The notes below the pieces were generated by a model. The model did no database searches. It was not told where the DNA came from and worked only from the letters and a program-made list of their open reading frames with translations. DNA of 506 nt from Escherichia coli (GTDB taxonomy: Bacteria > Pseudomonadota > Gammaproteobacteria > Enterobacterales > Enterobacteriaceae). The DNA is taken from NCBI RefSeq assembly GCF_003334255.1, contig NZ_QOWU01000230.1; one strand, given 5' to 3'. Positions within the stretch are counted from its first letter, which is position 1; each line of letters begins with the position of its first letter. Of the stretch, positions 1 to 506 are shown in pieces. The position numbers were made by a program, and so were the translations under genes.

Positions 1-5
1 CAAAT

Positions 6-34
6 GCCTGATGCGCTACGCTTATCAGGCCTAC
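6..34 (+). repeat. REP palindromic unit, Z2-type (copy 1)
   Basis: gcctgatgcgctacgcttatcaggcctac: 7-bp outer stem gcctgat/atcaggc (6-12 with 24-30), small internal mismatch, 2-bp inner stem with 3-nt loop, then the CTAC tail typical of REP. Matches the Z2 PU consensus as I recall it. Confidence 0.85.
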
Positions 35-51
35 AGATTCTTGCGCCATTC

Positions 52-85
52 GTAGGCCGGATAAGGCGTTCACGCCGCATCCGGC
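52..85 (-). repeat. REP palindromic unit, Y-type (copy 1), inverted relative to the Z2 unit
   Basis: The - strand reads gccggatgcggcgtgaacgccttatccggcctac: 7-bp outer stem gccggat/atccggc, 2x2 internal loop, 4-bp inner stem ggcg/cgcc with tgaa loop, CTAC tail. Matches the canonical Y PU / REP consensus as I recall it. Confidence 0.88.
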
Positions 86-98
86 AATGGTGACAAAT

Positions 99-127
99 GC
101 CTGATGCGCTACGCTTATCAGGCCTAC
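99..127 (+). repeat. REP palindromic unit, Z2-type (copy 2)
   Basis: Identical to 6-34, shifted by 93 bp. Confidence 0.85.
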
Positions 128-144
128 AGATTCTTGCGCCATTC

Positions 145-178
145 GTAGGCCGGATAAGGCGTTCACGCCGCATCCGGC
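145..178 (-). repeat. REP palindromic unit, Y-type (copy 2)
   Basis: Identical to 52-85, shifted by 93 bp. Confidence 0.88.
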
Positions 179-191
179 AATGGTGACAAAT

Positions 192-220
192 GCCTGATGC
201 GCTACGCTTATCAGGCCTAC
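192..220 (+). repeat. REP palindromic unit, Z2-type (copy 3)
   Basis: Identical to 6-34, shifted by 186 bp. Confidence 0.85.
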
Positions 221-237
221 AGATTCTTGCGCCATTC

Positions 238-271
238 GTAGGCCGGATAAGGCGTTCACGCCGCATCCGGC
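238..271 (-). repeat. REP palindromic unit, Y-type (copy 3)
   Basis: Identical to 52-85, shifted by 186 bp. Confidence 0.88.
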
Positions 272-284
272 AATGGTGACAAAT

Positions 285-313
285 GCCTGATGCGCTACGC
301 TTATCAGGCCTAC
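285..313 (+). repeat. REP palindromic unit, Z2-type (copy 4)
   Basis: Identical to 6-34, shifted by 279 bp. Confidence 0.85.
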
Positions 314-330
314 AGATTCTTGCGCCATTC

Positions 331-364
331 GTAGGCCGGATAAGGCGTTCACGCCGCATCCGGC
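331..364 (-). repeat. REP palindromic unit, Y-type (copy 4)
   Basis: Identical to 52-85, shifted by 279 bp. Confidence 0.88.
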
Positions 365-377
365 AATGGTGACAAAT

Positions 378-406
378 GCCTGATGCGCTACGCTTATCAG
401 GCCTAC
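378..406 (+). repeat. REP palindromic unit, Z2-type (copy 5)
   Basis: Identical to 6-34, shifted by 372 bp. Confidence 0.85.
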
Positions 407-423
407 AGATTCTTGCGCCATTC

Positions 424-457
424 GTAGGCCGGATAAGGCGTTCACGCCGCATCCGGC
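424..457 (-). repeat. REP palindromic unit, Y-type (copy 5)
   Basis: Identical to 52-85, shifted by 372 bp. Confidence 0.88.
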
Positions 458-470
458 AATGGTGACAAAT

Positions 471-499
471 GCCTGATGCGCTACGCTTATCAGGCCTAC
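471..499 (+). repeat. REP palindromic unit, Z2-type (copy 6; the window ends 7 nt after it, inside the linker)
   Basis: Identical to 6-34, shifted by 465 bp. The sequence stops at 506 within the tail-to-tail linker. Confidence 0.85.
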
Positions 500-506
500 A
501 GATTCT

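Follow-up and report, generated by a model that had tools for sequence, protein, structure and literature searches.

The window, meaning the whole stretch of DNA analysed here (506 nucleotides), is very probably part of the REP array that, in Escherichia coli, separates yahG from yahI and varies in copy number, an assignment that rests on the identity of its repeat unit and linkers with those found at this locus in other strains. Descriptions of REP/BIME arrays date back to the 1980s. The element in the window is of this long-known, ordinary kind, and the K-12 reference already has its locus. The original prediction had called it a recognised enterobacterial element and not a new system, which is borne out by matches in 5,426 of 5,426 complete E. 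coli genomes, the closest loci being REP arrays. What differs from that prediction is the type of one palindromic unit, the class of BIME to which the array belongs, and the weight that can be given to its copy number.

Repeat unit, palindrome types, and BIME class

The window is filled by a single tandem array. Tandem Repeats Finder places it at positions 1–506 with a period of 93, 5.4 copies, 100% matches, 0 indels, and a score of 1012. A script comparing base i with base i+93 found the two to be equal at all window positions, for a total of 5.44 copies. A repeat search of the window returned copies of 227 nucleotides, spaced 93 nucleotides apart and 100% identical throughout. A two-unit pattern of 186 nucleotides has four matches in the window and none in 200 shuffles. 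The features of the array are listed below.

1–506, no strand: tandem array of the 93-bp y/z1 BIME unit, 5.44 perfect copies.
6–34, 99–127, 192–220, 285–313, 378–406, and 471–499, minus strand: z1-type palindromic unit, 29 nucleotides, reading GCCTGATGCGCTACGCTTATCAGGCCTAC on the plus strand, six identical copies.
52–86, 145–179, 238–272, 331–365, and 424–458, plus strand: y-type palindromic unit, 35 nucleotides, GTAGGCCGGATAAGGCGTTCACGCCGCATCCGGCA, five identical copies.
35–51, no strand: 17-nucleotide linker AGATTCTTGCGCCATTC, from the CTAC end of z1 to the GTAG end of y, recurring every 93 nucleotides.
87–98, no strand: 12-nucleotide short linker ATGGTGACAAAT, joining y to z1 at their loop-distal ends, recurring every 93 nucleotides.

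The 29-mer reads GTAGGCCTGATAAGCGTAGCGCATCAGGC on the minus strand and is an iREP on the plus strand. The 35-mer and the 29-mer are inverted relative to each other, with GTAG leading the 35-mer on the plus strand and the 29-mer on the minus strand. The arrangement first described for this DNA, six units plus five for a total of 11, in inverted alternation at a strict 93-bp period, agrees with both the positions and the period tests. Both the z1 and the y unit form imperfect hairpins, interrupted internally by an AA/GC mismatch. Folded as DNA, the hairpins of the two units have energies of −12.2 and −8.1 kcal/mol (z-scores of approximately −4.4), and the best fold of a single 93-nucleotide unit is a long y:z1 hairpin. 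Of the two linkers, the 12-nucleotide ATGGTGACAAAT is the counterpart of the short S-type linker of BIME-2 when aligned with ACGGTGCCGACT of REP325. The 17-nucleotide linker holds, at the z1 end, the junction GGCC↓TACA, which is a published in vitro cleavage site of TnpA_REP (PMC3333891).

The REP types of E. coli MG1655 are y (35 nucleotides), z1 (29 nucleotides), and z2 (37 nucleotides) (Corneloup et al. 2021, PMC8266576). The y REP is marked by a 5’ GTAG, T11, an A12A13/G26C27 mismatch bulge, and G32 (PMC8266576). The unit at 52–86 is 35 nucleotides long and begins with GTAG, and T11, A12A13/G26C27, and G32 are all in place. The unit at 6–34 is, on the minus strand, a GTAG-led palindrome of 29 nucleotides of the GCCTGAT...ATCAGGC type with an AA/GC bulge. 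It has neither the 37-nucleotide length nor the longer central stem-loop of z2, and is 7 nucleotides shorter than the z2 of REP325. The 35-mer is therefore typed as an E. coli y REP, because all y-defining residues occur at the listed positions, and the 29-mer is typed as z1 because of its length of 29 nucleotides in the GTAG-first orientation.

Two alignments agree with this typing. The Rfam naRNA4 model, which represents the Y/Z2 pair of REP325, aligns over its full length to the window only if 7 nucleotides are deleted from the second hairpin’s loop. Two REP325 units of MG1655 are collinear with the window unit from end to end, with a single 7-nucleotide gap at the same loop position. The label Z2, originally given to the 29-mer, was wrong, since the unit has 29 nucleotides as opposed to 37 and shows the 7-nucleotide gap against both the naRNA4 model and REP325.

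In BIME-1, the L linker between a single Y and a single Z1 is long and often contains an IHF site (PMC1187871; PMC3333891). BIME-2 is composed of two to twelve tandem Y and Z2 units with a short S linker, and a BIME that combines Y, Z1, Z2, and linkers in any different way, frequently as a multi-copy array, counts as atypical (PMC1187871; PMC3333891). The short linkers of BIME-2 are S together with s, l, or r. The array in the window has the architecture of BIME-2, namely 5.44 tandem copies in alternating orientation with short linkers of 12 and 17 nucleotides. Its units are y and z1, and not the Y and Z2 of which BIME-2 is composed. It also departs from BIME-1, given its linkers of 12 and 17 nucleotides, its tandem layout, and the IHF consensus WATCAANNNNTTR, which was not found in the window even when one mismatch was allowed. 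Because the BIME-2 composition and the BIME-1 architecture both fail, the tandem y/z1 array is classed, by exclusion under the published definitions, as an atypical BIME with BIME-2 architecture. The high copy number and extragenic location that characterize the REP family are both seen, with a median of 20 places per genome and an intergenic homologous locus. The original description as a BIME-2-type REP cluster is thus retained for the REP/BIME identity and for the BIME-2 architecture, and not for the class, since z1 replaces z2.

A canonical BIME-2 cluster of Y and Z2 units would be expected to carry the properties reported for BIME-2, including high-affinity binding and cleavage by DNA gyrase. 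The tandem multi-copy layout with alternating orientation is consistent with such a cluster, and so are the linkers, which are collinear with those of REP325 and equal in length (17 and 11–12 nucleotides), and the score of 78 bits that the naRNA4 Y/Z2 model attains on the window. However, the TGAT-type unit has the 29 nucleotides of z1, with the 37-nucleotide z2 having 7 extra central bases, and BIME-2 is defined as Y plus Z2, other combinations being atypical. In addition, the literature consulted contained no report of gyrase binding to Y/Z1 tandem arrays. This alternative is considered improbable. The literature on high-affinity gyrase binding and cleavage concerns Y/Z2 arrays only. Since the array is y/z1 and not Y/Z2, these data are not simply transferable to it, and the practical consequence of retyping the unit as z1 (not z2) and the array as an atypical BIME (not BIME-2) is that BIME-2 gyrase data should not be assumed to hold for it.

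Probable location between yahG and yahI, length polymorphism, and copy number

The best full-length matches in the 5,426 complete E. coli genomes all lie between yahG and yahI. These genes are co-directional (yahG to yahI) within one apparent operon, and the minus strand of the window is the sense strand at the homologous locus. The array begins 12 nucleotides past the yahG stop codon, ends 50 nucleotides ahead of the yahI start, and is overlaid by an ORF annotated as “YahH” or “hypothetical protein”. The earlier expectation of convergent neighbours or a position in a 3’ untranslated region was half right, as the genes on either side run in the same direction and the array follows closely on the yahG stop.

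In MG1655, the array has eight units spanning 360 bp, and the two yahG-proximal units are identical to the unit of the window. An exact pattern of 199 nucleotides (2.14 units) also located a metagenome contig (L004) with the same flanks, in which three perfect copies are accompanied by a diverged unit on the yahI side and a near-identical unit on the yahG side. The 199-nucleotide pattern has 0 matches in GTDB species representatives and 0 in IMG/VR viral contigs. A degenerate linker pattern was found in only two species-representative contigs, both at yahG–yahI, one of which starts inside the array.

Matches on plasmids and phages were considered as signs of a mobile-element or phage origin, and both origins were rejected. 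The plasmid matches are either K-12 F-primes, which contain the yahH region of the chromosome, or isolated REPs, and the phage matches are isolated REPs only. A separate observation concerns XL1-Blue, in which the apparent best match is surrounded by scrambled pieces of IS, Rhs, and tRNA sequence and has the appearance of debris left by the assembly.

The length of the array was surveyed using 600 nucleotides of each flank, joined as a single query, in 57 genomes evenly spread down the ranking. Measured from flank to flank, the arrays of these 57 genomes are approximately 34, 81, 91, 185, 268, 360, and 453 bp long. Strain H1827/12 has an array of 546 bp, equal to 12 units. The yahG–yahI array is strongly length-polymorphic between strains, ranging from approximately 34 to 546 bp. 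Multi-copy BIMEs are known to occupy the same loci across isolates with strongly variable length (PMC3333891; PMC1187871), and the strain-variable length at yahG–yahI fits this published variability.

The window corresponds, in reversed orientation, to the whole of the 506-nucleotide contig NMMT01000159.1 (GCA_002467805.1), and an identical contig is recorded in four samples. The contig was identified by an exact match to the frame −2 translation of the window; the frame −1 translation had no exact match, and the cluster look-up had no entry for the frame −2 sequence. Both of its ends lie inside the array, as originally stated, with the window being the entire contig. In this draft assembly it stands as an orphan contig that consists of repeat only, without any unique base. 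Because the contig is repeat-only and the assembler could not span the repeat, neither the copy number of 5.44 nor the perfect homogeneity is reliable. The “11 or more units” first reported accordingly hold as a count within the window, and not as a measurement of copy number. The annotated REP elements of MG1655 have 1–12 units, placing eleven or more at the top of this range and not beyond it. At least 3.2 consecutive perfect copies of the exact unit of the window were found in 0 of the 5,426 complete E. coli genomes. There are two possibilities for the allele that the window implies: it is rare and arose by recent amplification, or the assembler inflated it.

The second of these possibilities, that the element is real and its 5.4 perfect copies are an assembly artefact, is given somewhat less than an even chance. 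The assembler would have unrolled or piled up a repeat loop, and the true array would be shorter or would have diverged end units. This would account for a contig composed entirely of repeat, recorded as the same 506 nucleotides in four samples, and for the 0 of 5,426 complete genomes with a comparable perfect run. The best run elsewhere, in metagenome contig L004, consists of three perfect copies and one near-perfect copy, and a contig of another draft genome (L008) starts within the same array. On the other hand, a perfect array beyond the read or k-mer span gives rise to orphan contigs, so that a long array of homogeneous units would naturally produce such a contig. Alleles with 12 units do exist, and tandem BIME copies at a single locus are well conserved while their number varies between strains (PMC3333891).

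The opposite case, in which the source strain and the three other samples truly carry at least six identical units, would make this the longest and most homogeneous allele seen at yahG–yahI. It would imply very recent amplification by TnpA_REP or slippage, and a heritable and reversible dial for the expression of yahF–yahG relative to yahI–yahJ. This case is judged unlikely. The yahG–yahI array is one that breaks short-read assemblies.

Open frames, naRNA4 matches, and a proposed role in the transcript

Two further features of the window bear on what the array might encode.

1–506, minus strand: two fully open reading frames, not genes (six-frame translation).
55–124, 148–217, 241–310, 334–403, and 427–496, plus strand: match to Rfam naRNA4 (RF02564), 78 bits, as compared with a gathering score of 59.5.

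The two open frames on the minus strand exist because a period of 93 nucleotides equals 31 codons. Their extent over the entire window could be taken to mean that the array codes for a protein (YahH or a hypothetical protein) made of 31-residue repeats, and RefSeq annotates YahH or hypothetical proteins on the array in many genomes. However, open frames are automatic with a period of 31 codons, and the borders and frames of the annotated ORFs depend on the strain, with one or two ORFs of varied size. The only homologues are phantom ORFs of E. coli and Shigella, the close ones without a Pfam domain, and the underlying sequence consists of REP palindromes occurring at a median of 20 places per genome. 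A coding function is hardly credible. The same period of exactly 31 codons explains how the phantom “YahH” and “hypothetical protein” annotations arise.

The RF02564 gathering threshold is passed five times on the plus strand, and the minus strand, at 53.9, falls below it. These matches could suggest that the array encodes nucleoid-associated small RNAs resembling naRNA4, which would bind HU and condense the chromosome, a role reported for REP325 RNAs by Qian et al. 2015 (PMC4550694). The model, however, describes nothing more specific than a y/z REP pair and will score on every pair of this kind. The strand that it matches is also antisense to the yahG–yahI operon, and the scan for sigma-70-like promoter sites found none in the window. 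An array encoding such RNAs is very unlikely, and the naRNA4 matches are taken to reflect similarity between REP pairs, on a strand that is antisense to the yahG–yahI transcript.

The array more likely acts within an mRNA. By analogy with REP325, the yahG–yahI array is a likely mRNA-hairpin array that would protect the 3’ end of yahG and limit read-through into yahI and yahJ. At REP325, the upstream yjdM mRNA is stabilised and the downstream yjdN is attenuated approximately 8–10-fold, in part through a Rho-dependent process (bioRxiv 10.64898/2026.03.23.713779). The same study describes a ladder of truncated transcripts containing the hairpins, reports no measurable compaction of the nucleoid by REP325, and finds the effects of REPs to be context-dependent (bioRxiv 10.64898/2026.03.23.713779). 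According to the summary in PMC12306157, Liang et al. 2015 found that REPs located less than 16 nucleotides from a stop codon lower the translation of the upstream gene.

Judging from REP325 and from classical work on REPs, the array would be co-transcribed in the yahF–yahG–yahI–yahJ message, with the minus strand of the window as the sense strand. The hairpins of this message would block 3’ exonucleases and thereby stabilise the upstream yahG segment. They would also reduce the transcription that continues into yahI and yahJ, with Rho contributing in part; the scan of the window found no site resembling an intrinsic terminator. The first hairpin, located 12 nucleotides past the yahG stop codon, may stall terminating ribosomes.

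Copy number would change when identical 93-bp units slip or recombine unequally, or through TnpA_REP, the REP-associated transposase. Slippage or unequal exchange is the simplest of these routes. TnpA_REP requires GTAG and a stem mismatch and cuts C↓T sites such as GGCC↓TACA (PMC3333891). Every unit of the window contains GTAG, a stem mismatch, an inverted REP, and GGCC↓TACA, and is a predicted substrate of the enzyme. Amplification by TnpA_REP is possible because GTAG, the stem mismatch, and GGCC↓TACA are kept in each unit. If REP arrays are terminator-stabilisers, as is now proposed for REP325, the copy-number alleles of yahG–yahI would provide natural material for the study of dose dependence.

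Comparison with known systems

BIME-1 elements (RIP/RIB elements) contain the same unit types, y and z1, as the window. They differ in being a single pair with a long linker that harbors an IHF site (PMC3333891), whereas the window has linkers of 12 and 17 nucleotides, no IHF consensus, and many tandem copies.

REPINs and the substrates of RAYT (TnpA_REP) resemble the window in being inverted REP doublets with a 5’ GTAG, a stem mismatch, and the CT cleavage motif GGCC↓TACA. In contrast to these, the window has no tnpA_REP gene, and mobility at yahG–yahI is putative.

REP325 is the model BIME-2 and the source of naRNA1–6. It has 12 units between yjdM and yjdN, and likewise consists of tandem inverted REP pairs between co-directional genes. 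Its y unit is identical to that of the window except for one loop base, and its 17-nucleotide linker AAATTCCCGCACCCTCC is collinear with AGATTCTTGCGCCATTC of the window, with 11 of 17 positions identical. The second unit of REP325 is a z2 of 37 nucleotides, giving a period of 100 nucleotides, as opposed to the z1 of 29 nucleotides and the period of 93 nucleotides in the window. The two arrays are also read in opposite orientations. In the sense RNA of yahG–yahI, z1 comes GTAG-first and y is inverted, whereas in that of REP325, y comes GTAG-first. The experimental data belong to REP325 only, and the yahG–yahI array is likened to it by sequence and layout.

The array between yahG and yahI in MG1655 (phantom gene yahH, b0322) has the same y, the same z1, both linkers, and the same 93-bp period as the window. 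Its eight units comprise three variants: a 92-nucleotide end variant, a variant “B” with six substitutions, and the variant “A” of the window. The window, by comparison, has at least 11 units and is composed of variant A only.

Annotated reading frames over the array

The y/z1 array of 93-bp units is annotated by RefSeq as YahH or as one or two hypothetical proteins, with boundaries that vary from strain to strain. Because the repeat period is exactly 31 codons, two frames remain open at any copy number. The annotations are listed below, with L002, L003, L005, and L009 denoting other database stretches that carry the same array.

RefSeq ORF annotations over the array
Window, 1-506, minus strand: ORF annotation
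L002, 4027-4509: ORF annotation
L003, 4119-4415: ORF annotation
L005, 2470-2921: ORF annotation
L009, 2770-3090: ORF annotation

Copies in other records

A copy of the array lies near the record end in E. coli XL1-Blue (L001 4003-4471; NZ_CP081007.1, 4650681-4651151). It is surrounded by jumbled, truncated IS1, IS2, ISAs1, Rhs, tRNA, and phage fragments, and inverted ISAs1 fragments lie on either side of it. This copy looks like assembly debris added onto the chromosome rather than a genuine second locus.

A 2-unit allele of the array is present at an E. coli-like yahG-yahI locus (L007 8280-8460; CAJYVI010000043.1) on a 116-kb MAG contig labeled “uncultured Pseudocitrobacter sp.” The occurrence of this locus and allele under that label suggests mis-binning or a wrongly labeled Escherichia genome. 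The contig of Escherichia sp. E1V33 (L008 1-305; NZ_RHJI01000008.1) starts inside the yahG-proximal part of the yahG-yahI array, which is independent evidence that short-read assemblies are broken by the repeat.

E. coli-type REP units with 95-96% identity were identified in the database records of Campylobacter phages A11a (MG065691.1, 63832-63932) and A18a (MG065686.1, 110191-110291). Such units are unexpected for this host, and contamination or chimeric assembly is possible. A query joining the yahI-side and yahG-side flanks (600 nt each) found 120 matching places on plasmids. The 203.9-kb E. coli plasmid NZ_CP097727.1 (18118-18668) matches the yahI-side half only, covering 46% of the joined query at 95% identity, and the gene over the match is annotated as a carbamate kinase family protein.

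Folding of the unit and distance from yahG

The best fold of a lone 93-nt unit (window 1-93, both strands) is a single long y:z1 hairpin, resembling a REPIN, rather than two separate REP hairpins. For longer stretches (window 1-186, both strands), folding gives competing long-range pairings. Given both results, the predicted structure of the array in RNA or single-stranded DNA is ambiguous.

Only 12 nt separate the yahG stop codon (in the region L002 4547-4561) from the first palindromic unit, which lies downstream of it. This gap is inside the range of 15 nt or less for which ribosome stalling at REPs has been reported (Liang 2015, as summarized in PMC12306157).

Follow-up and report, generated by a model that had tools for sequence, protein, structure and literature searches.

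A perfectly identical REP23/"yahH" repeat array on an Escherichia coli orphan contig, most likely a product of assembly

The window analyzed here, i.e., the whole 506-nt stretch of E. coli DNA at its full length, is composed of nothing but a 93-bp repeat unit in five full copies and one 41-nt partial copy. We consider the perfect identity of these copies most likely a product of assembly, in which a closed cycle of the assembly graph was walked for five laps and the walk was cut at branch points. The window would then be an orphan contig that stands for the REP23 or "yahH" array between yahG and yahI in a short-read draft. The finding is an ordinary one: the element, its name, its phantom open reading frame and its copy-number polymorphism are already published, and the type of artefact is familiar.

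Structure of the array and nature of its unit

Tandem Repeats Finder reports positions 1 to 506 as a single tandem array with a period of 93, 5.4 copies, 100% matches, 0% indels and a score of 1012. By direct comparison, base i equals base i+93 throughout the window, whose length resolves into 5x93+41 nt or 5.44 repeats of the unit, and a repeat search of the window returned four 227-nt copies spaced 93 nt apart that are each 100% identical. The count of five full copies and one partial copy with zero substitutions or indels given in the first-pass annotation thus agrees with both Tandem Repeats Finder and the base-by-base comparison, and the periodicity is far beyond chance. No sigma-70-like promoter or intrinsic-terminator-like sites are found in the window, which carries the following features:

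1-506, no strand: array of the 93-bp "A" unit of the REP23/"yahH" BIME-2, five copies and 41 nt, recognized by its periodicity and by the same unit in yahG-yahI arrays
6-34, minus strand: z2-type REP, reading GTAGGCCTGATAAGCGTAGCGCATCAGGC on the minus strand and forming on the plus strand an iREP that ends in CTAC (pattern coordinates, 7-bp outer stem, MFE hairpin)
99-127, 192-220, 285-313, 378-406 and 471-499, minus strand: further copies of the z2-type REP
52-85, plus strand: y-type REP with 5' GTAG, GTAGGCCGGATAAGGCGTTCACGCCGCATCCGGC (pattern coordinates; hairpin with a 2x2 internal mismatch)
145-178, 238-271, 331-364 and 424-457, plus strand: further copies of the y-type REP
35-51 and every 93 nt, no strand: 17-nt linker AGATTCTTGCGCCATTC from CTAC to GTAG, with variant sites 36, 42, 44 and 49 in finished genomes
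86-98 and every 93 nt, no strand: 13-nt short linker AATGGTGACAAAT from the y REP to the next z2 iREP, with variant sites 87 and 93
2-505, minus strand: stop-free frame (ESVGLISVAHQAFVTIAGCGVNALSGLRMAQ)n, the "YahH" frame
3-506, minus strand: second stop-free frame
1, no strand: start of the contig at unit position 1, directly 3' of variant site 93, where unit A has A and unit B has G; the graphs predict an entry vertex of the cycle here
506, no strand: end of the contig at unit position 41, directly 5' of variant site 42 (T in unit A, C in units B and V), a predicted exit vertex of the cycle
55-124 and again 148-217, 241-310, 334-403 and 427-496, plus strand: match to Rfam naRNA4 (RF02564), 78 bits against a gathering score of 59.5

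As far as its sequence tells, the 93-bp unit is a BIME-2 made of one y REP (at 52-85) and one inverted z2 REP (at 6-34 on the minus strand), where the short form of the Z hairpin is taken to be z2 after the Bachellier consensus. The inverse orientation is apparent in each unit from CTAC at 31-34 and GTAG at 52-55, and both REPs fold as the expected hairpins with outer stems of 7-8 bp and internal mismatches (MFE fold, z = -4.2). The copies follow each other in tandem with a period of 93, 5.4 copies and linkers of 17 and 13 nt; in all finished genomes that were inspected the unit is extragenic, lying between the stop codon of yahG and the start of yahI, and unit-level maps show 1 to 6 units there. 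BIME-2 elements are defined by inverted z2 and y REPs in multiple tandem copies that are well conserved within a locus and variable in number between strains (Ton-Hoang et al. 2012, PMC3333891; Nunvar et al. 2010, PMC2817692). They are bound and cleaved by DNA gyrase and bound by Pol I (PMC2817692, PMC3333891), and TnpA-REP assembles tandem BIMEs in vitro (PMC3333891). The window resembles the BIME-2 family of Gilson, Bachellier and Hofnung in its inverse pair of y and z2 with GTAG and CTAC, its short linker, its tandem copies and its extragenic site, and no structural difference separates the two; its one excess over finished genomes at yahG-yahI is that more than five copies are perfectly identical.

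The five plus-strand matches to the naRNA4 covariance model score 78 bits each and thereby exceed the threshold of 59.5, while the minus strand of the window stays below it with 53.9 bits. In the alignment, the y hairpin is near-identical to the first (Y) hairpin of the naRNA4 consensus, and the z2 REP aligns with the second hairpin of the model but is 7 nt shorter. Like the REP325/naRNA4 array, which has a period of 100 and 5.8 copies that are 96% alike, the window consists of tandem Y-linker-Z hairpin pairs that lie inside an operon. Its unit differs from REP325 by the 7 nt missing from the Z hairpin and by its score of 78 bits compared to 95-111 bits for REP325. The two arrays also differ in strand: in the K-12 yahG-yahI spacer the naRNA4 matches lie opposite to the direction from yahG to yahI, whereas those of REP325 lie on the operon strand. 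The naRNA4-sense strand is thus antisense to the flanking operon for REP23 and sense for REP325, and by this strand placement the host operon of REP23 would not give rise to RNA in the orientation of the model, as that of REP325 does (yjdM to yjdN).

The REP23 locus in finished genomes

Arrays related to the window are present in all 5,426 complete E. coli genomes, with the best matches lying between yahG and yahI, where PGAP annotates the best-matching open reading frame as "YahH" or "hypothetical protein". Among 100,044 species-representative genomes, neither the exact 93-nt unit nor a 200-nt pattern of two A units and more (AA+) found a match, so that this is a lineage-specific E. coli sequence. 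We mapped the arrays in terms of the window's own unit (A); a unit B with five differences from A at positions 42, 49, 70, 87 and 93, where A itself has T42, T49, T70, A87 and A93; the first unit on the yahI side (V); and a truncated unit at the yahG end (A'), whose sequence departs from the repeat after position 86. The A unit occurs base for base in the yahG-yahI arrays of K-12, H1827/12, EC931, N921, FDAARGOS_943 and Sakai and always adjoins variant units in these six arrays. Four of the maps read as follows:

K-12: V-B-A-A', longest perfect run of A 179 nt
H1827/12: V-B-A-B-A-A', longest perfect run of A 179 nt
EC931: V-V'-B-A-A', longest perfect run of A 179 nt
N921: V-B-A-A-A', longest perfect run of A 272 nt

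Further variants at positions 36, 42, 44, 49, 51 and 54 are found in FDAARGOS_943, Sakai, OkiPb01695 and GPT24-02. The first-pass annotation had stated that natural copies usually differ at a few positions; this is true of whole arrays in finished genomes, whose self-identity is 95-98%, but not of all neighboring units, which can be identical (the A-A pair of N921 and the A*-A* pair of L022).

The window shares its period, REP types, linkers and open frames with REP23/"yahH" (b0322 of K-12; X002 in EHEC). It differs from finished REP23 arrays, which are mosaics with flanks, in presenting 5.4 perfect copies without flanks. Its best matches among the 5,426 complete genomes reach 98.0% over 506 nt, 98.2% over 372 nt and 98.6% over 279 nt. 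All of these genomes lack a run of three A units or more, and the longest perfect run of A in finished genomes is the 272 nt of N921, corresponding to at most 2.9 perfect copies.

The yahG-yahI spacer is a true VNTR locus. The earlier suggestion of a VNTR therefore holds for the real locus, where finished genomes carry roughly 1 to 6 units between conserved flanks, and the proposed comparison of array length across strains gave flank-to-flank spans of 1021, 929, 842, 742 and 694 bp, with some longer, i.e., classes about one unit apart (evenly spaced sample of the 5,426 genomes). About one in four finished genomes of this sample has a K-12-type array. The spacer of K-12 measures 421 bp, K-12-like and N921-like spacers span about 420-515 bp, and an arrangement such as V-B-A5-B-A-A' would come to about 0.9 kb. 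That BIME-2 copy number varies between strains has been published in general terms (PMC3333891, PMC2817692). At the level of individual units, duplications are evident from the (B-A)2 of H1827/12, from the A-A of N921, and from an A*-A* pair in two recent drafts, L022 and L024, in which both copies carry a private G77A change. In addition, a scan of metagenomes yielded a single contig, OATN01000477.1, which contains a perfect A-run of 390 nt (A-A-A, 3.8-4.2 copies) with both flanks present, though on a different variant background that has its entries at 56 and its exits at 73 and by which it was rejected as the source of the window. Gain and loss of REP23 units would proceed by unequal recombination or slippage, to which strand transfer by the RAYT (TnpA-REP) possibly adds.

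Contig ends, sibling contigs and the origin of the perfect identity

The window is the entire contig NMMT01000159.1 of the draft GCA_002467805.1 (506 bp, identical as reverse complement), which is all repeat and has no unique flank. An exact search with the 168-aa stop-free translation returned one record only, NMMT01000159.1 over the range 1-506, and the product is seen in four samples; our search for literature mentioning the accession numbers found none. We built de Bruijn graphs with k=33-77 from real finished loci of the K-12, H1827/12, EC931 and N921 types and found all 93 periodic k-mers of unit A present in them, which yields a closed A-unit cycle. In K-12-type arrays this closure is limited to k of at most 87 because the A-A' stretch measures 179 nt. 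Over k=33-77, the cycle can be entered only at positions 1 (A/G) and 50 (C/T) and left only at positions 41 (C/T) and 86 (A/T). The window starts at entry 1 and ends at exit 41, so that both of its ends fall on branch vertices, for which the chance expectation is about (2/93)^2 = 0.05%. Its interior crosses the other branch vertices, 50 and 86, five times each without a break, and these unbroken passages identify the contig as a resolved walk of the assembler, not a unitig or a single read.

These observations suggest a simple mechanism. Where an A unit is followed by A-like sequence so that the stretch reaches at least 179 nt, all 93 periodic k-mers would be supplied and would close into a cycle of 93 nodes, around which the contig would be a five-lap walk. 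This walk would begin after site 93, the point of access from a B unit, and break off before site 42, from where a B or V unit can be reached. We infer that the assembler was graph-based and used a k of 86 or less, or an equivalent, and that the lap count was its choice. SPAdes-like handling of loops may restrict such unrolling to roughly the insert size. With the window, orphan contigs and unrolled cycles of short-read de Bruijn assemblies share the lack of flanks, the ends on branch vertices and siblings that differ in laps only, and the length of the window is near the typical 500-bp cut-off, as for other repeat-only orphan contigs.

If the contig is a walk from entry 1 to exit 41, sibling contigs should have lengths of n x 93 + 41, and we computed the corresponding partial products. 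Orphan contigs of 227, 320 and 413 bp were indeed found in other NCBI drafts of 2017, each longer than the last by one whole lap:

n=2, 227 bp: NLGT01000173.1, at least 20 samples
n=3, 320 bp: NJWK01000397.1, 4 samples
n=4, 413 bp: NOMG01000151.1, 6 samples
n=5, 506 bp: the window, 4 samples

Exact-product searches for contigs with n=6 (599 bp) and n=7 (692 bp) returned no record. The 413-bp contig was compared base by base and matches the window in the phase of its start and end, while the phase of the 227- and 320-bp contigs follows from their exact length together with the exact predicted product. As a positive control for arrays anchored in their flanks, the V-B-A2-A' product of the N921 type was retrieved in 49 blocks, for the most part from long contigs with yahG and yahI. 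No record was obtained by exact-product search for V-B-A^n-A' with n=3, 4 or 5 or for V-B-A-A-B-A-A', though short reads cannot anchor a run of at least 365 nt to its flanks and missing anchored arrays with n of three or more are hence expected under an artefact and a real expansion alike.

Some points speak against a pure artefact. The lap count varies between assemblies, from 2 to 5, and contigs of the longer classes, with 4-6 samples each, are seldom seen despite the great abundance of K-12-type arrays. Were graph topology alone the cause, they should be far more frequent, so that the lap count may follow coverage or read pairs; it may in this way track a truly expanded run of A units. Real expansions of this kind exist: N921 and many drafts have 272 nt, and OATN01000477.1 has 390 nt.

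The first alternative is that the array is real and arose by a very recent amplification to at least five perfect A copies between B-type junctions (B-A5-B or similar) through unequal crossing-over, replication slippage or RAYT-mediated strand transfer, an origin that we regard as possible but rather doubtful. A run longer than the reads would then have been assembled into a separate contig comprising the maximal perfect stretch, with its copy number roughly correct, and 5x93+41 is exactly the maximal perfect stretch between G93 and C42 in B-A5-B. The unit and block duplications of H1827/12, N921, OATN01000477.1 and L022/L024 agree with such an event, as do the strain-variable number of BIME-2 units and the ability of TnpA-REP to build tandem BIMEs in vitro (PMC3333891), and the series of orphan contigs declines with n (at least 20, 4, 6, 4, 0 and 0 samples) as a natural VNTR could. 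Against it stand the zero of 5,426 finished E. coli genomes with three or more consecutive A units, the lack of any recorded flank-anchored product with n=3-5 or A-A-B architecture, the fivefold crossing of vertices 50 and 86 as the sign of a resolved walk rather than direct read evidence, and the common date of the four example assemblies, all from 2017, which hints at one pipeline. Were the amplification real, a minority lineage of E. coli would possess a fast-expanding spacer with at least five identical REP23 units, whose number could alter attenuation between yahG and yahI in a dose-dependent manner, and the orphan series of 2 to 5 laps would roughly reflect true allele lengths in drafts. 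Even so, it would add a modest new allele to a VNTR that is already known, not an element of a new kind.

Of the three origins that the first-pass annotation had offered without preferring any (recent amplification, ongoing homogenisation, and an assembly or synthetic artefact), the assembly artefact is thus the best supported, given the missing flanks, the ends on branch points and the siblings with 2, 3 and 4 laps. Recent amplification is borne out on a smaller scale by the perfect runs of 272 and 390 nt but finds no finished genome with at least three A units in a row to match it. The zero substitutions lose their value as a sign of homogenisation, since repeated passage through one graph cycle makes the copies identical by construction; for the same reason, neither the absence of substitutions nor the copy number of 5.4 tells anything reliable about the genome.

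Another explanation for the identity, which we consider very improbable, is that yahH is a genuine gene encoding 31-residue protein repeats, with selection or conversion acting on the protein to maintain their identity. It can point to two stop-free frames on the minus strand, to the YahH or hypothetical proteins annotated by PGAP, and to ribosome footprints on yahH/X002 in EHEC (PMC4765031). Yet open frames need nothing more than a period divisible by 3 (93 nt, 31 codons) and a unit that lacks stops in two minus-strand frames, which accounts for the open frame and for the annotations alike. The unit consists of two canonical REP palindromes with GTAG and CTAC and matches a REP-derived Rfam model, array length ranges from 1 to 6 units with annotated starts and frames differing between strains, and the window offers no start or stop context. 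A search for homologous proteins with the 168-aa repeat peptide found only four short YahH-like products. Earlier work had equated yahH/X002 with the BIME element REP23 of K-12, and its annotation was withdrawn because of the repeat (REP) structure despite the footprints in EHEC (Neuhaus et al. 2016, PMC4765031). We therefore rejected a coding repeat as the cause of the identity on account of the REP palindromes, the variable length and the lack of start or stop context.

A synthetic or cloned construct or a contamination, e.g., a designed REP multimer, would be compatible with perfect identity and missing flanks but is hardly credible and was rejected on indirect grounds, as the sequence is a contig of a whole-genome draft assembly, its unit is base for base the natural K-12 chromosomal unit, natural variant sites explain the phase of both ends, and the pattern recurs with different lap counts in several independent assemblies.

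With assembly as the preferred origin, a caution applies: a contig that consists of repeats alone and derives from a graph cycle is unusable for inferring homogenisation, recent amplification or a VNTR allele, and the window accordingly gives no reliable VNTR allele of the locus. The series of n×93+41 lengths and the map of variant sites could in turn serve to flag such artefacts and aid a flank-anchored typing of the yahG-yahI spacer.

Likely role of REP23 between yahG and yahI

The K-12 array is located inside a co-directional cluster of the form yahF-yahG-[REP23]-yahI-yahJ. For REP325, recent work described a partly Rho-dependent attenuation of the downstream gene together with a stabilization of the upstream mRNA (Harris et al. 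2026, bioRxiv 10.64898/2026.03.23.713779). The same study detected no measurable nucleoid compaction by REP325, contrary to Qian et al. 2015 (PMC4550694), so that HU binding and nucleoid association are disputed even for this array. Both HU binding and the activity as terminator and stabilizer were measured for REP325 alone and not for REP23. By analogy, REP23 is probably an array of hairpins that attenuates read-through into yahI and protects the upstream mRNA, and this local role as terminator and stabilizer is our best guess for the element. Liang, Rudd and Deutscher are said to have found in 2015 that REPs lying no more than ~15 nt from a stop codon lower the translation of the gene upstream of them. 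In the K-12 array, the first REP stem begins 13 nt after the stop codon of yahG, a spacing that would fall within this range.

Adjacent identical units in natural arrays

Two assemblies carry the yahH array in a form that includes a pair of identical neighbours:

Locus positions 1501-1890 in L022 (GCA_052260415.1) and L024 (GCA_052256445.1): array V-B-A*-A*-A', with V and B variant units, A* the 93-bp unit A carrying G77A, and A' the truncated terminal unit on the yahG side

Both adjoining A* units share this private G77A relative to unit A, which is silent in the YahH frame, and the pair is a natural example of neighbouring copies being identical that originated either by mutation followed by duplication or by conversion.

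Repeat fragments at unusual sites in assemblies

Three further sites lie in assemblies of E. coli XL1-Blue, BL21(RP) and Rosetta2-DE3:

L001 3001-3471, within NZ_CP081007.1 (XL1-Blue "complete" chromosome) 4,647,681-4,654,151: yahH array fragment B-A-B-A
NZ_CP084683.1 (BL21(RP)) 4,168,615-4,168,745: REP-containing spot
NZ_CP083274.1 (Rosetta2-DE3) 4,487,845-4,488,006: REP-containing spot

The XL1-Blue fragment is sited close to the end of its record, and its neighbours are truncated IS1, IS2, RHS, DNA-packaging gene and ISAs1 pieces together with four tRNAs; the region looks like unplaced repeat contigs strung together into a chromosome of finished status. The BL21(RP) and Rosetta2-DE3 spots, in assemblies of two laboratory strains, are unusual brief REP-bearing sites that fall under features annotated as a "phage tail tip protein" or a "hypothetical protein"; the entire 506-nt window aligns there as five overlapping pieces on just 130-160 bp.

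Reading frames and the yahG stop codon

The array has stop-free frames on the minus strand:

Window 2-505 and 3-506, minus strand: two stop-free frames through the array
L005 (the K-12 yahF-yahG-[REP23]-yahI-yahJ locus) 3770-4090: YahH frame
L005 3742-3787: region of the yahG stop codon and first REP stem

Two frames remain free of stops across the whole array because its period equals 31 codons, and the starts and frames of YahH as annotated by PGAP vary among strains, giving products of 98, 106, 129 and 160 aa. In EHEC, ribosome footprints have been found on the YahH ORF (PMC4765031). Translation through the REPs may have an effect of its own, with suppression of Rho-dependent attenuation as one candidate.

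In K-12, 13 nt separate the yahG stop codon from the start of the first REP stem. Liang, Rudd and Deutscher (2015) reportedly described an effect on translation of REPs near a stop codon, and the yahG spacing is close enough for such an effect.

Strand of the naRNA4 matches

Rfam naRNA4 matches were found at two loci:

L005 3812-4067, minus strand: yahG-yahI spacer, antisense to the flanking operon
L021 (REP325 locus) 7806-8382, minus strand: REP325, sense to yjdM->yjdN

The matching strand is antisense to the operon in the yahG-yahI spacer but operon-sense in REP325, so the Rfam family detects BIME pairs whether or not the strand is transcribed.

Follow-up and report, generated by a model that had tools for sequence, protein, structure and literature searches.

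An array of REP palindromes lies between the yahG stop codon and the yahI start codon in all orthologous loci of Escherichia coli, and the only "gene" that overlaps it is the disputed yahH. The window (the whole 506-nt stretch of DNA that was analyzed) is an expanded allele of this yahG-yahI cluster, which carries the name REP23 in the literature. All 5426 E. coli genomes searched have matches to the window, with 8 to 45 places per genome, and the best of the full-length matches lie between yahG and yahI. A 39-mer centered on a linker occurs in 1775 of the 5426 genomes, at one to six places in each, and is confined to the yahG-yahI locus; among its matches listed, 22 of 25 fall at YahH or hypothetical-protein calls, and the other three coincide with no feature. 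No rayT or tnpA_REP gene adjoins the array, whose flanks are yahG and yahI, and in K-12 rayT maps to 247.6 kb, some 92 kb from the array. The element is thus not a REPtron but a dispersed copy that is non-autonomous.

Architecture and copy number of the array

The window comprises 5.44 perfect copies of a 93-nt unit, in which a Y REP and an inverted Z2 REP are joined by two linkers (Table 1). Tandem Repeats Finder returns a single array over positions 1-506 (period 93, 5.4 copies, 100% matches), and comparison of the window with itself at a lag of 93 yields no mismatches. Further copies of the Y REP occupy 99-127, 192-220, 285-313, 378-406, and 471-499, and those of the Z2 REP occupy 145-178, 238-271, 331-364, and 424-457. 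Inverted-repeat arms are located at 6-30 and 56-85, and the stem-loops appear in predicted folds; folds of two units have energies of -84 and -86 kcal/mol and z-scores of -5.0 and -6.1. The tail-to-tail linker is locus-specific and holds the 1-nt deletion that gives rise to 92-nt units in other strains.

Table 1. Sequence features of the 506-nt window
Feature	Position	Strand	Evidence
Tandem BIME-2-type REP array, yahG-yahI cluster allele	1..506	.	Tandem Repeats Finder, lag-93 identity, full-length matches, linker 39-mer
Y-type REP palindrome GCCTGATGCGCTACGCTTATCAGGCCTAC, ends CTAC	6..34	+	Inverted-repeat arms, hairpin in fold
Tail-to-tail linker AGATTCTTGCGCCATTC, 17 nt, every 93 nt	35..51	.	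Unit alignment
Z2-type REP palindrome GTAGGCCGGATAAGGCGTTCACGCCGCATCCGGC, starts GTAG	52..85	+	Length and near-identity to rayT-flanking Z2 units
Head-to-head linker AATGGTGACAAAT, 13 nt, every 93 nt	86..98	.	Unit alignment
Rfam RF02564 naRNA4 match (Z2 REP, linker, Y REP)	55..124	+	78 bits vs gathering score 59.5
Stop-free frame A, HHCRMRRERLIRPTNGARICRPDKRSASGIC per unit	3..506	-	0 stops in 168 codons
Stop-free frame B, TIAGCGVNALSGLRMAQESVGLISVAHQAFV per unit	2..505	-	0 stops in 168 codons
29-codon ORF MPDALRLSGLQILAPFVGRIRRSRRIRQW, 5 copies	4..93	+	ORF listing; no NCBIfam match

The tetranucleotides GTAG (52-55, in the Z2 REP) and CTAC (31-34, in the Y REP) are present in every unit, and their occurrence at the foot of a palindrome is a defining criterion of REPs (PMC3333891). 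The Z REP of the window is 34 nt long, the same length as the units that flank rayT in K-12, which have been identified as Z2 (PMC2817692), and it lies 1 nt from one of them; the Y REP is the short-loop variant. The window units have the recognized properties of REPs (i.e., imperfect palindromes of 30-40 nt, GTAG and CTAC, a high dispersed copy number, and an extragenic position). They likewise have those of BIME-2, in which Y and Z2 alternate in inverse orientation and tandem copies vary in number among strains, the copy number varying per locus (PMC3333891). The window is a non-coding E. coli REP array with BIME-2 organization and a standard example of its kind; nothing in it calls for a new kind of system.

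The number of units at the yahG-yahI locus ranges from 0 to 6 in 16 orthologous loci, and in a spread sample of 54 genomes about 7 loci lack a REP and about 23 have a single unit. The perfect identity of the units in the window could reflect either recent expansion or an effect of assembly. The perfect 5.4-copy array may in part be an assembly product, with repeat collapse or mis-joining generating the uninterrupted 168-codon frames, a reading that is unlikely but carries some weight. An array of 5.4 identical units occurs in no complete E. coli genome and in no species-representative genome; complete E. coli genomes match the 506 nt at about 98% at best, and an exact 166-nt pattern representing three window-type units in a row has no hit among 100,044 species-representative genomes and was matched by one metagenome contig, at the yahG-yahI locus. 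Authentic arrays are mixtures of unit variants, those of 92 nt among them, odd copies of the array occur in patchwork regions of assemblies, and the window itself spans just 506 nt in total and lacks flanks. Against these points stand the longest run of window-type units found, three identical full units and a partial fourth on a metagenome contig with the yahG and yahI flanks in place (OATN01000477.1), the presence of up to six window-type linker matches in some complete genomes, and the highly variable copy number at yahG-yahI. Even if the array were partly an assembly product, the identity of the element would be unchanged.

Open reading frames and the gene call yahH

As the initial annotation had claimed, two reading frames of the - strand, here termed A and B, are free of stops across the window, and both have an in-frame ATG in every unit (the complement of 78-80 in frame A and of 47-49 in frame B). 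Frame B also has a GTG at 71-73 in each unit. Frame A begins at base 506 and frame B at base 505, and the third frame of the - strand contains 29 stops. The stops assigned to the three + strand frames also proved correct and recur every 93 nt: TGA at 91, TAG at 53 (plus TAA at 62), and TGA at 9. Of the two per-unit peptides that had been given, the second (frame B) is exact, and the first, HHCRMRRERLIRPTNGARICRPDKRSAHQAFV, is 32 letters long and wrong at its end, which was taken over from the other frame; the correct unit has 31 residues and reads HHCRMRRERLIRPTNGARICRPDKRSASGIC.

The two frames are open for the full window because 93 nt equals 31 codons, so that each phase repeats, and two of the phases contain no TAA, TAG, or TGA; the length of the ORFs results from a period that is a multiple of three, together with the copy number. 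Among 5000 dinucleotide-preserving shuffles of the 93-nt unit, at least two stop-free frames on one strand are present in 35% and at least one stop-free frame in 91%. Two open frames are no more than chance would give, and the stop-free frames of the - strand are an arithmetical by-product of the repeat period. The 29-codon ORF of the + strand is another mechanical product of the repeat. A non-coding repeat with a period divisible by three gives ORFs that grow with copy number, and the value of this observation is practical, for annotation.

The warning that gene callers could be trapped by these frames is correct, yet the case is already known: the array is the long-disputed "gene" yahH. Calls exist both in K-12, where b0322 (yahH) corresponds to frame B of the window and is still listed as a CDS in RefSeq, and in other RefSeq genomes, where "protein YahH" or "hypothetical protein" is called on the - strand if the array has about three or more units. 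REP-derived ORFs have been part of the K-12 annotation under the name yahH since the first genome release. In the spread sample, no CDS is called at about 31 of 54 yahG-yahI loci, and more than half of the sampled genomes either lack the yahH ORF or have one of less than 50 codons. The gene has been described as "filled with REP23 sites" (PMC11551758). Frame B is picked up by gene callers as yahH because its codon usage is marginally gene-like (log-odds +0.12, as compared with +0.19 for the weakest neighboring gene); the codon usage of frame A resembles that of off-frame sequence.

Pfam returns nothing significant for the frame-B repeat protein. Seven products that have been annotated or claimed were matched exactly against a collection of 15 billion proteins, and none was on record. 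The frame-B translation exceeds the curated cut-off of a single NCBIfam model, the unrelated SidA, by summing 13-residue partial matches over the repeats; the family assignment is spurious and was rejected. Pipelines that use whole-protein scores could nonetheless give frame B this false functional name.

A second claim of translation concerns X002 of EHEC EDL933, a 465-nt ORF built of REP units that has ribosome footprints and was considered "quite probably" translated (Neuhaus et al. 2016, PMC4765031). The signal over X002 is low, with an RPKM of 56 and a ribosomal coverage value (RCV) of 0.64, its reads were mapped by Bowtie with default settings on a multi-copy repeat, and neither a reading-frame analysis nor mass-spectrometry peptides are reported (PMC4765031). 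X002, as reproduced in an O157 genome, is 154 aa long, begins in frame A, and switches to frame B at a 92-nt unit, so that it is mostly frame A and not the annotated frame B. The name yahH now covers two different reading frames. Ribosome-profiling evidence had been named in the initial annotation as a finding that would speak for translation; such footprints are published, but as evidence for translation they are weak. The phrase "almost certainly," used there of the frames as a by-product, is slightly too strong where ribosome occupancy is concerned and is apt for the absence of a selected protein.

Tests of coding and competing interpretations

Conservation of the frame across related arrays, the other proposed test, speaks against coding, as the arrays vary from 0 to 6 copies, mix 92- and 93-nt units, and lack a synonymous bias. 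Full units across the panel, delimited by exact anchors (n = 31), are 93 nt long in 22 cases and 92 nt long in 9. At a 92-nt unit the ORFs switch frame or stop: reading in frame A continues in frame B, and reading in frame B runs into the stop-rich frame. Units of this length are present in 8 of 15 REP-bearing loci. It is the palindromes, not the first two codon positions, that substitutions avoid. In the polymorphism panel (16 loci, 13 unit variants; counts that ignore phylogeny), 3 of 63 palindrome positions are variable as compared with 12 of 30 linker positions (Fisher p = 4.7e-5), distributed as 2/29 in the Y REP, 1/34 in the Z2 REP (in the loop), 7/17 in the 17-nt linker, and 5/13 in the 13-nt linker. 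The variable sites are spread over codon positions 1, 2, and 3 as 5/4/6 in frame A and 4/6/5 in frame B, and 6 of 15 changes (frame A) or 4 of 15 (frame B) are synonymous, against an expectation of about one third. Conservation tracks the hairpins.

Other signals of translation were sought within the array. No start has a Shine-Dalgarno match; the energies of the anti-SD duplexes at the array starts range from -3.3 to +2.2 kcal/mol, and the starts lie in stems. The missing ribosome-binding site is not decisive, however, because the neighboring genes yahE (-2.1) and yahI (-3.2) are also weak in this respect. Rare codons number 4-5 per 31-codon unit as compared with 1.3 expected. REP325, a sister array with the same architecture and a period of 100 nt rather than 93, therefore has no long ORF: none exceeds 94 codons, and no CDS is called. 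Neither frame behaves as coding across strains, and we infer that the peptide of frame A or B is not under selection. Frame loss and the substitution pattern support the earlier view that the palindromic repeat gives rise to the open frames incidentally and that they are not a repeat-protein gene.

The act of translation could matter in place of the peptide. Ribosomes that finish yahG would start anew at the frame A ATG and translate across the array, melting the hairpins and suppressing Rho-dependent attenuation; all-93-nt arrays would deliver them to the ATGA overlap with yahI, and the 92/93-nt polymorphism would tune yahI expression. In favor of this reading, the frame A ATG lies 18 nt past the yahG stop (28 nt in the other flank type) in 15 of 15 REP-bearing loci, frame A ends 4 nt into yahI, in an ATGA overlap, in the seven all-93-nt arrays, and the reported footprints cover mostly frame A. 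Translation of a BIME has also been described as abolishing Rho-dependent attenuation (Espeli et al. 2001, as cited in PMC4765031). The bridge, however, is not maintained, since just 7 of 15 panel loci and about 8 of 54 genomes of the spread sample (by locus-length class) have it intact; the frame A ATG is buried in the first Z2 stem and has no Shine-Dalgarno match, the codon usage of frame A looks like that of off-frame sequence, and the footprint data do not resolve the frame. On balance, read-through of this type is improbable. A related reading, which is given a somewhat slimmer chance still, holds that the polymorphism is a heritable switch, in which an all-93-nt array couples yahI translation to yahG and cancels Rho-dependent attenuation and a single 92-nt unit uncouples them; if so, the open frame would be used for its translation and not for its peptide.

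That yahH is a real gene, the array encoding a functional repeat protein in frame B (K-12) or frame A (X002), is very improbable, as its annotation in K-12 and many RefSeq genomes, the slightly positive log-odds of frame B, and the EHEC footprints (PMC4765031) are outweighed by two claims that concern different frames and hence different proteins, an ORF that is absent or short in over half of the sampled genomes and broken by 92-nt units in 8 of 15 loci, conservation that resides in the hairpins with no synonymous bias, the rare codons, the lack of any Pfam family or sound NCBIfam match, and the lack of mass-spectrometry peptides for X002 (PMC4765031).

Proposed function and relation to known systems

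The preferred explanation, to which we assign a probability of about 85%, is a non-coding BIME-2 array with accidental open frames and a role at the level of RNA and DNA. Most likely, the array acts as an mRNA stabilizer and attenuator, a role drawn from REP325 and other BIMEs, the yah array being inverted relative to transcription as compared with REP325. The sense strand of the yahEFG-IJ transcript corresponds to the - strand of the window. Stable REP hairpins in this transcript would block 3'-to-5' exonucleases and so stabilize the upstream message, and they may cause partial, Rho-dependent attenuation before yahI. The first hairpin, 12-13 nt past the yahG stop in the reference locus, may also impede terminating ribosomes; REPs less than 16 nt from a stop codon are reported to lower translation (Liang et al. 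2015, as summarized in PMC12306157). Some ribosomes may enter frame A, given the proximity of its ATG to the yahG stop. By analogy with BIME-2, for which gyrase binding and cleavage are described as known (cited in PMC2817692), the array may serve as a DNA gyrase site. Changes in copy number could arise through slippage, unequal exchange, or the REP-associated transposase RayT. With alleles that range from 0 to 6 or more units and include both 92- and 93-nt variants, the yahG-yahI locus offers a convenient natural series for studying how a REP array inside an operon sets the balance between upstream and downstream gene expression.

In comparison with BIME-2 arrays in general (classification of Gilson, Bachellier, and Hofnung; Ton-Hoang et al. 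2012), nothing essential differs in the window: Y and Z2 are inverse, linkers are short, copies are in tandem and vary in number among strains, and linkers vary while REPs are conserved (PMC3333891). What is particular to it is a period divisible by three, with two stop-free phases. The closest relative, REP23/yahH of K-12, shares the locus, the Y and Z2 units, and the linkers and holds two window-type units; however, it has about four units of three variants, one of them a 92-nt unit that ends the ORF (VAREL*), whereas in the window the frame is unbroken over at least 5.4 identical units of 93 nt. X002 of EHEC EDL933 resembles the window in locus, strand, and an ORF built of REP units and differs in its change of frame at the 92-nt unit, which the window lacks; nor does X002 correspond to the YahH protein of the K-12 or RefSeq annotation. 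Spurious ORFs in CRISPR arrays and the like (AntiFam) are similar cases in which a stop-free periodic non-coding repeat leads to a protein call, although here there is a published claim of ribosome occupancy as well. Spurious translations are a general problem in that they enter protein databases as "hypothetical protein" (PMC9710616); REP translations are unmentioned in that AntiFam paper.

The naRNA4 family (Rfam RF02564), which represents REP325 between yjdM and yjdN, matches the window five times, with repeats of the first match at 148-217, 241-310, 334-403, and 427-496. On the - strand, the same intervals score 53.9 bits, below the threshold. The model hits the operon-sense strand at REP325, whereas the matching strand of the window is antisense to the yah genes. 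The window was rejected as an naRNA4 gene, since the strand that scores above the threshold runs antisense to the operon and since practically any Z2-linker-Y pair is recognized by the model. Promoter and terminator scans of the window gave 0 sites and nothing in support of independent transcription of either strand. Like the window, REP325 consists of tandem Y/Z2 pairs (about six) inside a two-gene operon, and it differs in having a longer Y variant and other linkers. The HU-dependent nucleoid role of naRNA4 is disputed, and REP325 is described as a partly Rho-dependent terminator and a stabilizer of upstream mRNA (preprint 10.64898/2026.03.23.713779). REP325 is the best experimental model for the yahG-yahI array.

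The array between yahG and yahI

The window is a single tandem array with a period of 93 nt, 5.4 copies and 100% identity; a self-comparison at a lag of 93 gives zero mismatches. Its Z unit equals in length the units that flank rayT in K-12 and is 1 nt off one of them. Those flanking units are Z2 elements within BIME-2s (Nunvar et al., PMC2817692). By definition, that class has Y and inversely oriented Z2 elements, repeated several times in tandem and separated by short linkers; its copy number differs between strains and its linkers are variable (Ton-Hoang et al., PMC3333891). The window is a BIME-2 array, agreeing with this definition on every testable point. Two-unit folds of both strands are far better than those of shuffled sequences (z-scores −5.0 and −6.1).

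Features of the repeat unit and of related matches
Feature	Sequence	Coordinates	Strand	Length or score
Y REP, CTAC at its end	window	6-34		29 nt
Tail-to-tail linker	window	35-51		17 nt
Inverted Z REP, GTAG at its start	window	52-85		34 nt
Head-to-head linker	window	86-98		13 nt
Rfam naRNA4 match (one of five copies: this and four more)	window	55-124	+	78 bits
Frame-B translation, NF033228 match	window	2-505	−	49.5 bits
naRNA4 match, operon sense	REP325 locus (L017)	3806-4382	−	
yahG-proximal array edge, operon sense	K-12 yahG-yahI locus (L004)	5742-5763		

The naRNA4 match in the window lies antisense to the yah operon; the operon-sense strand at the yah locus scores 53.9 bits, under the threshold. 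At the REP325 locus (yjdM-yjdN) the same model matches the operon-sense strand, and the two arrays are therefore inverted relative to transcription. In effect, the naRNA4 model recognizes any Z2-linker-Y pair.

All 5426 complete genomes of E. coli contain matches to the window, 8-45 per genome, and the best full-length ones fall between yahG and yahI. A 39-nt segment centered on the window linker is found in 1775 genomes, with 1-6 occurrences in each; among 25 records taken as a spread sample, 22 of these segments coincide with a YahH or hypothetical-protein annotation and 3 are without an annotated feature. The window is thus an allele of that one locus. The genes yahE, F, G, I and J share the − strand of the window, and the open frames are therefore read in the same sense as the transcript. 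A run of identical units like the window's was found in no complete E. coli genome and in none of the species-representative genomes; three window-type units and a partial fourth, with proper flanks, are present in one metagenome contig. The perfect 5.4 copies may represent a recent expansion or be partly an effect of assembly.

Some copies have unusual surroundings. In XL1-Blue (NZ_CP081007.1 4647681-4654151), a copy of the array lies close to the record's end, in a patchwork of IS, RHS, phage, and tRNA fragments, all truncated, that looks mis-assembled. The array matches in BL21(RP) and Rosetta2 are also odd-looking, one of them lying beneath a “phage tail tip protein”. The carbamate kinase gene, a part of the yah region, and window-type linker segments are also present on a few plasmids (14 plasmid places in the 39-nt search); the 193-kb plasmid of APEC E19035 (NZ_CP126927.1) is an example carrying part of the region.

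Open frames and tests of coding

The initial annotation described two − strand frames open over the full window, and both frame A (starting at base 506) and frame B (base 505) have 168 codons and 0 stops; the remaining − strand frame has 29. The + strand stops lie where they had been placed (TGA at 91, TAG at 53, TGA at 9), with a TAA at 62 as well, and an in-frame ATG occurs once per unit in each open frame, as claimed. The second of the two unit peptides given was exact; the first was wrong at its end, the correct unit being HHCRMRRERLIRPTNGARICRPDKRSASGIC. Two open frames on one strand are nothing unusual when compared with shuffled units: among 5000 dinucleotide-preserving shuffles, two or more stop-free frames share a strand in 35%, and one or more stop-free frames occur in 91%. 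The long ORFs are due only to a period that is a multiple of 3 and to the copy number.

Coding was tested by comparing 16 orthologous yahG-yahI loci, whose arrays contain 0, 1, 2, 3, 4, 5, or 6 copies. Of the full units, 22 are 93 nt long and 9 are 92 nt long. Past a 92-nt unit, frame A continues as frame B, and frame B runs on in the frame rich in stops; K-12 YahH ends (VAREL*) at such a shift of frame B. Across 13 distinct unit variants, 12 of 30 linker positions are variable, versus 3 of 63 in the palindromes (Fisher p = 4.7e-5). Variable sites are spread evenly over codon positions (5/4/6 in frame A, 4/6/5 in frame B), and synonymous changes (6/15 and 4/15, respectively) are close to the roughly one third expected under neutrality. 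The proposal that the open frames are a by-product of the repeat rather than a repeat-protein gene is thus borne out by the frame breaks, the flat codon positions, and the lack of synonymous excess. This direct population test, which had been suggested as a check on frame conservation, argues against coding and is a useful addition of the present analysis.

In a spread sample of 54 genomes, no CDS is called at about 31 loci, and about 7 loci have no REP at all. The yahG-yahI spacer of strain AR_0067 (NZ_CP032261.1) is 95 nt long, REP-free, and different in sequence, a length class seen in about 7 of the 54 genomes; it could be an empty site or a replacement. No Shine-Dalgarno match was found at any start in the array, which is not decisive because those of yahE and yahI are weak too. 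A Pfam search of the frame-B translation gave no significant match. Frame A has a codon-usage log-odds score of −0.49, like an off-frame, and frame B one of +0.12, slightly below the weakest neighbor (real yah genes, +0.19 to +0.50); the latter score accounts for the preference of gene callers for frame B.

Gene names and ribosome footprints

The locus and the kind of element are already known, and the yahG-yahI array has been discussed in print. The predicted hypothetical-protein call has already been made: in K-12, frame B is the gene yahH (b0322), and for arrays of about three units or more RefSeq calls “protein YahH” or “hypothetical protein” in this frame. The gene has been described as “filled with REP23 sites” (y-ome review, PMC11551758) and was once dropped from annotation as an untranslatable REP element (recounted by Neuhaus et al., PMC4765031). 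A second naming trap for frame B, another useful addition of this analysis, is the NCBIfam model NF033228, “cell division inhibitor SidA” (curated cut-off 35 bits). The window translation, like the annotated 160-aa RefSeq product (50.2 bits), scores above the cut-off, in the window only through summed 13-residue partial matches across repeats; pipelines using whole-protein scores could thus assign a false function.

Published ribosome footprints do exist here, over the 465-nt ORF X002 in EHEC, for which translation was proposed (Neuhaus et al., PMC4765031). Rebuilt in an O157 genome, X002 starts at an ATG 18 nt past the yahG stop in frame A, passes into frame B where a unit of 92 nt occurs, and encodes 154 aa. 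X002 mostly runs in frame A and K-12 YahH in frame B, which makes them distinct proteins read from frames that overlap; that the name yahH covers two frames is a further useful addition of this analysis. The signal is weak (RPKM 56 versus an annotated-gene mean of 404; coverage 0.61; ribosomal coverage value 0.64 versus 1.1 for annotated genes), and the study reports neither a frame analysis nor a mass-spectrometry peptide for X002 (PMC4765031). Reads were mapped by Bowtie with default settings (PMC4765031), which do not filter out REP reads from multiple copies. Stable REP hairpins could also survive nuclease treatment. The footprints are read here as possible low-level ribosome entry rather than as evidence of a gene.

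Likely action of the array

The array lies inside an operon and most likely acts at both the RNA and the DNA level. Rho-dependent attenuation occurs at BIMEs and disappears when they are translated (Espeli et al. 2001, as cited in PMC4765031), and by analogy the yah array may attenuate its operon in this way. An upstream gene is translated less when a REP lies less than 16 nt from its stop codon (Liang et al. 2015, as summarized in PMC12306157), and REPs in this range are reported in the same summary to stall terminating ribosomes. The first REP lies 12-13 nt past the yahG stop, inside that range, and may by this comparison lower yahG translation. BIME-2 arrays bind gyrase (as cited in PMC2817692), and the yah array may do likewise. 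RayT cuts and recombines BIMEs in vitro (PMC3333891), and its activity may be one route to the change in copy number.

Run-through of frame A could couple yahG and yahI and counter attenuation. Its ATG lies 18 nt past the yahG stop, and in all-93-nt arrays (7 panel loci) the ORF ends in an ATGA that overlaps the yahI start; translationally coupled genes have this geometry, which here may be coincidence. A single 92-nt unit makes the ORF end 31 nt upstream instead. The bridge is intact at only 7 of the 15 REP-bearing panel loci and in about 8 of the 54 spread-sample genomes (by locus-length classes) and is therefore not maintained; coupling is rated low. In some lineages (three panel loci), a second yahG-proximal flank type, agaaacaacgcgcactttacaga, replaces atgaacatgtagg after the last Z2 unit, with the frame A ATG shifted to 28 nt past the yahG stop.

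The closest comparison for attenuation by the array is REP325, likewise a Y/Z2 array inside an operon, with 5.8 units and a period of 100 nt versus 93 nt in the window. As a control array, the REP325 locus is without a CDS, and none of its ORFs exceeds 94 codons. REP325 is a partly Rho-dependent terminator and a stabilizer of upstream mRNA (preprint 10.64898/2026.03.23.713779), and the yah array would, by analogy, play both roles in its own operon.

Follow-up and report, generated by a model that had tools for sequence, protein, structure and literature searches.

Tandem organisation of the array

The window (the whole stretch of 506 nucleotides of Escherichia coli DNA analysed here) is filled by a tandem repeat, for which Tandem Repeats Finder reports 5.4 copies with a period of 93 and 100% matches, and a family of direct repeats at 100% identity spans it. 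Each repeat contains two palindromic units, or REPs, of the Z2 and Y types, placed in opposite orientation and separated alternately by a 17-nt and a 13-nt linker (Table 1). Alternating inverted Y and Z2 units, here carrying the G/T discriminator together with a compensating partner, are a defining trait of the BIME-2 elements described by Gilson, Bachellier and Hofnung, as summarised in PMC3333891. The linker motifs of these elements are designated S within an element and s, l or r between elements, with a naming that differs between PMC3333891 and PMC4550694.

The other BIME-2 traits are present as well, namely tandem copies whose number varies among strains and an extragenic position, the orthologous arrays lying in the interval from the yahG stop to the yahI start. 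The window is a BIME-2 member by every criterion that can be tested. It has in common with other BIME-2 elements the alternating inverted Y/Z2 units, the short linkers, the tandem intergenic arrangement, the high similarity among the copies of a locus and the strain-variable copy number, and it differs from them in nothing essential, the window allele being only unusually homogeneous, with at least 5.4 identical units.

Table 1. Coordinates of the sequence features in the window, given for the first copy unless stated otherwise
Feature	Position	Strand	Description
Tandem BIME-2 array	1..506		5.4 identical 93-bp units; features recur at +93, +186, +279 and +372, and also at +465 wherever the window length permits
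Z2-type palindromic unit (REP)	6..34	-	Reads GTAGGCCTGATAAGCGTAGCGCATCAGGC on the - strand; the + strand terminates in CTAC (31-34)
Z2 local stem	6-13 with 23-30		Seen in minimum-energy folds
17-nt linker	35..51		Joins the GTAG ends ("heads") of Z2 and Y; loop of the long hairpin
Y-type palindromic unit (REP)	52..85	+	GTAGGCCGGATAAGGCGTTCACGCCGCATCCGGC; GTAG head at 52-55; assigned from sequence and folds
Y local stem and inner stem	56-62 with 79-85; 65-68 with 73-76
13-nt linker	86..98		AATGGTGACAAAT; links Y to the following Z2 at their non-GTAG ends ("tails")
Linker segment pairing with 86-92	44..50	+	7 pairs, one of them G.U; lengthens the local Y hairpin in minimum-energy folds
Rfam RF02564 (naRNA4) match	55..124	+	Y hairpin, 13-nt linker and Z hairpin; 78 bits, gathering threshold 59.5
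Further RF02564 matches	148-217, 241-310, 334-403, 427-496	+	Five in total at 78 bits
Inner inter-unit helix, 5' arm	21..34	+	13/14 Watson-Crick with 52-65; one pair beyond the first-pass annotation
Inner inter-unit helix, 3' arm	52..65	+	Contains the GTAG head
Outer inter-unit helix, 5' arm	6..15	+	9/10 complementary to 76-85; mismatch T9.C82
Outer inter-unit helix, 3' arm	76..85	+	Partner of 6-15

Genomic context, copy number and unit types

Among 5,426 complete E. coli genomes, all of the best matches to the window lie between yahG and yahI. The array of K-12 MG1655 (about 339,757-340,116) has 3.9 units of three slightly differing types in the order A-B-C-C', the sequence of the 17-nt linker differs among the types A, B and C of this locus, and the unit of the window is type C. 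The genes that flank the orthologous locus lie on the strand opposite to the + strand of the window, so that read-through RNA of the operon would correspond to the - strand.

Across complete genomes the yahG-yahI array holds about 0.4 to 5.9 units and changes by whole-unit steps throughout, and single arrays mix unit types, some examples being A-B-C-B-C-C' and A-A-B-C-C'. Variation of copy number is already described for BIME-2 elements and has been ascribed to recombination and possibly to TnpA(REP) (PMC3333891). Four consecutive identical type-C units occur in none of the 5,426 complete E. coli genomes, in which the best match reaches 98.2%, and the metagenome contig OATN01000477.1 (locus L125, 247-705), at yahI/yahG, has the order A'-C-C-C-C'', that is, three C units and a near-identical truncated fourth. 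The homogeneous allele of at least 5.4 units in the window is either a rare and recently expanded one or a product of assembly.

These observations bear on an explanation in which single-strand folding is irrelevant, the array acting as duplex DNA (a site for gyrase or another protein, or a topological barrier) or being neutral selfish DNA, and in which copy number changes by unequal recombination or slippage at the 93-bp repeats without the help of hairpins. Changes by whole units agree with it, the mixing of unit types is what unequal exchange would be expected to leave behind, and in the K-12 array no promoter-like or intrinsic terminator-like site is predicted inside. Against it, the array is part of an operon-like run of genes and is thus probably transcribed.

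Annotations of "YahH" or of a hypothetical protein overlie these arrays in RefSeq, with an annotated length that follows the repeat number. Frames 0 and 1 of the - strand are free of stop codons across the whole window because the period of 93 nt equals 31 codons, and the ORFs of the "YahH" type look like by-products of the repeat period. E. albertii carries an apparent single-copy orthologue of the yah unit (locus L043, 4064-4104), which shares the yahG-side flank ggcatgaaca and has a 17-nt linker one base different (agatccttgcgccattc), so that the unit would be older than the split between E. coli and E. albertii and its expansion would be lineage-specific. In E. coli XL1-Blue (NZ_CP081007.1, locus L001, 4,648,181-4,653,651), the array is found amid pseudogene fragments (IS, RHS, phage) and isolated tRNA genes, a placement away from yahG/yahI that suggests a patchwork stretch in the assembly.

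The model RF02564 stands for naRNA4, a nucleoid-associated RNA known from a different BIME-2 (REP325), with transcription in the matching orientation and binding by HU among the traits of the family. Its consensus structure consists of two local hairpins; it covers the Y unit with its positions 1-31 and the Z2 unit of the next copy with its positions 45-77, and between them the 13-nt linker falls on that of the consensus. All matches above threshold run antisense to the yah genes, and the - strand, which is the operon sense, reaches 53.9 bits and falls under the gathering threshold. The + strand unit, by passing this threshold, resembles naRNA4/REP325 (Qian et al. 2015, PMC4550694), from which it differs in its location, REP325 being at yjdM-yjdN and the window at yahG-yahI, and in the shorter centre of its Z unit. 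Both hairpin motifs of naRNA4 are required for its activity, and the antisense RNA is also active in vitro (Qian et al., PMC4550694).

Complementarity between inverted units

The first-pass annotation had pointed out that positions 22-34 (TTATCAGGCCTAC) are complementary to positions 52-64 (GTAGGCCGGATAA) at 12 of 13 positions across a loop of 17 nt (35-51), and this is exactly what is found, with A27.G59 as the single mismatch. It covered only the inner half of the pairing: when the outer helix is included (Table 1), Z2, linker and Y make up one long imperfect palindrome. An equivalent pairing is possible across the 13-nt linker, between Y and the next Z2, and gives a second long hairpin, and the inter-unit feature recurs every 93 nt along the window. 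The 17-nt linker of the window extends the hairpin by two Watson-Crick pairs and one G.T pair, after a mismatch, and one of these linker-end pairs is lost in unit types A and B.

An arm pair with at least 12 of 13 complementary positions and a loop of 3-30 nt appears in 0.1% of 1000 dinucleotide-preserving shuffles of the 93-nt unit, and base composition is therefore no explanation for the complementarity. Y and Z2, however, are homologous palindromes in opposite orientation and as such are necessarily complementary to one another, and the common descent of the two units is a better null than shuffling. Pairing between inverted REPs, besides pairing within a REP, is said to have been discussed already in the early REP papers, in the 1980s.

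The same architecture is known from REPINs (Bertels and Rainey 2011, PMC3116915), which consist of two inverted REPs with a short spacer and are predicted to fold into a single long hairpin. In the window, the spacer is 17 nt between Z2 (6-34) and Y (52-85) and 13 nt between Y and the next Z2. The long hairpin of an inverted REP doublet in single-stranded DNA or mRNA is thus described under the name of REPIN, for E. coli K-12 as well (PMC3116915, PMC3337134), and the idea of inter-unit pairing is not new because this concept has been published (PMC3116915). A search of the literature for phrases on inter-REP pairing returned REPIN papers only.

The window doublet also differs from REPINs: in Pseudomonas, both REPs are of one type and the spacers keep the hairpin by compensatory changes (PMC3116915), whereas the doublet studied here is heterotypic (Y/Z2) and has two built-in mismatches.

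Predicted local and long hairpins

Minimum energies were calculated per 93-nt unit for the local fold and for the long hairpins across each linker (Table 2). According to the first-pass annotation, each unit has two ways of folding, into two local PU hairpins or into one inter-unit hairpin, and the predicted gap between these states is small enough to agree with it, at 0.4-3 kcal/mol for RNA and no more than about 1.5 kcal/mol for DNA. Secondary-structure prediction, the check proposed together with this claim, gives local and long folds that are nearly isoenergetic and not local hairpins only. Pairing between different copies of the array, likewise anticipated there, is thermodynamically plausible in the ensemble of the whole array.

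Table 2. Minimum energies per 93-nt unit (kcal/mol)
Strand	Local	Long, across the 17-nt linker (head-to-head)	Long, across the 13-nt linker (tail-to-tail)
RNA, + strand	-40.8	-37.8	-38.8
RNA, - strand (yah operon sense)	-38.0	-38.4	-38.9
DNA, + strand	-23.8	-22.1	-23.4
DNA, - strand	-21.0	-22.5	-23.5

The + strand favours the local hairpins because the pairing of 44-50 with 86-92 lengthens the Y hairpin, and the G.U pair of this segment becomes a C.A mismatch on the - strand. As a DNA duplex, 44-50/86-92 has an energy of -6.3 kcal/mol, a stronger pairing than in all 101 unit flanks sampled in other genomes. At the pair 49-87, type B has C49/G87 and type C has T49/A87, a double change by which the pair is kept, and type A is mismatched (C49/A87). 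Flank-linker pairing as a general feature of BIMEs was considered and rejected, the 101 flanks giving -2.89 kcal/mol and the shuffled ones -2.78 kcal/mol (p=0.37).

The predicted fold also depends on where the molecule ends. The segment 55-124, which corresponds to the Rfam naRNA4 match, gives two hairpins on both strands, and 52-127, which is the same segment with the terminal GTA and TAC added, folds into one long hairpin on both strands; consequently, the two-hairpin drawing of naRNA4-like RNAs depends on the RNA ends that are chosen. The segment 6-85 likewise folds on both strands into one long hairpin, the one noticed in the first-pass annotation. The long hairpin expected of a REPIN is therefore the minimum-energy fold of 6-85 and of 52-127, and in the full unit its predicted energy is close to that of the local fold.

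For the window as a whole at equilibrium, 1-10% of the pairing of each unit goes to the helix 22-34/52-64; contacts between copies, and those spanning the 13-nt linker, are commoner. This whole-array fold, dominated by long-range pairing between copies, is treated as a statement of degeneracy and not as a realistic structure. The barriers between local and long folds along direct paths are predicted at 16-19.5 kcal/mol for RNA and about 14-16 kcal/mol for DNA. They suggested a kinetic trapping in local hairpins, an idea that was dropped when a crude co-transcriptional heuristic, run with barrier caps from 9 to 20 kcal/mol, gave a mixture of local and inter-copy pairing at all of them. Prediction alone does not tell which fold the cell contains.

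When the doublet is made homotypic in silico and the local stems are retained, the balance moves by 8-11 kcal/mol towards the long hairpin; the Y/Z mismatches thus hold the two folds close in energy in these calculations.

The energies can also be read in favour of the long inter-unit hairpin, of the REPIN type, as the functional form in lagging-strand DNA or mRNA, where it would serve as the unit mobilised or amplified by a transposase or as a barrier to 3' exonucleases. In addition to being the minimum-energy fold of both segments, the long hairpin is that of the full unit on the operon-sense strand, and REPIN papers propose a long functional hairpin, with the compensatory spacer changes of Pseudomonas (PMC3116915). 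On the other hand, the low share of the 22-34/52-64 helix in the array ensemble stands against this explanation, and further evidence on both sides comes from related doublets and from the proteins that act on REPs.

REP doublets in related enterobacteria

Head-to-head doublets were searched for in one genome per species with a pattern consisting of TATCNGGCCTAC, 5-35 nt and GTAGGCCNGATA. The scan gave at least 120 loci, mostly from E. albertii and three Citrobacter species, with at least 141 distinct doublets. When 141 doublets among the matches listed are folded in isolation at equilibrium, the inter-unit hairpin is preferred by 84-94% of the heterotypic and by about 100% of the homotypic ones. 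This dominance in natural doublets counts in favour of a functional long hairpin; since most isolated doublets fold in this way, the long-hairpin property is generic.

The discriminator positions behave differently. In the 98 doublets that could be scored out of 141 among the matches listed, the within-unit partner of the Y/Z discriminator forms a Watson-Crick pair in 91/98 and 94/98, G-C, T-A and C-G all being represented, and the between-unit partner does so in 20/98 and 13/98. What compensation keeps is therefore the local stems, not the helices between units, which argues against the long hairpin as the functional form. This covariation concerns one variable position per anchor arm because the search pattern fixed the remaining positions. 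The same compensatory changes also count against the explanation by duplex DNA alone, as they imply selection, or a copying mechanism, that acts on a folded single strand.

A spacer that extends the hairpin, as in REPINs, is not seen in these genomes: the 95 distinct short linkers among the matches listed have 1.04 Watson-Crick pairs per 4 outer positions, with 0.96 in shuffled linkers (p=0.18), and thus extend the hairpin no more than chance. Unlike the Pseudomonas spacers, the enterobacterial short linkers among these matches have no complementarity that would maintain a long hairpin.

Heterotypic doublets are enriched in E. albertii, where they are found at 37/45 loci (p=7e-6), and also in C. 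youngae, and the enrichment is absent in C. werkmanii, in each case among the matches listed. Because the long fold of heterotypic doublets is 8-11 kcal/mol weaker, their enrichment in Escherichia among the matches listed is a further point against a functional long hairpin; it may, however, simply reflect doublets that were copied as whole units.

Counted by doublets among the matches listed, Y is combined with Z in 46/54 head-to-head doublets of E. albertii (loci L042-L090), and in C. werkmanii (L005-L041) Y-Y is the largest class, with 19/33 typed doublets. The rule of Y/Z alternation is not universal in enterobacteria. Exact enterobacterial REP doublets were also observed in a MAG of soil Proteobacteria, a Bacteroidales MAG and a 262-bp Desulfosporosinus contig (L103, L104 and L105, respectively), and in these three records they are likely contamination with enterobacterial DNA.

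Proteins and RNAs that act on REP sequences

The REPIN concept includes a cognate RAYT that accompanies and mobilises the elements, a role that falls to TnpA(REP). This transposase, encoded by E. coli, cleaves and recombines BIMEs in vitro (PMC3333891). What it binds is a local REP hairpin whose 5' GTAG is single-stranded (PMC3479197, PMC3333891); in the crystal structure this hairpin has an internal mismatch, and the 5' GTAG is splayed and unpaired (PMC3479197). The Y unit of the window (52-85) resembles the REP oligonucleotide that was crystallised with the protein (PMC3479197). The inter-unit helix pairs GTAG with CTAC and would therefore sequester the very tetranucleotide that TnpA(REP) binds as a single strand, so that the TnpA(REP)-bound state and the long hairpin should exclude each other.

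The requirement of TnpA(REP) for a local hairpin, an internal mismatch and a single-stranded GTAG (PMC3479197) does not suit a long hairpin as the form that is mobilised. Together with the covariation and the linkers, it makes it unlikely that the long hairpin is the functional form.

Gyrase cleavage counts in favour of a role as duplex DNA. Topo-Seq data show it in some BIME-2 elements only, where it favours Y units over Z2, tracks a higher duplex motif score and rises when transcription is blocked (PMC6379681). Published models rest on local hairpins or cruciforms, and the cleavage is explained by the duplex motif and the preference for Y, no role for inter-unit pairing being needed or reported (PMC6379681). 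The accessible part of the supplementary text of PMC6379681 makes no mention of yahG, yahH or yahI. Nevertheless, REP RNAs and TnpA(REP) act on hairpins (PMC4550694, PMC3479197), which is at odds with an array whose single strands do not matter, and in view of this and of the compensated local stems an action as duplex or neutral DNA alone appears improbable.

The literature search found no structure probing, gyrase or 3' end data for the yahG-yahI array, and nothing in the literature found ties the flexibility of the fold to gyrase binding or to the protection of mRNA 3' ends.

REPs reportedly stabilise mRNA, for example at malE-malF, by downstream hairpins that block 3'-5' exonucleases, as Newbury et al. 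in 1987 and Khemici and Carpousis in 2004 are said to have described. The array resembles such stabilisers in having REP hairpins, probably transcribed, downstream of a gene, and either the intra-REP or the inter-REP fold may be the blocker.

Significance of the alternative folds

With a probability of roughly 60%, the window is a tandem Z2/Y BIME-2 in which the inter-unit pairing is a by-product of the architecture and the local hairpin is the conserved and recognised structure. Each unit is complementary to itself, to the two adjacent ones and to those of its kind elsewhere in the array. The pairing of 22-34 with 52-64 is the inner half of a long hairpin open to an inverted REP doublet and would not have evolved as an element of its own. 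The local fold and the two long-hairpin folds of single-stranded RNA or DNA are predicted to be nearly isoenergetic, a balance that exists because both Y/Z discriminator positions pair within the unit and mismatch between units, and the predicted winner changes with the strand and with small differences in the flanks. Conservation, and recognition by the known partners, point to the local hairpin.

The inter-unit pairing itself is real, energetically competitive, automatic for inverted REP doublets and already known. Thermodynamics alone does not argue for local hairpins, since the lowest predicted energy belongs to the long hairpin in isolated doublets and in this unit read in the operon sense. 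Beside what was obtained directly (complementarity, energies, covariation, locus identity and copy-number variation), we infer that in vivo it is the local hairpin that functions and that the long one lacks a dedicated role. The links drawn in the first-pass annotation from structural flexibility to gyrase binding, mRNA protection and replication slippage are speculation and unsupported, and a role in slippage cannot be told apart from what perfect 93-bp direct repeats, or amplification mediated by TnpA(REP) (PMC3333891), would bring about.

That Y/Z alternation may set the balance between folds is only a slightly new angle, based on calculation in silico, and the copying of whole doublets would be a simpler explanation. 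Taken further, the strict Y/Z alternation of Escherichia could be a device that tunes the balance between local and long folds, in which case heterotypic doublets would be favoured for keeping local hairpins accessible or for making the units bistable switches; heterotypy might also avoid long near-perfect hairpins, which would be substrates for double-strand RNases or hairpin nucleases. We regard this tuning as very doubtful, and the enrichment in E. albertii and C. youngae is compatible with it and with the copying of doublets as whole units equally well.

If the balance between folds matters in vivo, it bears on the stabilisation of mRNA by REP arrays and on how the REP-associated transposase finds its substrate, as well as on the Y/Z alternation of Escherichia. 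Moreover, two-hairpin drawings of BIME-2 transcripts such as naRNA4 should be taken with caution, as one of several near-isoenergetic predictions: a prediction of the naRNA4 type flips when each end gains three bases.

Follow-up and report, generated by a model that had tools for sequence, protein, structure and literature searches.

The analysed stretch of 506 nt, here called the window, is filled from position 1 to 506 by 5.44 tandem copies of a 93-bp unit, which were 100% identical in the periodicity analysis. Within each unit, a Z1 hairpin with CTAC is followed by a 17-nt linker, by GTAG with the Y palindrome and by a 13-nt linker. The window as a whole holds 6 Z1 and 5 Y, i.e. 11 palindromic units (Table 1). 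The conserved half-site CTTATCMGGCCTAC occurred 11 times in the 506 nt compared to 0 times in 200 shuffles, and the REP pair is thus far beyond chance. A preliminary description of this DNA had reported an inverted REP pair at positions 6–85. This pair is real, and its coordinates were right and frame exactly one tail-to-tail pair. It does not stand as an isolated doublet, though, being one of 5.44 identical 93-nt units. We also agree that no transposase gene lies within the window, and a scan of the 506 nt for promoter-like and intrinsic-terminator-like sites gave none.

All 5,426 of 5,426 complete E. coli genomes matched the window. When the best matches were opened in properly assembled genomes, they covered the phantom ORF yahH in the spacer that separates yahI from yahG. 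The unit of the window is identical to variant 'A' of this yahG-yahI array. Variant 'B' differs from 'A' at 5 positions, and variant 'C' (92 nt) begins the array. The linker at 35–51 is a site of differences between A and B units, with T41 and T48 in A and C in B. For the exact 80-nt pair, one single match was obtained among 100,044 species-representative genomes, again at the same locus, on a MAG contig that is 95–96% identical to the E. coli yah operon. Metagenome contigs were searched with an exact 117-nt pattern, and the two contigs found with two adjacent A units both carried them at the yahG-yahI locus. Matches in XL1-Blue, Rosetta2 and BL21(RP) were considered as second loci and judged to be assembly debris, with tRNA, RHS and IS fragments around the XL1-Blue and Rosetta2 pieces. 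The BL21(RP) match is annotated as phage tail tip protein. Given the identity with unit A, the matches between yahI and yahG and the occurrence at a single locus, the window is assigned by its sequence to the spacer between yahG and yahI in an Escherichia strain and can now be placed at a single E. coli locus. The yah operon is transcribed from the minus strand of the window; the array lies inside the operon and is transcribed.

Table 1. Features of the 506-nt window (positions counted from its first letter; a slash within a motif marks the cut).
Feature	Position	Strand	Basis or remark
Tandem array, Y+Z1 multi-copy atypical BIME, yahG-yahI ('yahH') spacer	1–506		periodicity; unit identical to unit 'A'
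'iREP type I' consensus match TGCC/TGAT, predicted cut 8/9, every 93 nt	5–12	+	consensus of Ton-Hoang 2012; cleavage inferred
Z1 palindromic unit, hairpin 6–30 (GCCTGATGCGCTACGCTTATCAGGC) and CTAC 31–34	6–34	-	sequence, fold, 29-nt length
Further Z1 copies	99–127, 192–220, 285–313, 378–406, 471–499	-	sequence
'iREP type II' consensus match GGCC/TACA, predicted cut 31/32 inside CTAC	28–35	+	consensus of Ton-Hoang 2012; inferred
Tail-to-tail linker AGATTCTTGCGCCATTC, 17 nt, locus-specific	35–51		read from sequence
Type II site GGCC/TACG at Y iREP, predicted cut 55/54	51–58	-	consensus of Ton-Hoang 2012; inferred
Y palindromic unit, GTAG 52–55 and 30-nt imperfect palindrome GCCGGATAAGGCGTTCACGCCGCATCCGGC 56–85	52–85	+	sequence, fold
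Further Y copies	145–178, 238–271, 331–364, 424–457	+	sequence
Rfam naRNA4 (RF02564) match, Y-linker-Z1 head-to-head doublet	55–124	+	78 bits vs gathering 59.5
IS1397 insertion site, Y apical loop	68–73		equivalents in other strains: GTTC 68–71, TCAC 70–73
Head-to-head short linker AATGGTGACAAAT, 13 nt	86–98		without IHF consensus, not the long L motif of BIME-1

Both palindromes have the features of REPs. GTAG stands directly 5' of an imperfect GC-rich palindrome, on the plus strand for Y and on the minus strand for Z1. The AA mismatch or bulge is present in both, and the lengths are those of REPs with 34 + 1 nt for Y and 29 nt for Z1. They are also highly repeated and extragenic, as all 5,426 E. 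coli genomes had matches, with a median of no fewer than 20 sites per genome, and the locus itself is an intergenic spacer. Z1 reads as a REP on the minus strand (GTAG plus 25 nt, 29 nt in total), while its plus strand is the iREP; in the window, Z1 and Y are inverted and arranged tail-to-tail. As single strand, Y folds with -12.1 kcal/mol (z -4.5) into a 7-bp stem, a 2x2 AA/GC internal loop, a 4-bp stem and a 4-nt loop. The corresponding fold of Z1 has -8.5 kcal/mol (z -3.9), with stems of 7 and 3 bp that are separated by an AA bulge, and a loop of 3 nt. The head-to-head doublet at 52–127 can form a single long hairpin with -22.4 kcal/mol (z -5.3).

The short palindrome had been labelled Z2 in the preliminary description. 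The published REP lengths are 35 nt for y, 29 nt for z1 and 37 nt for z2 (Corneloup 2021, PMC8266576). The Z2 that flanks rayT was printed in the long form GTAGGcatGATAAGaCGcgcCAgCGtCGCATCaGGCA (Nunvar 2010, PMC2817692), REP325 was given as Y-l-Z2 (Qian 2015) and the Rfam naRNA4 consensus for REP325 also contains the long Z form. With 29 nt including GTAG, the short unit is Z1 and the earlier label was wrong, as z2 has 37 nt. Its shorter tip aside, the short palindrome matches the Y type at 27 of its 29 positions. The naming in the literature is not fully consistent, since the same REPtron unit was called 'z1' by Messing 2012.

According to Ton-Hoang 2012, BIME-1 is a single-copy element in which Y and Z1 are joined by the long L linker that binds IHF, BIME-2 combines Y and Z2 with short linkers in tandem, and 'atypical' BIMEs mix motifs of both types and occur in multiple copies. 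BIME-2, the label given earlier, was ruled out by the Z unit of 29 nt instead of the 37-nt Z2. The variable tandem copies (5.44 in the window, with variation between strains) and the short linkers of 13 and 17 nt are nevertheless those of BIME-2. BIME-1 was ruled out as well, as an L/IHF linker is missing, the linkers have 13 and 17 nt and the units are present in many copies. An IHF consensus was not found in the window, even with one mismatch. With Y and Z1, short linkers, no IHF consensus and many copies, the array is therefore an atypical BIME, that is, BIME-1 units (Y+Z1) in BIME-2 architecture (short linkers, tandem).

The span from yahI to yahG was measured with a two-flank query in two genome samples. 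It ranged from 643 to 1,064 bp in these two flank samples, and the common sizes were approx. 93 bp apart. In H1827/12, the array of 546 bp corresponds to 5.9 units, and the span would be about 1,158 bp. Between strains, the array size is about 0 to 6 whole units. Polymorphism between strains at REP sites had been named earlier as a point to look for, and it was found at this site in the form of whole 93-bp units. The units are arranged as C-A-A' in K-12 AG100, C-B-A-A' in K-12 MG1655, C-B-A-A-A' in N921, C-B-A-B-A-A' in H1827/12 and D-A-A-A-A'' in contig OATN01000477. Unit A is the unit that expands in several backgrounds, and we infer that the perfect run of A units reflects the recent amplification of a single unit. 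Whole units could be added or removed by cut-and-rejoin at equivalent sites, or by slippage or unequal recombination between the 93-bp repeats.

The doublet had also been described as a target of insertion sequences such as IS1397, together with the proposal to compare strains for insertions in the PU loops. The IS1397 sequence (1,432 bp) was taken from strain 28Eco12 via the coordinates in a published IS table (PMC6963479); IS150 as blastn query with distant sensitivity gave no usable similarity for locating IS1397. A chimeric query was composed of the yahI flank, IS1397 in both orientations and the yahG flank. The 1,432-bp IS1397 was located between yahI and yahG in five of the 5,426 complete E. 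coli genomes. In all five, it lies in the apical loop of Y in a Z1-CTAC-linker-GTAG-Y pair and is accompanied by a 4-bp target duplication, namely TCAC in YZ3E2001, 30224_1#355 and 1162C, and GTTC in 2015C-4136CT1 and AF4. All five copies have the same orientation. As the duplications and flanks differ, the five copies go back to two or more separate insertion events, and probably to four. In the Z1 unit of the pair, IS1397 was not observed among the five insertion-bearing genomes. Of the 5,426 complete genomes, 1,708 contain IS1397 in full length. In 28Eco12, two Z2-like palindromes carry it in their loops, with the duplications TCAA and TGGC, and in CFT073 it lies in a Y loop. The Y loop of the doublet is a natural and recurrent IS1397 insertion site. 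The claim was thus borne out, and the proposed comparison across strains was positive with five genomes.

The same doublet had been described as a possible substrate of REP-associated transposases. TnpAREP (RayT) acts on single-stranded DNA only and, in vitro, binds the REP via the 5' GTAG, the unpaired AA and stem contacts to T11 and G32 (Ton-Hoang 2012, Messing 2012, Corneloup 2021, PMC8266576). It cuts at C/T in vitro on either side of the neighbouring iREP (type I TGCC/TGAT, type II GGCC/TAC) or in linkers, cleaves the iREPs of y, z1 and z2, and can join strands. In Y, these determinants are found as GTAG at 52–55, T11 at 62, A12/A13 at 63–64 in the AA/GC mismatch and G32 at 83. The determinants and the CC/T sites are present in every unit of the window. 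A type I site is missing from the Y iREP, in agreement with the publication, and the linker at 35–51 contains one CT dinucleotide at 40–41. Because the REPs are inverted, each strand has one binding REP flanked by cleavable iREPs. TnpAREP would bind the REP on single-stranded DNA and then cut at C/T in the adjoining inverted REP or linker. With equivalent cut sites exactly 93 nt apart, such cutting and joining would add or remove whole units. The doublet is therefore, as predicted from its motifs, a plausible RAYT substrate. Of the earlier claim, the presence of all in vitro determinants and the unit polymorphism of the locus stand, and the use of the doublet by RAYT is a possibility.

Among the 5,426 complete E. 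coli genomes, 3,575 (66%) contain rayT, including K-12 and N921, and one third does not. This agrees with the published prevalence of two thirds of E. coli. N921 combines rayT with three consecutive A-type units (two full A and a truncated A'). In K-12, rayT is located ~92 kb from the array and is flanked by BIMEs with Y and long Z; at this distance, the array is not part of the REPtron. Array length and rayT were determined together in 54 chromosomes with a combined query, which took a second match within a record as the sign of rayT. Arrays of at least 4 units were present in 18 of 35 chromosomes with rayT vs 0 of 19 without (Fisher p = 5e-5, uncorrected for phylogeny). This difference is suggestive only and runs along the phylogroups (A and E vs B1). 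Members of A and E carry rayT, which was lost in B1, and the link of array length with rayT is not independent evidence. In the sample of 54 chromosomes, genomes without rayT had 0, 1, 2 or 3 units. The unit number therefore either varies without a resident rayT, or the differences predate the loss of rayT.

A role of RAYT may not be required at all. The doublet would then be a structural or regulatory REP (mRNA stabiliser/attenuator, gyrase or Pol I site) whose copy number is changed by slippage or unequal recombination, and we give this explanation slightly less than an even chance. Direct repeats of 93 bp without any mismatch offer an ideal substrate for slippage and unequal crossing-over, and the mosaic units, in which B-type positions are combined with A-type ones, suggest that units recombine with or convert one another. 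The 0 to 3 units still found in the sampled genomes without rayT are consistent with it, as is the fact that the array is part of the yah operon, with yahG and yahI on either side, and is transcribed. REP325, the model array, was shown to be a terminator and stabiliser (2026 preprint), and no circular BIME junctions were detected at the REP clusters of K-12 (mobilome preprint). On the other hand, arrays of at least 4 units occurred only in the rayT-positive part of the sample, and every unit keeps all in vitro determinants and cut sites, although neither observation is decisive. Slippage or unequal recombination accounts for the unit variation equally well as RayT, and the data do not decide which of these processes is behind the unit change in vivo. 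Since the tandem units are identical, duplication junctions are unmappable to CT sites. We know of no demonstration in vivo that TnpAREP acts on BIMEs.

Other alternatives concern the window itself rather than the process. A run of 400 nt of pure A units was found in 0 of the 5,426 complete genomes, with 98.3% for the best match, and the full 506 nt were absent from all of them. Assembly may therefore have produced the perfect copy number of the window. Its homogeneous run of 5.4 or more units would then be a stand-alone short-read repeat contig generated by assembler looping, in which the pair is real but copy number and identity are artefacts; this is possible, though less likely than not. 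The window is all repeat without unique flank, and both ends lie inside units. The longest A runs found were three full A with a variant final unit (OATN01000477) and two full A with the truncated A' (N921). Isolated array pieces are contained in the assemblies of XL1-Blue, Rosetta2-DE3 and BL21(RP). Both pieces that were opened (XL1-Blue and Rosetta2-DE3) stood among other repeat fragments, and the one of XL1-Blue reads B-A-B-A-A, unlike the K-12 order C-B-A-A'. Against an artefact, arrays of the length of the window do exist (5.9 units and 546 bp in H1827/12), unit A is expanding in independent lineages and 506 nt does not equal a simple loop length of 93 plus k-1. The doubt concerns the copy number and its perfection; the pair itself is not in doubt. 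It is improbable that the at least 5.4 perfect A units are a true, very recent RayT amplification of the rolling-circle-like kind proposed by Ton-Hoang et al. If true, the window would be a natural snapshot of a reaction never observed in vivo, with a run longer than any in the 5,426 genomes. We consider it very improbable that the region is a gene, either for a YahH protein on the minus strand or for a naRNA4-type small RNA, with incidental palindromes. Two frames on the minus strand are open through the whole window, PGAP calls 'YahH' or a hypothetical protein over the array and ribosome footprints were reported on yahH in EHEC (Neuhaus 2016). However, a stop-free 93-nt repeat gives open frames automatically: the unit has 31 codons without stops, which leads to the two open minus-strand frames and hence to the annotations. 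Moreover, the length of the ORF tracks the unit number of about 0 to 6 between strains, the yahH ORF is missing from many strains and yahH was dropped from curated annotation as a REP artefact. The small-RNA variant draws on the Rfam naRNA4 score of 78 bits, which is above the gathering score. Yet all five naRNA4 matches are on the plus strand in 93-nt steps, whereas the operon is transcribed from the minus strand, which scored 53.9 bits and is below the threshold. naRNA4 proper comes from REP325, and its role in the nucleoid is now being questioned, with a local function as terminator/stabiliser put forward instead (2026 preprint). The identity with naRNA4 (REP325) was ruled out by the locus, which is yahG-yahI and not yjdM-yjdN, and by the sub-threshold score of the transcribed strand. 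The naRNA4 match is a resemblance at the level of the REP family.

Taken together, the best explanation, which we regard as very probable, is a Z1-Y doublet of the atypical yahG-yahI BIME that serves as IS1397 target and whose units are changed by RayT or by slippage/recombination. Compared with the interpretation in the preliminary description, the targeting by IS1397 is now directly supported, and the role of RAYT is a possible one. Going by the REP literature, the most likely role of the transcribed array would be that of an intercistronic stabiliser and attenuator of the yahDEFG-IJ operon mRNA. REPs, BIMEs, RayT and the targeting by IS1397 are already known features of E. coli, and the yahH array was previously described. 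The yahG-yahI array is a convenient natural reporter for an effect of RayT on BIME copy number in vivo, as it is framed by two conserved genes, varies in steps of 93 bp and, among the sampled genomes, reached the larger sizes only in rayT-positive ones. For annotators, the open frames across the array should not be called a gene, and assemblers can produce stand-alone contigs from it.

Among the known systems, REP325/naRNA4 (yjdM-yjdN, RF02564) shares the head-to-head Y-linker-Z doublet, the tandem arrangement and the position inside an operon. It differs in its locus and linkers, the Z of the array described here lacks 7 nt at the tip (Z1 vs Z2), and the best Rfam match is opposite to the transcribed strand. 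In relation to the REPtron (rayT = yafM), the REPs of the window have the same 5' GTAG, AA mismatch, T11, G32 and CC/T sites as the substrates that RayT binds and cuts in vitro. The REPtron BIMEs flank rayT with Y and long Z, whereas the array here is ~92 kb off in K-12. The array resembles BIME-2 and atypical BIMEs in its alternating inverted units, short linkers, tandem arrangement, strain-variable copy number and near-identical units per locus (Ton-Hoang 2012). Unlike BIME-2 with its 37-nt Z2, it has the 29-nt Z1 and, in contrast to BIME-1, neither a long L linker nor an IHF site. As in the REPINs of the Pseudomonas REPIN-RAYT system (Bertels and Rainey), the inverted REPs can fold as a single long hairpin. 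REPINs are mostly dispersed single doublets which are thought to be mobile as a unit, while a tandem local amplification with the exact sequence at one locus only is found here. The insertions of IS1397 correspond in every respect to the PU-loop targeting of IS1397/ISKpn1 (IS3 family), with insertion in the apical loop and a 4-bp duplication, and the yahG-yahI doublet is one more natural target.

The window is built of 93-nt A units repeated 5.44 times from end to end, all of them perfectly identical, and unique flank is absent. A pure A run of even 400 nt was found in none of the 5,426 complete E. coli genomes, the best match reaching 98.3% identity. The longest A runs found outside the window were those of contig OATN01000477, where a variant unit closes a run of three full A units, and of N921, with two full A units and a truncated A' variant.

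The length of the yahG-yahI (yahH) array varied among 54 sampled E. coli chromosomes. Arrays of at least four units were present in 18 of the 35 chromosomes with a second match (the TnpAREP gene rayT) versus 0 of the 19 without it, and most B1-type strains (O26, O111, O104:H4) carried a single doublet. This pattern of array length and rayT goes with phylogroups. Within one laboratory lineage, the K-12 substrains AG100 (C-A-A', three units) and MG1655 (C-B-A-A', four units) differ by 93 bp in array length. Either the AG100 array has truly contracted or its assembly has collapsed. Isolated array pieces were also matched in three assemblies of laboratory strains designated as complete, namely, XL1-Blue, Rosetta2-DE3 and BL21(RP). 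The XL1-Blue piece has the unit order B-A-B-A-A, which is absent from K-12. The pieces in these three assemblies look like appended repeat contigs.

Positions of array pieces, insertion sequences and window features (L numbers denote opened sequence excerpts)
Feature	Record	Position	Surroundings or annotation
Array piece	XL1-Blue NZ_CP081007.1	4001-4471 of L001	tRNA, RHS and IS fragments
Array piece	Rosetta2-DE3 NZ_CP083274.1	2501-2662 of L008	tRNA, RHS and IS fragments
Array match H4	BL21(RP) NZ_CP084683.1		phage tail tip protein (annotation from the match listing)
Array	AG100 NZ_LN832404.1	339,150-339,460 (L020)	
Array	MG1655	6757-7117 of L003	
IS1397 copy	28Eco12	2001-3432 of L012	
IS1397 copy	28Eco12	2001-3432 of L013	
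naRNA4 match	window	55-124	
29-aa ORF, + strand	window	4-93, 97-186 and so on	

Frames 0 and 1 of the minus strand are both open over the entire window because the unit comprises 31 codons without stops, and a 29-aa ORF recurs on the plus strand. The array is annotated by PGAP as YahH or as a hypothetical protein, the ORF length of which tracks the unit number. Ribosome footprints on yahH have been described in EHEC (Neuhaus 2016, PMC4765031).

The same array, with two units, was seen on the MAG contig CAJYVI010000043.1 (L019), labelled uncultured Pseudocitrobacter sp., at 95-96% identity to the E. coli yahG-yahJ region; either an Escherichia contig lies inside this bin or the taxonomic label is doubtful. 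In the E. coli genome searches, approx. 120 plasmid records showed ~96% identity to the yahI portion of the flank; their annotation is carbamate kinase family protein, so large plasmids carry a yahI paralogue.

The Rfam model naRNA4 (RF02564) matched the window above its gathering threshold at 55-124 and at four further copies. The matching locus is not REP325, and the operon is transcribed from the other strand than the one matched; Y-linker-Z doublets in general appear to be what the model recognises. The Z1/Z2 nomenclature is inconsistent between papers: in the K-12 REPtron (rayT with its flanking BIMEs), the long Z unit is 'z1' in Messing 2012 and z2 in Ton-Hoang 2012 and Nunvar 2010. Corneloup 2021 gives 29 nt for z1 and 37 nt for z2. 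In 28Eco12, each of the two IS1397 copies occupies the apical loop of a long Z-type palindrome and has a 4-bp duplication, TCAA in one case and TGGC in the other. The IS1397 insertions at the yahH locus share one common orientation (5/5), and the 28Eco12 copies differ from them in orientation relative to the GTAG side.
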